From: an uncultured Rhodoplanes sp.
GTDB taxonomy: Bacteria; Pseudomonadota; Alphaproteobacteria; Rhizobiales; Xanthobacteraceae
Direction of reading: 5' to 3'
Assembly: GCA_936924235.1 (NCBI GenBank)
Contig: CAKZHN010000179.1
Coordinates: forward strand, 15,588-79,587
DNA length: 64,000 nucleotides
Shown here one piece after another: positions 1 through 64,000 of the stretch. The notes beneath the pieces are model-generated. The model ran no database searches and was not told the DNA's origin. It was given only the letters and a program-made list of their open reading frames with translations. The position numbers and the translations under genes are program-made. Position 1 is the first letter of the stretch. Each line of letters begins with the position of its first letter.

Positions 1-420
1 GTACTTGGCCGTCGGAAGCTTGCGGAATTCGATCGGCAGCAGCACGTTGTCGAGCACGGTGCGCCACGGCAGCAGCACCGGCGACTGGAACACGACAGCG
101 GCTTCAGGACTCGGACCGCGCAGTGGTTTGCCGTTCAGCTCGACGCTGCCGGACGTGTAGGGCAGGAGGCCGGCGAGCACCTTCAGCAGCGTGGACTTGC
201 CGCAGCCGCTCTGGCCGACGACCGAAACGAATTCACCGTCGCGAATATCGAAGTCGAGATTCTTGAGCGCGACCACTTCACCTGCGCCGGTCGCGTAGGT
301 CTTCGACAGGCCGCGCGCCGCAATCAGCGCCGGCTTTGCTTCGGCATCTATCTGCAACGGTACGGCTGCGAGCACGGGCTTCACGGCGTTCGACGCGTTG
401 GTCCTGAGACGAGCGTACAT
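1..420 (-). CDS. ABC transporter ATP-binding protein (NitT/TauT type); C-terminus lies beyond window start
   Basis: Reverse translation from the ATG at 418-420 gives MYARLRTNASNAVKPV...GEFVSVVGQSGCGKSTLLKVLAGL with a Walker A motif; cut off by the window edge. Confidence 0.8.
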   Translation of the reverse strand, partial: MYARLRTNASNAVKPVLAAVPLQIDAEAKPALIAARGLSKTYATGAGEVVALKNLDFDIRDGEFVSVVGQSGCGKSTLLKVLAGLLPYTSGSVELNGKPLRGPSPEAAVVFQSPVLLPWRTVLDNVLLPIEFRKLPTAKY

Positions 421-573
421 AAGCCCAAAAACGAAGCAAGACGTATGCCATGGCCGTGCAGTCGCGCGCGTCGCGCATGGCACGGCAGCTGGCCGGGCGT
501 GACAGACGCACGGCAAATCGCAGCGGCCCGCAATAGAGTTACGGCCGCAGCAGGGTTGCACAACACCGGAGCC

Positions 574-1548
574 ATGATGTCAGGCCGTATCCATGTCACC
601 GTCGCCTGCGACGAGTTCGATCACATCCGCGGCCTGCTCGACGGCAGCGTGAAAGTCGACGGCGTCGACCTGTCCTTCATCACCGAGCTGACAAACCCCG
701 AGCGGCACGGCCGCATGGTGCGTGAGCTCGCCTTCGATGTCTGCGAGCTCAACATGCCGACCTATCTGATCGCGCGCGAGCGCGGCGTGCCGATCACGGC
801 GATCCCGGTGTTCCTGTTCCGCAAGTTCCGGCACGGCAACGTGTTCGTGAATCCAAAAGCGGGCATCGCGTCGCCGAAGGATCTGATCGGCCAGCGCATC
901 GGCTGCGCGACCCTGCAGCCAGCCAGCAACGTCTGGATCAGCGGCATCATGCAGCAGTACCACGGCGTGCCGCATCGCTCGCAGACCTGGGTGGTCGAGC
1001 GGGAGGAAGATGCGCCGATCGTCCCGCCCGCCGATCTCAAGATCGAGCGCCTGCCGAAGGGCAAGAGCGTGCTCGCGATGCTGCTCGATGGCGAGGTGCC
1101 CGCGCTCATGCTGCCGCAGACGCCGAAGCCGTTGCTCGACGGTGATCCGCGCATTGCGCGTCTGTTTCCGGATTACGTCGCGCAGGAGCGCGCCTACTTC
1201 AAGGACACCGGCATCTTTCCGATCATGCACGTCACCGCGATCAAGCAGGAGCTGGTCGAACGCTATCCATGGCTGCCCGGGAAACTCTGCGAGGCGTTCG
1301 AGACTGCAAAGCAGATGGGCTATCGGCGGATGGAGAACGTTCGTGTCGTGACCTTGCCGTGGTTCGGTGCCCATTGGGAGGACGAGCGCGCGCTGTTCGG
1401 TCCGGACCCCTGGGCCTACGGTCTTGGCGGCAAGAACCGCGAGATCCTCGACACCGTGGTCCGCTACAGCCACGAGCAGGGCCTGATCGCGCAACGCGTG
1501 CCGGTCGAGAGCCTGTTCGTGGCGGAAAGCGCTGCCGGGAAGGCCTGA
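574..1548 (+). CDS. NMT1/THI5-like protein resembling 4,5-dihydroxyphthalate decarboxylase
   Basis: The ORF 445-1548 is trimmed to the ATG at 574, which has GGAG upstream. [26 protein letters not shown]...[34 protein letters not shown] matches NMT1-family decarboxylases and SBP-like proteins. Confidence 0.6.
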
Positions 1549-1552
1549 TCGA

Positions 1553-2350
1553 TCAATATGCGGCAGACGCCGGCACCAGCCGGAACGACATGATCTGCGG
1601 CGCGGTGCGGAAATACACCGATTGCAGCTCGGCGGTGTCGCGGAACTTGTTCTGCGTGAGCCGCCGGAAAATCAGATTGGTGACGAGCTCCGGCACATCG
1701 AACGGATAAGGATCGAGCGCGATGGTCCTGCCGTTGCGCGGCGTGAGCGTCATGCCGGCGCTCTTGCCCGAATAGGACAGCGGCACCGGCTCGATGCGGT
1801 CGTCCTTCAGCGTCTCGGTGCTGCAGATGTAAAGGGAGATCAGGTCCCAGACCTGCAGCAGGTTGTAGTTGGTCGCGAGCTCCTTGGCGTCGAAGCCGTC
1901 CGCGATGGGCTTTTGCTTCTCTTCGTTGCGCCCGATGAAGATCTTGATGTCGGGCGGCAGCGTGCCGCGCTGGATTGCAGGTGGCTGCGTGATCACGCCG
2001 TAGCGGCCTTGCCACAGCCCGGTGCGGTGCCTGGCGACCATCAGCCCCGCGTACGGATCGATGCTGCCGAGCCAGTCGCCGGCCCATTCGAAGGCCGCGA
2101 GCTGCGCCTTGTCGTTCGGCACCTCGCGATAGCTCGGCGTCTTGCCGGTCTCGGGATTGAGCTGTGGGCTGGTCTCGTAGTTGATCCAGCCGCGGTCGTG
2201 ATACATCGCCGCCCGCACCATCGACCCATAGGGGCGAGGCTTTTCGAACTTGTCGTTGCCCCAGTGGCTCGCAAACAGCCCGGAAAGCTGGGCGTGATCG
2301 TTCTGCGTGATCATGACGATCGAGCCGTCGGATTCGTAGCGGACGATCAT
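1553..2350 (-). CDS. Hypothetical protein (DUF3891-like)
   Basis: A 265-aa ORF with a coding-like composition and no recognisable catalytic motifs; its stop is 4 nt from the convergent upstream gene's stop. Confidence 0.55.
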
Positions 2351-2488
2351 GGGCGCCTGCTGGAGTTATTGAGGTTCTGGACCGGCATCGAAATCCATAA
2401 AGGACGCGATTTATGGCGGCAACGGCGTGCCATGCATATCCGGCAGGCTATCTTGAATATGACGACAGGGCCGCGCGAAGCCGCTAAA

Positions 2489-3748
2489 ATGGCCGCAACA
2501 ATCCCGTTCAAGCCGGAGTTCGCCATGTCGACCGCCGTTTCCACGAAATCCTCGCCCAAGCCCGCCCAGGTGCTGAAAGACGCCGATTTCAACTGGGAGG
2601 ACCCGCTTGGCCTCGAAGGCGACCTCACCGAAGAGGAGCGCATGGTGCGCGACAGCGCCCGCGCCTTCTCCCAGGACAAGCTGATGCCGCGGGTGCGGCT
2701 GTCCTGGCGCGACGAGAAGGTCGACAAGGATCTGCTGCCCGAGATGGGCGCGCTCGGCCTTCTTGGCCCGACCATCCCGGAGGAGTACGGCGGCGCCGGC
2801 CTCGGCTATGTGGCCTATGGCCTGATCGCCCGCGAGATCGAGCGGGTCGATTCCGGATATCGCTCGACCTTGTCGGTGCAGTCGTCGCTGGTGATGCACC
2901 CGATCTATGCCTACGGCACCGAGGCGCAGAAGAAGAAGTATCTGCCCAAGCTCGCCAAGGCCGAGCTGATCGGCTGCTTCGGCCTGACCGAGCCGGACTA
3001 CGGCTCCGATCCGGGCTCGATGGTGACGCGCGCCGAGAAGGTGCCGAACGGCTTCAAGCTCAATGGCGCCAAGATGTGGATCTCGAATGCGCCGATTGCC
3101 GACATCGCGATCGTCTGGGCAAAGCTCGAAGGCAAGATCCGCGGCTTCATCGTCGAGCGCGGCACCAAGGGCTTCTCGACGCCGAAGGTGGAAGGCAAGC
3201 TTTCGCTGCGCACCTCGGTCACCGGCGAGATCGTGCTGGAAGACGCCGTGGTGCCGGAGGAGAACCTGCTGCCGAACGTGTCGGGCCTCGCCGGTCCGTT
3301 CGGCTGCCTCAACATGGCGCGCTACGGCATCGCCTGGGGCGCGATGGGCGCCGCCGAGTTCTGCTGGCACGCGGCACGGCAATACGTGCTCGACCGCAAG
3401 CAGTTCAACCGGCCGCTCGCCGCCAACCAGCTGGTGCAGAAGAAGCTCGCCGACATGCAGACCGAGATCGCGCTCGGCCTGCGCGGTGCGCTCGCGCTCG
3501 GCCGCATGCTCGAAGCCGGCAAGTGCGCGCCGCCGTCGATCTCGCTGATGAAACGCAACAACACCGGCAAGGCGCTCGACATCGCCCGTGTTGCTCGCGA
3601 CATGCACGGCGGCAACGGCATCTCCGATGAGTTCCACGTGATGCGCGTGATGTGCAACCTCGAGACCGTGAACACCTACGAGGGCACCCACGACATCCAC
3701 GCGCTGATCCTCGGCCGTGCCCAGACGGGAATCCAGGCGTTCATGTGA
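2489..3748 (+). CDS. gcdH: Glutaryl-CoA dehydrogenase
   Basis: Acyl-CoA dehydrogenase fold with the GcdH signature ([38 protein letters not shown]). The 708-aa ORF is an N-terminal artefact; the start is taken at the in-frame ATG at 2489. Confidence 0.85.
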
Positions 3749-3758
3749 TCGATCGCGC

Positions 3759-4532
3759 GTGGACGTTCATACGTTTCTTGTTCTGCTCGGCACGGGAGTT
3801 GCGGGCGGCGTGATGGCCGCCCTGGTCGGCGGCGCCTCGGTCATCACGTTTCCGGTGCTGCTCGCGGTGGGCCTGCCGCCGGTCACCGCCACCGCGTCGA
3901 ATCTCATCGCGGTCAGCGGCGGCAATTTTCTCGCCGCGATGACCGACCGCGGCAACCTGCCGCCGTTCAACCGCGCCTTTGTCGGCCTGATCGTCGCCTC
4001 CATCTTCGGCGCCCTGATCGGCGCGGTGCTGCTGCTGGCGACGCCGTCGCGAATGTTCGAGCAGCTCATCCCGGTCCTGCTCGGTCTCGCCACCATCCTG
4101 TTCGGCTTCGCGCGCCAGATCACCCAGTGGATGCGGGCGCGTGCGAAGGCGCGCGGCCAGGATGACTGGAAGATCAGTGTCACCAGCGTGCCGCTCGTGC
4201 TGCCGATCTCGATCTATGGCGGCTATTTCGGCGCAGGCGCCGGCACGTTGCTCCTTGGCGTGCTGACGATAGCGACCGAAGGCAATTACCGCCGCGCCAA
4301 CGTCGCCAAGAACCTGGTGTCGAGCCTCAACACGGTCGCGGCGTCGGTCTGGTTCATCATCCACGGCGCGGTGAGCTGGCCGCAGACCTTGTCGATGATG
4401 CTCGGCTGCCTGGTCGGCGGCTTTTGCGGCGCACACCTGTCGCGCCGCCTGCCGCATGAGTTCATGCGATTCGTGGTGATCGGCGTCGGCGCGCTGCTGA
4501 CCGTGGTCTTCGCCTGGAAATACTGGTTCTAG
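3759..4532 (+). CDS. TauE/SafE family sulfite/anion exporter (DUF81 membrane protein)
   Basis: A multi-TM protein with Gly-rich first helices (FLVLLGTGVAGGVMAALVGGASVITFPVLL, then YGGYFGAGAGTLLL). The GTG start at 3759 precedes TM1. Confidence 0.65.
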   Translation: MDVHTFLVLLGTGVAGGVMAALVGGASVITFPVLLAVGLPPVTATASNLIAVSGGNFLAAMTDRGNLPPFNRAFVGLIVASIFGALIGAVLLLATPSRMFEQLIPVLLGLATILFGFARQITQWMRARAKARGQDDWKISVTSVPLVLPISIYGGYFGAGAGTLLLGVLTIATEGNYRRANVAKNLVSSLNTVAASVWFIIHGAVSWPQTLSMMLGCLVGGFCGAHLSRRLPHEFMRFVVIGVGALLTVVFAWKYWF

Positions 4533-5368
4533 ATGCGCTTGGCCAACTCCACCAGCCGCTTGGTCATGGCGCTGTTCGGGTCGGCCATGGGATCGCAGAT
4601 GGTGAAATGATTGAGGCCCGGGATCGCTTCGTAGCGGGTCTCGACGCCCTTGGCGCGCCACGCGTCGGCAATCGTCTTGCTGTGCCGCAGGAACTCCGAC
4701 GACTCGTCGCCGCCGACCACGGCGTCGAGCACGTGGCCCGTTCCGACCGGCCAGAACAGCGGCGAGATGCGCCTGGCCTCCGCGGCGTCGAGCTTGAACT
4801 CGGCGTTGCCGGAGAGATGCATCAGCACTTCGAGGTCGTAGAGCCCGGAGATCGCGTAGCCGACCGTGATCAGGTCGGCCGGCGCACTCGCATCGAGTTT
4901 CTTCCAATCGGTCGCCATCATGCAGGCCGCGAGATGTCCGCCGGCCGAATGGCCGCTGACCATGATGCGCTGGCCGAGCTTCTTCCAGAGGGCGAGGCAC
5001 GCCGCCTGGGTCTGCTCGATGATTTGGCCGATGCTGACCTGCGGCACGAGATCGTAGCCCGACACCGCGACGGTGACGCCGTGGGCGTTCATGCCGCGCG
5101 CTACCTGGCTGAAGCTCGACGGTTCCAGCGAGCGCCAATAGCCGCCATGGATGAACAGAACCAGCGGGCCTTTGCCGCCGCCGCGCGGCTTGAAGATGTC
5201 GATGGTCTGGCGCGGGGAGGGGCCGTATTTCAGGCCGATCTCGGTGCGGCCCTCTTTCGTGGCTTCGTCCCGATAGGCGGCGCCTTCGCGCACCCAGCGC
5301 TCGAAAATCTGCGGATGCTCGGGCACCCGCGCGCGGTTGTTGTACTCAACCTCGTAGTCGATCGCCAT
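4529..5368 (-). CDS. Alpha/beta hydrolase (esterase / arylformamidase-like)
   Basis: HGGYW oxyanion motif and a GHSAGG nucleophile elbow; start taken at MAIDYEVEY. Confidence 0.7.
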   Translation of the reverse strand: MAIDYEVEYNNRARVPEHPQIFERWVREGAAYRDEATKEGRTEIGLKYGPSPRQTIDIFKPRGGGKGPLVLFIHGGYWRSLEPSSFSQVARGMNAHGVTVAVSGYDLVPQVSIGQIIEQTQAACLALWKKLGQRIMVSGHSAGGHLAACMMATDWKKLDASAPADLITVGYAISGLYDLEVLMHLSGNAEFKLDAAEARRISPLFWPVGTGHVLDAVVGGDESSEFLRHSKTIADAWRAKGVETRYEAIPGLNHFTICDPMADPNSAMTKRLVELAKRI

Positions 5369-5412
5369 GAAACGCTCCCGCCGACAGTAATCGCGGCAGG
5401 AGATTGCGGCAT

Positions 5413-5546
5413 TCGTGTCCCGGGCGCAACGCAGCACAAGCGCAGCGCAGTGATGCGTTGCAGACCCGGGACCGTCTCGAAGGCGGTGTCTGGAACGGCC
5501 CCGGATCTGCGGCGCACCGCTATCGCGCTGCGCCGCGCCCGGGACA
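5413..5546. repeat. REP-like palindromic element, family A (gtgtcccggg...cccgggac)
   Basis: Nested inverted repeats gtgtcccgggcgc...gcagacccgggacc; a close copy sits at 44135-44275. Confidence 0.55.
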
Positions 5547-5554
5547 TGGAGCCG

Positions 5555-6694
5555 CTACCGCTTGATCTGCACTTTGAGCGTCTCGGCGACCGCGCGGTCG
5601 AACGAGTCGGCGGGCTTGGCCGGTGCGTTCTTGCGCTGATCCGCCACGTAGGCGTCGCGCTTCTTGACCAGCTCGGCCATGCGGTCGTTGAGGGTCTTGC
5701 GCTCGGCGGCGTTCTTGTCGATCGCGGCCTGGCGCTGCTCGGGCTTCAGCGTGCGCAGGTTGTCCGGCAGGTCGTCGTCCTTGACGCTGTCGAGCTTCTG
5801 GCGGCCCGACGTGACGTCGGCGACGAGATCGCCGCGGCCGGTCACGGCCTCGTTCATGCGCGAGCCGCTCTTGTTGAGATAGCCCGCCATTTCGGATGCG
5901 ACCGCGCGCGGCGCCGACGCGTACTGGCCGACCTTCTGCTCGACGCTGGAGCGTTGCGCGCGCGGACCGTACGGGATCACGGTGCCGTTGATGTGGCCCT
6001 GCAACTCGATGATCTCGGTGTCCCACGGCGTCTCGATCACCAGGATCTGGCCACCGTCCTGCGGGATCGGGATGTAGCGGCCGTCGCCGCGCTGGGCGAT
6101 CTCGCGCCACACCCGCTCGGTGTCGCGCGCGCCGCCGGCCTGCACGGCGTTGACCACGATGCCGCGATCACGCGCCATGCGGACCACGTCGGGGTACTTG
6201 GTGTCCTGCTTGTAGTCCATGTGCGGCGGCGCGTCGCCGACCAGGAACATGATGCGGCAGATCTCGGAGCCTTGCGTCCAGCTGAGCTTCGTGACGCCGA
6301 TCTCCATCGCCTCGTTGACGCTTTCCGGCCAGTCGCCGCCGCCTTGCGCCTGAAGCAGCAGCAGCTTGGCATAGAGATCCTGGATATCGGTGGTGAGGTC
6401 GAACGTCTTGGTGACGTACTCGTCGCCGATGTCGCGATAGGCGACGAGGCCCATGCGGATTTCGGCGTCGGGGTTGGTGTCGGCGATCGCGGTGGCGATC
6501 GACCAGATCTTGCGCTTGGCGCCTTCGATCAACGGTCCCATCGAGCCGGTGGTGTCGAGCACGAAGGCGACCTCGACCACGGGCTTGCCGAGGCGCCTGA
6601 TATCCGGCTCCGCCGGATCGGCGAAGGCGGCAGTGAAGGTGAGAGCGGCAGCGACCGACGCGGGCGCAAGCGCCCGGGCAATAGTGGACAACAT
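5555..6694 (-). CDS. Secreted von Willebrand factor A (vWA) domain protein
   Basis: Signal peptide, a MIDAS-like DTTGSM motif, and a basic coiled C-terminus. Confidence 0.75.
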   Translation of the reverse strand: MLSTIARALAPASVAAALTFTAAFADPAEPDIRRLGKPVVEVAFVLDTTGSMGPLIEGAKRKIWSIATAIADTNPDAEIRMGLVAYRDIGDEYVTKTFDLTTDIQDLYAKLLLLQAQGGGDWPESVNEAMEIGVTKLSWTQGSEICRIMFLVGDAPPHMDYKQDTKYPDVVRMARDRGIVVNAVQAGGARDTERVWREIAQRGDGRYIPIPQDGGQILVIETPWDTEIIELQGHINGTVIPYGPRAQRSSVEQKVGQYASAPRAVASEMAGYLNKSGSRMNEAVTGRGDLVADVTSGRQKLDSVKDDDLPDNLRTLKPEQRQAAIDKNAAERKTLNDRMAELVKKRDAYVADQRKNAPAKPADSFDRAVAETLKVQIKR

Positions 6695-6897
6695 GGATGT
6701 TTCCCTCCGGATAGCCTTCCGACGCCGGAAAGGATTCCTGCCCTTCGCGACGCGCCGTGGTCCGGATTGCGGCCGGGCATCGGCGGAATGTGGGCGGATT
6801 GCGACCCGGGGATGAACGGCCGGACAGGCGCTGCGGAATTGCTGGGCCGATGTTGTTCCGATTGCGGCGCGGCGGGCAAAGTGGCACTGAGTCCGGC

Positions 6898-7998
6898 ATG
6901 AAGGTCAACGGCACACACACCCGCACCATCTGGCTCGAAGCCGACGGCTGGTCGGTCGGCATCATCGACCAGACCATGCTGCCGCATCGGTACACGACGC
7001 TTCGGCTGACCACGCTCGCCGAGGCCGCGCACGCCATCAAGTCGATGCAGGTGCGCGGCGCCCCATTAATCGGTGCCGCGGCCGCTTACGGCATGTGCCT
7101 CGCGCTGCGCGCCGACGCCTCCGACGAGCACATCGAGAAGGCTTACGCGGTGCTGCATGCGACGCGGCCGACCGCGATCAATCTGAAATGGGCGCTCGAT
7201 GAGATGGTGGCCGCGGTGCGCAACCAGCCGCGCGAGGCTCGCGTCGCTGCTGCCTACCGCCGCGCTGCCGAGATCGCCGACGAGGACGTGGCAATCTGCC
7301 AGGCCATGGGCCGCCACGGTCTGAAGCTGATCGAGGAGATCGCCGCGCGCAAAAAAGGCGAGCCGGTCAACGTGCTGACCCATTGCAACGCCGGCTGGCT
7401 CGCGACCGTGGACTATGGCACCGCGACTGCGCCGATCTATGCGGCCCACGACAGCGGCATCCCGATCCATGTCTGGGTCGACGAGACGCGGCCGCGCAAC
7501 CAGGGCGCTTCGCTCACCGCGTGGGAGCTCGGCCATCACGGCGTCAAGCACACCGTGATCGCCGACAACACCGGCGGCCATCTGATGCAGCACGGCATGG
7601 TCGATCTGGCGATCGTCGGCACCGACCGCGTTACCGCGCAGGGCGACGTCTGCAACAAGATCGGCACGTATCTCAAAGCGCTGGCCGCCAAAGACAACGG
7701 CGTACCGTTCTATGTGGCGCTGCCATCGCCGACCATCGACTTCGCGGTGTCCGACGGCGTCGCCGAGATTCCGATCGAGCAGCGCGCGGGCGAAGAGCAG
7801 TCCACCATGACCGGCCGCACCGCCGACGGCCGGATCGAGACCGTGCAGGTGGTGCCGGACGGCTCGCCGGTCGCGAACTATGCGTTCGACGTGACGCCGG
7901 CGCGGCTGGTGACCGGATTGATCACGGAGCGCGGCGTGCTGAGGGCATCGCGCGAGGGCTTGCGGGCGGCGTTTCCGGAGCGTGCGGGAGAGAAGTGA
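6898..7998 (+). CDS. mtnA: S-methyl-5-thioribose-1-phosphate isomerase
   Basis: [13 protein letters not shown]...IIDQTMLPH...[14 protein letters not shown] matches the MtnA/eIF2B-like family; start taken at the internal ATG at 6898. Confidence 0.85.
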
Positions 7999-9233
7999 TG
8001 CGGTTCGGCACAGTTGCGGCGCTGGTGTTCGCGAGCTGGGTCCTGGCGGCGCCCGCGCTTGCGGACGAGCAGGTCAAGCCGATCCTCGACAGCGCCGAGA
8101 AGCTCAAGCCCGACGCGATCAAGGTCTGGGAGCGCCTGATCAGCGTCGACTCCGGCACCGGCGATGCCGAAGGCGTCAATGCGGTCGGCGCCGTCGCGGT
8201 CGAGGAGCTGACCAGGCTCGGCGCTTCGATCGAGCTGGTGCCGAACACACCTGCGGCAGGCGGCGATAACATCGTCGCGAGCCTTACGGGCACGGGCCAG
8301 GGCAAGGTGCTGCTGATGGCGCACATGGACACGGTGTTCGCCAAGGGTGCCGTGGCGCAGCGGCCGTTCCGCATCGAAGGCGGCCGCGCCTATGGGCCGG
8401 GGGTGTCGGACGACAAGGCCGGGATCGTCATCGGGCTCACCACGCTGAAGATCCTCAACGAGCTGAAGTTCAAGGACTACGCGCGGATCACGCTGTTTCT
8501 CAACACCAACGAGGAAACCGGTTCGCGCGGCTCGCGCGCGCTGATCGAGAAGCTGGCGAAAGAGCACGACGTCACGCTCAATCTCGAAGGCGGCCGCACC
8601 GGTGACGGCATCACGGTTTGGCGCAAGGGCTCCGGCACCATCAGGGTCGAGGTGAAGGGCCGGTCGTCGCACGCGGGCGGATCGCCGGAGCTCGGCCGCA
8701 ATGCGGTGATGGAGCTGATGCATCAGGTGCTGCAGCTCAGCAGGCTTGGCGACGAGACCAAGGGCACCACGGTCAACTTCACGGTGGTGAAGGGCGGCGA
8801 CCGTAAGAACGTCATTCCGGACTTCGCCACGGCCGACGCCGACGTGCGCGCCGTGGTGTCGGAGGAATTTGACCGCGTCGAACGCGACGTCGCCGCCACC
8901 ATCAAGAACAAGCTCATTCCCGACACCGAGGTGACGGCGACGCTGACGCGGACCTTTCCGGTGATGCCGCAGAACGCACAGATCGACGCGCTCGCCGTCA
9001 TGGCGCAGCGCATCTATGGCGAGCTTGGCAAAAGGCTGACGCTGGGGGGCTCCGGCGGCGCCGCCGATTCGAGCCTCGCCGCCGGCGTGTTCAAGCCGAC
9101 GCTCGACGGCCTGAGCATGATCGGCTCCGGCGCCCACACCGAACGCGAGTATGCCGAGGTCGACAGCATGGTGCCGCGGCTCTATCTGTTGACCCGGATG
9201 GTGATGGAGCTTGGCCGCAAGCCAAGAAATTGA
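7998..9233 (+). CDS. Glutamate carboxypeptidase, M20 family (carboxypeptidase G2-like), secreted
   Basis: Signal peptide; SVDSGTGDAEGV, LLMAHMDTVF and GPGVSDDKAG match CPG2 almost motif for motif. The start ATG overlaps the mtnA stop (GTGATG). Confidence 0.8.
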   Translation: MRFGTVAALVFASWVLAAPALADEQVKPILDSAEKLKPDAIKVWERLISVDSGTGDAEGVNAVGAVAVEELTRLGASIELVPNTPAAGGDNIVASLTGTGQGKVLLMAHMDTVFAKGAVAQRPFRIEGGRAYGPGVSDDKAGIVIGLTTLKILNELKFKDYARITLFLNTNEETGSRGSRALIEKLAKEHDVTLNLEGGRTGDGITVWRKGSGTIRVEVKGRSSHAGGSPELGRNAVMELMHQVLQLSRLGDETKGTTVNFTVVKGGDRKNVIPDFATADADVRAVVSEEFDRVERDVAATIKNKLIPDTEVTATLTRTFPVMPQNAQIDALAVMAQRIYGELGKRLTLGGSGGAADSSLAAGVFKPTLDGLSMIGSGAHTEREYAEVDSMVPRLYLLTRMVMELGRKPRN

Positions 9234-9237
9234 AGCC

Positions 9238-9726
9238 ATGAGTCTGCCGCTCGGGAAATTCGCCGAGGTTCCGGTCGACGGCCGGCAGTCGCAGACCGCG
9301 CTGAAGATCGCGCGCGGCGCCGCGCGGCTGCTGCACGCCCACGGCTATTGCGTGGTCAGCGAGCTGCCGCTTGCTTCGGGCCGGCGGGCGGATCTCGTGG
9401 CGCTCGGCCGCGACGGCGAAATCTGGATCGTCGAGATCAAGTCCTCGGTCGCGGACTTCCGCGCCGACCAGAAATGGATGGACTACCGGCTGCATTGCGA
9501 CCGGCTGTTCTTCGCCACCACGGTCGAGGTGCCGTGCGAAATCTTTCCGCCGGACACCGGGCTGATCGTGGCCGACGCGTTCGGCGCCCAGATCGTCTGC
9601 GAGGCGCCCGAGCACCGGCTGCATGCGGCGACTAGAAAGAGCATGACGCTCAGCATCGCGCGGGCCGCGGCGCTCCGTTTGCAGTCATTGGCCGACCCGG
9701 CGGGGCCGTATCAGGGCGAATTCTGA
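9238..9726 (+). CDS. MmcB-family (PD-(D/E)XK-like) DNA repair protein
   Basis: A ~160-aa protein with a [27 protein letters not shown] nuclease-like core. Confidence 0.55.
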
Positions 9727-9886
9727 CTGGTGCAATGGCCGAGTCTCGCGGCTCCCGGTCTGCAAAATCGCAACGACGTTTTCGGAACCGATGTGGTTAA
9801 CGGTTCGATTACCGGAATCTGAAAGATTTGCGCCCGTCCAAGCTGCATTTTCAGCCCCGTACGCGGGAAACGGACGCGAGCGATCC

Positions 9887-11689
9887 ATGCCACCAGCGCA
9901 ATCCGAATTGCCTTCGTCGCTCAAGCAGCGCGGCGCGTTCCGCGGCTGGCACAGCATCGCCTGGCGCGTCATCCTGCCGGTGCCGGTCACGCTCATCATC
10001 GTGGTCGGCGTGATCTGGGCGACCATGCCGCGGCTGATGGAGAGCGCGGCGGTGCACGACGCGTTCCTGTCCAATCAGCAGGTGGCGGCGCAGTTCAAGG
10101 TCATCCGCGGCTACTATTCCGAGAACGTCGTCAACAAGGTGCTGGCGACCGGCGCCGTCAAGGCGTCGCACGATCACCGTGGCCACGACGGCGTCATTCC
10201 GATTCCGGCGACGCTGATGCACGATCTCAGTGCGTTGTTGGCATCGACCGACACGTCGATGTCGCTCTACAGCAGATATCCGTTCCCCGGCCGCAAGGAC
10301 CGCAAGCTCGACGATTTCCAGAACGAGGCCTGGGATTTCCTCGTCGCCAACCCGAAGGGCGTGTTCTCGCGTGAGGCCGTGTTGAACGGCCGGCATGTGG
10401 TGCGCACCGGCGTGGCCGACACCATGTCGGCGCAGTCCTGCGTCAACTGCCACAACTCGGACCCCGAATCGCCGAAGCGGGACTGGAAACTCGGCGACGT
10501 CCGCGGCGTGCTCGAAATCTCAACCGTGATCGAGACGCAGATCGCCCACGGCAATCAGGTCAGCCACCTGATCGTGCTCTGCGCGATCATTGCCGGCATC
10601 ATCCTGTCGGCGCTAACCTACTGGGCGATCCGCGGCGTCACCTCGCCGCTCCGCAAGCTGGTTGTCGCGATGGACGGTCTCGCTTCCGGCAGCTTCGACG
10701 TGGCGCTGCCCGGGCTGCACCGCAAGGACGAGGTCGGCGCGATGGCGAACGCCGTCGAGCAGTTCAAGGTCAAGGCCATCGAACACGCGCGGAGCCGCGC
10801 GGACGACGAGGCGGCGCAGCGGCGGGCCGCCGCCGAAGAGCGCCGCAGCTCGATGCGGCGCCTCGCCGACAGCTTCGAGGCCGCGATCGGCAACATCGTG
10901 AACTTCGTATCGCTGGAGTCGAAAGGCCTCGAGGCCGCGGCCAGCACCATGAAAGGCACCGCGGATTCGACGAAGCAATTTGCCGACGTCGTGGCGCGCG
11001 CCTCGAGCGATGCGTCCACGAACGTCAATTCGGCCGCCGAGGCCGCCGGTGATCTCGCCAATTCGGTGTCGGACATCAGCCGCAAGGTGCGCGAGTCGAG
11101 CGACATCGCGGGCGACGCCGTGCGTCAGGCTGAGAAGACCGACGCCCGCATCACGGCGTTGTCTGAAGCCGCGACCCGCGTCGGCAACGTCGTCAAGCTG
11201 ATCACCGACATCGCCGAGCAGACCAACCTGCTGGCGCTGAACGCCACCATCGAGGCGGCGCGCGCCGGCGAGGCCGGCCGCGGCTTCGCGGTGGTGGCCG
11301 CCGAGGTCAAGACGCTCGCGACGCAGACCGCCAAGGCGACCGAGGAGGTCGCCGTGCAGATCACCGAGATGCAGACCGCGACCGCGGATTCGTTTACGGC
11401 GATCAAGGAGATCAGCTCGACCATCATCCGCATCTCCGAAATCGCCAGCTCGATTGCAGCGGCGATCGAGCAGCAGGGCGCCACCACGTCGCAGATCGCC
11501 AACGGCGTCGAGAGCGCGGCGCGCAGCGCCGAGCACGCCGCGGCCAACATCGGCGACGTCAACCGGGCCGCAAACGAGAGCGGCACTGCGGCGGAGCGCG
11601 TGTTCGCCTCCGCGCACCTCCTGGCCAAGGAGGGCGGCAAGCTCAAGCAGGAAGTCGACAAGTTCCTGGCGACCGTCCGCGCGGCTTAG
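9887..11689 (+). CDS. Methyl-accepting chemotaxis protein with a periplasmic CXXCH haem-c-type sensor domain
   Basis: TM1, a ~190-aa periplasmic domain containing CVNCH (10439-10453), TM2, HAMP, and an MA domain with highly conserved [28 protein letters not shown]. Confidence 0.85.
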
Positions 11690-11705
11690 CTTCAACTTAT
11701 CGATA

Positions 11706-11847
11706 CGTCATTCCGGGGCGCGCCCGCCAGCGCGTTTACGCGCGTCTTTGACGCGCTACGGGCGCGAACCCGGAATCCAGACATGGAAAGACTGTCTCCG
11801 GGACTGGATTGCGGATCGCACGCTGTCGCGTGCGTCCGGAATGACGG
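11706..11847. repeat. REP-like palindromic element, family B (gtcattccgg...cgtttacgcgcgtct...ccggaatgac)
   Basis: A long imperfect palindrome; a second copy at 14063-14198 shares the core cgtttacgcgcgtctNNgacgcgctaNgggcgcga. Confidence 0.55.
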
Positions 11848-11929
11848 GCAGCGACAGCCGTTCCGCGCTTGCCTATACTCGCGCGCGTCTGACGTCTATC
11901 GAACGATAAAAGATGCTGGGAGGTCGCCG

Positions 11930-13030
11930 ATGAGGCTCGTGTTTGCTGCGTTCGTTTCGCTCGTCGCCAATGTGGCATTGGCGCAGGAAGCGGTGCCGAC
12001 CATCGCGTATGAGTCGGTGCCCAATCTTCTGAAATTGCCGGACGACATGCATCTCGGCGAGGCCGCGGGCGTCGCGGTCAATTCCAAGGGCCACATCTTC
12101 GTCTACGCCCGCGGCGGCTCGAGCGCGGGGCCTGCCTACGGTAACACGGCGTCACAGCTCCTGGAGTTCAGCCCGAGCGGCAAGTTCATCCGCGAGATCG
12201 GCAAGAACCTCTACGCCTGGGCGTTCGCGCACACCGTGCGCATCGACAAGGACGACAACATCTGGGCCACCGACAAGGGCTCGGACATGATCATCAAGTT
12301 CAATCCGCAGGGCCGCGTGGTGATGGTGTTCGGCCGGAAGTCGGAGGCCTCCGACACCGAGGCGAAGCCGCATGAGCGCAACCTCGAAAAGCCGCTGCCG
12401 CACCAGGACGGCCGCTTCCGCCAACCGACCGATGTGGCCTGGGGACCGGACGGCACGATCTACATCTCGGACGGCTACGTGAATTCGCGCGTCGCCAAGA
12501 TCAGCAAGGACGGCGACTGGATCAAGTCCTGGGGCCAGAGGGGCAAGGGCCAGGGCGAGTTCAACCTGGTGCACAGCATCGCGACCGACGCGAAAGGCAG
12601 CGTCTATGTTGCCGACCGCAACAACCGCCGCATCCAGGTGTTCGATGGCGACGGCAATTTCCAGCGCGAGATCAAGATCAACGTGCCGTTCGATGAGAAC
12701 GCCAAGCCCGCGATCGGCGACAAGCCAAACCTCACGAACTATCTGCAGAGCGGCGGCAGCATGACGCCGGGCGCGCCCTGGGCGATCTGCATCACGCCGG
12801 GACCGAACCAGGTGCTGTACAGCGCCGACTCGTATCCGGGCCGCATCTACAAGCTGTCGCTCGACGGCAAGGTGCTGGGCGTGCTCGGCTCGTCGGGCAA
12901 GCAGCTCAAGCAGTTCGGCTGGATCCACGAGATCGCGTGTCCGTCGGAGAACACGCTGCTCGTCGCCGAGATCCTGAACTGGCGGGTGCAGAAGCTGATC
13001 CTTCATCCGGAGAAGACGGCGAGTCGATGA
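11930..13030 (+). CDS. Secreted NHL-repeat six-bladed beta-propeller protein
   Basis: Signal peptide; repeated YVADRNNRRIQVF-type NHL blades; GGGAGG RBS upstream of the ATG at 11930. Confidence 0.75.
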   Translation: MRLVFAAFVSLVANVALAQEAVPTIAYESVPNLLKLPDDMHLGEAAGVAVNSKGHIFVYARGGSSAGPAYGNTASQLLEFSPSGKFIREIGKNLYAWAFAHTVRIDKDDNIWATDKGSDMIIKFNPQGRVVMVFGRKSEASDTEAKPHERNLEKPLPHQDGRFRQPTDVAWGPDGTIYISDGYVNSRVAKISKDGDWIKSWGQRGKGQGEFNLVHSIATDAKGSVYVADRNNRRIQVFDGDGNFQREIKINVPFDENAKPAIGDKPNLTNYLQSGGSMTPGAPWAICITPGPNQVLYSADSYPGRIYKLSLDGKVLGVLGSSGKQLKQFGWIHEIACPSENTLLVAEILNWRVQKLILHPEKTASR

Positions 13031-14052
13031 TGACAGTGCGCGTGTCACGAGCTGCAAGCCTGCTGGGTGCGGCGTTCGCGGCGGCATTGGCCGCGGCGCC
13101 CGCGAAGGCGCAGTCGCCCGATCTGTCCGGCAAGACCGTGACGCTGCTCATCGGCTTCGGCACCGGTGGCGGCTATGACCTCTGGGGCCGCACCGTGGCG
13201 CGGCACATCGGCAAGCACCTGCCGGGCAAGCCCACGGTGGTGCCGCAGAACATGCCGGGCGCCGGCTCGTATGTGGCGGCAAGTCATATCTACAATGCGG
13301 CGCCCAAGGACGGCACGGTGTTCGGCATCATCGCCCGCGATGCCGCATTGGGTCCGCTCAGCAACGCGCCGGGCGCGCGCTTCGACGCGACGAAGATGTC
13401 GTGGCTCGGCAGCCCCACGCGCGAGCACAACGCCTGCATCGCCAACGCCTCGGCCAAGGTGAAAACCGTCAACGACCTGCGCGACAAGGAACTCATTCTG
13501 GGTGACACCGGGCCGGGCACCGGCACGCGGTCCTATCCCAAGGTGCTGGGCGACGTGTTCGGCTACAAGTTCAAGATCGTCTCGGGCTTCCGCTCCTCGT
13601 CGGACGTGTTCCTGGCCATGGAGCGCGGCGAGGTCGAAGGCATTTGCGAAAGCCTCGACAGCATCAACCAGCGCAAGCCCGACTGGATTCCGAAAAAGGT
13701 CGTCAACGTGCTGCTGCAGGCCGGCGCCGAGTCGCCTCCGGAGCTGAAGGGCGTGCCCAATGTGCTGACGCTCGCCCGCAACGACGAGGAGAAGCAGCTT
13801 CTCGAGTTTCTCTACGCCGGGCAGGACATCGGCCGGCCGTTCGTAGCGCCGCCCGATCTGCCCTCGGAGCGGCTGAAGATGCTGCGCGACGCGTTTGCGG
13901 AGACGATGAAGGATCCGGAGTTTGCCGCCGACGTGAAGCGCAGCAAGCTCGATCTCGAGCCGGTGGATGGCGAGCAGCTGGCGGCGCTGATCGCCAAGAT
14001 CTACGCGACGCCGAAGCCGATCATCGAGCGCGTCAGCAACCTGATCAAATGA
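13027..14052 (+). CDS. TctC/Bug-family-like periplasmic solute-binding protein (orphan)
   Basis: Signal peptide; GFGTGGGYDLWGRTVARHIGKHLPGKPTVVPQNMPGAGSYVAASHI...APKDGTVFGI fits the TctC consensus. No tctAB lies adjacent; ATGA overlap with the preceding gene. Confidence 0.65.
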   Translation: MMTVRVSRAASLLGAAFAAALAAAPAKAQSPDLSGKTVTLLIGFGTGGGYDLWGRTVARHIGKHLPGKPTVVPQNMPGAGSYVAASHIYNAAPKDGTVFGIIARDAALGPLSNAPGARFDATKMSWLGSPTREHNACIANASAKVKTVNDLRDKELILGDTGPGTGTRSYPKVLGDVFGYKFKIVSGFRSSSDVFLAMERGEVEGICESLDSINQRKPDWIPKKVVNVLLQAGAESPPELKGVPNVLTLARNDEEKQLLEFLYAGQDIGRPFVAPPDLPSERLKMLRDAFAETMKDPEFAADVKRSKLDLEPVDGEQLAALIAKIYATPKPIIERVSNLIK

Positions 14053-14062
14053 CCGCGCAGCG

Positions 14063-14198
14063 GTCATTCCGGACGTAGCGCGCCAGGGCGTTTACGCGCG
14101 TCTGCGACGCGCTATGGGCGCGATCCGGAATCCAGATACATCGGCAGTGTTTATTTGTCTGGATTCCGGGTTCCGCCCTTCGAGCGGCCCCGGAATGA
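14063..14198. repeat. REP-like palindromic element, family B
   Basis: Second copy of the 11706-11847 element, lying between convergent genes. Confidence 0.55.
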
Positions 14199-14221
14199 TG
14201 GAGGCGGATGAAGTCTGCGCC

Positions 14222-14794
14222 TCAGCGCGGCGCGCGCTTGGCCAGGATGCGCTGCAAAGTGCGGCGGTGCATGTTGAGCCGACGCGCGGTCTCCGAGACG
14301 TTGCGGCCGCACAGCTCGTAGATGCGCTGGATGTGTTCCCAGCGCACGCGGTCCGCGGACATCGGGTGCTCCGGCGGATCGGCCTTGCGGCCTTCGATCG
14401 CCAGCAGCGCGTTGACCACGTCGTCGGCGTCGGCGGGCTTGGAGAGATAGTCGACCGCGCCCATCTTCACAGCGTTCACCGCGGTGGCGATGTTGCCATA
14501 GCCGGTGAGGACGATGGCGCGCGCCTCGGGCCGCCGCTGCTTCAGCGCCGAGACCACGTCGAGGCCGTTGCCGTCGCCGAGCCGCATGTCGACCACGGCG
14601 AAAGCGGGCGCCGAAGCCTCGACCTGCTGCAGGCCTTCGCCGACCGACTCGGCGGTCCGCACCTCGAAGCCGCGGGCCTCCATGGCGCGCGCCAATCGTT
14701 GCAGGAAGGACTTATCGTCCTCCACGATCAGCAGCGTCCGTTCGCCGGAGACCACCACAGGCGGTGGCGTCATTTCGGTCATGGTCATGCTCAT
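14222..14794 (-). CDS. regR: Redox-responsive response regulator (RegA/ActR/PrrA family)
   Basis: Receiver domain plus a C-terminal Fis-type HTH (RRTLQRILAKR); sits directly downstream of its kinase partner. Confidence 0.85.
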   Translation of the reverse strand: MSMTMTEMTPPPVVVSGERTLLIVEDDKSFLQRLARAMEARGFEVRTAESVGEGLQQVEASAPAFAVVDMRLGDGNGLDVVSALKQRRPEARAIVLTGYGNIATAVNAVKMGAVDYLSKPADADDVVNALLAIEGRKADPPEHPMSADRVRWEHIQRIYELCGRNVSETARRLNMHRRTLQRILAKRAPR

Positions 14795-14828
14795 GTCTCT
14801 TTTAGCTTAGGTAACATGGGGGCGGACC

Positions 14829-16196
14829 TCAAGTGGCGGCAAGTCGCACCGGACGCTCGGAGGGAGGTTCCGGGGGATCGTCCCCGGAGTTCTCCAGGGG
14901 GCGCTCGAACATATCCCGGGGCCAGCGGACCCGGATCACGGCGCCGCGGTCCGGATAGGGGCGATTCTCGTATTCGACCGTCGCGCCGGAGCGCTCCAGC
15001 AGCGTCTTGGCGATGAAGAAGCCGAGCCCCAGGCCGGTCGCTTCGCCGCCGGCATTCATGCGGCGGCGCTTGCTCGATTTGACATAGGGCTCGCCGATCC
15101 GGTCCATGATCTCCGGCGCAAAGCCCGGGCCGTCGTCGCTGATGGTGACGGTGACCTCCTCGTCGCTCCAGTCGGCGGTCACCTCGACGCGGGACTGGGC
15201 ATAGTCGATGGCGTTTTCGAGGATGTTGCCGAGGCCGTAGAGCGCGGCCGGATTGCGGGCGCCCATCGGCGGGCCGGAGCGCTGCGGCAGCGACACGTCG
15301 ATCTCGATGCCGAAGTTCCGGTGCGGCGCCACCACCTCCTCGATCAGCGCCGGCAGCGGAGTGCGGTCGAACGGTGCGCCGGTCGGAAGTTCCGTCAGCT
15401 TGGCCAGAATGTCGCGGCAGCGCTGCGCCTGCTCGCGCAGGAGCTTGACGTCGTCGGCATACGGCGAGCCGGCTTCGAGCGCGCGCTCGAGCTCGCGGCT
15501 GACCACCGAGATGGTTGCGAGCGGCGTGCCGAGCTCGTGTGCGGCCGCCGCCGCAAGGCCGTCGAGCTGCGACAGATGCTGCTCGCGCGCCAGCACCAGC
15601 TCGGTCGCGGCCAATGCCTCGGCGATCTGGCGGCCTTCCTCGGTGATCTGCCAGGCGTAGACGCCGATGAAGCCGATGCAGAGTCCGATCGAGAACCACA
15701 CGCCGAGCAGATAGATCCACGGCAGCTCCAGCGGATCGTCCGGGTCCCACGGCAGCGGGTAATGCGCGAACACCAGCACGGTGGCGCAGACCACCGCGAA
15801 CATGCCGAGCATCACGGTGATGCGCGGCGGCAGCGCGGTGGCCGACAGCAGCACCGGTGCGAGGAACAGGAACGCGAAGGGGTTCTGCAGTCCGCCGGTC
15901 AGGAACAGCAGCACCGCAAGCTCGGCGATGTCGAAGGCGAGCAACCACGCGGCGCGCGTCGGCTCGAGCCGCTGCGTCAGGCTGAAGCGCACGCGCAGCG
16001 CCACGTTGAGCCACGCCGACAGCGCGATCACCGCCATGCAGGCCCAGAGCGGCAGCTGGAATTCGGCGACATAGACCACCACCAGCACCGCGGTGGTCTG
16101 GCCGATCACCGCGAGCCAGCGCAGGCGCAGCAGCGTGTCGAGCCGCACGTTCCGCCGCTGCGGCAGATGGATCTGGTCGGCGGTGTCGTAGAGCAT
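14829..16196 (-). CDS. regS: Sensor histidine kinase (RegB/PrrB/ActS family)
   Basis: Six N-terminal TM helices, a HisKA region with an H-box (AAHELGTPL) and an HATPase_c domain; 34 nt upstream of regR. Confidence 0.8.
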   Translation of the reverse strand: MLYDTADQIHLPQRRNVRLDTLLRLRWLAVIGQTTAVLVVVYVAEFQLPLWACMAVIALSAWLNVALRVRFSLTQRLEPTRAAWLLAFDIAELAVLLFLTGGLQNPFAFLFLAPVLLSATALPPRITVMLGMFAVVCATVLVFAHYPLPWDPDDPLELPWIYLLGVWFSIGLCIGFIGVYAWQITEEGRQIAEALAATELVLAREQHLSQLDGLAAAAAHELGTPLATISVVSRELERALEAGSPYADDVKLLREQAQRCRDILAKLTELPTGAPFDRTPLPALIEEVVAPHRNFGIEIDVSLPQRSGPPMGARNPAALYGLGNILENAIDYAQSRVEVTADWSDEEVTVTISDDGPGFAPEIMDRIGEPYVKSSKRRRMNAGGEATGLGLGFFIAKTLLERSGATVEYENRPYPDRGAVIRVRWPRDMFERPLENSGDDPPEPPSERPVRLAAT

Positions 16197-16312
16197 GGCC
16201 GCATTCTAGTGCGCTGGCGCGCGTTCTCAATGTTGCCAACCGCCGCATGGTGAAGGCTTTGCGGCTTTCGGGGCTTGCGCCGGGCCGCGGGCCGCGTCAC
16301 ATCTGGCCGATC

Positions 16313-17086
16313 ATGCTGGCGCCAGGACAGCCTCAAGGACAACCGCCCATCGCCATCGACCGGCTGGTCAAGCGCTACAAGGCTGTCACGGCGGTGGACG
16401 GCATTTCGTTTGCGATCGAGGCGGGCTCCTGCGCGGCGCTGCTCGGCGGCAACGGCGCCGGCAAGACCACGACCATCTCGACCATCATGGGGCTGGTGGA
16501 ACCGAGCTCCGGCCGCGTCGCGGTGCTGGGGGCCGACATGCCGCGGGAGCGGCATCGCGTGCTGCATCGCATGAATTTCGAGAGCCCCTACGTCAACATG
16601 CCGATGCGGCTCACCGTGCGGCAGAACCTCAACGTGTTCGGCATGCTCTACGGCTGCGAGGATATCGCGGGCCGCATCCGCGCCCTGTCGGAGGAGTTCG
16701 ACATGGGCGACTTCCTCGAGCGGCCGACCGGCAAGCTGTCGTCCGGCCAGAAGACCCGCGTGGCGCTGGCGAAATCGCTGATCAACCAGCCCGAAATTCT
16801 GTTGCTCGACGAGCCGACCGCCTCGCTCGATCCCGACACCGCCGATTGGATCCGCGGCCGGCTCGAGCATTATCGCCGCGAGTGCGGCACCACGATCCTG
16901 CTCGCCTCGCACAACATGAACGAGGTCGAGCGGCTGTGCGACCGCGTCATCATGCTCAAGCGCGGCCGCATCGAGGACGACGACACACCGGCGGGCCTGA
17001 TCGCCCGCTACGGCCGCAGCAATCTCGAAGAGGTGTTCCTCGACATCGCGCGCGGCACAGGCGAAGCGCGGGAGGCCGCGCAATGA
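16313..17086 (+). CDS. ABC-2 type transporter ATP-binding protein
   Basis: Walker A GGNGAGKTT, LSSGQ signature and Walker B LLLDEPT; start chosen at MLAPGQ (16247 is an alternative). Confidence 0.75.
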   Translation: MLAPGQPQGQPPIAIDRLVKRYKAVTAVDGISFAIEAGSCAALLGGNGAGKTTTISTIMGLVEPSSGRVAVLGADMPRERHRVLHRMNFESPYVNMPMRLTVRQNLNVFGMLYGCEDIAGRIRALSEEFDMGDFLERPTGKLSSGQKTRVALAKSLINQPEILLLDEPTASLDPDTADWIRGRLEHYRRECGTTILLASHNMNEVERLCDRVIMLKRGRIEDDDTPAGLIARYGRSNLEEVFLDIARGTGEAREAAQ

Positions 17087-17919
17087 CGATGCCGCAGGCC
17101 GCACGCACGCCGCGCTACGTCGCGATCTCGCCGCGCCGCGTGTTCGCGATGGTGTTGCGGCACTGGTATCTGCTGGGCTCGTCGTGGCCAAGATGGTTCG
17201 ATCTGATGTACTGGCCGGCGGTGCAGATGCTGATGTGGGGCTTTCTGCAACTTTACGTCTCGCAGAACGCCGGCTCGCCGTTCATGCGCGCCGCCACGAC
17301 CTTCATCGGCGCCGTGATGCTGTGGGATGTGCTGTTCCGCGGCCAGCTCGGCTTCTCGATCTCGTTCCTGGAAGAAATGTACGCCCGCAACATGGGCAAC
17401 CTGATGATGAGCCCGCTGCGGCCGATCGAGTTCGTGCTGGCGCTGATGGTGCAGAGCGTCGTGCGGCTCGCGATCGGCATGGTGCCGGTGTCGCTGCTCG
17501 CGATCTGGTGGTTCGACTTTAATCTGTGGGCGATGGGGCTCGCGCTCGCGGTGTTCTTCATGAACCTGCTGCTGACGAGCTGGGCGATCGGTATCATCGT
17601 GTCCGGCATTCTGCTGCGTCACGGCCTGGGCGCCGAGAACATGGCCTGGGGCTTCATGTTCCTGATGCTGCCGTTCACCTGCGTCTACTATCCGGTGTCG
17701 GTCCTGCCGTCCTGGCTGCAGGGCGTGGCCTGGATGCTGCCGCCGACCTACGTGTTCGAGGGCATGCGGGCGCTGCTGATCAATCACGTGTTCCGCGCCG
17801 ACCTGATGCTGCAGGCCTTCGGTCTGAACGCCGTGATTTTCGCGATCGGCGTGACAATATTCCTGATCCTGCTGCGGAACGCCCGCCGCGAGGGGACGTT
17901 GCTGCAGGGCGGCGACTAG
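17083..17919 (+). CDS. ABC-2 type transporter permease
   Basis: A 6-TM ABC-2 permease; GGGAGG RBS, with its ATG overlapping the ATPase stop (ATGA). Confidence 0.75.
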   Translation: MTMPQAARTPRYVAISPRRVFAMVLRHWYLLGSSWPRWFDLMYWPAVQMLMWGFLQLYVSQNAGSPFMRAATTFIGAVMLWDVLFRGQLGFSISFLEEMYARNMGNLMMSPLRPIEFVLALMVQSVVRLAIGMVPVSLLAIWWFDFNLWAMGLALAVFFMNLLLTSWAIGIIVSGILLRHGLGAENMAWGFMFLMLPFTCVYYPVSVLPSWLQGVAWMLPPTYVFEGMRALLINHVFRADLMLQAFGLNAVIFAIGVTIFLILLRNARREGTLLQGGD

Positions 17920-18147
17920 GCCGGAGCGGTAATTTTGACCGCCGGTTAAGCCTGTCCCGAAGGTAAGTAGTCACCAAAAGCCTGGGAAAACTACGCATTT
18001 TTACGCTCTATAACGCTTCCCCAAGACACGTCATATATGTTGACCATGTCATCTGATCGTCACTATGCTGCGTCGCAGCGCGAGGGCCGGGGACCTGAAG
18101 GCATGGCTATTGGTGAGTTTGGCGGAGCGCCGCAATACGGCGGTCCG

Positions 18148-19434
18148 ATGCTGTCGAGCGGCCTGTATTGGCTCTACGAATCGGGCCACGCCGCGCTGCA
18201 GCCCGCGCGCGCACTCGCCGATGTGACGCGGCTCTACTTCAAGAATCCGCTCAATCCGCTGGCCCACACCATGTTCGGCAAGAGCATGGCGGCCACCGCC
18301 GAGCTGTTCGAGCGCTCGACCCGCCGCTACGGGAAGCCCGAGTGGCGCCTCGACTCGGTGATGGTCGGCGGCGAGCGCGCCCCGATCCATGTGTCGACGC
18401 CGTGGGAGCGGCCGTTCTGCCGACTGCTGCACTTCGAGCGCATGTTCTGCCATATGCCGCGGCGGCCGCAGCCCAAGATGCTGATCGTCGCGCCGATGTC
18501 CGGCCACTACGCCACGCTGCTGCGCGGCACGGTCGAGGCGTTTCTTCCCAATCACGACGTCTACATCACCGACTGGGTCGACGCGCGGATGGTGCCGCTC
18601 TCGGCCGGCCGCTTCGATCTCGACGACTACATCGACTACGTCATCAGCATCCTGCATTTCCTCGGCGGCGACACCCATGTCGTCGCGGTGTGCCAGCCGT
18701 CCGTTCCGGTGTTCGCCGCGACCGCGCTGATGGAAGCCGACAAAGATCCCTATGCGCCGCGCTCGATCACGCTGATGGGCGGTCCGATCGACACGCGCAT
18801 CAATTCCACGGCGGTCAACAAGCTTGCCATGGAGCGTGGCATCGACTGGTTCCGGCGCAACGTCATCACCAAGGTGCCGTTCCCGCATCCGGGCGTGATG
18901 CGCGACGTCTATCCGGGCTTCCTGCAGCTCAACGGCTTCGTCAGCATGAACCTCGATCGCCATCTCGATGCGCATCGCAACCTGTTCATGCATCTCGTCA
19001 AGGGCGACGGCGACTCGGCGCAGAAGCATCGCGAGTTCTATGACGAGTATCTCGCCGTCATGGATCTCACCGCCGAGTTCTATCTGCAGACCGTCGACAA
19101 CGGCTTCATCAAGCACAGCCTGCCGAAGGGCGAGATGACCCATCGCGGCCGTCCGGTCGATCCGGGCGCGATCCGCAATGTCGGCCTGCTCACCGTCGAG
19201 GGCGAGCATGACGACATCTCCGGCGTCGGTCAGACCGAAGCGGCGCACGAGCTGTGCACCAACCTGCCGGCCGACAAGAAGCGGCACTATCTGCAGCCGG
19301 GCGTCGGCCACTACGGCGTGTTCAACGGCTCGCGCTTCCGCGCCGAGGTGGCGCCCCGCATCGCCGACTTCATCCTGAGCGTCGAGCGGCCCCAGACGGC
19401 GCGCCGCCCGGCCATGGTGAAGCTCGTCAGCTAG
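18148..19434 (+). CDS. phaZ: Intracellular poly(3-hydroxybutyrate) depolymerase
   Basis: The N-terminus MLSSGLYWLYE resembles PhaZ starts and full-length PhaZ-family similarity is present; 18103 is an alternative start. Confidence 0.75.
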   Translation: MLSSGLYWLYESGHAALQPARALADVTRLYFKNPLNPLAHTMFGKSMAATAELFERSTRRYGKPEWRLDSVMVGGERAPIHVSTPWERPFCRLLHFERMFCHMPRRPQPKMLIVAPMSGHYATLLRGTVEAFLPNHDVYITDWVDARMVPLSAGRFDLDDYIDYVISILHFLGGDTHVVAVCQPSVPVFAATALMEADKDPYAPRSITLMGGPIDTRINSTAVNKLAMERGIDWFRRNVITKVPFPHPGVMRDVYPGFLQLNGFVSMNLDRHLDAHRNLFMHLVKGDGDSAQKHREFYDEYLAVMDLTAEFYLQTVDNGFIKHSLPKGEMTHRGRPVDPGAIRNVGLLTVEGEHDDISGVGQTEAAHELCTNLPADKKRHYLQPGVGHYGVFNGSRFRAEVAPRIADFILSVERPQTARRPAMVKLVS

Positions 19435-19546
19435 GGTTTAGCTTAAGCTTTTCAGGCACCTACCGGCTCGGCGGGCGCCCGGGGACTATCGGCCCCGGCC
19501 CGCCGATCTGCTATCCTGCCATCCTGGATTCGGGGTGGTCCCGCCG

Positions 19547-20302
19547 ATGCCGCTGCGTGCCCTGTTCTACCGCCGTCCGAGCGAACCGCAGACCTTCGAG
19601 GTCGAGTTCGACCGGGCGAGCTTTGCGGTGCGGGTGCGGCGCCACCGCCAGGCGCGGCGTTACACCCTGCGCATCCAGGCCGCCACGCGTGAAGTGATCC
19701 TGACCATGCCGCCGCGCGGCAACCTGCGCGAGGCCAAGGAATTCGCCCAGAAGCACGGCGGCTGGATCGCGGCACGGATGCATCGCTTGCCGCAGGCCGT
19801 GCCGTTCGCCGACGGCACCGTCGTGCCGCTGCGCGGCGTCGAGCATCGCATCGTGCATAAGCCGGGCCTGCGCGGCACGGTGTGGACCGAGGCGCCGGAC
19901 CGCGGCATGCCGCTGTTGTGCGTCGCGGGCGATGCGCCCCATGTCGAACGCCGGGTGAACGATTTCCTGCGCCGCGAGGCGGCGCGCGATCTCGACACGG
20001 CGAGCCGCCGCGCCGCCGAAGAGTTCGGCGTTTCGGTCAAGCGCATCTCGGTGCGCGATCAGTCGAGCCGCTGGGGTTCGTGCTCCACGACGGGCGTGCT
20101 GTCCTACTCCTGGCGGCTGATCCTCGCGCCACCGTTTGTGCTGAACTATCTCGCCGTGCACGAGGTCGCGCATATGATCGAGATGAATCACTCGGCGCGG
20201 TTCTGGCGGCTGGTGAAGCGGGTCTGCGCCGATTCCGAGCGCGCCAAGACCTGGCTCGACGTGCATGGCAGCGATCTGCACCGCTACGGCCTGCCGGGCT
20301 GA
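19547..20302 (+). CDS. M48/YgjP-family zinc metallohydrolase (DUF45)
   Basis: A HEXXH motif (HEVAHMIEMNH) in the C-terminal half. Confidence 0.7.
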   Translation: MPLRALFYRRPSEPQTFEVEFDRASFAVRVRRHRQARRYTLRIQAATREVILTMPPRGNLREAKEFAQKHGGWIAARMHRLPQAVPFADGTVVPLRGVEHRIVHKPGLRGTVWTEAPDRGMPLLCVAGDAPHVERRVNDFLRREAARDLDTASRRAAEEFGVSVKRISVRDQSSRWGSCSTTGVLSYSWRLILAPPFVLNYLAVHEVAHMIEMNHSARFWRLVKRVCADSERAKTWLDVHGSDLHRYGLPG

Positions 20303-20383
20303 AGTCTCCTGAAAATGCATGACATGGCAGCCGTCCGGCCGTGATGGTGGCCACGGCGCGCGACCGTGCTACTGACACGCCCG

Positions 20384-21589
20384 ATGAAACTTAAGCCCGG
20401 CTCCTTCGCCCTCACCCTCGTGCTTGCCATGCTGACCGGCCTCGGGCCGCTGTCGATGGACATGTATCTGGCGTCGCTGCCGGCGATCGGGCACGCGCTC
20501 GGCGCGCCGCCCGCGCAGGTGCAGCTCACGATTTCGCTCTATCTGATCGGCTTCGCTTGCGCCCAGGTGTTTCACGGCCCGCTGTCGGACCGCCACGGCA
20601 GGCGGCCGGTGCTGCTTGCGACGCTCGGGCTTTATCTCGTTGCCTCGCTGGCCTGCGTGCTGTCGTTCTCCATCGAGACGCTGATCGCGGCGCGCTTTCT
20701 TCAGGCGGTCGGCGGCTCGGGCGCGACTGTGCTGGCGCGCGCCGTGGTGCGCGACATGTTCGAGGGCGTGCGCATCGGCCGCGAGCTGTCGCGCATGGCC
20801 GCGATCATGGCGCTGGCGCCGCTGATTGCTCCACTGATCGGCGGGGTGTTGCAGACCGCGTTCGGCTGGCGCTCGAACTTCGTCGCGCTGATCTGCTTTG
20901 GCGCCGCGGCCTGGGTGATGGTCTGGCTGCTGCTGCCGGAGACGGTTCGCAACCGCGCTCCCGAGCCGGTGTCGCTCGTCTCGATCCTGAGGTCCTATCG
21001 CCGCTTCCTCGGCGAGCCGGTGTTCGTCGTGCATCTCGGCATCGCGGCGTGCTGCCTGTGCGGGCTTTTCGCCTGGATCTCCAGCGCGGCCTTTGTCGTG
21101 CAAGATGTTTATGGCTATTCGGCGCTGGCCTTCGGGATGACCTTCGCGCTGGCGTCGGGCGGTTATCTCGCCGGCACCACGTTTGCGGCGCGATTCGTTG
21201 CGCGCTGGGGCAGCGGCCGGCTGATGGGGCTCGGCTGCTCCGCCATGGCCGTGAGCGGCATCGCGTTGGTGCTGTGGCTGGCGATTGGGCCGTCGCGCGC
21301 CGAGGGCGTGGTGGCGGCGATCTGCATTTACCTGATCGGCATGGGCATGAGCCTGCCGCAGTCGCAGGCCGGCGCGTTGCTGCCGTTTCCGGACCGGGCG
21401 GGGGCGGCTTCGTCGCTGCTCGGCTTCATCACGCTGACCTCGTCGGCGCTGGTCGGCGCTCTGATCGGCCGTGCGCTCGGCGCATCGGCCTGGCCGCTCG
21501 CCATTGCGGTGCTGATCGCGGGCTCGCTGTCGTTCGTGTTCTGGTGGTTCAGCCGCGGCGTGCGGGCGCGCGGCACGCCGGCTCACTAG
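20384..21589 (+). CDS. MFS transporter, Bcr/CflA drug-resistance subfamily
   Basis: 12 TM helices; GPLSDRHGRRPVLL motif A. Confidence 0.8.
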   Translation: MKLKPGSFALTLVLAMLTGLGPLSMDMYLASLPAIGHALGAPPAQVQLTISLYLIGFACAQVFHGPLSDRHGRRPVLLATLGLYLVASLACVLSFSIETLIAARFLQAVGGSGATVLARAVVRDMFEGVRIGRELSRMAAIMALAPLIAPLIGGVLQTAFGWRSNFVALICFGAAAWVMVWLLLPETVRNRAPEPVSLVSILRSYRRFLGEPVFVVHLGIAACCLCGLFAWISSAAFVVQDVYGYSALAFGMTFALASGGYLAGTTFAARFVARWGSGRLMGLGCSAMAVSGIALVLWLAIGPSRAEGVVAAICIYLIGMGMSLPQSQAGALLPFPDRAGAASSLLGFITLTSSALVGALIGRALGASAWPLAIAVLIAGSLSFVFWWFSRGVRARGTPAH

Positions 21590-21597
21590 AGCTGGGC

Positions 21598-23775
21598 CTA
21601 ACGCCGGCCCATCAGCCGATCCATCAACCAACCGTCGAGGCCGAGGCCACTCTCGGCTTCGGGACGCACCTGCGCTTGCGCCTGCCGTTGGGTTTGGACT
21701 TGCGCCTCGGCATCGGACTGCGGCGCGGGCTGCTGCGCATTCCATGGCGGCGTGAAGCCCGCCGTCATGAACCCGCCTGAGCCGGCGCCGGGCAGCGCCG
21801 CGACCGGCACGCCCTGATGCGCCGCGCGCATGAAGCGGCTCCAGATCTCGACCGGCAGTCCGCCGCCGGTGGTCTTCTTGGTCGATGTGGCGTCGTCGTT
21901 GCCGAGCCAGACGCCGGCGACGAGATGGCCGGTGTAGCCGATGAACCAGGCGTCGCGGAACTCCTGCGACGTGCCGGTCTTGCCGGCGGCCGGCCAGCCC
22001 GGCAACTGCGCCTTGTGTGCGGTGCCCGACAGCAGCGTCTCCTGCAGCATCGAGTTCATCATGCCGACGACGCGCGGATCGATGATGCGGCCGAGGCGGT
22101 CGGGCTTGCGCTCGTAAAGGAGCTTGCCGCCCGCGGTCCGCACCCGCTGGATCACGTGCGGCGAGATCGCCATGCCGCCATTGGCGAAGGGCGCATAGGC
22201 GCCGACCATCTCCAGCACCGACACCTCGGAGGTGCCGAGCGCGATCGAGGCGTTGGGCTCGAGCTTGGAGGCGATGCCGAGCCGGTGCGCGGTGCGCACC
22301 ACGGCGGTCGGGCCGAATTCCATCGTGAGCCGCACCGACACGGTGTTGAGCGACATCGACAGCGCTTTCGTCAGCGTCACCGGGCCGAAATACTCGTGGG
22401 TGTAGTTCTCCGGCCGCCAGCCCTTGATCGCGATCGGCTTGTCCTCGCGCACGGTGTCGGGCGTCAGCCCGCGCTCCAGCGCCGTGAGATAGACGAACGG
22501 CTTGAACGCCGAGCCGGGCTGGCGCTTGGCGGCGACCGCGCGGTTGAACTGGCTGCCGGCGTAGTCTCTGCCGCCCACCAGCGCGACCACGGCACCGTCC
22601 GGCGTCATCGCCACCAGCGCGCCCTGGCCGACGCCCGCCTTGACGCCGTTCTTGTTGAGCTCTTCGACCAGCGCGCTCTCGGCCGCGGCCTGCAGCGTGG
22701 GATCGATCGAAGCCTCGACCACGATGTCCTGGTCGACGCGGCCGACCACGTCGTCGAGCACATCCATGATCCAGTCGGCCGCGTAGCCCAGCGAGCCGGC
22801 GCCTGGCGGCCGCTCGGCGTGGGCCGGCTGCATCAGCGCCACTTTCGCCGCGTCGTCGGTGATGAACTTCATGTCCACCATCGCGGCCAGCACCAGCTGG
22901 GCGCGCTTTTCGGCGCCGTTCGGATTGCGGCTCGGGGCGAGCCGCGACGGCGAGCGGACCAGGCCCGCCAGCATCGCGGCCTCGGCGACCGTGAGCTTCT
23001 GCGCCGGCTTGTTGAAATAGCGTCCCGCGGCGGCCTCGACGCCGTAGGCGCCGGCGCCGAAATAGACGCGGTTCAGATACATGTCGAGAATCTGAGCCTT
23101 GGTGAACTTGTGCTCGAGCCAGAGCGCCAGCCCGACCTCCTGGACCTTGCGGGTGAGCGTGCGCTCCTGCGTCAGGAACAGGTTCTTGGCGAGCTGCTGG
23201 GTGAGGGTCGAGCCGCCCTGCGACACGCCACGGCGCAGCACGTTGGCGGCGAGCGCGCGGGCGATGCCGATCGGATCGACGCCGTAATGCGAGTAGAACC
23301 GGCGGTCCTCGATGGCGATGAAGGCCTGCGGCACGTGCCGCGGCAGGTCCTTCAGCGGCACCACGCCGCCGCCCATGTTGCCGCGGGTGGCAAGCACCTG
23401 GCCGGAGGCATCAACGATCTTGACGGTCGGCGGACGCTTGGGGATTTCCAGCGACTGGATCGGCGGCAGGTGGGCGCCGATCCAGATCGCGACGCCGATC
23501 GCGGCGATCACCATCCAGAGGCTGCCGACCGCGCCCCAATAGACGGCGCGTCCGAGCAGGGCGCCGAGGCTGCGGCCGCTGCTGCCGCCGCCACCGCTAT
23601 TGCCGGCGCCGGAGCTGCGTTTGCGCTTGGACTTGGACTTGGAGCGGGATGCGGGCTTGTCGCCGCCGGACGCGGATTTGCTGCGGCGCGGAGCCGGCTC
23701 ATCGGCATCCGGCTCGACCGCGGGCGCCACGTCGAAGACGGGTTCCCGCCGCTCTTTGCCCTTCGGCGCAGCCAT
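21598..23775 (-). CDS. Class A penicillin-binding protein (bifunctional transglycosylase/transpeptidase)
   Basis: GT51 motifs (RFYSHYGVDP, GGSTLTQQ) plus SAFKPF, SLN and KTGT transpeptidase motifs; a long low-complexity basic N-terminal tail. Confidence 0.85.
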   Translation of the reverse strand: MAAPKGKERREPVFDVAPAVEPDADEPAPRRSKSASGGDKPASRSKSKSKRKRSSGAGNSGGGGSSGRSLGALLGRAVYWGAVGSLWMVIAAIGVAIWIGAHLPPIQSLEIPKRPPTVKIVDASGQVLATRGNMGGGVVPLKDLPRHVPQAFIAIEDRRFYSHYGVDPIGIARALAANVLRRGVSQGGSTLTQQLAKNLFLTQERTLTRKVQEVGLALWLEHKFTKAQILDMYLNRVYFGAGAYGVEAAAGRYFNKPAQKLTVAEAAMLAGLVRSPSRLAPSRNPNGAEKRAQLVLAAMVDMKFITDDAAKVALMQPAHAERPPGAGSLGYAADWIMDVLDDVVGRVDQDIVVEASIDPTLQAAAESALVEELNKNGVKAGVGQGALVAMTPDGAVVALVGGRDYAGSQFNRAVAAKRQPGSAFKPFVYLTALERGLTPDTVREDKPIAIKGWRPENYTHEYFGPVTLTKALSMSLNTVSVRLTMEFGPTAVVRTAHRLGIASKLEPNASIALGTSEVSVLEMVGAYAPFANGGMAISPHVIQRVRTAGGKLLYERKPDRLGRIIDPRVVGMMNSMLQETLLSGTAHKAQLPGWPAAGKTGTSQEFRDAWFIGYTGHLVAGVWLGNDDATSTKKTTGGGLPVEIWSRFMRAAHQGVPVAALPGAGSGGFMTAGFTPPWNAQQPAPQSDAEAQVQTQRQAQAQVRPEAESGLGLDGWLMDRLMGRR

Positions 23776-24017
23776 TTTTGTCCTGCGAAACGTCCCCGCG
23801 GCCCCGTCGGAACGGAGCGCGCCGACAGGTTACGGCGGCCGCTTTAAGGGGGGGTTAAGCGGTATGGCCCGAGTCCCCGCAATCCCAGGTGGCGCCTGGA
23901 TTTGCGGGCGATGCAGCATTGTTGAGATCGGGCCCGGAGGTATTTCCAATCGTGTCTTTTTTGTGCATCATGCCCAAGTACCGGGGGATCCGGTGGAAAC
24001 TAAGCCTGGGGAATCAC

Positions 24018-24242
24018 ATGCGTAAGGCTGCACTCCTCGCAGCAGTCATGCTGGCTGCTACGTTCACGACCACGACCACTCACGCCGCTGCCAAGAAAGA
24101 TCCGGCTGTCCAGGCTCAGAAGGACACCGAGAACTTCATGAAGGCGGCGACCAATCCGTACGAAGCGACTTCCAAGCCGGCCAAGCCGATGCACAAGAAG
24201 ACCGCCAAGAAGAGCAAGAAGAAGATGAAGAAGGCGGCGTAA
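24018..24242 (+). CDS. Small secreted lysine-rich protein (74 aa)
   Basis: Signal peptide MRKAALLAAVMLAAT followed by a KPAKPMHKKTAKKSKKKMKKAA tail. Confidence 0.45.
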   Translation: MRKAALLAAVMLAATFTTTTTHAAAKKDPAVQAQKDTENFMKAATNPYEATSKPAKPMHKKTAKKSKKKMKKAA

Positions 24243-24273
24243 TCCGCCTCTTCTGACTGCAGAATAAGACGAA

Positions 24274-24316
24274 CCGGCGTCCGGTGCCTCGGCATCCGGG
24301 CGCCGCTTCTGTTTTG
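24274..24316. terminator. Putative bidirectional intrinsic terminator between convergent genes
   Basis: A GC-rich hairpin cggcgtccgg-tgcctcggcat-ccgggcgccg followed by cttctgtttt. Confidence 0.5.
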
Positions 24317-24329
24317 GCGTTCGTTTCGG

Positions 24330-27110
24330 TCAGGCCGGCGGCGCGAACAGCTGCAGCAGCGAGCGCTTGATCGCCATCTCGCGGGTCGGCGAGGCGATCT
24401 TCGCGCCGAGCAGGTCGGTCACGTAGAACACGTCGACCACGCGCTCGCCGAACGTCGCCACATGGGCCGAGGTGATGTTGAGGCTGAGCTTCGACAGCGT
24501 CGCGGTCAGCTCATAGAGCAGTCCCGGCCGGTCGAGGCCGGTCACCTCGATCACGGTGTAGCGGTTGGACCACTGGTTGTTGATGGTCACCTCGGGCTCG
24601 ACCGCAAAGGCCTTGAGCCGGCCCTTGGTCGCCGAACGCCGCGCCACCACCTCGGGCAGCTTCAGCGTGCCGCTCAGCGCCTTCTCGATGGTGTCGGCGA
24701 TGCGGGCGGCGCGCCGCTGCTCGTCGTCGTCCTGCTCGAACTCGCGCGACACCGCGATGGTGTCGAGCACGCGGCCGTCGGTGGTGGTGAAGATCTGCGC
24801 ATCGACGATGTTGGCGCCGGTCGCCGCGCAGGCGCCGGCCAAGGTCGACAACAGCCACGGATGGTCGGGCGCCAACACCGTGACCTCGGTCACGCCGCGC
24901 CCGGATTCGAGCGTGAAGCTCGTCGCCGTCGACTTGCTGGCGCTTTCGGCCGCCTGGACGAAGCGCGCGTGATCGACGCGATGCGGCAGGTCGACCTTGA
25001 GCCAGTAGGCCGGATAATGCCGCGCCAGATAGGCGTCGACCTGCTCGGCCTGCCAGTCCTTGAGCTCGGCGCGGAGCTCGTTCTGCGCCATGGCGACGCG
25101 CTGGGCGCGGTTGACCTCGGAGAAGCCGCCGGTCAGCACCGGCTCGGTCTCGTAATAGAGCGTGCGCAGAAGCTGCGCCTTCCAGCCGTTCCACACGCCA
25201 GGGCCGACCGCGCGGATGTCGACCGTGGTCAGGATGGTGAGGAGCTTCATGCGCTCCAGCGACTGCGCCACGGCGGCGAAGTTCTCGATGGTCTTGCGAT
25301 CCGACAGGTCGCGCGATTGCGCCACGGTCGACATCACGAGGTGCTGCTCGACCAGCCAGGCCACGGTCTCGGTGTCGGCAGCTGAGAGGCCGATCCGCGG
25401 GCAGAACACGCGCGCGATGCGCGCGCCGGCGATCGAATGGTCCTCGATGCGGCCCTTGGCGATGTCGTGCAGGAACAGCGCCACGTAAAGCAGCGTGCGG
25501 TGCTCGGGCACGATCTTCTTCATCAGATCGCTGGCGAGCGGGAATTCTTCGCTGCCGCGCTCGATCTCAGCGAGGATTCCGATGCATCGGAGCAGGTGCT
25601 CGTCCACCGTGTAGTGGTGGTACATGTTGAACTGCATCATCGCGACGATGCGGCCGAAGGCGCGGACGAAGCGGCCGAGCACGCCGGTCTCGTTCATCCG
25701 GCGCAGGATGATCTCGGCGTCATGCGATGTGAGAATTTCGAGGAACAGCCGGTTGGCTTCCGGGTCCTGCCGCAGCTTGTGATCGATCAGCCGCAGCGAC
25801 TTGGTCGCAGCCCGCATCGCGTCCGGATGCAGCACCAGATTGTGCTTCTGGGCGAGGCGGAACATCCGGATCAGGTTGAGCGGATCGCGGACGAACACCT
25901 CGGGACCGGCGATGGTCAGGCGGTTGTTGTCGTCGAAGAAACCCTCGTTGTCGGGCAGCGCCCGGCGACCGTGCGGCCGGAACCGCGCCATCATCCGGCT
26001 CAGCACCGGCGCGGGCTTGGCCTGGCGGTCTTCCAGCGCGGAGCACAGGATCGCGGTGAGATCGCCGACGTCCTTGGCGATCAGGAAGTAGTGCTTCATG
26101 AAGCGCTCGACATCCTTCATGCCGGGATGCTCGGTGTAGCCGAGCCGCACCGCGATCTCGCGCTGGATGTCGAACGACAGCCGCTCCTCGGCGCGGCCCG
26201 CGACGAAATGCATGTTGCAGCGGACCGACCACAGGAAGTCTTCGCAGCGCCGGAACAGCCGCAGCTCCTCGGCGTCGAACACGCCGCGATCGACCAACTC
26301 GCCGACGTCCTGGACGCGGTAGACGTACTTGGCGATCCAGAACAGCGTGTGCAGGTCGCGCAGGCCGCCCTTGCCGTCCTTGACGTTCGGCTCGACCAGA
26401 TAGCGCGACTGGCCGCCGCGGCGATGCCGCTCCTCGCGCTCGGCGAGCTTGGCGGCGACAAACTCAGGCCCGGTGCCCTGCACCACCTGCTTGTCGAAGC
26501 GCGTCGCGAGCTCGTCGAACAGCTTCTTGTCGCCGAGCAGGAAGCGCGCTTCGAGCACCGCGGTGCGGATCGTCATGTCCGCCTTGGCTTGGCGGATGCA
26601 TTCGTCGACCGAGCGCGTGGCGTGGCCGACCTTGAGCCCGAGGTCCCAGAGGCAATAGAGGATCGCCTCGGCGACCGACTCGCCCCAGGCGGTCTGCTTG
26701 TAGGGCAGCAGGAACAGCAGATCGATGTCGGAGCCCGGCGCCATCAGGCCACGGCCGTAGCCGCCGGTCGCCACGATCGCCATCCGCTCGGCTTCGGCCG
26801 GATTTTCCGACGGATAGAGATGCCTGACGACGAACTCGAACAGCACCTGGATGATGTCGTCCGTCATCGCGCAAAGCCGCTCGGCGCAGCGCCCGCCCTG
26901 GCGATCTTTCAGCAGCAACTTCTCGGCGTGCGCCCGGCCGGCGGTCAGCACCACCTTCAGCCGCTGCGCCACCATGCGCCGCAACTCCTGCTCGGAGCCG
27001 GCGTGGTCTTCGGCGAGCTTGGCGAGGTCGGCGGCGACTTCGTGCTTGTCGAACGGCTGGTCGGTCCGAGCCGTGGGTTTTTCCAGGGTGAGCATGCCGA
27101 ACATTCGCAT
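24330..27110 (-). CDS. glnD: [Protein-PII] uridylyltransferase / uridylyl-removing enzyme
   Basis: NTase domain, HD domain and two C-terminal ACT domains. The AT-rich N-terminal extension of the ORF is trimmed to the MRMFGM start. Confidence 0.9.
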   Translation of the reverse strand: MRMFGMLTLEKPTARTDQPFDKHEVAADLAKLAEDHAGSEQELRRMVAQRLKVVLTAGRAHAEKLLLKDRQGGRCAERLCAMTDDIIQVLFEFVVRHLYPSENPAEAERMAIVATGGYGRGLMAPGSDIDLLFLLPYKQTAWGESVAEAILYCLWDLGLKVGHATRSVDECIRQAKADMTIRTAVLEARFLLGDKKLFDELATRFDKQVVQGTGPEFVAAKLAEREERHRRGGQSRYLVEPNVKDGKGGLRDLHTLFWIAKYVYRVQDVGELVDRGVFDAEELRLFRRCEDFLWSVRCNMHFVAGRAEERLSFDIQREIAVRLGYTEHPGMKDVERFMKHYFLIAKDVGDLTAILCSALEDRQAKPAPVLSRMMARFRPHGRRALPDNEGFFDDNNRLTIAGPEVFVRDPLNLIRMFRLAQKHNLVLHPDAMRAATKSLRLIDHKLRQDPEANRLFLEILTSHDAEIILRRMNETGVLGRFVRAFGRIVAMMQFNMYHHYTVDEHLLRCIGILAEIERGSEEFPLASDLMKKIVPEHRTLLYVALFLHDIAKGRIEDHSIAGARIARVFCPRIGLSAADTETVAWLVEQHLVMSTVAQSRDLSDRKTIENFAAVAQSLERMKLLTILTTVDIRAVGPGVWNGWKAQLLRTLYYETEPVLTGGFSEVNRAQRVAMAQNELRAELKDWQAEQVDAYLARHYPAYWLKVDLPHRVDHARFVQAAESASKSTATSFTLESGRGVTEVTVLAPDHPWLLSTLAGACAATGANIVDAQIFTTTDGRVLDTIAVSREFEQDDDEQRRAARIADTIEKALSGTLKLPEVVARRSATKGRLKAFAVEPEVTINNQWSNRYTVIEVTGLDRPGLLYELTATLSKLSLNITSAHVATFGERVVDVFYVTDLLGAKIASPTREMAIKRSLLQLFAPPA

Positions 27111-27418
27111 AGCGAAGCGCGCGCCGCCTGTCACGGCGGGACGCACATTGGAGGGAGAACGCTTTTGCGTTGGGCCACGGACGGGGAAGCAAATTTCCTT
27201 TTTGGCTTCCGGCGCGTCATAATTATTCTCTTTGACGATCAATGACTTAGACAATATAACCGAAACAGCGCCGATTTGAGCGAGCAGCTTGCGGGCGCTT
27301 AATAAATGCAGCTAAAGCGGTCGGGGCCCGCCCCGTCGCATGAAGCTGACGGGCGGGTAATTTGTTTGCCCGCCTCCATCAAACCGCGGCGAAAGCCGCA
27401 AACAGCATGGAGGTCTTC

Positions 27419-28390
27419 ATGACCAGTCTCTCTCGTCGCGTCCTTCTGGCCTCGGCTTTCGCCGCGGCCCTGTTCCCGGCTGTGGCCTTCGGCGCCGACA
27501 AGCCCAAGACCATCAACATCGACTGGGCGACCTACAATCCGGTGTCGATGCTCTTGAAGGACAAGGGCCTTCTCGAAAAGGAATTCGCCAAGGACGGCAT
27601 CGGTATCCGCTGGGTGCAGACGCTCGGCTCCAACAAGGCGCTCGAGTTCCTCAACGCCGGCTCGATCGATTTCGGCTCGACGGCGGGCTCGGCGGCGCTC
27701 GTCGCCAAGATCAACGGCAATCCGATCAAGTCGATCTACGTCTATTCGCGGCCGGAATGGACCGCGCTGGTGACCCGCAAGGACACCGCGATCAACAAGA
27801 TCGAGGATCTCAAGGGCAAGCGCGTCGCCGTGACCCGAGGCACCGACCCGCACATCTTCCTGGTGCGCGCGCTGCAGCAGGCGAAGCTGACCGAGAAGGA
27901 CATCACGCCGGTGCTGCTGCAGCATCCGGACGGCAAGACCGCGCTCATCCGCGGCGATGTCGACGCCTGGGCCGGTCTCGACCCGATGATGGCGCAGGCC
28001 GAGATCGAGGACGGCGCGCGGCTGTTCTATCGCAACAAGGAGGCCAACACCTGGGGCATCCTCAATGTGCGCGAGGAGTTCCTCAAGGACCATCCGGATC
28101 TGGTGAAGCGCGTGCTCGCGGTCTACGAGGACGCCCGCAAGCAGTCGCTCGCCAACTATGCCGAGCTGAAGCACGTGTTCATCGCCGTCACCAAGCTGCC
28201 CGACGCCGTGGTCGACAAGCAGCTCAAGGAGCGCACCGAGCTCACCCACAGCAAGATCGGCGCGCCGCAGCGTGAGTCCATTCTGGCCGCCGGCATCGCG
28301 TTGCAGCAGGCCGGCGTCATCAAATCCGATGTCGACGTGAAGGCCACGGTCGACGCGCTGATCGACGACTCGGTGCCGCTGACCAACTAG
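27419..28390 (+). CDS. Aliphatic sulfonate / nitrate-type ABC transporter substrate-binding protein (SsuA/NMT1-like)
   Basis: Signal peptide; NMT1-family fold; GGAGG RBS 4 nt upstream of the ATG. Confidence 0.75.
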   Translation: MTSLSRRVLLASAFAAALFPAVAFGADKPKTINIDWATYNPVSMLLKDKGLLEKEFAKDGIGIRWVQTLGSNKALEFLNAGSIDFGSTAGSAALVAKINGNPIKSIYVYSRPEWTALVTRKDTAINKIEDLKGKRVAVTRGTDPHIFLVRALQQAKLTEKDITPVLLQHPDGKTALIRGDVDAWAGLDPMMAQAEIEDGARLFYRNKEANTWGILNVREEFLKDHPDLVKRVLAVYEDARKQSLANYAELKHVFIAVTKLPDAVVDKQLKERTELTHSKIGAPQRESILAAGIALQQAGVIKSDVDVKATVDALIDDSVPLTN

Positions 28391-28471
28391 AGCGAACCAT
28401 CGCCTCGCCCCGGCCGTTGAGGTCAGGGGCGAGGCGTCGTTCGTTACCCTTGCGTCAGAGTGGGTGTTGGT

Positions 28472-29314
28472 ATGTCCTTTGTCCCCATGACCATCGCGGC
28501 CGGACGGGTGACCCCGGAGCAGCGCAAGGCCGGGCGCTCCGGCCTTGCGCGCTACTGGAAGCCCGCGCTCGGTCTGGTGTTGCCGGTGCTCGCCGCGGCG
28601 GGCTGGGAGCTGGCGGTGCGGATGGGGCTGTCCAACGGCCGCCTGCTGCCGCCGCCTTCCGTGGTGTTCGCGACCTTCTGGGAGCTCGCGCAGACCGGTG
28701 AATTGCAGCGGCACACACTGGCGACGACGCTGCGCGTCGCGGCGGGCTTCGGCTTCGGCGTACTGGCCGGCACACTGGCCGGCGCAGTCACCGGCTATTC
28801 GCCGCTGCTGCGGCGCCTGCTCGATCCGACCGTGCAGGGGCTTCGCGCCATCCCGTCGCTCGCCTGGGTGCCGCTGTTCGTGCTCTGGTTCGGCATCTTC
28901 GAGAGCTCGAAGGTCATCCTGATCGCGGTCGGCGTGTTCTTTCCGGTCTATCTCGGCGTCATGGGCGCGATCGCATCGGTCGATCGCAAGCTCGTCGAAG
29001 TCGGCCGTGCGTTCCGCCTGTCCGACACCGCGATGGTCCGGCGCATCTTATTGCCTGCGGTGCTGCCCGCTTACGTGATCGCGCTGCGCACGGGTCTGGG
29101 GCTCGGCTGGATGTTCGTGGTCGCGGCCGAACTGCTCGGCGCCTCCGAAGGCCTCGGCTATCTGCTGATTGATGGGCAGCAACTCGGCAAGCCGGCGGAG
29201 ATCGTCGCTGCGATCGTCGCGTTTGCGGTGATCGGCAAGCTTGCCGACTGGATGATCGCGGCGGCGGCGGCGCCTTTCCTGCGCTGGGAAGACGTCGTCG
29301 AGCGGAGGCGCTGA
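28472..29314 (+). CDS. ABC transporter permease (SsuC/TauC-like)
   Basis: BPD_transp_1 permease fold with an EAA-like loop. Confidence 0.8.
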   Translation: MSFVPMTIAAGRVTPEQRKAGRSGLARYWKPALGLVLPVLAAAGWELAVRMGLSNGRLLPPPSVVFATFWELAQTGELQRHTLATTLRVAAGFGFGVLAGTLAGAVTGYSPLLRRLLDPTVQGLRAIPSLAWVPLFVLWFGIFESSKVILIAVGVFFPVYLGVMGAIASVDRKLVEVGRAFRLSDTAMVRRILLPAVLPAYVIALRTGLGLGWMFVVAAELLGASEGLGYLLIDGQQLGKPAEIVAAIVAFAVIGKLADWMIAAAAAPFLRWEDVVERRR

Positions 29315-30105
29315 TGCTCAGTCTCGAACGCGTCGGAAAGACCTATGCCAACGGCGTGCGCGCGCTCGACGGCGTGTCGCTCGAGGTCGAGCCAGGCGAG
29401 ATCGTCGCCGTGATCGGCGGCTCGGGCTGCGGCAAGTCCACGCTGCTGCGCGCGATCTCGGGCCTCGACACGCCGACGCAGGGCCAGGTCGTGCTCGACG
29501 GCGCGCCGGTGACCAAGCCGCACGAGAAGATTGGCATCATCTTCCAGGAGCCGCGGCTCCTGCCGTGGCTCTCGGTCGCCGACAATGTCGGCTTCGGCAT
29601 CGAGGACCAGCCGAAGCGCGAGCGCGGCGAACGCGTCGGTCGGGCGCTGGCGCGCGTCGGCCTGTCCGACAAGGCCACGGTCTGGCCGCGGGAGCTCTCC
29701 GGCGGCCAGGCGCAGCGCGTCGCCATCGCTCGCGCGCTGGTGCCGCGCCCCGAGGTGCTGCTGCTCGACGAGCCGTTCTCGGCGCTCGATGCGTTCACCC
29801 GCACCGATCTCCAGGAGCACCTGCTCGCGTTGTGGGCTGATGCCAGGCCGACGCTCATTCACGTCACGCACGACGTCGAAGAGGCGATCGTGCTGGCGGA
29901 TCGCGTGGTGGTGATGCGGCCGCGGCCGGGCCGCATCGCCGACGAGATCGTGATCGACCTCCCGCGGCCGCGCGATCGCCAGTCGGCGGCGTTCGATTTT
30001 GCCAAGCGGCGCGTGCTCGCTGCGCTGGATCGCTCGCTCGACCGCACGGTCAGCGTCGACGAGCGCGAGACCAAGGCCGAGACCGGCCAGGCAATGTGGT
30101 GGTAG
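29314..30105 (+). CDS. ABC transporter ATP-binding protein (SsuB/TauB-like)
   Basis: Walker A GGSGCGKST, LSGGQ and Walker B LLLDEPF. Confidence 0.85.
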   Translation: MLSLERVGKTYANGVRALDGVSLEVEPGEIVAVIGGSGCGKSTLLRAISGLDTPTQGQVVLDGAPVTKPHEKIGIIFQEPRLLPWLSVADNVGFGIEDQPKRERGERVGRALARVGLSDKATVWPRELSGGQAQRVAIARALVPRPEVLLLDEPFSALDAFTRTDLQEHLLALWADARPTLIHVTHDVEEAIVLADRVVVMRPRPGRIADEIVIDLPRPRDRQSAAFDFAKRRVLAALDRSLDRTVSVDERETKAETGQAMWW

Positions 30106-30175
30106 TTCCCCCCATCCTGTAGGCTGCAAACGAGACAAGACGGCGGATCAATCGGCCGGGCAGGGAGGAAATCCA

Positions 30176-31234
30176 ATGCGCAGCTTCCAGGTCTGCCAAT
30201 GCGGCGAGCCGCTGCAATGCAACGAGATGCCCGATCCCAAACCTGCCGGCACCGAGGTGCTGCTGAAGGTTGTGGCCGCAGGCGTCTGCCACAGCGATCT
30301 GCACCTGTCCGACGGTTACTTCGACCTCGGCGGTGGCAAGAAGCTCAGTGTCACCGAACGTGGCATGAAGCTGCCGGTCACGCTCGGCCATGAGAACGTC
30401 GGCGAGGTGGTCGCCGTCGGTCCCGACGCGCGCGGCGTCAAGCTCGGCGATCGGCGGCTGGTCGATCCCTGGATGGGCTGCGGCGAATGTACGGTGTGCA
30501 AGCGCGGGGACGAGCAGCTCTGCACCAAGCCCGGCAGCATCGGCGTGTTCCGGAATGGCGGCTACAGCACGCATCTGATGGTGCCGCATCCGCGCTACCT
30601 GTTCGACATCGGCAACATCCCGCCGGAGCGCGCGGCGCCGCTCGCCTGCTCGGGCGTCACGACCTATAGCGCGCTGAAGAAAGTGGGCCCGACGCTCACC
30701 ACCGACCCGGTGGTGATCATCGGCGCCGGCGGGCTCGGGCTGATGTGCCTCGCCCTGCACAAGGCGATGGGCGGGCACAGCGCGATCGTGGTCGACATCG
30801 ATCCGGCGAAGCGCGACGCCGCGAAGAAGGCCGGCGCGGCCGCCGTGATCGACGGCGCAGCGCCGGATGCCTCAAAGCAGATCATCGCCGCGACCAAGGG
30901 CGGCGCCTGGGCGGTGATCGATCTGGTCGGCTCGGCCGCGACCGCGAAGCTCGGCCTCGACAGCCTGGCCAAGGCCGGCAAGCTCATTCTCGTCGGCCTC
31001 TACGGCGGCGAGATCACGCTGTCGCTGCCGCCGTTCCCGATGAAGGCGATCACCATCCAGGGCTCCTACACCGGGAGCCTGACCGAGACCGCCGAGCTGA
31101 TCGAGCTCGTGCAGCGGACGGGCCTGCCGCCGGTGCCGGTCGCGACGCGGCCGCTCGACGACGTCAACGCGGTGTTGAGCGAGCTGCGTGCCGGAAAAGT
31201 GATTGGCCGGGTCGTGCTGACGCCTGTCAGTTGA
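30176..31234 (+). CDS. Zinc-dependent alcohol dehydrogenase (MDR family)
   Basis: GHE catalytic-Zn motif, CGECTVC structural-Zn cluster and a GAGGLG Rossmann motif; GGGAGG RBS. Confidence 0.8.
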   Translation: MRSFQVCQCGEPLQCNEMPDPKPAGTEVLLKVVAAGVCHSDLHLSDGYFDLGGGKKLSVTERGMKLPVTLGHENVGEVVAVGPDARGVKLGDRRLVDPWMGCGECTVCKRGDEQLCTKPGSIGVFRNGGYSTHLMVPHPRYLFDIGNIPPERAAPLACSGVTTYSALKKVGPTLTTDPVVIIGAGGLGLMCLALHKAMGGHSAIVVDIDPAKRDAAKKAGAAAVIDGAAPDASKQIIAATKGGAWAVIDLVGSAATAKLGLDSLAKAGKLILVGLYGGEITLSLPPFPMKAITIQGSYTGSLTETAELIELVQRTGLPPVPVATRPLDDVNAVLSELRAGKVIGRVVLTPVS

Positions 31235-31258
31235 TAAGACCCTGCCAGTTGATAAGAC
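31223..31258. repeat. Tandem 18-bp direct repeat (cctgYcagttgataagac, 2 copies) spanning the ADH stop codon
   Basis: 31223-31240 and 31241-31258 differ at one base; the ADH TGA stop lies in copy 1. Confidence 0.7.
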
Positions 31259-31283
31259 AGCGGGACCATTGGAGACCACGGAA

Positions 31284-31793
31284 ATGGATGCTGCCGAACT
31301 TCGCGCCATGCAGGCGCCCATCAAGGACCGCTACAAGAGCGATCCGGGCGCGGCGCTGATCACGCTCAAGGCCAAGGGCACGCTCGACGACAGCAACATC
31401 GCCTGCAAGGTCGAGACCGGACGGGCGCTCGCGACCGCGGGGCTGCATCCGGCGACCGGCGGCTCGGGCCTGGAGCTCTGCTCGGGCGACATGCTGCTCG
31501 AGGCGCTGGTGGCCTGCGCCGGCGTGACCTTGAAGGCCGTCTCCACGGCGCTGGCCATCCCGCTGAAGTCGGGAACGGTGTCGGCCGAGGGCGATCTCGA
31601 TTTTCGCGGCACGCTCGGCGTCGACAAGGAGGCGCCGGTCGGCTTCCGGCAGATCAGGCTCCGCTTCGACGTCGACACCGATGTGCCGCAGGACAAGCTC
31701 GATCAGCTCCTGAAGCTCACCGAGCGCTATTGCGTGGTCTATCAGACCATCGCCAAGGGGCCGCCGGTCGATATCAAGCTTTCCCGCGTGTGA
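31284..31793 (+). CDS. OsmC/Ohr-family peroxiredoxin-like protein
   Basis: OsmC fold with conserved Cys (ELCSGDMLLEALVACAG). Confidence 0.7.
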   Translation: MDAAELRAMQAPIKDRYKSDPGAALITLKAKGTLDDSNIACKVETGRALATAGLHPATGGSGLELCSGDMLLEALVACAGVTLKAVSTALAIPLKSGTVSAEGDLDFRGTLGVDKEAPVGFRQIRLRFDVDTDVPQDKLDQLLKLTERYCVVYQTIAKGPPVDIKLSRV

Positions 31794-31819
31794 TCTGAAA
31801 AAATCACAGACCTCTCCAC

Positions 31820-31937
31820 GTCATGCCCGGCCTTGTGCCGGGCATCCACGTCTTGGCACAAGGTAAGACGTGGATGGCCGGGACATAGGCGAGCGAACCG
31901 ACGCCGTCCTTCGGACGGCTATGCCCGGCCATCACTA
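31820..31937. repeat. REP-like palindromic element, family C (gtcatgcccggcc...ggcataggcgagcgaaNcgacgccgtccttcg...cccggccat)
   Basis: Imperfect palindrome; related copies at 62921-62985 and 63985-end. Confidence 0.55.
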
Positions 31938-31955
31938 CCGTCTATTGAAGCGGTA

Positions 31956-32753
31956 ATGTCCCCCGACCTCCTGTTCTGGCTCTCGCTCGTTCTGAAAATG
32001 GCCGTCACCGCGGGCTTCGTGGTCGGCGCCGCCATGGTGGCCGAGCGCGCCGGACCCGCGATCGGCGCGCTGGTCGCGACTTTGCCGATCGCCGCGGGCC
32101 CGGCCTATGTCTTCGTCGCGCTCGACCACAATGCGGCGTTCATCTCGGCCAGCGCCATCGGCAGCATCGCGGCGCATGCGGCGACCGCGGTGTTTTCGTT
32201 GGTGTTCGTCGTGCTGGCGCAACGCTTCAGCACTGTCGTGAGCGTCGGCTGCGCGGTGGCGAGCTGGTTCATCGTGGCGTTTCTGCTGCGGCTCGTGCCT
32301 TGGACCTTCCCGACGGTGGCGGCCGCAAACCTCGCGATCTTCGGCGCCTGCATGCTGGTGACCGACCGCTATCGCCACGCCAAGATGCCGCTGATCGTGC
32401 GCAGATGGTACGACGTGCTGGTGCGCGCCGTCATGGTGGCGTGCTTGGTCGCCGCCGTGGTGGGGCTGAGCGGCCGGGTCGGCCCGCTCGTCACGGGGCT
32501 CCTCGCCGTCTATCCGATCGTGATGACCAGCCTGATGCTGATCTTCCAGCCGCGCGTCGGCGGGCCTGCGACCGCGGCGCTGATCGCCAATTCGATGTGG
32601 GGCTTGGTCGGCTTCAGCGCGTGTCTGTTCACCGTGCACCTCGCCCCGGTGCCGCTCGGCACTTGGCCCGGGCTTCTTCTTTCGCTCGTGGTCTCGGTGG
32701 TCTGGAATATTGCGCTCTACGCGCTGCGCCGCCGCGCGATCGTGCGGCGCTGA
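31956..32753 (+). CDS. Hypothetical polytopic membrane protein
   Basis: About 8 predicted hydrophobic helices and no known motif. Confidence 0.5.
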   Translation: MSPDLLFWLSLVLKMAVTAGFVVGAAMVAERAGPAIGALVATLPIAAGPAYVFVALDHNAAFISASAIGSIAAHAATAVFSLVFVVLAQRFSTVVSVGCAVASWFIVAFLLRLVPWTFPTVAAANLAIFGACMLVTDRYRHAKMPLIVRRWYDVLVRAVMVACLVAAVVGLSGRVGPLVTGLLAVYPIVMTSLMLIFQPRVGGPATAALIANSMWGLVGFSACLFTVHLAPVPLGTWPGLLLSLVVSVVWNIALYALRRRAIVRR

Positions 32754-32759
32754 TCGCGT

Positions 32760-33743
32760 CTATTCGACCTTGATGTCGTTCTCGCGGATCACCTTCGACC
32801 ACTTCTTGGTCTCCGCCTTGATGAAGGCGTCGAATTCCTCCGGCGACATCACCAGCGACTGGAACATCTGCGGCTCCAGGAATTTCTTGTCGAACTCCGG
32901 ATCGCCGAAGATCTTACGCGCCTCGCCGTTGAGCTTCATCACCACGTCGCGCGGCGTGGCGGCCGGCGCGAACAGGCCGAACCAGGTGGTCGCCTCGTAA
33001 CCCGGCAGGCCGGTCTCGGCGACGGTCGGAATGTCGGCGACCTGCGGCAGCCGCTTTTCGCTGCCGATGCCGAGAATCTTGATCTGTCCGGCCCGATAGG
33101 GCGGCTCCGCGAGGCTGACGCTCACCGACATCAGGCTGATGTGGCCCGCGATCAGGTCGTTGAGAGCGGGCGCGGCGCCGCGATAGTGCACAGCGTTGAG
33201 CTTGATGCCGGCCATGTTCTTGAGCAGCTCGATGTTCATGTGCGGCGCCGAGCCGATGCCGGCGGTGCCGAAGTTCAGCTCGCCGGGCTTCTGCCTGGCA
33301 AGCTCGATCAGCTCCTTGACGTTGTTGACCGGCAGCGACTTGCTGGCCAGCAGCGCCTGGTTGATGCGGACGAGGCCGGTGACCGGGGCAAAGTCGGTGT
33401 TCTCGTCGTAGGGCAGCTTGCCCTTGGGATAGATCGCCGGATTGATCGTGAAGGTGCCGGCTTCCGCGATCATCAGCGTGTGGCCGTCCGGTGCGGCCTT
33501 GGCCACCGCGCTCGCGCCGGTGACGTGGGCGGCGCCACCCTTGTTCTCGACGATGACCTGCTGGCCCCAGTCCTCGGCAAGCTTCTGGCCGAAGGCGCGC
33601 GCCACCACATCGGTGACGCCGCCGGCCGCCGCGGTGACGACCAGCGTGATCGGCCGGGACGGATAGGTCTGTGCTTGCGCGCCGACAAGAAACCCGGCCA
33701 ACGACAGCAGCACGCCAAAAAACCGCACGCCGAGATACCTCAT
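32760..33743 (-). CDS. TctC/Bug-family periplasmic solute-binding protein
   Basis: Signal peptide; AAAGGVTDVVARAFGQKLAEDWGQQVIVENKGGAAHV...APDGHTLM is the canonical TctC motif. Confidence 0.85.
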   Translation of the reverse strand: MRYLGVRFFGVLLSLAGFLVGAQAQTYPSRPITLVVTAAAGGVTDVVARAFGQKLAEDWGQQVIVENKGGAAHVTGASAVAKAAPDGHTLMIAEAGTFTINPAIYPKGKLPYDENTDFAPVTGLVRINQALLASKSLPVNNVKELIELARQKPGELNFGTAGIGSAPHMNIELLKNMAGIKLNAVHYRGAAPALNDLIAGHISLMSVSVSLAEPPYRAGQIKILGIGSEKRLPQVADIPTVAETGLPGYEATTWFGLFAPAATPRDVVMKLNGEARKIFGDPEFDKKFLEPQMFQSLVMSPEEFDAFIKAETKKWSKVIRENDIKVE

Positions 33744-33786
33744 GGCACGTCCTCTCCCGAATGCCGCTATTCCGCGGCTCCTTGGC

Positions 33787-34755
33787 TCAATCGATGTGCA
33801 CCTTGGCTTCGCGTACCACCTTCGACCATTTCTGCGTGTCCGCCTTGATAAAGGCCTCGAACTCCTCCGGCGTGCCGATCAGTGACTGGAACATCTGCGG
33901 CGCCATGAATTTCTCGTCGAACGCCGGATCGCTGAACACCTTCCGCGCCTCGCCGTTGACCTTCATGATCACGTCACGTGGCGTGCCGGCCGGCGCGAAC
34001 AGCCCGAACCAGGTGATGGCCTCGTAACCCGGCAGGCCGGTTTCGGCGACCGTCGGAACGTCGGGAAGCCGCGCCAGCCGCTTCGCGCTGCCGATACCGA
34101 GGATCTTGATCTGGCCGGCCTGCCAGGGCGCGACCCCGAGGCTCACGCTCACCGACATCACGTCGACATGCCCGGCGATCAGGTCGTTGAGCGCGGGCGC
34201 GGCGCCGCGATAGTGCACCGGCATGAGATCCACGCCGGCCATCGTCTTGAACAGCTCGATGTTCATGTGCAGCGCCGAGCCGATGCCGGCGGTGCCGTAG
34301 TTCAACGCGCCGGGCTTCTGCTTGGCGAGCGCGATCAGCTCCCTGGCGTTGTCGGCCGGCAGCGACTTGCGGGCGAGCAGCGCCTGATTGATGCGGACCA
34401 GGCCGGTGATCGGCGCAAAATCCGTCTTCTCGTCATAGGGCAGCTTGCCCTTGGCAAAGATCAGCGGGTTGATCGCGAAGGCGCCGGCCTCGGCCACCAT
34501 CAGCGTATGGCCGTCGGGCGCGGCCCTGGCGACGCTCGTGAGCCCGGTGACGTGGGCCGAGCCGCCCTTGTTCTCGACGATGACCTGCTGGCCCCAGTCC
34601 TCGGCCATCTTCTGGGCGAAGGCGCGGGCCACCACGTCGGTGACGCCGCCGGCCGGTGCGGTGACGACGATGGTGATCGGGCGCGACGGATAGGACTGCG
34701 CGTGCGCCGGTGCCGCTGCCAGCAGGCCGATGAGCAACGCGGCGAGATATCTCAT
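33787..34755 (-). CDS. TctC/Bug-family periplasmic solute-binding protein (paralog)
   Basis: Strongly similar to 32760-33743; GGGAGG RBS at the MRYLAALL start. Confidence 0.85.
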   Translation of the reverse strand: MRYLAALLIGLLAAAPAHAQSYPSRPITIVVTAPAGGVTDVVARAFAQKMAEDWGQQVIVENKGGSAHVTGLTSVARAAPDGHTLMVAEAGAFAINPLIFAKGKLPYDEKTDFAPITGLVRINQALLARKSLPADNARELIALAKQKPGALNYGTAGIGSALHMNIELFKTMAGVDLMPVHYRGAAPALNDLIAGHVDVMSVSVSLGVAPWQAGQIKILGIGSAKRLARLPDVPTVAETGLPGYEAITWFGLFAPAGTPRDVIMKVNGEARKVFSDPAFDEKFMAPQMFQSLIGTPEEFEAFIKADTQKWSKVVREAKVHID

Positions 34756-34793
34756 GGCACGTCCTCCCGGCCGCGATGGTCCGCGGCTCTCGA

Positions 34794-35780
34794 TCAATCG
34801 ATCTGCAGCTTGGCCTCGCCGATCACTTTCGACCACTTCGCCTGTTCGTCGCGCAGATAGGCGGCAAAGCCCGTGAGCGAACCGGGCAGCGGCTGCACCA
34901 CCTGCGGCTCGAGGAACTTGGCGCGGAATTCCGGATCGGCGATCACCTTCTGCACGTCGGTGTTGATCCTCGCGAGCACCTCGGGCGGCACGCCGGCCGG
35001 CGCAAACAGGCCGAACGACACGCCGGCGTCGTAGCCCGGCACGGTCTCGGCGATGGTCGGCACGTCGGCAAACTGCGCGACGCGCTGCAGGCTGCCGAAG
35101 CCCAGCATGTTGAGCTTGCCGGCCTTCACGGTCGGCAACGCGATCGACGGGCCCATGATGATCGTGTTGATGTGGCCCGCGATGACGTCGTTGAGCGCCG
35201 GGCTCGCGCCGCGATAGTGGATCGGCGACAGCTTCGCACCGGTCATGGTCTCGAGCAGCAGCGCACCCATATGCGGCGCGGTGCCGAGCCCGGCGGTGCC
35301 GTAGCTGATGGTGCCGGGCTTGTCCTTGGCGAGCGCGACCAGCTCCTTCACGGACTTCGCCGGCACCGCGGGATTGACCAGCAGCGCCATCGGGATCGAC
35401 GCAAAGCCCGCGACCGGAATGAAATCGGTGGCCGCGTCATAGGCGAGCTTGCCCTTGGAATGCAGGAACGGCTGGATCGTGAACATGCCGGTTTCGGTGG
35501 CCAGCAGTGTGTAGCCGTCCGGTGCCGCCGCTTTCACCATGGTGGCCGCGAAGCTGTGGCCCGCGCCGCCGCGGTTCTCGATGACGATGGGCTGGCTCCA
35601 GAGCTGCGACAGCCGCTGGCTGACGGCGCGCGTCAGCACGTCGGTCAATCCGCCGGCCGCCGATGTGACGACGATGGTGACGGTGCGGTTGGGATAGGCC
35701 TGTGCCCGGACCGGATTCGTGGCCGCAACAGCGGAAATGAGCCCAATCAGCGCGGCAAGCGCGCGCAGCGTCATCCTCAT
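34794..35780 (-). CDS. TctC/Bug-family periplasmic solute-binding protein (paralog)
   Basis: SAAGGLTDVLTRAVSQRL...IENRGGAGH...APDGYTLL; start at MRMTLRAL. Confidence 0.85.
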   Translation of the reverse strand: MRMTLRALAALIGLISAVAATNPVRAQAYPNRTVTIVVTSAAGGLTDVLTRAVSQRLSQLWSQPIVIENRGGAGHSFAATMVKAAAPDGYTLLATETGMFTIQPFLHSKGKLAYDAATDFIPVAGFASIPMALLVNPAVPAKSVKELVALAKDKPGTISYGTAGLGTAPHMGALLLETMTGAKLSPIHYRGASPALNDVIAGHINTIIMGPSIALPTVKAGKLNMLGFGSLQRVAQFADVPTIAETVPGYDAGVSFGLFAPAGVPPEVLARINTDVQKVIADPEFRAKFLEPQVVQPLPGSLTGFAAYLRDEQAKWSKVIGEAKLQID

Positions 35781-35863
35781 GGCGTTCCTCGAAGTCTTCT
35801 TGTGTTCGCGGAGAGGTCCCGCGATTGGCGGCTTGAGCCTAGCACGCGGCATGAAAGGCGCGG

Positions 35864-38599
35864 CTAGGCCCGATCTTGGGATTTTTGCTTGAGCGCATAC
35901 AGCGCCTCAAGCGCCTCGCGCGGCGACATATCGTCCGGATTGATCGCCTGCAGCGCGCCGACCAGCGCCTCGAGCGCGCTTTGCCGCGGATCGGGGGCGG
36001 CTGGCTTGGCCTGCGCGGCGAACAGCGGCAGGTCCTCGAAGCCGCGCGGTGTGGCGCGGTCCTCGGCCTCCAGCATGGCGAGCACGACCTTGGCGCGCTC
36101 GATCACGCTTGCCGGCAGCCCCGCGAGCTTCGCCACCTGGATGCCGTAGGAGCGGTCGGCGGCGCCGGGCACCACCTCGTGCAGGAACACCACGTCGCCC
36201 TGCCATTCCTTGACGCGGACGGTGGCGTTGTGAAGCCGCGGCAGCTTGGTCGCGAGCACGGTGAGCTCGTGGAAATGCGTCGCGAACAGCGCGCGGCTGC
36301 GGTTCTGCTCGTGCAGATGCTCGATCGCCGCCCAGGCGATCGAGAGGCCGTCGAAGGTCGCGGTGCCGCGGCCGATCTCGTCCAGGATCACGAGCGACTG
36401 CGGCGTCGCCTGGTTGAGGATGCTCGCGGTCTCGACCATCTCGACCATGAAGGTCGAGCGGCCGCGGGCCAGATCGTCGGCGGCGCCGACGCGAGAGAAC
36501 AGCCGGTCGACCACGCCGATCTTGGCGTGCCTGGCCGGCACGAAGCTGCCCATCTGAGCCAGCACCACGATCAGCGCGTTCTGGCGGAGGAAGGTCGATT
36601 TGCCGGCCATGTTGGGACCGGTCATCAGCCAGATTCGACCTGATTTGCCGCCGCTCGGCGGCGACAGGTTGCAATCGTTGGCGACGAACGGCGTGTCGAT
36701 CGACTGCTCGACCACCACGTGGCGGCCGCCTGCGATGACGAAGTCGAGCGAGCGGTCGACTTCGGGCCGAACATATTGCCGCTCGACCGACAGCGCTGCG
36801 AGCGAGCTTGCGACGTCGAGCGTCGCCAGCGCATCGGCTGCAGCCTTGATCGCGTCGCTCGCCGCGATCACCGTCGCGTTGAGCCGTTCGAAGATTTCCA
36901 GCTCCAGATTGAGCGCCCGATCGGCCGCGTTGGCGATCTTCGCTTCCAACTCGCCGAGCTCGGTGGTGGTAAAGCGCACCTGGCCGGCCAGCGTCTGGCG
37001 ATGGATGAAGGTCGCGTTCAGCGGCGCGCTCATCAGCTTCTCGCCGTGCTGCGCCGTGACGTCGACGAAATAGCCCAGCACGTTGTTGTGCTTGATCTTG
37101 AGCGATTTGACGCCGCTGTCGTCGGCGTAGCGGGCCTGCAGGCCGGCGATCACCTTGCGGGATTCGTCGCGCAACGCGCGTGCCTCGTCGAGGGCTTCGA
37201 GGCAGCCCTCGCGGACGAAGCCGCCGTCGCGTTTCATGAGCGGCAATTCGTCGGCAAGCGACCGGGCCAACTCCGTCGCCAGCGCCGGATCGGGCCGGCG
37301 CAGCGATGTCATGGCCTGCGCTATCTCGTCGGGCTTCTCGGCCAGCGCTTCGAGACGCTTGGCGAGATAGGCCGCAGCCTCGATGCCGTCGCGGATCGCG
37401 GCGAGATCGCGTGGTCCGCCGCGGCCGACCACGAGTCGCGACAGCGCCCGCGAAAGATCCGGCGCGGCGCCGAGATGCTGGCGCGTCTCCTGCCGCGCCA
37501 GCGCATCGGCCGAGAACACCGCGTTGCTGTCGAGGCGCCGGTTGATCTCGTCTGGATCGGTCAGCGGAGCCGCAAGGCGCTGCGCCAGGAGCCGCGAGCC
37601 CGCCGCCGTCACGGTGCGGTCGATCGCGGCCAGAAGCGAGCCGCGCCGCTCGCCGCCGAGCGTGCGGGTGAGCTCCAGATTGGCCCGCGTCGCCTGATCG
37701 ATCGACAGCGTCGCGCCCTGCGCCTCGCGAACCGGCGGCGACAGCGGCGGCCGCTTGCCGAGCTGCGTGCGCTCCACGTAGGTGACGCAGGCCGCGGCGG
37801 CGGTTAGCTCCAACCGCGTCAGCGAGCCGAAGGCGTCGGTGGTGGCGACCGCGAAATAATCCGACAGCCGCCGCTCGGCGGTGGCGCCGTCGAACACGTC
37901 GCGGGTGAGCGGCGTCACGGCCGGCAGGGTGCGGAGGTATGGCGCAAACTCGGGATCGGAATAGAGCGCGTCGGAGACGATGATCTCGGACGGCTCCAGC
38001 CGCGCGATCTCAGCGGCGAGGCCGACGCGGTCGCACTCGGCGATGCGGAACTCGCCGGTCGAAATATCGATCCAGCCCAGTGCAAACCGCGCATCAGCGT
38101 TGTCCGACGAGGAGCGCGCCCGCACCACGGCAAGCAGGTAGTTGTTGCGCCGGGCGTCGAGCAGCGTGTCCTCGGTGAGCGTGCCGGCCGTCACCAGACG
38201 GATGACGTTGCGCCGGACGATGCTCTTGCCGCCGCGCTTCTTCGCTTCGGCCGGGTCCTCGAGCTGCTCGCAGACCGCGACCCGATGGCCCTGCGCGATC
38301 AGGCGATGCAGGTATTCATCGGAGCGGTGCACCGGCACCCCGCACATCGGGATGTCCTGGCCGAGGTGCTTGCCGCGCTTGGTCAGCACAATGCCGAGCG
38401 CGCGGCTCGCGATCTCGGCATCCTCGAAGAACAGCTCGTAGAAATCGCCCATCCGGTAGAACAGCAGACTGTCCGGATTGGCGGCTTTGATCTCGAGATA
38501 CTGCTCCATGACCGGCGACGGTCGCGCCGCAGGCTCCTGTGCAGCGGTTTCCTGCGCGGCAGTTGCGTCATCGGGCGGCAGATTGCGGGCGGCATCCAT
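35864..38599 (-). CDS. mutS: DNA mismatch repair protein MutS
   Basis: N-terminal mismatch-binding [11 protein letters not shown]...[11 protein letters not shown] and C-terminal ABC ATPase GPNMAGKST. Confidence 0.9.
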
Positions 38600-38768
38600 G
38601 GGGCCGGACCGTAGCAGAGGGTGGCGGCGGATTCACGGCTGCGGCCCCGGCAACCCCAGCAGGCTGTGGACTTTTCCCGCTTCAATTGGCCGAGCTTTGT
38701 GGCTCGTGTCGGCCGCCGGCCGATGCTAGCCTCTCGTTCCAAAACAAATTCGGGGTAGAGGAAACCAC

Positions 38769-39314
38769 ATGCCACGCATCACGCTGATCGACCGCGCCAA
38801 CATGAACGCCGACCAGGCGCGGGTCTATGACGCCGCCAAGGCCGCCGGCGGTCCGCTCGGCGGGCCGTACTACGCCTATATCCGGCTGCCGAAGCTGTTC
38901 GAGGCGGCGCAGAACCTGCGCGCCACGCTCGGCTCCGGCCCGCTGTCGCGCCGCGAGCAGCAGATCGTCAACATCACGGTCGCGCGGCACTGGAACGCGA
39001 GATATCCGTGGCATGCGCAGGTGCGCGCCTCGCTCACCGTCGGTATTCCGCAGTCGGTGATCGACGCGATCAACGCGCGCAAGGAGCCGGAACTGTCCGA
39101 CGCCCGCGAGAAGACGTGCTTCGTGGTGGCGAAGGAGCTGCTTGCCAACAAGGGTTTGAGCAACGAGACCTATGCGGCCGCCGCCAAGACGATGGGCGAG
39201 GAAAGCCTTGTGGCGCTTGTCGCCACCACCGGCAGCTTCTCGATGACCTGCATGACGGCAGCGACCTTCGGCATCGAACCGCCAAAGGATGATCCGACAC
39301 CGCTGAAAGAATAG
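38769..39314 (+). CDS. Carboxymuconolactone decarboxylase (AhpD-like) family protein
   Basis: 181-aa CMD-fold protein. Confidence 0.65.
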   Translation: MPRITLIDRANMNADQARVYDAAKAAGGPLGGPYYAYIRLPKLFEAAQNLRATLGSGPLSRREQQIVNITVARHWNARYPWHAQVRASLTVGIPQSVIDAINARKEPELSDAREKTCFVVAKELLANKGLSNETYAAAAKTMGEESLVALVATTGSFSMTCMTAATFGIEPPKDDPTPLKE

Positions 39315-39356
39315 CGGGCAACGGCACAACGCAGCGCAAGAAGCTTCTTGCGCTGC

Positions 39357-40214
39357 TCAGTCCGTCGTAAACTTTTCAAACCGACCCTTACGATAGACGA
39401 AGAGCGCATTCGTCAGCCGATAAGGTCCATCAGAAAATTTGGCAATCGCCTCGCGCACTTGCTTCAGGCCGGTGCGACTCTGCGATCCGGTTATCAGCAG
39501 CATGTTGCGCTGGGGGAGCGCCACCACGATGTCCCCGCTCACCTTGATCTGGCCGCTCGTCCAGATGTGGTCGAGCAGCAGCAGGCTCGCGTCGTAGTCG
39601 CCACCGGCCGTCATGATGAACATGTCGCCATCGCGTCCCATTCCGACTTTCGGCAGAATACGGATGAGGTTTTCGATCGCGAGCGTTTTGAGTTCGCTTC
39701 GTTTGATGGCGGCCACTTCGTCCTCGGCCAGATAACGCATGCGATTCGGGTCATCCAACGCATAGATGATGACGAGTTCGTTGTTGAAATCATCGGCCGC
39801 CAACCCCGGGGCATTTGGGCTGGTTTGTGCGCGAATTCTGCCGTTCGTTTCGTCGAGCCACGGACGATCCTTGATCACCGGAATGATGCGTTTGCTGTCG
39901 AGCACCGCGCTCTTTGCCGATGCATCCCGCCGCGGTGGCAGTCCGGCAAGATACTTCCGGGTCAGCTCTTCCAGCCGGTTCGGATCGTCTCGGTAGCTCT
40001 GATAGAAATTCGCGAGAGAGATTTCGAGGGTGCGGCCGTCCGGGTCTTTGGTCTGAATCGAGAGGTCGCCCTTGATGGCGACCGTTGTGCCCGGCCACGC
40101 GGCCTTCAGACGCTTTACAAAGGCCTCGGTAAAAGCCTGCGGTGCCAGCGTTTCCGCTTGCGCAGCGAAAGACAGAAAAATGCCAACGATGACGGCGAAT
40201 AAAAAACGCACCAT
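39357..40214 (-). CDS. Hypothetical secreted protein with lower GC than its neighbours
   Basis: Signal peptide MVRFLFAVIVGIFLSFAAQA; roughly 57-58% GC against ~65% in flanking sequence. Confidence 0.55.
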   Translation of the reverse strand: MVRFLFAVIVGIFLSFAAQAETLAPQAFTEAFVKRLKAAWPGTTVAIKGDLSIQTKDPDGRTLEISLANFYQSYRDDPNRLEELTRKYLAGLPPRRDASAKSAVLDSKRIIPVIKDRPWLDETNGRIRAQTSPNAPGLAADDFNNELVIIYALDDPNRMRYLAEDEVAAIKRSELKTLAIENLIRILPKVGMGRDGDMFIMTAGGDYDASLLLLDHIWTSGQIKVSGDIVVALPQRNMLLITGSQSRTGLKQVREAIAKFSDGPYRLTNALFVYRKGRFEKFTTD

Positions 40215-40215
40215 G

Positions 40216-40259
40216 TACGCCCCCTGAGATACAACCTCAGACTGTACCCAAGGGGCGTA
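40216..40259. promoter_or_regulatory. Structured 5' leader: an 8-bp perfect inverted repeat (tacgcccc/ggggcgta) flanking an inner 5-bp IR, directly upstream of the 39357-40214 start codon
   Basis: tacgcccc-ctgag-atacaacc-tcag-actgtacccaa-ggggcgta; the presumed RBS (ggggcgta) is inside the stem. Confidence 0.4.
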
Positions 40260-40313
40260 GGCAGTCAAGTACAAAACGTGAACATTAGCGTAGTCAATTC
40301 GACGCCACTGTTG

Positions 40314-41084
40314 CTACGTGGCGCGCTTTCGCGCCGCCACAGCGTCTCCGAAGGCGCGAAACAGCTTGCGGTTTACCGGATTCGTCTGCGGATCGTATTC
40401 CGCGTGCCATTGCACGCCGAGCGCAAAGCCAGGCGCGTCGGCGATCCGGATCGCCTCGATGGTGCCGTCGTCGGCCACGCCTTCGACGACGATGCGCTGG
40501 CCCGGATCGAGAATGCCCTGGCCGTGCAGCGAATTGACCCGGATGGTTTTGCAATCGAGCAGCGTCGCGAATGCGCCGCCCGAAACCAGATGCACATCGT
40601 GACGATCGCCGAAGATGACATCGAGATCGGGATGGATTTCGCCGCTTTCCAGTCGCGGCATGCGGTGGTTCACGCGGCCGGGCAGTTCGCGGATCTCGGG
40701 ATGCAGCGAGCCGCCGAAGGCGACGTTCATTTCCTGCAGGCCTCTGCAGATGCCGAACAGCGGTATGCCCCGCTCGACGCAAGTCTGGATCAACGCCAGC
40801 GCCAGCGCATCGCGCTGGAGATCGTAGGGTTCGTATCGCGGATGCGGCTCGGTCCCGAAATGTGTTGGATGGACGTTGGCGCGTCCGCCGGTCAGCAGCA
40901 CGCCGTCGACCGCTTCCAATAGCGCATCGGCGTCCGTGATCTCCGGCGCGCCCGCAAACATCATCGGCAGGGCGCCGGTGCTTTCCGCCACGGCGCGGAG
41001 AATTCGCTCGCTGACAAGCTGGGCCGGAAAGCGCTTTTCGACCAGATGGGCGTTGCCGATCACGCCGATGACGGGCCGCTTCAT
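40314..41084 (-). CDS. Class I glutamine amidotransferase-like hydrolase (PuuD / peptidase C26 family)
   Basis: GICRGLQ nucleophile motif and a conserved His (WHAEY). Confidence 0.75.
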   Translation of the reverse strand: MKRPVIGVIGNAHLVEKRFPAQLVSERILRAVAESTGALPMMFAGAPEITDADALLEAVDGVLLTGGRANVHPTHFGTEPHPRYEPYDLQRDALALALIQTCVERGIPLFGICRGLQEMNVAFGGSLHPEIRELPGRVNHRMPRLESGEIHPDLDVIFGDRHDVHLVSGGAFATLLDCKTIRVNSLHGQGILDPGQRIVVEGVADDGTIEAIRIADAPGFALGVQWHAEYDPQTNPVNRKLFRAFGDAVAARKRAT

Positions 41085-41198
41085 GCTCTGACTTTCAGCA
41101 TCCGTTCGTCGATCTCCGCGAAGACCTCGAAGATTACACTGAAAAACAAACGGCCGGGACAAGCCCGGCCGTCTGGCATTCCTGATATGCGGCGGAGA

Positions 41199-42218
41199 TT
41201 ACTTCACCAGCGTGCGGCCGGTGATCTCCTCGAGATTGCCGTACATGATCGCCTTGCGCTTCTTCTTCGACATGTCGAGACTGTCGAGAATGTTCAGCGT
41301 TTCGCGGATGTAATAGGTGCCCTTCTCAGGATCGAACGGGCAGTCCGACGCGAACACGACCTTCTCGGTCGGATAGAAGGCGAGGCCGCACTCGGTCGCC
41401 GGCTTGCCGCCGAACACCGCGGTGTCGGTGTAGAAGTTTTCCTTGAAGTAGTTCAGCGGCCGCTTCTTCAGCGACTTCTTCAGCTTCTGATAATCCTCAT
41501 CCGAGGTGCGGGCGCCGATCTGGTCCCAGCCCGGGCCGATGCGGCCTTCCAGCATCGGCACGATGCCGCCCATGTGGTGGGTGATGATCTTCAGGTTCGG
41601 ATACTTGTCGAGGATCTTGGAGAACACGAGGCGGGACATCGCGGCGGCGGTCTCATACGACCAGCCGAGAGTCCACCAGATCTCGTACTTCGACTTCGGC
41701 TCCGAAGCGTAGTCGGAGAACGCCGCGGTGCGCGACGGATGCATCCAGATCGGTGTCTTGGTCTTGTTCATCGCCTTCCAGAACGGCTCGAAGTCCGGAT
41801 GGTCGATCGGCTTGCCGGCGACGTTGGTGTAGATCTGCACGCCGAGCGCGCCCATCTTCATCGCGCGTGCGGCCTCGCGGACGCCGCAGTCCGGCGCCGC
41901 CATCGGCGCCTGCGCCACCCAGCCCGGGAAATGGTCGGGATGCTGGGCGCAGAGCTCGGCGAAGCCGTCATTGACGATCTTGGCGTATTCCTCGGTCTCC
42001 TTGCCGTTCTTGGTCATCAGTTCGAACGGAGGCATCGGATAGGACAGGACCTGGGCGTAGTCCTTGAACTTGTCGACCACCTTGAGCCGGACCTTGACGT
42101 CGTAGATCGACGGCACGCCCATCATGCGCTTGCCGATGTCCTTGTGATTGCCCGCGGACATCACCTCCTTGAAGAAGCGCGTCGGAATGAAATGGGTGTA
42201 GGCGTCAACTCGCATCAT
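41199..42218 (-). CDS. Amidohydrolase_2 family decarboxylase/hydrolase (ACMSD / LigW-like)
   Basis: N-terminal RVDAYTHFIP metal-binding motif; DCPFD near the C-terminus. Confidence 0.75.
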   Translation of the reverse strand: MMRVDAYTHFIPTRFFKEVMSAGNHKDIGKRMMGVPSIYDVKVRLKVVDKFKDYAQVLSYPMPPFELMTKNGKETEEYAKIVNDGFAELCAQHPDHFPGWVAQAPMAAPDCGVREAARAMKMGALGVQIYTNVAGKPIDHPDFEPFWKAMNKTKTPIWMHPSRTAAFSDYASEPKSKYEIWWTLGWSYETAAAMSRLVFSKILDKYPNLKIITHHMGGIVPMLEGRIGPGWDQIGARTSDEDYQKLKKSLKKRPLNYFKENFYTDTAVFGGKPATECGLAFYPTEKVVFASDCPFDPEKGTYYIRETLNILDSLDMSKKKRKAIMYGNLEEITGRTLVK

Positions 42219-42349
42219 ATCGGGGATTCCTCCAGGAACGGGTTGGCGCTTTCTTTATAGCGGCGGCGGGATTTGTCGAGGGGGTAGGTGTTCTGGCGGG
42301 TCCGCGCCCCGGTTCTTCCTGGCGGTATGGCCGGGGCGCGGGCCGGAAT

Positions 42350-44068
42350 TTACGGCGGGCAAACCACGTTGAGCAGCGCCTGGCGCTTTTCCTTGAGCAC
42401 CACGTCGCGGGCCCGGATCAGCGCTGCGGGCAGCTCGGAGGCCTTCTCGACCCGCTCGCCGTGGCCGCCCTGGGCCTTCACCGTCGCCTCGAAGGCCGGG
42501 CTCGGCGACAGATCGGCCATGAACTTGCCGCCGTCCTGGCCGGCCACGCCGTCCTTGAACATCGACATGGTGGCGCCGCGCACCGCGCCATAGAGGCTGT
42601 TGTTGAACACGATGGTCAGGATGGGCAGCTTGTGCACGTCCGACACCCAGTGGGCCACCATGGGATTGGAGAACATGTAGGCGCCGTCGCCCAAGGTCGC
42701 GACCACGAGCTTCTCAGGCGCTGCGAGCTTGGCGCCAAGCGCCGCGCCGAAGCCCCAGCCGAGCCCGCCCGCGGCCGAGAGGCCGTAGAACGTGTCGGGC
42801 TTCTCGCGTGAAATCTGCTCCTGGATCAGCGAGTATTCGTTGAAGAGGACGGCGTCCTCGCCGATGGTCTCGCCGATTAGCCGGCTCAAATACGCGAAGT
42901 TGATCTTGTCGCCAGCGGGCGTCGCGGATGCCTTGGCCAGCGCCTCCTTGCGCTTTCTGTTGAACTCGGCGGCGCGGGTGCGCCGCGCGGCGATCTTCGC
43001 CTCCGGGATCGGATGCCTGGCGAGCGCCGGCTCCAGTGCCTCCAGCGCGCGTGCGGTGTTCGACGTGATGGCGAGATCGCTCGGGAAGCTCCGCATCGGA
43101 TAACGGCGGAACGTCGGGTCTTCGCCGATGGTGGCGAAGCGGCAGTCGGGCCGCGGATGCTGCTCGTTCGGGATCCACGGCACGTCGGCATCCATGACGA
43201 TGACGAGGTCGGCCTCCTGCAGGAGCCCCTGGGGGTCGTAGCCCATGTGCATGGGATGGCTCGAGGGCAGGCATACGACGCGCTGGCGCTGCGTCACGAC
43301 TGGCAGCGCGTATTTATCGGCGATGTGGCCAAGCGGGCCCATGGCCTCGGCGCCGCTCGCCGTGGTGATGATGAGCGGCTTCTCGGCCGTGGCGATCCAT
43401 TCGGCCAGTGTCGCAATCAGCGACGGATCGGGATGCGGCATCGCCGGCACGGCGCGCGGCTTCACCGGCCCGAGCGGTTCGGGCATCGGTGCCGCCAGCG
43501 GTTCGCGCGGCAACGAGAGGTAAACCGGCGCGCGCGGGCTCGTCATGGTCTGTTCATAGGCGCGCGACACCACGTCGGTGATCTGCTCGGGCACGCGCAG
43601 CTCGTAGTCCCACTTCACGACCTCGCGCAGCATCCCGGCCTGGTCGAACATCTCCTGGCCCCAGTGGATGTAGCGGTTGCGGCCGCCGAACTTGCCCTTC
43701 TCGGTGATCGGCGTGCGACCCGCTGCCAGAATTACCGGGACGTTGTCGCGGCTCATGTTGATCAGGTTGTTGATCGCGTTCGCGGTGCCCACGTTGACGT
43801 GCAGCATCACGGCCGCCGGCCGTCCGGTCATCGCGTAGGAGCCGTGCGCCATCGCGACCGCGAGGTTCTCGTGCGGGATCACCAGCGGCGTCGGCACCTT
43901 GGCGTTCGACTGCTTGGCGCGACTGAAGGCCTCGACCACCGGCGGGAAATCGGTGCCCGGATTGGCGAAGAAATAGTCGACGCCGTGGTCGGCGAGCGCC
44001 CGCAGGAAGGCTTCTCCGGCGATCGGTGGGCGGCCCTGTTCTTCGGCGCGTTGCGGCTGTGAGGCCAT
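42350..44068 (-). CDS. Thiamine pyrophosphate-dependent enzyme (acetolactate synthase large-subunit-like family)
   Basis: Three-domain TPP fold; GDGAYMFSN matches the TPP-binding GDG-X24-N motif; AAGGA RBS. Confidence 0.8.
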   Translation of the reverse strand: MASQPQRAEEQGRPPIAGEAFLRALADHGVDYFFANPGTDFPPVVEAFSRAKQSNAKVPTPLVIPHENLAVAMAHGSYAMTGRPAAVMLHVNVGTANAINNLINMSRDNVPVILAAGRTPITEKGKFGGRNRYIHWGQEMFDQAGMLREVVKWDYELRVPEQITDVVSRAYEQTMTSPRAPVYLSLPREPLAAPMPEPLGPVKPRAVPAMPHPDPSLIATLAEWIATAEKPLIITTASGAEAMGPLGHIADKYALPVVTQRQRVVCLPSSHPMHMGYDPQGLLQEADLVIVMDADVPWIPNEQHPRPDCRFATIGEDPTFRRYPMRSFPSDLAITSNTARALEALEPALARHPIPEAKIAARRTRAAEFNRKRKEALAKASATPAGDKINFAYLSRLIGETIGEDAVLFNEYSLIQEQISREKPDTFYGLSAAGGLGWGFGAALGAKLAAPEKLVVATLGDGAYMFSNPMVAHWVSDVHKLPILTIVFNNSLYGAVRGATMSMFKDGVAGQDGGKFMADLSPSPAFEATVKAQGGHGERVEKASELPAALIRARDVVLKEKRQALLNVVCPP

Positions 44069-44134
44069 GATTTTGATCCTTTGCTGCTGGCGTGGTCGGA
44101 TCATAGCCGCGCGGTGAGACGTAAAGCCAGCCGC

Positions 44135-44275
44135 CCGTGTCCCGGGCGCGGCGCAGCACGAAGTGATGCGCCGCAGACCCGGGACCCCGGATTCTTTCTT
44201 TTTGCTGATAGCAACCGGGGTCCCGGATCAGCGATGCACCGCTTCGCGCTGCATCGCATCCGGGACACGTGGGGA
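44135..44275. repeat. REP-like palindromic element, family A
   Basis: gtgtcccgggcgcggcgcagcacgaagtgatgcgccgcagacccgggacc...catccgggacacg; copy of 5413-5546. Confidence 0.55.
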
Positions 44276-44286
44276 GAGAGCCCGCT

Positions 44287-45594
44287 TCACATATGCGACG
44301 GCAGCCAGAGCGCGATGATCGGGAAGCTGATCAGGATTACAAGCCGCAGCAGGTCGGTGAGGATGAACGGGATCACACCGTAGAAGATCGTCGAGAAATT
44401 GATGTCGCCGATCACGCTCTTGATCACGAATACGATCATGCCGACTGGCGGATGAATGAGGCCGAGCTCCACTGTCATCACGATGATCACGCCGAACCAG
44501 ATCGGGTCGAAACCGAGCTCCTTGATCACCGGGAAGATGATCGGCACCGTCAGGATCACCATGGCGAGTGCGTCCATCAGGCAGCCGAGCACGATGTACA
44601 TCACCATGATCAGCGCCAGCACGCCGTAGCTGCCGATGCCCAATCCGGTGAGGAACGCCGTGACGTTCTGCGGCGTCTGCGTCACGGTCAGGAAATAGCC
44701 GAACAGCAGCGCGCCGATCAGCACCGTGAACACCGCGGCCGCGGTGCGGGTCGCCTGCAACAGCGAGCGGCGGATTTCGCTCGGGCCTAGCCGTCCGCGC
44801 AGCACGCCGACGATGAGGGCGCCGCCGGCGCCGACGCCGCCCGCCTCAGTCGGCGTGAACAGCCCGCCATAGAGCCCGCCGATCACGAAGCAGAACAGCA
44901 GCAGCATCGCCCAGATGTCGCGCAGCCCCTTGAGCCGCTCCGGCCACGAACTGCGCGGGCCGGCCGGCAGATAGCCCGGCCGCGCCCAGCCGATGATTGC
45001 AACCGTGGTCATGTACATCGAGGCGGCGAGGATGCCAGGCAGGACGCCGGCGATGAACAGCTTGCCGATGTCCTGCTCGGTGATGATGCCGTAGACCGCG
45101 AGCACCGTGGACGGCGGCAGCATCGCGCCGAGCGTGCCGCCGGCTGCAATCACGCCGGCCGCAAAGGATTGCGGATAGCCGTAGCGCCGCATCTCCGGAT
45201 AGGCCACGGTCGAGAACGTCGCCGCGGTCGCGACCGACGAGCCGGAGATCGCGGCAAAGCCGCCGCAGGCTGCAATGGTGGCGATGCCGAGCCCGCCGCG
45301 CCGGTGTCCCAGGAACGTGTTGGCGGCGCGGAACAGCTCCTGGCTCATGCCCGAGTTGGTGACGAACGCGCCCATCAGCAGGAACATCGGGATGACGCCG
45401 AAGGTGTAGTCGGTCACCGTCCGCATCGAGGTGTGACCGATGATCTTGAGCGCCGCGTCGCCGTTGACCAGATACGCAAAGCCGCCGACGCCGACGAGGC
45501 CCATCGCCATGCCGACCGGCACGCGCATCAGCATCAGCGAGAACAGCACCACGAAACCAAGAACTGCGACTGTTTCGCTGCCCACGATGCTCAC
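44287..45594 (-). CDS. dctM: TRAP transporter large permease
   Basis: 12-TM DctM family; 4-nt overlap with dctQ. Confidence 0.9.
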   Translation of the reverse strand: MSIVGSETVAVLGFVVLFSLMLMRVPVGMAMGLVGVGGFAYLVNGDAALKIIGHTSMRTVTDYTFGVIPMFLLMGAFVTNSGMSQELFRAANTFLGHRRGGLGIATIAACGGFAAISGSSVATAATFSTVAYPEMRRYGYPQSFAAGVIAAGGTLGAMLPPSTVLAVYGIITEQDIGKLFIAGVLPGILAASMYMTTVAIIGWARPGYLPAGPRSSWPERLKGLRDIWAMLLLFCFVIGGLYGGLFTPTEAGGVGAGGALIVGVLRGRLGPSEIRRSLLQATRTAAAVFTVLIGALLFGYFLTVTQTPQNVTAFLTGLGIGSYGVLALIMVMYIVLGCLMDALAMVILTVPIIFPVIKELGFDPIWFGVIIVMTVELGLIHPPVGMIVFVIKSVIGDINFSTIFYGVIPFILTDLLRLVILISFPIIALWLPSHM

Positions 45595-46154
45595 TCGACC
45601 GGCTTGATCTGGTACTGGGACCCGAACTCGTCCGGCTGGAAGATCAGCCGGTAGGTGCGGATCGCGATCAGCAGCACCGCGGACACGTCGCCGAGCCAGG
45701 CGACCAGGAAGAACGGCCAGGTCGGCAGTCGCAGATCGAAGGTCAGCACATGGTCGGCCTTGGTGGTCCAGACCTTGTCGTAGAGCGTGTAGGTCTGCAC
45801 CGTGACGACGAACAGCAGAACCAGCGTCGCGAACACGTCGATGAAGCGTTTGAACTTCGGCCCGACATTGGCATAGAGCAGATCGACCGTGATGTGCGTG
45901 CCGCGATAGCTCGTCGCGGCGATGCCCCAGAAGATCAGGATGCCGAGCAGCAGCCGGCCGAAGTCATACGCATCCGGAATCTGCACGCTGAAGAAGTAGC
46001 GCAGCATCACCGAGATGAAGATGTCGGCCGCGACGATGCCGACGAAGCCCGCGGCGATCAGCTCGATGGTGTCGATCAGCCAGTTCATCGGCCCGCGCGG
46101 TCCGTGCGCGCCGGTCTCCGTTGACTGCTCGGTGATGGGATTGCCGCCGGACAT
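45591..46154 (-). CDS. dctQ: TRAP transporter small permease
   Basis: 4-TM DctQ; start at MSGGNP with an AAGGTAAGG RBS. Confidence 0.75.
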   Translation of the reverse strand: MSGGNPITEQSTETGAHGPRGPMNWLIDTIELIAAGFVGIVAADIFISVMLRYFFSVQIPDAYDFGRLLLGILIFWGIAATSYRGTHITVDLLYANVGPKFKRFIDVFATLVLLFVVTVQTYTLYDKVWTTKADHVLTFDLRLPTWPFFLVAWLGDVSAVLLIAIRTYRLIFQPDEFGSQYQIKPVE

Positions 46155-46175
46155 GGCCTTACCTTGAAACAACAA

Positions 46176-46200
46176 CGGCAGCGGATGAGATCCGCTGCCG
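46176..46200 (-). promoter_or_regulatory. Intercistronic stem-loop between dctP and dctQ (possible attenuator or partial terminator)
   Basis: cggcagcgga-tgaga-tccgctgccg; on the mRNA strand it is followed by uuguuguuuc. Confidence 0.45.
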
Positions 46201-46221
46201 TTGTTCTGATTGCGCCCGCCG

Positions 46222-47256
46222 CTAGAACCCCGCGTGATATTGCGCGAGCGCGGCCTGCAGCTCCTTCATGATCGCGTCGGGATCGCCGCCGGCCTTCTTC
46301 ACGTCATCGGCCCACTTCTGCTTGAGCGGCTCGGCCGACTTCTTCCACTCGGCGAGCTGCTCGTTGCTGATGGTGTAGACCTCGTGGCCCGGCATCGCCT
46401 TGATCTTCTCGATGCCGGAGTGCTCGAAGTCGGCCCAGGGATCGGCGAACTTGGCGGCCCAGTCGGTGGTGCAGTGGTCGTCGATCACCTTCTTCTGCGC
46501 CGCCGACATGGCGTTGTAGGTGCGCGGGCTCATCAGCCACTGGAACATCACCGAGCCGAGCGGCGCGTCCATGTGATACTTGGTGACCTTGTCGACGCCG
46601 AGCAGCGGCACCGAGCCCCACGGGAAGGTCACGGCCTCGGCCACGCCCTTCTCCAGCACGTCGCGCACCTCGGTGGCGCTGGCCTGCACGTTGGTGCCGC
46701 CAAGCAGCGTCATCCACGCCGCGACCGTCGCCTGGGCCGGCCTGATTTTCATGCCCTTGATGTCGGACGGCACCATGATCTTCTTGGACTTGGAGTGCCA
46801 CGCCAGCGGATCGAGCACGAAGGAGAAGCAGTACTTCACGTCCTTCATCTCGGCCGCGGCGTATTTGCGATACCACACGTCGATCGCGCGGTTTCCGCCC
46901 TTGGCCTGGCCGACCACGAAGGGCAGTTCGCCGGCTGCGATGATCGGAAAGCGGCCCGGCTGGTAGCCCGGATTGACGTAGGTGAAGTCGGCGATGCCGT
47001 CACGCGCCATGTCGTAATGATCGAACGCCTTGCCGAGCTGCTGCGACGGGAAGATCTTGTACTTGATGGTGCCGCCTGAGGCCTTCTCGACGTCGGCGCC
47101 CCATTCCTCCATCGCCTTCTGCAGCGGATGTGTCGGCGGCACCCAGTGCGAGAGCTTGAGCTCGATGGTCTTGTCCTGGGCGTGCGCTGCTGGAGTGGTA
47201 AGGGCGAGCGCCAAAGCCACAGCTGGCGCGAATTTCAGCATCGCTGAAAGCGTCAT
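46222..47256 (-). CDS. dctP: TRAP transporter substrate-binding protein
   Basis: Signal peptide; DctP-family SBP. Confidence 0.85.
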   Translation of the reverse strand: MTLSAMLKFAPAVALALALTTPAAHAQDKTIELKLSHWVPPTHPLQKAMEEWGADVEKASGGTIKYKIFPSQQLGKAFDHYDMARDGIADFTYVNPGYQPGRFPIIAAGELPFVVGQAKGGNRAIDVWYRKYAAAEMKDVKYCFSFVLDPLAWHSKSKKIMVPSDIKGMKIRPAQATVAAWMTLLGGTNVQASATEVRDVLEKGVAEAVTFPWGSVPLLGVDKVTKYHMDAPLGSVMFQWLMSPRTYNAMSAAQKKVIDDHCTTDWAAKFADPWADFEHSGIEKIKAMPGHEVYTISNEQLAEWKKSAEPLKQKWADDVKKAGGDPDAIMKELQAALAQYHAGF

Positions 47257-47442
47257 TTCCGGTTCCTCCCTTGGTCGGCCTTCGGGCCGGGTGTTGGTTT
47301 CAAGGCCAACTTTTGCTTGGATTGAGCCTCAGAAGCCTGCTGATGTAAAGGAAGGCCGCCGGTCATTTTCCGGGAAAACACGTCCCTGGATAAAGCCTGG
47401 AACTTGGTTTATGGCTGCGCCGCCGCAGCGGCCCCGGAGGGG

Positions 47443-48498
47443 ATGTTGAAAGTCGACAGCGTGAAGCCACCGAAAGCGGCCGCCGATCCCGCGTCGCTGC
47501 ATAAAAAGATGATGCAGCTTCTGTCGAGCCTTTGGGTGACGCACGCCATCGGTTCGTTCGCGCGGATGGGCTTGGCCGATGCCATGGAGGCGGGCGGCGA
47601 CAACGCCGAGGCGCTGGCCAAGGCGCGCGGGCTCGTGCCCGACCGGGTCTATCGGTTGCTGCGCGCGCTCTCGACGGTGGGCATCGTCACGGAATCGGCC
47701 GGCGGCCGTTTCGCGCTGACGCCGCTCGGCCGCATGCTCACGTCAAATGCGCCGAACTCGATGCGGACCTCGGCCGAGCTGCTGACCGAATACAACGGCG
47801 AGATCTGGAGCAAGCTCGACGGCGCGCTGGCGGGCGGCATCGCGTTCGAGGCGTTGAAGGGCAAGGAATTGTTCGACTGGCTGCACACCAATCCGAAGGA
47901 AGGCGCGCGCTTCCAGCGCATGATGGTCGAGGTGCATTCGCCGGAGACGCCGGCGATCGTCGCGGCCTACGACTTTGGCCAGTTCAAGCGCATCGTCGAT
48001 GTCGGCGGCGGCCACGGCATGCTGTTGTCGGCGATTCTGGCCGCGCATCCGGGCGTGCACGGCACGCTGTTCGATCTTCAGGAAGGCATCGAGGCCGCGC
48101 GGCGCGGCGAGGGCGGCCCGTTGCCCGGCGTGTCCTTCATTCCCGGCAACGTGTTCGAGTTCGTGCCGGAGGGCGCGGATGCCTACCTGTTCCGGCACCT
48201 CCTGCACGACTACGACGACGACGACTGCCTGAAGATGCTCACCAACGTGCGGCGCGCCATGAAGCCGACGTCGCGTGTCATCGTGCTGGAAAAGACCGTG
48301 CCGACCGACGACACGCCGAGCCCGGGCCGCTGGCTCGACCTGCACGTCATGCTGCTCACCGGCGGCCGCGAGCGCACCGTGCCGGAGTATGAGGCGCTGT
48401 TCGACAAGGCCGGGCTCAAGCTCAGCCGGGTGCTGCCGACCGCGCATCCCGCTGTCGAAGTGATCGAAGTCGTCGCCGCCGACGCGCGGCCGGCCTGA
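47443..48498 (+). CDS. Class I SAM-dependent O-methyltransferase (with a dimerisation domain)
   Basis: VDVGGGHG SAM motif I and an N-terminal winged-helix dimerisation region; start uncertain (47443 or 47509). Confidence 0.7.
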   Translation: MLKVDSVKPPKAAADPASLHKKMMQLLSSLWVTHAIGSFARMGLADAMEAGGDNAEALAKARGLVPDRVYRLLRALSTVGIVTESAGGRFALTPLGRMLTSNAPNSMRTSAELLTEYNGEIWSKLDGALAGGIAFEALKGKELFDWLHTNPKEGARFQRMMVEVHSPETPAIVAAYDFGQFKRIVDVGGGHGMLLSAILAAHPGVHGTLFDLQEGIEAARRGEGGPLPGVSFIPGNVFEFVPEGADAYLFRHLLHDYDDDDCLKMLTNVRRAMKPTSRVIVLEKTVPTDDTPSPGRWLDLHVMLLTGGRERTVPEYEALFDKAGLKLSRVLPTAHPAVEVIEVVAADARPA

Positions 48499-48513
48499 CG
48501 CGCCGTTTATCCG

Positions 48514-50046
48514 ATGAACGCGGTCGAATATTGCCTGCTGAACGGGTTGAAGGTCGCCGGACCCGACCACCCGGCGCTCCTGAGCGCCGGCGAGACGCTG
48601 AGCTATGGCGCGCTGGCGGTGCGGGTCGGCCAGTTCGCGGCGGGCTTGAGCGAGGCGGGTGTTCAGCCCAACGATCGCGTGGGCATGATGATGCTCGACA
48701 CGCCGGACATCATCACGCTGCATCTCGGCGCGATGGCGGCGGGCGCCATCGCGGTCGCGATGTCGAACCGGGCCTCGCCTGAAGAGCTCACGCAGATTCT
48801 GGTGATCGTGCAGCCCGCGGTGCTGGTGATCGACGCGGAGTTCGTCGAGACCGCCAAGGTCGCGATTGCGATGGCGTCGCCGCAAACCAAGCTGATGTAC
48901 CGCGACGGCGAACTCGCGGCCTGGAAGAGCAAGCCCGCCGCGCCGCTCGTTCCCGTGCCGCGCAAGCCCAGCGATCCGGCGTTCTGGGTGATGACCTCGG
49001 GCACCACCGGCGTCCCCAAGGCGGTCGAGCACCACCACCGCAATGTCGGCATCAGCGCGCGCTATTACGAAGAGGTGCTGGGCTGTACCAAGGCGGACCG
49101 GCTGTTCGCGACCTCGCGCTTTCACTTCGCCTACGCCATCGGCAACAGCTTCGCGGCGCTGCGCATGGGCGCCGGCAACGTGCTGCTGGAGCGCTGGGCC
49201 ACCGAACGGTCGGTCGCCGATACCGTCGACCACTTCAAGCCGACGGTTCTGTTGAGCGTGCCGGCGGTCTATCATCGGCTCCTGGAAGCAGGACTGCCGC
49301 AGACGCCGTCGTTTCGTGCGCTGCGCTACTTCGTGTCGGCGGGCGAGCGCCTGCCGCCGCAGATCTGGAGCGCCTGGGAAGCGGCGTCAGGCCATCCGAT
49401 CCTCGATGGGCTCGGCTGTTCGGAGCTGGTGTACATGGTGATCGGCAACACGCCCCGTGAGCGCAAGCCCGGCTCGTCCGGCCATGCCATGCCGGGTGTC
49501 GAGCTTCGCATCGTCGGCGACGACGGCGCCGTGCTCGCCGAGCCCGATACGGCGGGGCGGCTCGAGGTCCGCATGTCCTCGGTCTGCGAGGGCTATCGCT
49601 CGGCGGGTGACGCGACGCGGCCGCCGGAACGGCCGGTCGATCGCTTCAAATCCGACGGCTGGTTCTCGACCGGTGACGAATACACCCGCGACGCCGACGG
49701 CTTCTATCACCACCGTGGCCGCACCGGAGACATCCTGCGCGTCTCCGGCCTCTGGGTGTCGCCGGCCGAGATCGAGGACGCGCTGGCGGGCATTCCGAAT
49801 ATCGTCGAAAGCGCCGCGGTGCTGGGCGAGAACGAAATCGGTCTCGCCGAGATCGTGCTCTACATCGTGCCGGCGCCAAGCGCCGATGCTCCGGCCGCGA
49901 TGAAGGCGGCACGCGAGCGGCTGTCGCAGACGCTGCCGCGCTACAAGCAGCCGCGGCGGTTCGAGACCATCAAGGATCTGCCCCGCACCGCCACCGGCAA
50001 GGTGCAGCGTCACAAGCTGCGCGAGCGGCTGCGGCACGATCCTTGA
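48514..50046 (+). CDS. AMP-dependent aryl/acyl-CoA ligase (benzoate-CoA ligase-like)
   Basis: TSGTTGVPKAV AMP-binding motif and a C-terminal GKVQRHKLRE. Confidence 0.8.
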   Translation: MNAVEYCLLNGLKVAGPDHPALLSAGETLSYGALAVRVGQFAAGLSEAGVQPNDRVGMMMLDTPDIITLHLGAMAAGAIAVAMSNRASPEELTQILVIVQPAVLVIDAEFVETAKVAIAMASPQTKLMYRDGELAAWKSKPAAPLVPVPRKPSDPAFWVMTSGTTGVPKAVEHHHRNVGISARYYEEVLGCTKADRLFATSRFHFAYAIGNSFAALRMGAGNVLLERWATERSVADTVDHFKPTVLLSVPAVYHRLLEAGLPQTPSFRALRYFVSAGERLPPQIWSAWEAASGHPILDGLGCSELVYMVIGNTPRERKPGSSGHAMPGVELRIVGDDGAVLAEPDTAGRLEVRMSSVCEGYRSAGDATRPPERPVDRFKSDGWFSTGDEYTRDADGFYHHRGRTGDILRVSGLWVSPAEIEDALAGIPNIVESAAVLGENEIGLAEIVLYIVPAPSADAPAAMKAARERLSQTLPRYKQPRRFETIKDLPRTATGKVQRHKLRERLRHDP

Positions 50047-51335
50047 GCCCGGAGATGGCTGAGACCGGCAGCACCACGAGCGGCGCCACGGCGAGCGGGG
50101 CCGCAGCCAGCGGCAATCTGGGCTGGCGGCGGCACGTGCTTTACGTCGAGGGCTACGATCCGCAGGGCGCCGAGGGCTACTACAAGCTGTTCGAACGGTC
50201 GCTGCGGCGCTTCCTGAAAAACTGGCCGATCCGCGTCAGGCTTGGACCGCTCGAGATCGACTCCGACGACCTGGCGCATTGGGAGGTCGCGGCGGGCGGG
50301 CCGAATTGGCGGGTCCGCACCCGCTACGAATTCCTGCGCCAGGAGCAGATGATCCGCGCCAACATGGCGCAGCCGATGTGGCAGCAGGTGCCGCGCGCGC
50401 TGCTTTGGATTCTTAATTTCCTCTACACCGGCACGCTGTTCCGGATTTACCGCGCCTCGGTCCAGTACGGATTGGCGCTGACGCATTTCCAGCTGATGCT
50501 GATCTGGTGGCTGGTGGGGTCCGCGCTGTTCGGCTGGGTCGTGGCCTTCGGCGTCAAGCTGTTTTTTCCGCTGCCATGGGGCCTCGACATCCTGCTGGGC
50601 GTCGTCGTTGCGGTCGGCCTGTTCGCGCTGCTGCGGCCGCTCGCCGACAGGTGGTTTGTGGTGCAGATCAACAGCCACTGGCCGTATCTGCTGCGCTACG
50701 CTCGCGGCGAGCCGTCGTGCTTCGATCACCCGGTCGAGGCCGGCGCCCAGCGCCTGGTCGAGATGGTCAAGGCGCGGGCCGCCGACGAGATCGTCGTGGT
50801 CGGCCACAGCGGCGGCGGGGTGCTCGCGCCCGCCGTGGTGGCGCGCGCGCTCGAGCTCGATCCGAACCTCGGCGGTTATGGCCCGCGGGTGGTGCTGCTC
50901 ACGCCGGGCTCGCTGATGCCCGGCATCGCCCTGCATCGCCACGCCACACGGGTGCGCCAGGTGGTGCATCGCGTCGCGATCGAGCCGTCGATCCTGTGGA
51001 TCGACGTGCAGGCGCGCGCCGATGTGCTCAACTTCTACAACTTCGATCCGGTCGAAGGCATCGGCATCGACGCCGGGGCGTGGCGCTGCAATCCGCTGGT
51101 CTGGATCGTGCGGATTCGCGACATGCTGGCGCCGGAGTTCTATCGCAAGCGGCGCCTCGATCTGTTCCGTATGCACTACCAGTTCATCATGGCGAACGAC
51201 CAGCGCGCGCCCTACGAATACCTGATGCTGATCTGCGGACCGCTGCCGGTCGAGCAATGGGCGCGGAACGCCGCCGAGACGCTGGCGTGCTTCGACGCGC
51301 AAGGCGCCTATCAGGCGGCGCTGCCGCAGCCTTGA
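50043..51335 (+). CDS. Hypothetical membrane protein with a serine-hydrolase-like GHSGG motif
   Basis: ATGA overlap with the ligase gene; two central TM helices; IVVVGHSGGGVLAPAVVA nucleophile elbow. Confidence 0.55.
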   Translation: MSPEMAETGSTTSGATASGAAASGNLGWRRHVLYVEGYDPQGAEGYYKLFERSLRRFLKNWPIRVRLGPLEIDSDDLAHWEVAAGGPNWRVRTRYEFLRQEQMIRANMAQPMWQQVPRALLWILNFLYTGTLFRIYRASVQYGLALTHFQLMLIWWLVGSALFGWVVAFGVKLFFPLPWGLDILLGVVVAVGLFALLRPLADRWFVVQINSHWPYLLRYARGEPSCFDHPVEAGAQRLVEMVKARAADEIVVVGHSGGGVLAPAVVARALELDPNLGGYGPRVVLLTPGSLMPGIALHRHATRVRQVVHRVAIEPSILWIDVQARADVLNFYNFDPVEGIGIDAGAWRCNPLVWIVRIRDMLAPEFYRKRRLDLFRMHYQFIMANDQRAPYEYLMLICGPLPVEQWARNAAETLACFDAQGAYQAALPQP

Positions 51336-51338
51336 GCG

Positions 51339-52127
51339 TCACGGCGCGCCTTTGCGCCGCCGCCATCCCATGAACGACAGCAGCGCGCGGCGCGGCACCA
51401 GCCGCGACAGCTGCGCCGTCACCCGATTGTCAGCGCCCGGAATGACGACGCGCTGGCCCCGCATCAAGGCGTCATAGCCGTCATGGGCGACGCGCTCGGC
51501 CGAGCGCGCCAGGAATTTCGGGAAGTAGCCCTCCGGCATGCTGGCGCGGGCCTGGAACTCGGTCTCCACCGGGCCGGGGCACAGCGCCGTGACGCGGACG
51601 CCCTTCGACTTCAGCTCCTGATGCAGCGCCTCGGAGAACGACAGCACGTAGGCCTTGGTGGCGTGATAGACCGCCATGCCCGGGCCGGGCATGAAGCTTG
51701 CGACCGACGCGACATTCAACAGGCCGCCGCGGTGGCGCGCCATGCTGTCGGCAAACCGCAGCGACAGCTCGGTCAGCGCGCGGACGTTGAGATCGACCAT
51801 CGCGAGCTGCTCGTCGCGATCGTGATCCAGAGCGTCGCCGACGAGGCCGAAGCCCGCATTGTTGACGAGGTACTGCACCTCGAGGCCTGCGGCGCGCAAT
51901 TCGCCTTCGATCTGCGCGGCCGCCTCGGGCCGTCCGAGATCAACTGCGATGATGTGGGGCCGCGGCCGGCCGGCCGCTTCGATCGCATCTGCAACAGCGG
52001 CAAGCTGCGGCTCCCGCCGCGCCGTGAGCACCACGGCATGGCCGCGCGCAGCGAACACGTGCGCCAGCGCCGCGCCGATGCCGGCGGAGGCACCGGTAAC
52101 CAGGACGATGGGCTTGGGCTCTGCCAT
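51339..52127 (-). CDS. SDR-family oxidoreductase
   Basis: TGASAGIG Rossmann motif and a YxxxK active site. Confidence 0.75.
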   Translation of the reverse strand: MAEPKPIVLVTGASAGIGAALAHVFAARGHAVVLTARREPQLAAVADAIEAAGRPRPHIIAVDLGRPEAAAQIEGELRAAGLEVQYLVNNAGFGLVGDALDHDRDEQLAMVDLNVRALTELSLRFADSMARHRGGLLNVASVASFMPGPGMAVYHATKAYVLSFSEALHQELKSKGVRVTALCPGPVETEFQARASMPEGYFPKFLARSAERVAHDGYDALMRGQRVVIPGADNRVTAQLSRLVPRRALLSFMGWRRRKGAP

Positions 52128-52165
52128 GGTCACGCGGGGAATGGGGTCACGCCAAGTTCGCGCCG

Positions 52166-52594
52166 CTACGGCGCCGCGAACTTCGCGATCACCTCTTGCG
52201 GGATGGGCTTCGATTTTATCTTTTCCGGATCGTCGGGATGCCGCGCGGCCCAGACCCGGGTGTCGAAGCACTCGACGCAAAGCTCGTTGTTGAGCGTGAT
52301 CCTGTGCTGCACGTCGAAGCTCGAGCGGCGGAACTCCACCACCTTGGTCTCGATCACCACGTCGTCGCCGAACTTGGTGGGCTTGAGAAAGCGCGCCCGC
52401 GTGTCGACCATCGGATAGCCTTCGAACTTGTAGTGCCGCGTGAACTGATACTTGCTCATGCCGAGCGCCTGCGAGAACAGCCCCGTGGTGCAGCTGTCGA
52501 ACATTGCGAAGTAGCGCGGGAAGAACACGATTCCGGCCGGGTCGCAATCGCCCCATTCGATGCGGGCGTGCCGGATATAGATCATCGTCCCCAC
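52166..52594 (-). CDS. Hot-dog fold acyl-CoA thioesterase (4HBT/YbgC-like)
   Basis: 142-aa 4HBT fold; GTG start at 52594 with an ATG alternative at 52585. Confidence 0.65.
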   Translation of the reverse strand: MGTMIYIRHARIEWGDCDPAGIVFFPRYFAMFDSCTTGLFSQALGMSKYQFTRHYKFEGYPMVDTRARFLKPTKFGDDVVIETKVVEFRRSSFDVQHRITLNNELCVECFDTRVWAARHPDDPEKIKSKPIPQEVIAKFAAP

Positions 52595-52634
52595 GGCTTG
52601 CTCCAGCTCTCTTGGGTCCAGCTCTTGGCGCGTC

Positions 52635-53396
52635 TCAGCGTGGCGCCATGCGCAGCGCCCCGTCGAGCCGGATCACTTCGCCGTTGAGATAATTGCTGCG
52701 CACGATGAACAGCACAAGGTCGGCGTATTCGCGCGGCTCGCCGAGCCGCTTCGGGAACGGCACCGAGGCGCCGAGGCTGTCCTGCGCGGCCTGCGGCAGC
52801 GCCTTCAGCATCGGCGTGCCGAAGATGCCCGGCGCGATCGCGGCCACGCGGATGCCGAACTGCGACAGCTCGCGGGCGGCCGGGATGGTCATCGCCGCAA
52901 CGCCTCCCTTCGATGCCGAGTACGCCATCTGGCCGATCTGGCCTTCGAAAGCCGCGACCGAAGCGGTCGAGATGATCACGCCGCGCTCCTGGTCGGCGAA
53001 CGGCTCGAGGTTCTGCATGTCGGCGGCGGCGAGCCGCATCATGTTGAAGGTGCCGATCAGGTTGATCGAGATCACCTTCTCGAAATCGGCGAGCGGCATC
53101 GGGCCGTCACGGCCGACCATGCGCTTGGCCGGGCCGATGCCGGCGCAGTTGACGAGGATGCGCGCGGCGCCGTGCTTGTCGCGGGCCTGCTTCAGGGCGG
53201 CGACCGCGCCGGCCTCGCTGGTGACGTCGCAATGGACCGCGATGCCGCCGATCTTGCTGGCCACGGCGGTCGCGCCCTCGATGTTGACGTCGAGGCAGGC
53301 GACCTTGGCGCCGGCCTTGGCCAGCGCCGCCGCGGTCTCGGCGCCGAGGCCTGAGGCTGCGCCCGTCACGATCGCGACGTGTCCTTTGGGATCCAT
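52635..53396 (-). CDS. 3-hydroxyacyl-CoA dehydrogenase, SDR type (HSD17B10 / FadB2x-like)
   Basis: VAIVTGAASGLG, NCAG and YSASKGG motifs. Confidence 0.8.
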   Translation of the reverse strand: MDPKGHVAIVTGAASGLGAETAAALAKAGAKVACLDVNIEGATAVASKIGGIAVHCDVTSEAGAVAALKQARDKHGAARILVNCAGIGPAKRMVGRDGPMPLADFEKVISINLIGTFNMMRLAAADMQNLEPFADQERGVIISTASVAAFEGQIGQMAYSASKGGVAAMTIPAARELSQFGIRVAAIAPGIFGTPMLKALPQAAQDSLGASVPFPKRLGEPREYADLVLFIVRSNYLNGEVIRLDGALRMAPR

Positions 53397-53402
53397 GAAA
53401 TG

Positions 53403-55283
53403 TCAGTTCCGTTGAACGATGGAGATCACGTCGGCCGATGGCGCCGCCGCATAAAGCTCTTCCACCAGAGCCTTCCGCCGCGTCAAGACCGCGCGCTGGT
53501 TGATCGAGCCCTTGTCGGTCGCCTCGCCGGCATCGAGCGACGGCGGCTCGGCCATCAGGATCATCCGGCAGAGCCTGGTCGAGCTGCCGGAGCTTTGCCG
53601 CGCCAGCGCGGTGAGCCTGCGGCCGAATTCATCGCGCAGCCTCGCGTCGGCCAGCACCGCGGCGGGCGGCGCGTCGGCCGGCAGAGCCGCGACCTTGCGG
53701 CAGGCTTCGATATCGGGAAACACCAGCACGGTGAGGTCATCGCGGTCGGCGCCGGCGATCACGGCGTCCCGCACCAGCGGCGCGCAATGATCGACGAACT
53801 GCGCGCGCAGCGCGCCGGCGCTGACCCAGGTGCCGCTGGCGAGCTTGAAGTCCTCGGCGAGCCGGCCGTCGAACAGAAGCCCCTGGCTCGGATCGTCCGG
53901 ATCGACGAACTTCAGCGCATCACCGATCTTGTAGAAGCCTTCCTCGTCAAACGCCTCTTTGGTGAGGTCCGGCCGCCGCCAGTAGCCCGGCGTGATGTTC
54001 GGGCCCTTCAGCCGGCATTCGAGCTTGCCTTCGTTCGGCACGAGCTTCAGCTCGACGCCCGGCGCCGGCACGCCGATATTGCCCGGCCGCGGATAGTCCC
54101 AGTTGCAGGCGACCGCCAGCGGCGAGGTCTCGGTCGAGCCGATGCTGGAGAGGAAGATGATGCGCTCGCCACAGGTCGCGACGCTCAGCTCCTGCAATTC
54201 GTCCCAGACATATTGCTGAAGGCTTGCGCCGGCATAGAACAGCACCTTCAGCCGGCTGAAGAAGTTCTTCCGCAGATCGGCATCGGCGCGAAGATGCGGC
54301 AGCAGCGCCTCGTAGCCCTTCGGCACGTTGAAATAGATGGTAGGCGCGATCTCCTTGAGATTCTTCGCCGTCGCCGCGATTGCGCCGGGCAACGGCTTGC
54401 CCTCGTCGATGTAGAGCGAGCCGCCGTTGTCGAGGATCATGTTGAAGTTGTGGTTGCTGCCGAAGGTGTGGTTCCAGGGCAGCCAGTCTACCACCACCGG
54501 CGGCTCGTCGCCGACGAAGCACAGTCCGGCGCGCGCCATGGCCTGGTTCGCGCACACCATGCGCTGGGTGTTGATCACGCCCTTGGGGTATCCGGTCGAG
54601 CCCGAGGTGAACAGGATCTTGGCGACCGTGTCGGCATTAACCCGGGCGTGGAACGCCTCGACCGTCACGGTCGGCTCGGTCATCAGCAGCTCGGCGAAGG
54701 ACGTCGTCGGCCGGCTGTCGAGCGGATTCGTCGCGGTGACGATCTCGATGCCGAGCGGCACCGCGCTGTCGATCGCGCGTGCGAACAGCTTGCCGTCGGC
54801 GGCGAACACCAGGCCCGGTGTGAGCACCTCGATGATCGACTTGAGCTTGCCGAAGTCGCTCGACATCAGCGAATAGGGCACCGAGATCGGCGCGTAGGGC
54901 ACCCCGATCATCATGGCGGCGAGACCGAGCAGCGCGTGCTCGATGTCGTTGCCGGACAGGATGGCGACCGGGCGCTCCACCGACAGCTTCCGCTCGATCA
55001 GTGCCTGGGCGATGCAGCGCACCTGCAACCACGCGTCGCGATACGTCACCTTGCGCCACGAGCCGTCGCGCGCCCGCTGCGCCAGGAACACGCGATCGGG
55101 CGCCACCGCGGTCCAGTGCTCCAGCCGCTCCGTCAGCTTGGCGGGATAGCGTTCGAGCGGATGCGGCGAACGCAGATAGAGCGTGCCGTCGGGCCTGCGG
55201 TCGAGCTCGACATCGGACGGCCCGAGCCGCACCGGCCGAAGCGGCGCCGCCGCAGCCTTCGGATTGCGCATCGCTTCAGACAT
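53403..55283 (-). CDS. Feruloyl/hydroxycinnamoyl-CoA synthetase-like AMP-dependent ligase (Fcs family)
   Basis: 626 aa; FTSGSTGYPKGV AMP motif; its length and N-terminal region resemble Pseudomonas-type Fcs. Confidence 0.7.
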   Translation of the reverse strand: MSEAMRNPKAAAAPLRPVRLGPSDVELDRRPDGTLYLRSPHPLERYPAKLTERLEHWTAVAPDRVFLAQRARDGSWRKVTYRDAWLQVRCIAQALIERKLSVERPVAILSGNDIEHALLGLAAMMIGVPYAPISVPYSLMSSDFGKLKSIIEVLTPGLVFAADGKLFARAIDSAVPLGIEIVTATNPLDSRPTTSFAELLMTEPTVTVEAFHARVNADTVAKILFTSGSTGYPKGVINTQRMVCANQAMARAGLCFVGDEPPVVVDWLPWNHTFGSNHNFNMILDNGGSLYIDEGKPLPGAIAATAKNLKEIAPTIYFNVPKGYEALLPHLRADADLRKNFFSRLKVLFYAGASLQQYVWDELQELSVATCGERIIFLSSIGSTETSPLAVACNWDYPRPGNIGVPAPGVELKLVPNEGKLECRLKGPNITPGYWRRPDLTKEAFDEEGFYKIGDALKFVDPDDPSQGLLFDGRLAEDFKLASGTWVSAGALRAQFVDHCAPLVRDAVIAGADRDDLTVLVFPDIEACRKVAALPADAPPAAVLADARLRDEFGRRLTALARQSSGSSTRLCRMILMAEPPSLDAGEATDKGSINQRAVLTRRKALVEELYAAAPSADVISIVQRN

Positions 55284-55286
55284 GCT

Positions 55287-56090
55287 TCACCCCCGAAGCA
55301 CCTTCTTGCCGCGCTTTTCCAGAAAATCCTTCAACCGTGCCTTGGCCTCGTCGCTGCCCTGGGCGATCGCCGCCATCAGCGACTCGGCGAGATAGCCCGA
55401 CGCCGGATCGCTCTCGGCGATGCGGGGCAGCACATGCGTGATGGCAAAGTTGGTCAGCGGCGCGTTCTCGGCGATGCGCTTCGCAAGCGCGATGCCCTTG
55501 GCGAGGCCTTCGCCGTCCTCGACCAGATGGTGCGAGAAGCCGACGCTGTGGCCTTCTTCAGCGTTGTAGACGCGGCCGGTCAGCATCATCTCCTGCATGC
55601 GCGACACGCCGATCAGCCGTGGCAGCCGCACCGAGGCGCCGCCGCCCACGTAGATGCCGCGGCTGCCCTCGGGCAACGCGTAGTAGGTCGAGCGCTCGGC
55701 GACGCGGACATGGGTTGCGGCCGCAAGCTCAAGCCCGCCGCCGACCACCGCGCCGTGCAGCACCGCGACCACCGGCGCCTTGCCGAACTCGATGTACTGG
55801 AACGCGCGGTGCCAGCTTGCCGAGTGCTCGATGCCCTGGGCGGTGTTGCGCTCGGTCAGCTCGGTGAGATCGAGGCCCGCGGAGAAGTGCTCGCCTGCGC
55901 CGTTCAGCACCACGGCCTTGATGTCTTTCGGCAGTGTGGCGAAGAACGTCTGCAGCCCCAGCACCGTGGTGTCGTCGAGCGCGTTGCGCTTGTGCGGCCG
56001 CTTCAGCGTGACGATCGCGATGTTGCCGCGCTGCTCGACAGCGAGCGAGGCGGGCAGGGCGGACGTTGGTCGGCTTGCTTTCTTGGCCAT
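55287..56090 (-). CDS. Enoyl-CoA hydratase (crotonase family)
   Basis: Oxyanion-hole motifs FSAGLDL and GGGLELA; start at MAKKAS. Confidence 0.75.
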   Translation of the reverse strand: MAKKASRPTSALPASLAVEQRGNIAIVTLKRPHKRNALDDTTVLGLQTFFATLPKDIKAVVLNGAGEHFSAGLDLTELTERNTAQGIEHSASWHRAFQYIEFGKAPVVAVLHGAVVGGGLELAAATHVRVAERSTYYALPEGSRGIYVGGGASVRLPRLIGVSRMQEMMLTGRVYNAEEGHSVGFSHHLVEDGEGLAKGIALAKRIAENAPLTNFAITHVLPRIAESDPASGYLAESLMAAIAQGSDEAKARLKDFLEKRGKKVLRG

Positions 56091-56173
56091 CGAGGCGGCG
56101 CCCAAAATCGTTGTCAAAGTCAACAAATCGGAGTCTTGCGGGGTCTGGCCGTTCCGGTCAAGCCGCCAGTGTC

Positions 56174-56632
56174 TCACAACACCTCGAAGACCTCGATCCG
56201 CACCTGCTTGTTCGCCCGGGCGCCGTAGCCAATGGCGAGGATACGGTTAAGCCAGGATGAAGCCGGATCGGCGGTTTCGAACCGCATGGCGGTCCGGAAA
56301 TAATAGCGCGAGGGATCGACGGTCTCGTCGCGGGCCAGCGCCGCCATCACGTCCGGCGGGCCATGGCGGTAGCCCTCGGCGTTCACCAGAATGAGGCCGC
56401 CCGTGTTGGTCTCGATGGTGTAGCGCGCCTGCAGGTGGACGACGCCGTCGGCGCGCACGATCTGCCAGTCGGCGCCACCCGGCACCACCTTGCCGTTGAG
56501 CTTCGGCCCTTCGACCGTGCCGCCGAGAATGTCGATGATGCGCCGCTCGCCATAGGGCGTGTTGCCGAGCATCTGGATGCCGCCGAGTGGCGACGTCAGG
56601 ACGAAAATCGGCTTCTCGGATACGAGCGGCAT
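56174..56632 (-). CDS. DUF3237-like small beta-barrel protein
   Basis: 150-aa ORF that heads the minus-strand hydroxycinnamate operon. Confidence 0.5.
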   Translation of the reverse strand: MPLVSEKPIFVLTSPLGGIQMLGNTPYGERRIIDILGGTVEGPKLNGKVVPGGADWQIVRADGVVHLQARYTIETNTGGLILVNAEGYRHGPPDVMAALARDETVDPSRYYFRTAMRFETADPASSWLNRILAIGYGARANKQVRIEVFEVL

Positions 56633-56736
56633 GTTGTTTGACCCCGGCATCGGCGGCACCTAAATTCCGCACGAAACGCCCGCGCAGGCAATGCGCGTCG
56701 CAGCAATCTTCCGGCCCCCCGATCCGTTGCCCTTCC

Positions 56737-57726
56737 ATGAAACGTCGCGATGCCATCAAGCTTCTGGGTGCCGCGGCGGCAAGCCAGGCATTGTCGGTAT
56801 CCCGGTCGGCCTTGGGACAGGCCCAGACGCGAAAAAGGGTCGGATTTCTTTATCCCGGTCTGGGCAGCGTGGTCACCTCCCGGCTGCAGGCGTTCCGCGA
56901 CGGGCTGCGCGAGGCCGGCTGGGGCGACGACAAGGTCGAGATCGACGCACGCTTCGCCGAGTCGGTGGCGCCCCGGAATGCCGCGCTCGCCGCCGAGTTG
57001 GTCGCTGCCAAGGTCGACGTGCTGGCGCCGATCAGCTTCGTCTCGGTCGAGGCTGCGCGCGCCGCCACCAAGACGATCCCGATCGTGGCCTTCGATCTTG
57101 AGACCGATCCGATCGCCGCCGGTATTGCCGCGAACCTCGCGCGTCCTGGGGGCAATACCACGGGCGTCTACTTCGACTTTCCCGACTTCAGCTCCAAGTG
57201 GATGGAGCTGCTCAAGGAGGCGGTGCCGCGACTGGCCAAGGTGGTGGTGGTCCGCGACCCGAGCAGCCCGTCGCCGCAACTGAAGGGGATCGAGACCGCG
57301 GCCAAATGGCTGAACGTCAAGCTCGATGGCATTGTCGACGTGACGAGCCTGGACGGAATGGACGCGGCGTTCCGGTCCGCGGGCGAGCGTCACCCTGACG
57401 CGGTGTTGATCCTCTCGTCGCCGCTGTTCGGCACCAATCCGGCCCGCGTGGCGGAGCTCACGACGAAGTATCGCCTGCCGGCCATCACGCTGTTTCCGGA
57501 GTTCGCGCGCAATGGCGGCCTGATGGCCTATGGCGTCGATTTGCCCGGCGCGTTTCATCAGGCCGGCGGCATGGTCGGCAAGGTTCTGAGCGGAGCCAAA
57601 CCTGCCGAGCTGCCGATCGAGCGGCCGACCAAGTTCGAGCTGGTGGTCAACGCCAAGACCGCCAAGAGCTTCGGCATCGACTTGCCGACCGCGGTGCTGC
57701 TGCGCGCCGACGAGGTGATGGAATGA
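56737..57726 (+). CDS. ABC-transporter-type periplasmic substrate-binding protein (PF04392-like), Tat signal
   Basis: MKRRDAIKLLGAAAA twin-arginine leader; type I SBP fold. Confidence 0.7.
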   Translation: MKRRDAIKLLGAAAASQALSVSRSALGQAQTRKRVGFLYPGLGSVVTSRLQAFRDGLREAGWGDDKVEIDARFAESVAPRNAALAAELVAAKVDVLAPISFVSVEAARAATKTIPIVAFDLETDPIAAGIAANLARPGGNTTGVYFDFPDFSSKWMELLKEAVPRLAKVVVVRDPSSPSPQLKGIETAAKWLNVKLDGIVDVTSLDGMDAAFRSAGERHPDAVLILSSPLFGTNPARVAELTTKYRLPAITLFPEFARNGGLMAYGVDLPGAFHQAGGMVGKVLSGAKPAELPIERPTKFELVVNAKTAKSFGIDLPTAVLLRADEVME

Positions 57727-58700
57727 GGCGCCGCGACGTTATCGCAGGGCTCGGTGCTGCGGCGGCCGCTTCGCTCGCCGCGCGGGCGCAAGGCGCCCGG
57801 CCGGTGGTCGGCTTCCTCGGCAGTGTGTCGGCCAAGACATTCAAGGCTCACCTCGATGGCTTCCTTGAAGGCTTCAAGGACGCTGGCTTTGTCGATGGCC
57901 GCAACGTCAGCATCGAATTCCGCTGGGCAGAGGGACAGTTCGATCGCCTGCCGGCGCAGGCGGCTGAACTGGTGAGCCGGCCTGTCGATCTTCTGGTGAC
58001 CATCGGCGGCAATGTGGCGGCGCTCGCCGCCAAGCGGGCCACTTCGACGATCCCAATCGTCTTTCTGACCGCTGATGACCCAGTGGCGTCGGGCTTGGCC
58101 GCAAGCATGAACCGACCGGGCGGCACCATGACCGGCATCACCTGGCTCGGTGGCGAGCTCGGCGCCAAGAACCTGGAGCTGATCCATGAGCTGTTGCCCG
58201 CGGTCAGCCAGATCGGCGTGCTGATCAATCCGGCGCGGCCAACATCCGACGCCCAGATCAAGAACGCACAGGACGCCGGCCGTGCCATGGGCAAGACGTT
58301 GCGTATCTTCCCCGTAAAAACCTTCCCCGACGTGGACCAGGCTTTCGTGCTGGCGCGGTCCGAAAACATTGGCGCGATGTTCGTGGCCTCCGATCCTTTG
58401 TTTCTCGTCAGCGTCGACCATGTCGCAGCGCTGGCTGCGCGCGCTGGGATTCCGACCGTTTATTTCCTGCGCGAGTTCGTGGTTGCGGGCGGCCTGATGA
58501 GTTATGGCGCCAATATCAGGGCGGCCGCGAGACTCTGCGGCGACTATGCGGCGCGCATTCTCAAGGGCGCCAAGCCCGCCGACCTGCCGATCCAGCAATC
58601 GGCCAAGGTCGAGCTTGCCATCAACCTCAAGACCGCCAAGGCGCTGGGCGTCTCGGTTCCGATCACGTTGCTCGGCCGCGCCGACGAAGTGATAGAGTAG
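57723..58700 (+). CDS. ABC-transporter-type periplasmic substrate-binding protein (PF04392-like), paralog
   Basis: MRRRDVIAGLGAAAAA Tat leader; paralog of the previous gene; 4-nt overlap. Confidence 0.7.
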   Translation: MRRRDVIAGLGAAAAASLAARAQGARPVVGFLGSVSAKTFKAHLDGFLEGFKDAGFVDGRNVSIEFRWAEGQFDRLPAQAAELVSRPVDLLVTIGGNVAALAAKRATSTIPIVFLTADDPVASGLAASMNRPGGTMTGITWLGGELGAKNLELIHELLPAVSQIGVLINPARPTSDAQIKNAQDAGRAMGKTLRIFPVKTFPDVDQAFVLARSENIGAMFVASDPLFLVSVDHVAALAARAGIPTVYFLREFVVAGGLMSYGANIRAAARLCGDYAARILKGAKPADLPIQQSAKVELAINLKTAKALGVSVPITLLGRADEVIE

Positions 58701-58721
58701 GTCCGTCTCAGGAGTATCCCG

Positions 58722-59927
<1,206 letters not shown>

Positions 59928-59960
59928 CCAACGAGAATCGGAATCAAGGAGAACAACAAC

Positions 59961-60836
59961 GTGCCGATGAGTCCCGGCTACATCCCGTTTCACCCGAACC
60001 CGTCGAAGCCGAAGTACAAGCCGCCGGCGGGCGCGGTGGACGCCCACAATCACGTGTTCGGCCCGGAGGCCAAGTTTCCGTTCGCGCCCAAGCGCAAGTA
60101 CACGCCGTGCGACGCGCCGAAGGAAAAGCTGTTCGCGCTGCACGACTTCCTGGGCTTCGAAAAGGCCGTCATCGTGCAGGCGACCTGCCACGACACCGAC
60201 AACCGCGCACTGATCGATGCGCTGGTGACGTCGAACGGCCGCGCCAAGGGCGTCGCCTTCCTCGACGAAAGCTTCTCCGACGAACAGCTCAAGCAGATGG
60301 ACCGCGACGGCATCAAGGGCGCGCGCTTCAACTTCATCAAGCGGCTCGTCGATTCGACGCCGAAGGACGTGATGGTCCGGATCGCCAACCGGATCGCCAA
60401 GCTCGGCTGGCACATTGTGATCTACTTCGAGCACGCCGACCTCGAGGAGATGGGTCCGTTCCTGAAATCGCTGCCGACCACGCTGGTGTTCGACCACATG
60501 GCCTGCCCGAACGTGAAGGAAGGCGTGAACGGCAAGCACTTCCAGAACTGGTTGAAGGCACTCGACGAGAACAAGAACTGGATCACCAAGGTGACGTGCC
60601 CGGAGCGCTTCACCGTCGCGGGCCCGCCCTATGACGACGTCGTGCCGTTCGCGCGCACCATCGTCGAGCGCTTCCCGGACCGCGTGATCTGGGGCACCGA
60701 CTGGCCGCATCCGAACATGCCGAAGGAGGCGCCCGACGACGGCGTCATCACCGACATGATCCCGAAGATCGCGCCGACCGCGGAGCTGCAGCAGAAGCTC
60801 CTGGTCGACAATCCGATGAAGCTCTACTGGGGCTGA
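59961..60836 (+). CDS. ligI: 2-pyrone-4,6-dicarboxylate lactonase
   Basis: PSKPKYKPPAGAVDAHNHVFGP...VIWGTDWPHPNM...LLVDNPMKLYWG matches LigI almost motif for motif; AAGGAG RBS. Confidence 0.8.
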   Translation: MPMSPGYIPFHPNPSKPKYKPPAGAVDAHNHVFGPEAKFPFAPKRKYTPCDAPKEKLFALHDFLGFEKAVIVQATCHDTDNRALIDALVTSNGRAKGVAFLDESFSDEQLKQMDRDGIKGARFNFIKRLVDSTPKDVMVRIANRIAKLGWHIVIYFEHADLEEMGPFLKSLPTTLVFDHMACPNVKEGVNGKHFQNWLKALDENKNWITKVTCPERFTVAGPPYDDVVPFARTIVERFPDRVIWGTDWPHPNMPKEAPDDGVITDMIPKIAPTAELQQKLLVDNPMKLYWG

Positions 60837-60837
60837 G

Positions 60838-61332
60838 ATGGCGGCCGACCACTTCGTCCATCTGCTCCAGGTCAGCATGCCGTTGCAGGTGGCCGAGACC
60901 ATCGCGGATGGCGCGCTGAAAGCGGGAGCAGAGGCGGGGCTGCTGCCGCTCACCGTCGCGGTTCTCGACGTCGGCGGGCACCTCGTGGTGCTGAAGCGGC
61001 AGGACGGCTCGGGCAACTTCCGCGCCGACATCGCGATCGGCAAGGCGGCCGGTGCGCTGGGGATGGGCATCTCCAGCCGCACCATCCGCGACCGGCTGAA
61101 GGACCGTCCGGCGTTCCAGAGCGCGATCGCGGCCGCCTCCGACGGCCGCTTCATCCCGGTGCCGGGCGGCGTGCTGGTGCTGAACGAGGCGGGCGACGCC
61201 ATCGGCGCGGTGGGCATCTCCGGCGACGCCTCGGACAAGGACGAATACGCCGCGGTCAGCGGCGTGCACGCCGCCGGGCTGAAGAGCCATCCCGAGGCGC
61301 CTGCGGCCAACTGGCGCGAGGCCGGGCTTTAG
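60838..61332 (+). CDS. GlcG/DUF336-family haem-binding-like protein
   Basis: 164-aa DUF336 fold between ligI and ligA. Confidence 0.55.
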   Translation: MAADHFVHLLQVSMPLQVAETIADGALKAGAEAGLLPLTVAVLDVGGHLVVLKRQDGSGNFRADIAIGKAAGALGMGISSRTIRDRLKDRPAFQSAIAAASDGRFIPVPGGVLVLNEAGDAIGAVGISGDASDKDEYAAVSGVHAAGLKSHPEAPAANWREAGL

Positions 61333-61477
61333 TTTCGTTCCAAGGGCCGGCAGCGTTTGATCTGCCTCAAATCCGCACCGGGCGCGCCGTTGCATTGCTA
61401 TGGGGCGCTGGATATATCATTCAGCGATCAGTCTTTTTGGCCCGTTGCTCGCGGCTCGGCCGGATAGAGAGACCCCG

Positions 61478-62900
<1,423 letters not shown>

Positions 62901-62920
62901 GCTGTCGTCGCATTGTTGTC

Positions 62921-62985
62921 GTCATGGCCGTGGCATAGGCGAGCGAAGCGACGCCGTCCTTCGCAAGTCTAGTCCCGGCCATACC
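62921..62985. repeat. REP-like palindromic element, family C
   Basis: gtcatggccgtggcataggcgagcgaagcgacgccgtccttcg...cccggccat; related to 31820-31937. Confidence 0.5.
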
Positions 62986-63005
62986 GCTTAAAGGAGAAGG
63001 GTTCC

Positions 63006-63962
63006 ATGAAAATCTGTGTCGCCGGCCAGGGCGCCTTTGGTCAGAAGCATCTCGACGCGCTCAAGCGCATTTCCGGTGTCGAAGTCACCTCGCTGGTCGG
63101 CGGCAACCAGGACTCGACCGCGGCGATCGCCAAGAAGTACGGCATCCCGCACTACACCGGCGATCTCAGTGAGGGCATCAAGCGCGCCGACGCCGTGATC
63201 CTCACCACGCCGACCAAGATGCACTTCCGCCAGGGCGAGCAGGTGATGCGCGCCGGCAAGCACGTGCTGGTCGAGATTCCGGTGACCGACAGCGTCGAGG
63301 ACGCCGAGAACCTGGTGAAGATCGCCAAGGAGACCGGCGTCACCGCGATGGGCGGCCACGTCCGCCGCTTCAACCCGAGCCATCAATACGTGCACAAGAA
63401 GATCGTGGCCGGCGAGCTGAAGATCCAGCAGATGGACGTGCAGACCTATTTCTTCCGCAGAAAGAACATCAACGCCGCCGGGAATGCGCGGAGCTGGACC
63501 GATCATCTCCTCTGGCATCACGCCGCCCACACCATCGACCTGTTCCAGTATCAGGTCGGCGAGAACATCTCGGACTGCTACGCGGTGCAGGGCCCGATCC
63601 ATCCGGAGCTCAACATCGCGATGGACATGGGCATCGTGGCGAAGACCCCGTCGGGCTCGATGCTGACGCTGTCACTGTCGTTCAACAACGACGGCCCGCT
63701 CGGCTCGTTCTTCCGCTACATCTGCGACAACGGGACCTACAAGGCGTTCTACGACGACCTGTCGGACGGCAAGGACAACAAGATCGACGTGTCGAAGGTC
63801 GACGTGTCGATGGACGGCATCGAGCTCGAGGACCGCGAGTTCATCAAGGCGATCCAGGAGAAGCGCGAGCCGAACGGCAGCCTGCAGCAGGTGCTGCCGT
63901 GCATGCACGTGCTCGGCAAGCTCGAGAAGATCATCGACCCGCAGCGCAAGGCGCACGCGTAA
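63006..63962 (+). CDS. ligC: 4-carboxy-2-hydroxymuconate-6-semialdehyde dehydrogenase (Gfo/Idh/MocA family)
   Basis: MKICVAGQGAFGQKHLDALKRI Rossmann N-terminus; LigC-like length; position immediately after ligAB. Confidence 0.8.
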   Translation: MKICVAGQGAFGQKHLDALKRISGVEVTSLVGGNQDSTAAIAKKYGIPHYTGDLSEGIKRADAVILTTPTKMHFRQGEQVMRAGKHVLVEIPVTDSVEDAENLVKIAKETGVTAMGGHVRRFNPSHQYVHKKIVAGELKIQQMDVQTYFFRRKNINAAGNARSWTDHLLWHHAAHTIDLFQYQVGENISDCYAVQGPIHPELNIAMDMGIVAKTPSGSMLTLSLSFNNDGPLGSFFRYICDNGTYKAFYDDLSDGKDNKIDVSKVDVSMDGIELEDREFIKAIQEKREPNGSLQQVLPCMHVLGKLEKIIDPQRKAHA

Positions 63963-63984
63963 TCGCGGGCGCTACTCTCTCAGC

Positions 63985-64000
63985 GTCATGGCCGGGCTTG
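63985..64000. repeat. Start of another family C REP-like element (truncated by the window end)
   Basis: cagcgtcatggccgggcttg matches the 5' arm of family C. Confidence 0.3.

Follow-up and report, generated by a model that had tools for sequence, protein, structure and literature searches.

Overlapping stop and start codons of mtnA and a glutamate carboxypeptidase-like M20 gene in an alphaproteobacterial genome: most likely incidental operon packing in one lineage

Described relatives and the genes of the locus

S-methyl-5-thioribose-1-phosphate (MTR-1-P) isomerase, MtnA, acts in methionine salvage (MTA recycling) and is known from solved structures (PDB 1T9K, 2YVK). The first of three closely packed genes considered here encodes a protein that matches these enzymes over its full length but, compared with mtnA genes of the salvage pathway, it stands alone: no mtnP/K, mtnB, aldolase, or RLP gene was found within about 4 kb on either side. 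The best solved relative of the second protein is carboxypeptidase G2 (CPG2, or glucarpidase) of the M20 metallopeptidase family (1cg2/6xj5, E about 2e-77, 38% identity). The match covers the full length, and the two share the two-domain architecture of PF01546 and PF07687, all five zinc ligands, and the catalytic Glu; the predicted signal peptide of the M20 protein ends at the position aligned with the end of the CPG2 leader. However, 38% identity is too low for the substrate of the M20 protein to be inferred (folate, another N-acyl-glutamate, or a peptide), and the protein belongs to a distinct clade, its nearest relatives being uncharacterised proteins from Pseudomonas and Burkholderiales with about 60% identity.

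The third protein matches MmcB of Caulobacter crescentus, known for mitomycin-C resistance, along the whole length of PF06319. MmcB is a PD-(D/E)XK DNA-repair endonuclease that protects Caulobacter from mitomycin C, and its gene is SOS-regulated in that organism (PMC9578287). In related genomes mmcB is the conserved partner of mtnA; unlike the Caulobacter gene, the copy studied here was found to have no LexA box nearby. The pair formed by mtnA and the M20 gene resembles translationally coupled, overlapping operon genes (ATGA or TGATG junctions) in its 1-nt overlap, in the Shine-Dalgarno sequence lying within the upstream gene, in the lack of intergenic space, and in the retention of this geometry among relatives. 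It differs from them in that MtnA and M20 are neither subunits of one complex nor pathway partners, and in that no structure sequestering the ribosome binding site (RBS) was detectable.

The window, meaning the whole 64-kb stretch of DNA that was analysed, contains the following features in and around this string of genes:

Ends at 4532, plus strand: TauE-family membrane protein gene.
4529 to 5368, minus strand: alpha/beta hydrolase gene (Abhydrolase_3 / BD-FAE in Pfam, 279 aa), a conserved divergent neighbour of mtnA.
5555 to 6694, minus strand: gene for a VWA-domain protein (PF25106/PF00092), divergent from mtnA and variable as a neighbour.
6695 to 6897, no strand assigned: divergent intergenic region between the VWA gene (minus) and mtnA (plus), the presumed promoter region of the mtnA-M20-mmcB string.
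6898 to 7998, plus strand: mtnA, MTR-1-P isomerase, 366 aa (TIGR00512, NF004326, PF01008, PDB 1t9k).
7986 to 7992, plus strand: Shine-Dalgarno-like GGGAGAG for the M20 gene, within the 3' end of mtnA, read from the sequence.
7996 to 8000, plus strand: TGATG stop/start overlap, made of the mtnA TGA and the M20 ATG with 1 nt shared.
7998 to 9233, plus strand: M20 metallopeptidase of the glutamate carboxypeptidase (CPG2-like) subfamily, 411 aa (NF004788, PF01546, PF07687, CPG2 structures).
7998 to 8063, plus strand: predicted Sec signal peptide of M20, with cleavage before DEQ, judged by eye from the translation.
9238 to 9726, plus strand: mmcB-like PD-(D/E)XK nuclease gene, 162 aa (PF06319, 231 bits, whole length), the third gene of the string.
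Ends at 11689, plus strand: chemoreceptor gene, placed downstream of mmcB in the local gene order.
Downstream of the chemoreceptor gene, plus strand: gene for an NHL-repeat protein, then gene for a TctC-like protein.

The reading frame of mtnA is open from 6757, and the ATG at 6898 is the best start, giving a protein of 366 aa; gene calls on public metagenome contigs with an identical M20 protein and the same flanking genes arrive at this 366-aa product too. The protein scores 419.6 bits over its full length against the TIGR00512 equivalog (cut-off 279), 486.5 bits against NF004326 (cut-off 271), and 214.5 bits against PF01008, and it matches the solved structure 1t9k with E=1.6e-75. Models for the paralogues eIF2B and ribose-1,5-bisphosphate isomerase remained far under their cut-offs (TIGR00511, 141.8 against 314). 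The profile scores favour MTR-1-P isomerase over these paralogues.

The M20 protein reaches 514.4 bits against NF004788, ‘glutamate carboxypeptidase’ (cut-off 349), with 95.3 bits for the catalytic domain PF01546 and 81.9 bits for the dimerisation domain PF07687. In the alignment, its residues H109, D138, E172, E173, E197, and H380 correspond to H112, D141, E175, E176, E200, and H385 of CPG2. These six positions, comprising the di-zinc ligands (His/Asp/Glu/Glu/His) and the catalytic Glu, match CPG2 and are invariant among 12 homologues, so that the protein is very probably an active di-zinc hydrolase. Judged by eye, its N-terminus has n-, h-, and c-regions, and in the alignment it coincides with the end of the leader of CPG2 (...LA, cleavage site, QKRDN); N-termini of homologues differ in sequence, but are equivalently hydrophobic and end in A-x-A. 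The enzyme thus looks like one exported to the periplasm by a putative signal peptide. Searches of NCBIfam, Pfam, and PDB agree with the gene identities proposed for mtnA and the M20 gene in a preliminary description made from the sequence, and the predicted secretion signal likewise agrees with that description.

The M20 stop codon, TGA, occupies 9231–9233, and the ATG of mmcB stands 4 nt further on. With so small a gap here and an overlap at the other junction, mtnA, M20, and mmcB form one compact string on the same strand. MmcB is without link to methionine salvage, so that the close spacing of genes here brings together unrelated functions in any case.

Junctions of the string and its probable expression

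At GGGAGAGAAGTGATGCGG, the TGA stop codon of mtnA (7996–7998) and the ATG of the M20 gene (7998–8000) have an A in common; the junction at 7980–8005 reads GCGTGCGGGAGAGAAGTGATGCGGTT. The 1-nt overlap and the GTGATG arrangement reported beforehand are exact in the sequence. A GTG at 7995, in frame with the M20 open reading frame, could serve as an alternative start, so the two genes overlap whichever of these starts is used, by 4 nt from GTG 7995 or by 1 nt from ATG 7998. The homologous junctions of three related loci (L009, L087, L090) read CTGATG, which makes the ATG the sole possible start there. The GGGAGAG lies 5–7 nt from the M20 ATG, its GGAG core ending 7 nt before it, and GGAGG or GGGAG motifs occupy the equivalent position in 11 homologous junctions.

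Of the 12 loci that bear an M20 gene at this place, 11 have kept an overlap of 1 nt (TGATG) or 4 nt (ATGA) with a GGAG-type motif before it, while the nucleotides nearby have diverged. The exception, L010, keeps the order of genes but has gaps of 48 and 44 nt in place of the overlaps. At the second junction, the M20 stop and the mmcB start overlap by 4 nt in 8/10 homologous loci. That the first overlap outlasted sequence divergence in 11 of 12 loci suggests selection, or at least inertia, for co-expression. Persistence of this kind would also be expected of a functional pair.

The geometry of a coupled pair is present, with the stop overlapping the start and the RBS placed inside the upstream gene, and translational coupling of mtnA and M20 is a reasonable inference from it. 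Ribosomes ending translation of mtnA could start anew on the M20 gene or help initiation there, because its start overlaps the mtnA stop and its own Shine-Dalgarno sequence lies inside mtnA. Because overlaps are conserved at both junctions in most loci, co-transcription of mtnA, M20, and mmcB is likely and coupled translation is plausible within the M20-bearing clade.

The string would most likely be transcribed from the region upstream of mtnA. In 6695–6897, neither a match to Rfam at E<=1 nor a sigma-70 consensus match was found. Rfam gave no match for a riboswitch or leader upstream of mtnA, either at gathering thresholds or, in 6600–7000, at E<=1. A SAM-II riboswitch is present elsewhere in the same window. 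Between mtnA and mmcB, the search of 5400–12000 returned no relevant promoter- or terminator-like site, the consensus scan being weak for a high-GC alphaproteobacterium.

Distribution of the gene order among relatives

The neighbourhood was surveyed from both genes. A metagenome scan with an MtnA alignment gave the best 80 loci, at 75–88% identity, which were pooled with other loci and freed of duplicates; 75 of the pooled loci, with MtnA 75–96% identical, had enough downstream sequence to be classified. This set represents the closest, mostly metagenomic relatives and does not include the named Bradyrhizobium and Rhodopseudomonas genomes. The gene directly after mtnA is mmcB in 56/75 classifiable loci, whereas M20 followed by mmcB was found in 12/75 and other genes in 7/75; absence of M20 is judged here at the mtnA locus only, and copies elsewhere in those genomes are possible. 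The place held by M20 in the window is taken by a TctC gene in one relative, L095. More distant loci have either a class II aldolase-SDR fusion or TctB-TctA after mtnA; the aldolase-SDR fusion, as in L155, is a plausible functional partner of mtnA.

Loci free of M20 have a median distance of 20 nt between mtnA and mmcB, and a first-start heuristic gives a possible 1- or 4-nt overlap in 16/57 of them. The same 1-/4-nt geometry between mtnA and mmcB in M20-free relatives points to a property of the locus and the genome rather than of one functional partnership. Upstream of mtnA, most relatives carry the alpha/beta hydrolase gene in the opposite orientation. The VWA gene varies independently of M20, being present without it in L107, L128, and L131 and missing from the M20-bearing L008, L092, and L093.

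A second scan used an M20 alignment against one genome per species (GTDB). Among the best 80 loci, mtnA is immediately upstream of M20 in six (L007–L012), all from alphaproteobacterial or Xanthobacteraceae-type MAGs with M20 67–78% identical. The other 74 species loci, with M20 57–63% identical, have no mtnA within 6 kb of the M20 orthologue; they come from a Methylobacteriaceae MAG, Collimonas, Janthinobacterium, Duganella, Cupriavidus, Ralstonia, and about 60 Pseudomonas species. Recurrent neighbours of the Pseudomonas M20 genes encode a MASE2-GGDEF cyclase, AstA, an amino-acid permease, and FGase. Together with a PEP mutase-like protein and a flavin monooxygenase, these gave no sulfur or methionine clue among the M20 neighbours of Pseudomonas and Burkholderiales. 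With mtnA near 6/80 M20 loci and M20 in 12/75 mtnA loci, the adjacency does not extend across divergent lineages.

Among named genomes, Rhodoplanes sp. Z2-YC6860 (CP007440.1) is the nearest, its M20 being 86% and its MtnA 96% identical; it shares the order hydrolase/VWA/mtnA/M20/mmcB/chemoreceptor with the window, and the 1-nt overlap. Several related contigs are labelled Xanthobacteraceae, and the Bradyrhizobiaceae named in the preliminary description as the group for comparison are therefore best read as an approximation. Conservation of the adjacency in close relatives, which that description took as the point on which a link between the two genes would stand or fall, is largely lacking: none but the closest sub-clade (12 loci) has the pair, and in L088, a Xanthobacteraceae MAG with MtnA 86% identical, the order is hydrolase (minus), mtnA, mmcB, with few bases between and no M20. 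Since the pairing is missing in L088 and in most other relatives, absence from close relatives is for the most part what was found.

Trees were built by neighbour-joining from distances and carry no support values. In the MtnA tree, the M20-bearing loci fall approximately into one sub-clade, which includes Rhodoplanes sp. Z2-YC6860; L111, in which mmcB directly follows mtnA, lies inside it, and L010, in which M20 is present, lies outside. In the M20 tree, all mtnA-linked sequences are monophyletic, L010 included, and their sister is the unlinked sequence from Methylobacteriaceae, with those of Burkholderiales and Pseudomonas branching outside it. The simplest history would be a single insertion of M20 into an existing mtnA-mmcB pair followed by vertical inheritance, the direction being inferred. 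On this view, the older, widespread arrangement is hydrolase (minus) and divergent mtnA followed by mmcB; the M20 gene may have entered it on a single occasion, in the lineage of the window organism and Rhodoplanes sp. Z2-YC6860, coming to lie between mtnA and mmcB, and would have been inherited together with its neighbours since. The opposite direction would combine ancestral presence of M20 with many losses; the choice between the two rests on neighbour-joining trees with one exception each way.

Readings of the overlap

Stop/start overlaps are the usual packing of adjacent genes in this high-GC genome, whether these are functionally related or not. A scan for the stop of one high-GC3 frame overlapped by the start of another returned about eight such junctions in the 64-kb window, including those of NHL with TctC at 13028 and of an ABC permease with an ATPase at 29312, so that the mtnA/M20 geometry alone is no more than the background habit of the genome. 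The overlap is one more ordinary case of a phenomenon already well described. It is considered highly likely that the arrangement represents incidental, compact operon packing after a lineage-specific insertion of M20, and that the pairing of mtnA with M20 is without metabolic meaning. Of the two explanations put forward in the preliminary description, incidental operon packing is the one favoured, and an unexpected metabolic link is disfavoured by the absence of the adjacency from 63/75 mtnA loci and 74/80 M20 loci.

Expression of the genes independently of one another is improbable, and is nevertheless the best placed of the alternatives. In that case, a promoter inside the upstream coding sequence would drive M20 and/or mmcB, and the overlap would have arisen through compaction alone, without translational coupling. 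It is consistent with the M20 gene having a well-spaced Shine-Dalgarno sequence of its own, with a fold of the junction RNA (7930–8050) in which no RBS-masking structure is stable beyond shuffled controls (z=+0.8), with the preserved gene order across the gaps in L010, and with the SOS regulation of mmcB in Caulobacter (PMC9578287). However, both overlaps are conserved in most loci, and no sigma-70-like site was seen inside mtnA or M20, a weak test in a high-GC alphaproteobacterium. The alphaproteobacterial LexA box, GTTCN7GTTC, is also absent near mmcB; its sole match in the window, at 19946, is within chance expectation.

A metabolic link between the two enzymes, including one through a substrate not yet recognised, is rated as quite unlikely. 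Under it, a periplasmic M20 would release an amino acid or folate-derived product, such as glutamate, or methionine from an N-acyl or gamma-glutamyl conjugate, feeding the methionine/SAM cycle of MtnA, and the overlap would fix their co-production. CPG2 acts on folates, and the methyl group used in making methionine comes from folate. This connection speaks for a link in concept only; the retention of adjacency and overlap in 11/12 loci, despite divergence of M20 down to 67% identity, and the broad congruence of the MtnA and M20 trees within the clade also agree with one. However, the predicted signal peptide would place M20 in another compartment than the cytoplasmic MtnA, most M20 orthologues are encoded away from mtnA, most relatives have mmcB directly after mtnA, and the slot in L095 is filled by the unrelated TctC gene. 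Moreover, the third tightly packed gene encodes a DNA-repair nuclease, and neither a SAM nor another riboswitch was found upstream of mtnA, though the SAM-II riboswitch shows that such an element occurs within the window. The literature found makes no mention of mtnA and carboxypeptidase G2 as a pair and consists of irrelevant papers. With probably separate compartments, an adjacency confined to one lineage, genes that mostly stand apart, and a slot that accepts other genes, the link is unsupported. It is similarly doubtful that M20 was recruited in this soil lineage for the uptake of conjugates that contain sulfur or methionine or derive from folate, in which case its constant co-expression with MtnA would extend methionine/SAM recycling, or that the mtnA-mmcB pair, far more widely conserved and often overlapping, reflects an unrecognised link between methylthio-sugar or SAM metabolism and the nuclease.

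A mis-assigned start, with M20 beginning at the in-frame GTG present at 8025 and hence no overlap, is very improbable, because it would cost the predicted signal peptide its charged n-region and some of its hydrophobic core, while every homologue has an ATG at the overlap with a GGAG-type motif before it and independent gene calls on public contigs take the overlapping ATG.

Under the favoured reading of incidental packing, the overlap of stop and start codons is no evidence of a functional partnership in a high-GC alphaproteobacterial genome. Here, overlaps and tight packing join genes for a salvage isomerase of the cytoplasm, a peptidase predicted to be secreted, and a nuclease of DNA repair, the middle gene being, in all likelihood, a lineage-specific insertion. 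For annotation, the ‘methionine salvage’ context is not to be transferred to this M20 subfamily. What remains mildly interesting is the pairing of mtnA with mmcB across the family, for which there is no known rationale.

The mtnA-mmcB pair in relatives

At this locus, mtnA and mmcB form a widely conserved pair (window 6898-9726; homologous loci L088 and L094-L169 of relatives), with mmcB, a PD-(D/E)XK repair nuclease gene (PF06319), lying directly after mtnA in 56 of the 75 non-duplicate mtnA loci that could be classified by their next gene. The mtnA stop and mmcB start often overlap or nearly abut in these directly paired loci, and a divergent Abhydrolase_3 gene usually lies upstream. To our knowledge, no functional rationale has been established for keeping the gene of a methylthioribose-1-phosphate isomerase beside that of a crosslink-repair nuclease.

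Among the loci recovered, the group with the most distant MtnA (~75-76% identity) has, after mtnA, either a gene that fuses a class II aldolase to a short-chain dehydrogenase or TctB-TctA transporter genes.

Regions downstream of mtnA in the distant group:
L155 5125-7179, + strand
L157 5225-7468
L160 5172-7507

The aldolase fusion is plausibly a partner that cleaves methylthioribulose-1-phosphate, which recalls the DHAP shunt.

Variable genes at and beside the junction

An identical M20 protein is encoded on contigs of publicly available metagenome assemblies from soil and environmental samples (ENA ERZ27263042, ERZ1023214, ERZ27263043 and others), where MtnA and MmcB are identical or near-identical to those of the window and gene order is unchanged (window 3717-11689; L001-L006). 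This places the organism among environmental relatives of Rhodoplanes sp. Z2-YC6860, outside Bradyrhizobium proper. Inside the same relatives' genomes (L007-L012, L087, L090), divergence has been much quicker in M20, which is 67-86% identical to its counterpart in the window, against 82-96% for MtnA and 80-94% for MmcB; this pattern fits relaxed or shifting constraint on the exported enzyme.

Two further genes vary around the pair:
L095 3237-4193, + strand, TctC-family periplasmic binding-protein gene between mtnA and mmcB
5555-6694, - strand, VWA-domain protein gene divergent from mtnA

The TctC gene of L095 occupies exactly the same slot as the M20 gene of the window, and the mtnA-mmcB junction therefore seems open to insertion of genes for exported proteins. 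The VWA-domain gene, whose product (5555-6694) had no match in NCBIfam, is itself a variable insertion; it occurs without M20 in relatives L107, L128 and L131, and M20 occurs without it in L008, L092 and L093.

Other packed genes and a SAM-II riboswitch

A further tightly packed pair in the window has an ATGATG-type stop/start overlap (13027-13031); we know of no established functional link between its members.

11936-13030, NHL-repeat beta-propeller gene, upstream partner
13027-14052, TctC-like gene, downstream partner

Elsewhere in the window, an ABC transporter operon lies directly 3' of a SAM-II (alphaproteobacterial SAM) riboswitch (RF00521, 49.8 bits against a gathering threshold of 36), its permease stop and ATPase start sharing 1 nt (29312).

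27258-27336, + strand, SAM-II riboswitch
27362-28390, + strand, NMT1/SsuA-like binding protein ORF, first gene
28460-29314, + strand, ABC permease ORF, second gene
29314-30105, + strand, ABC ATPase ORF, third gene

Placed over a sulfonate/nitrate/taurine-type importer rather than a methionine biosynthesis gene, the riboswitch may mark uptake of methionine or of a sulfur compound.
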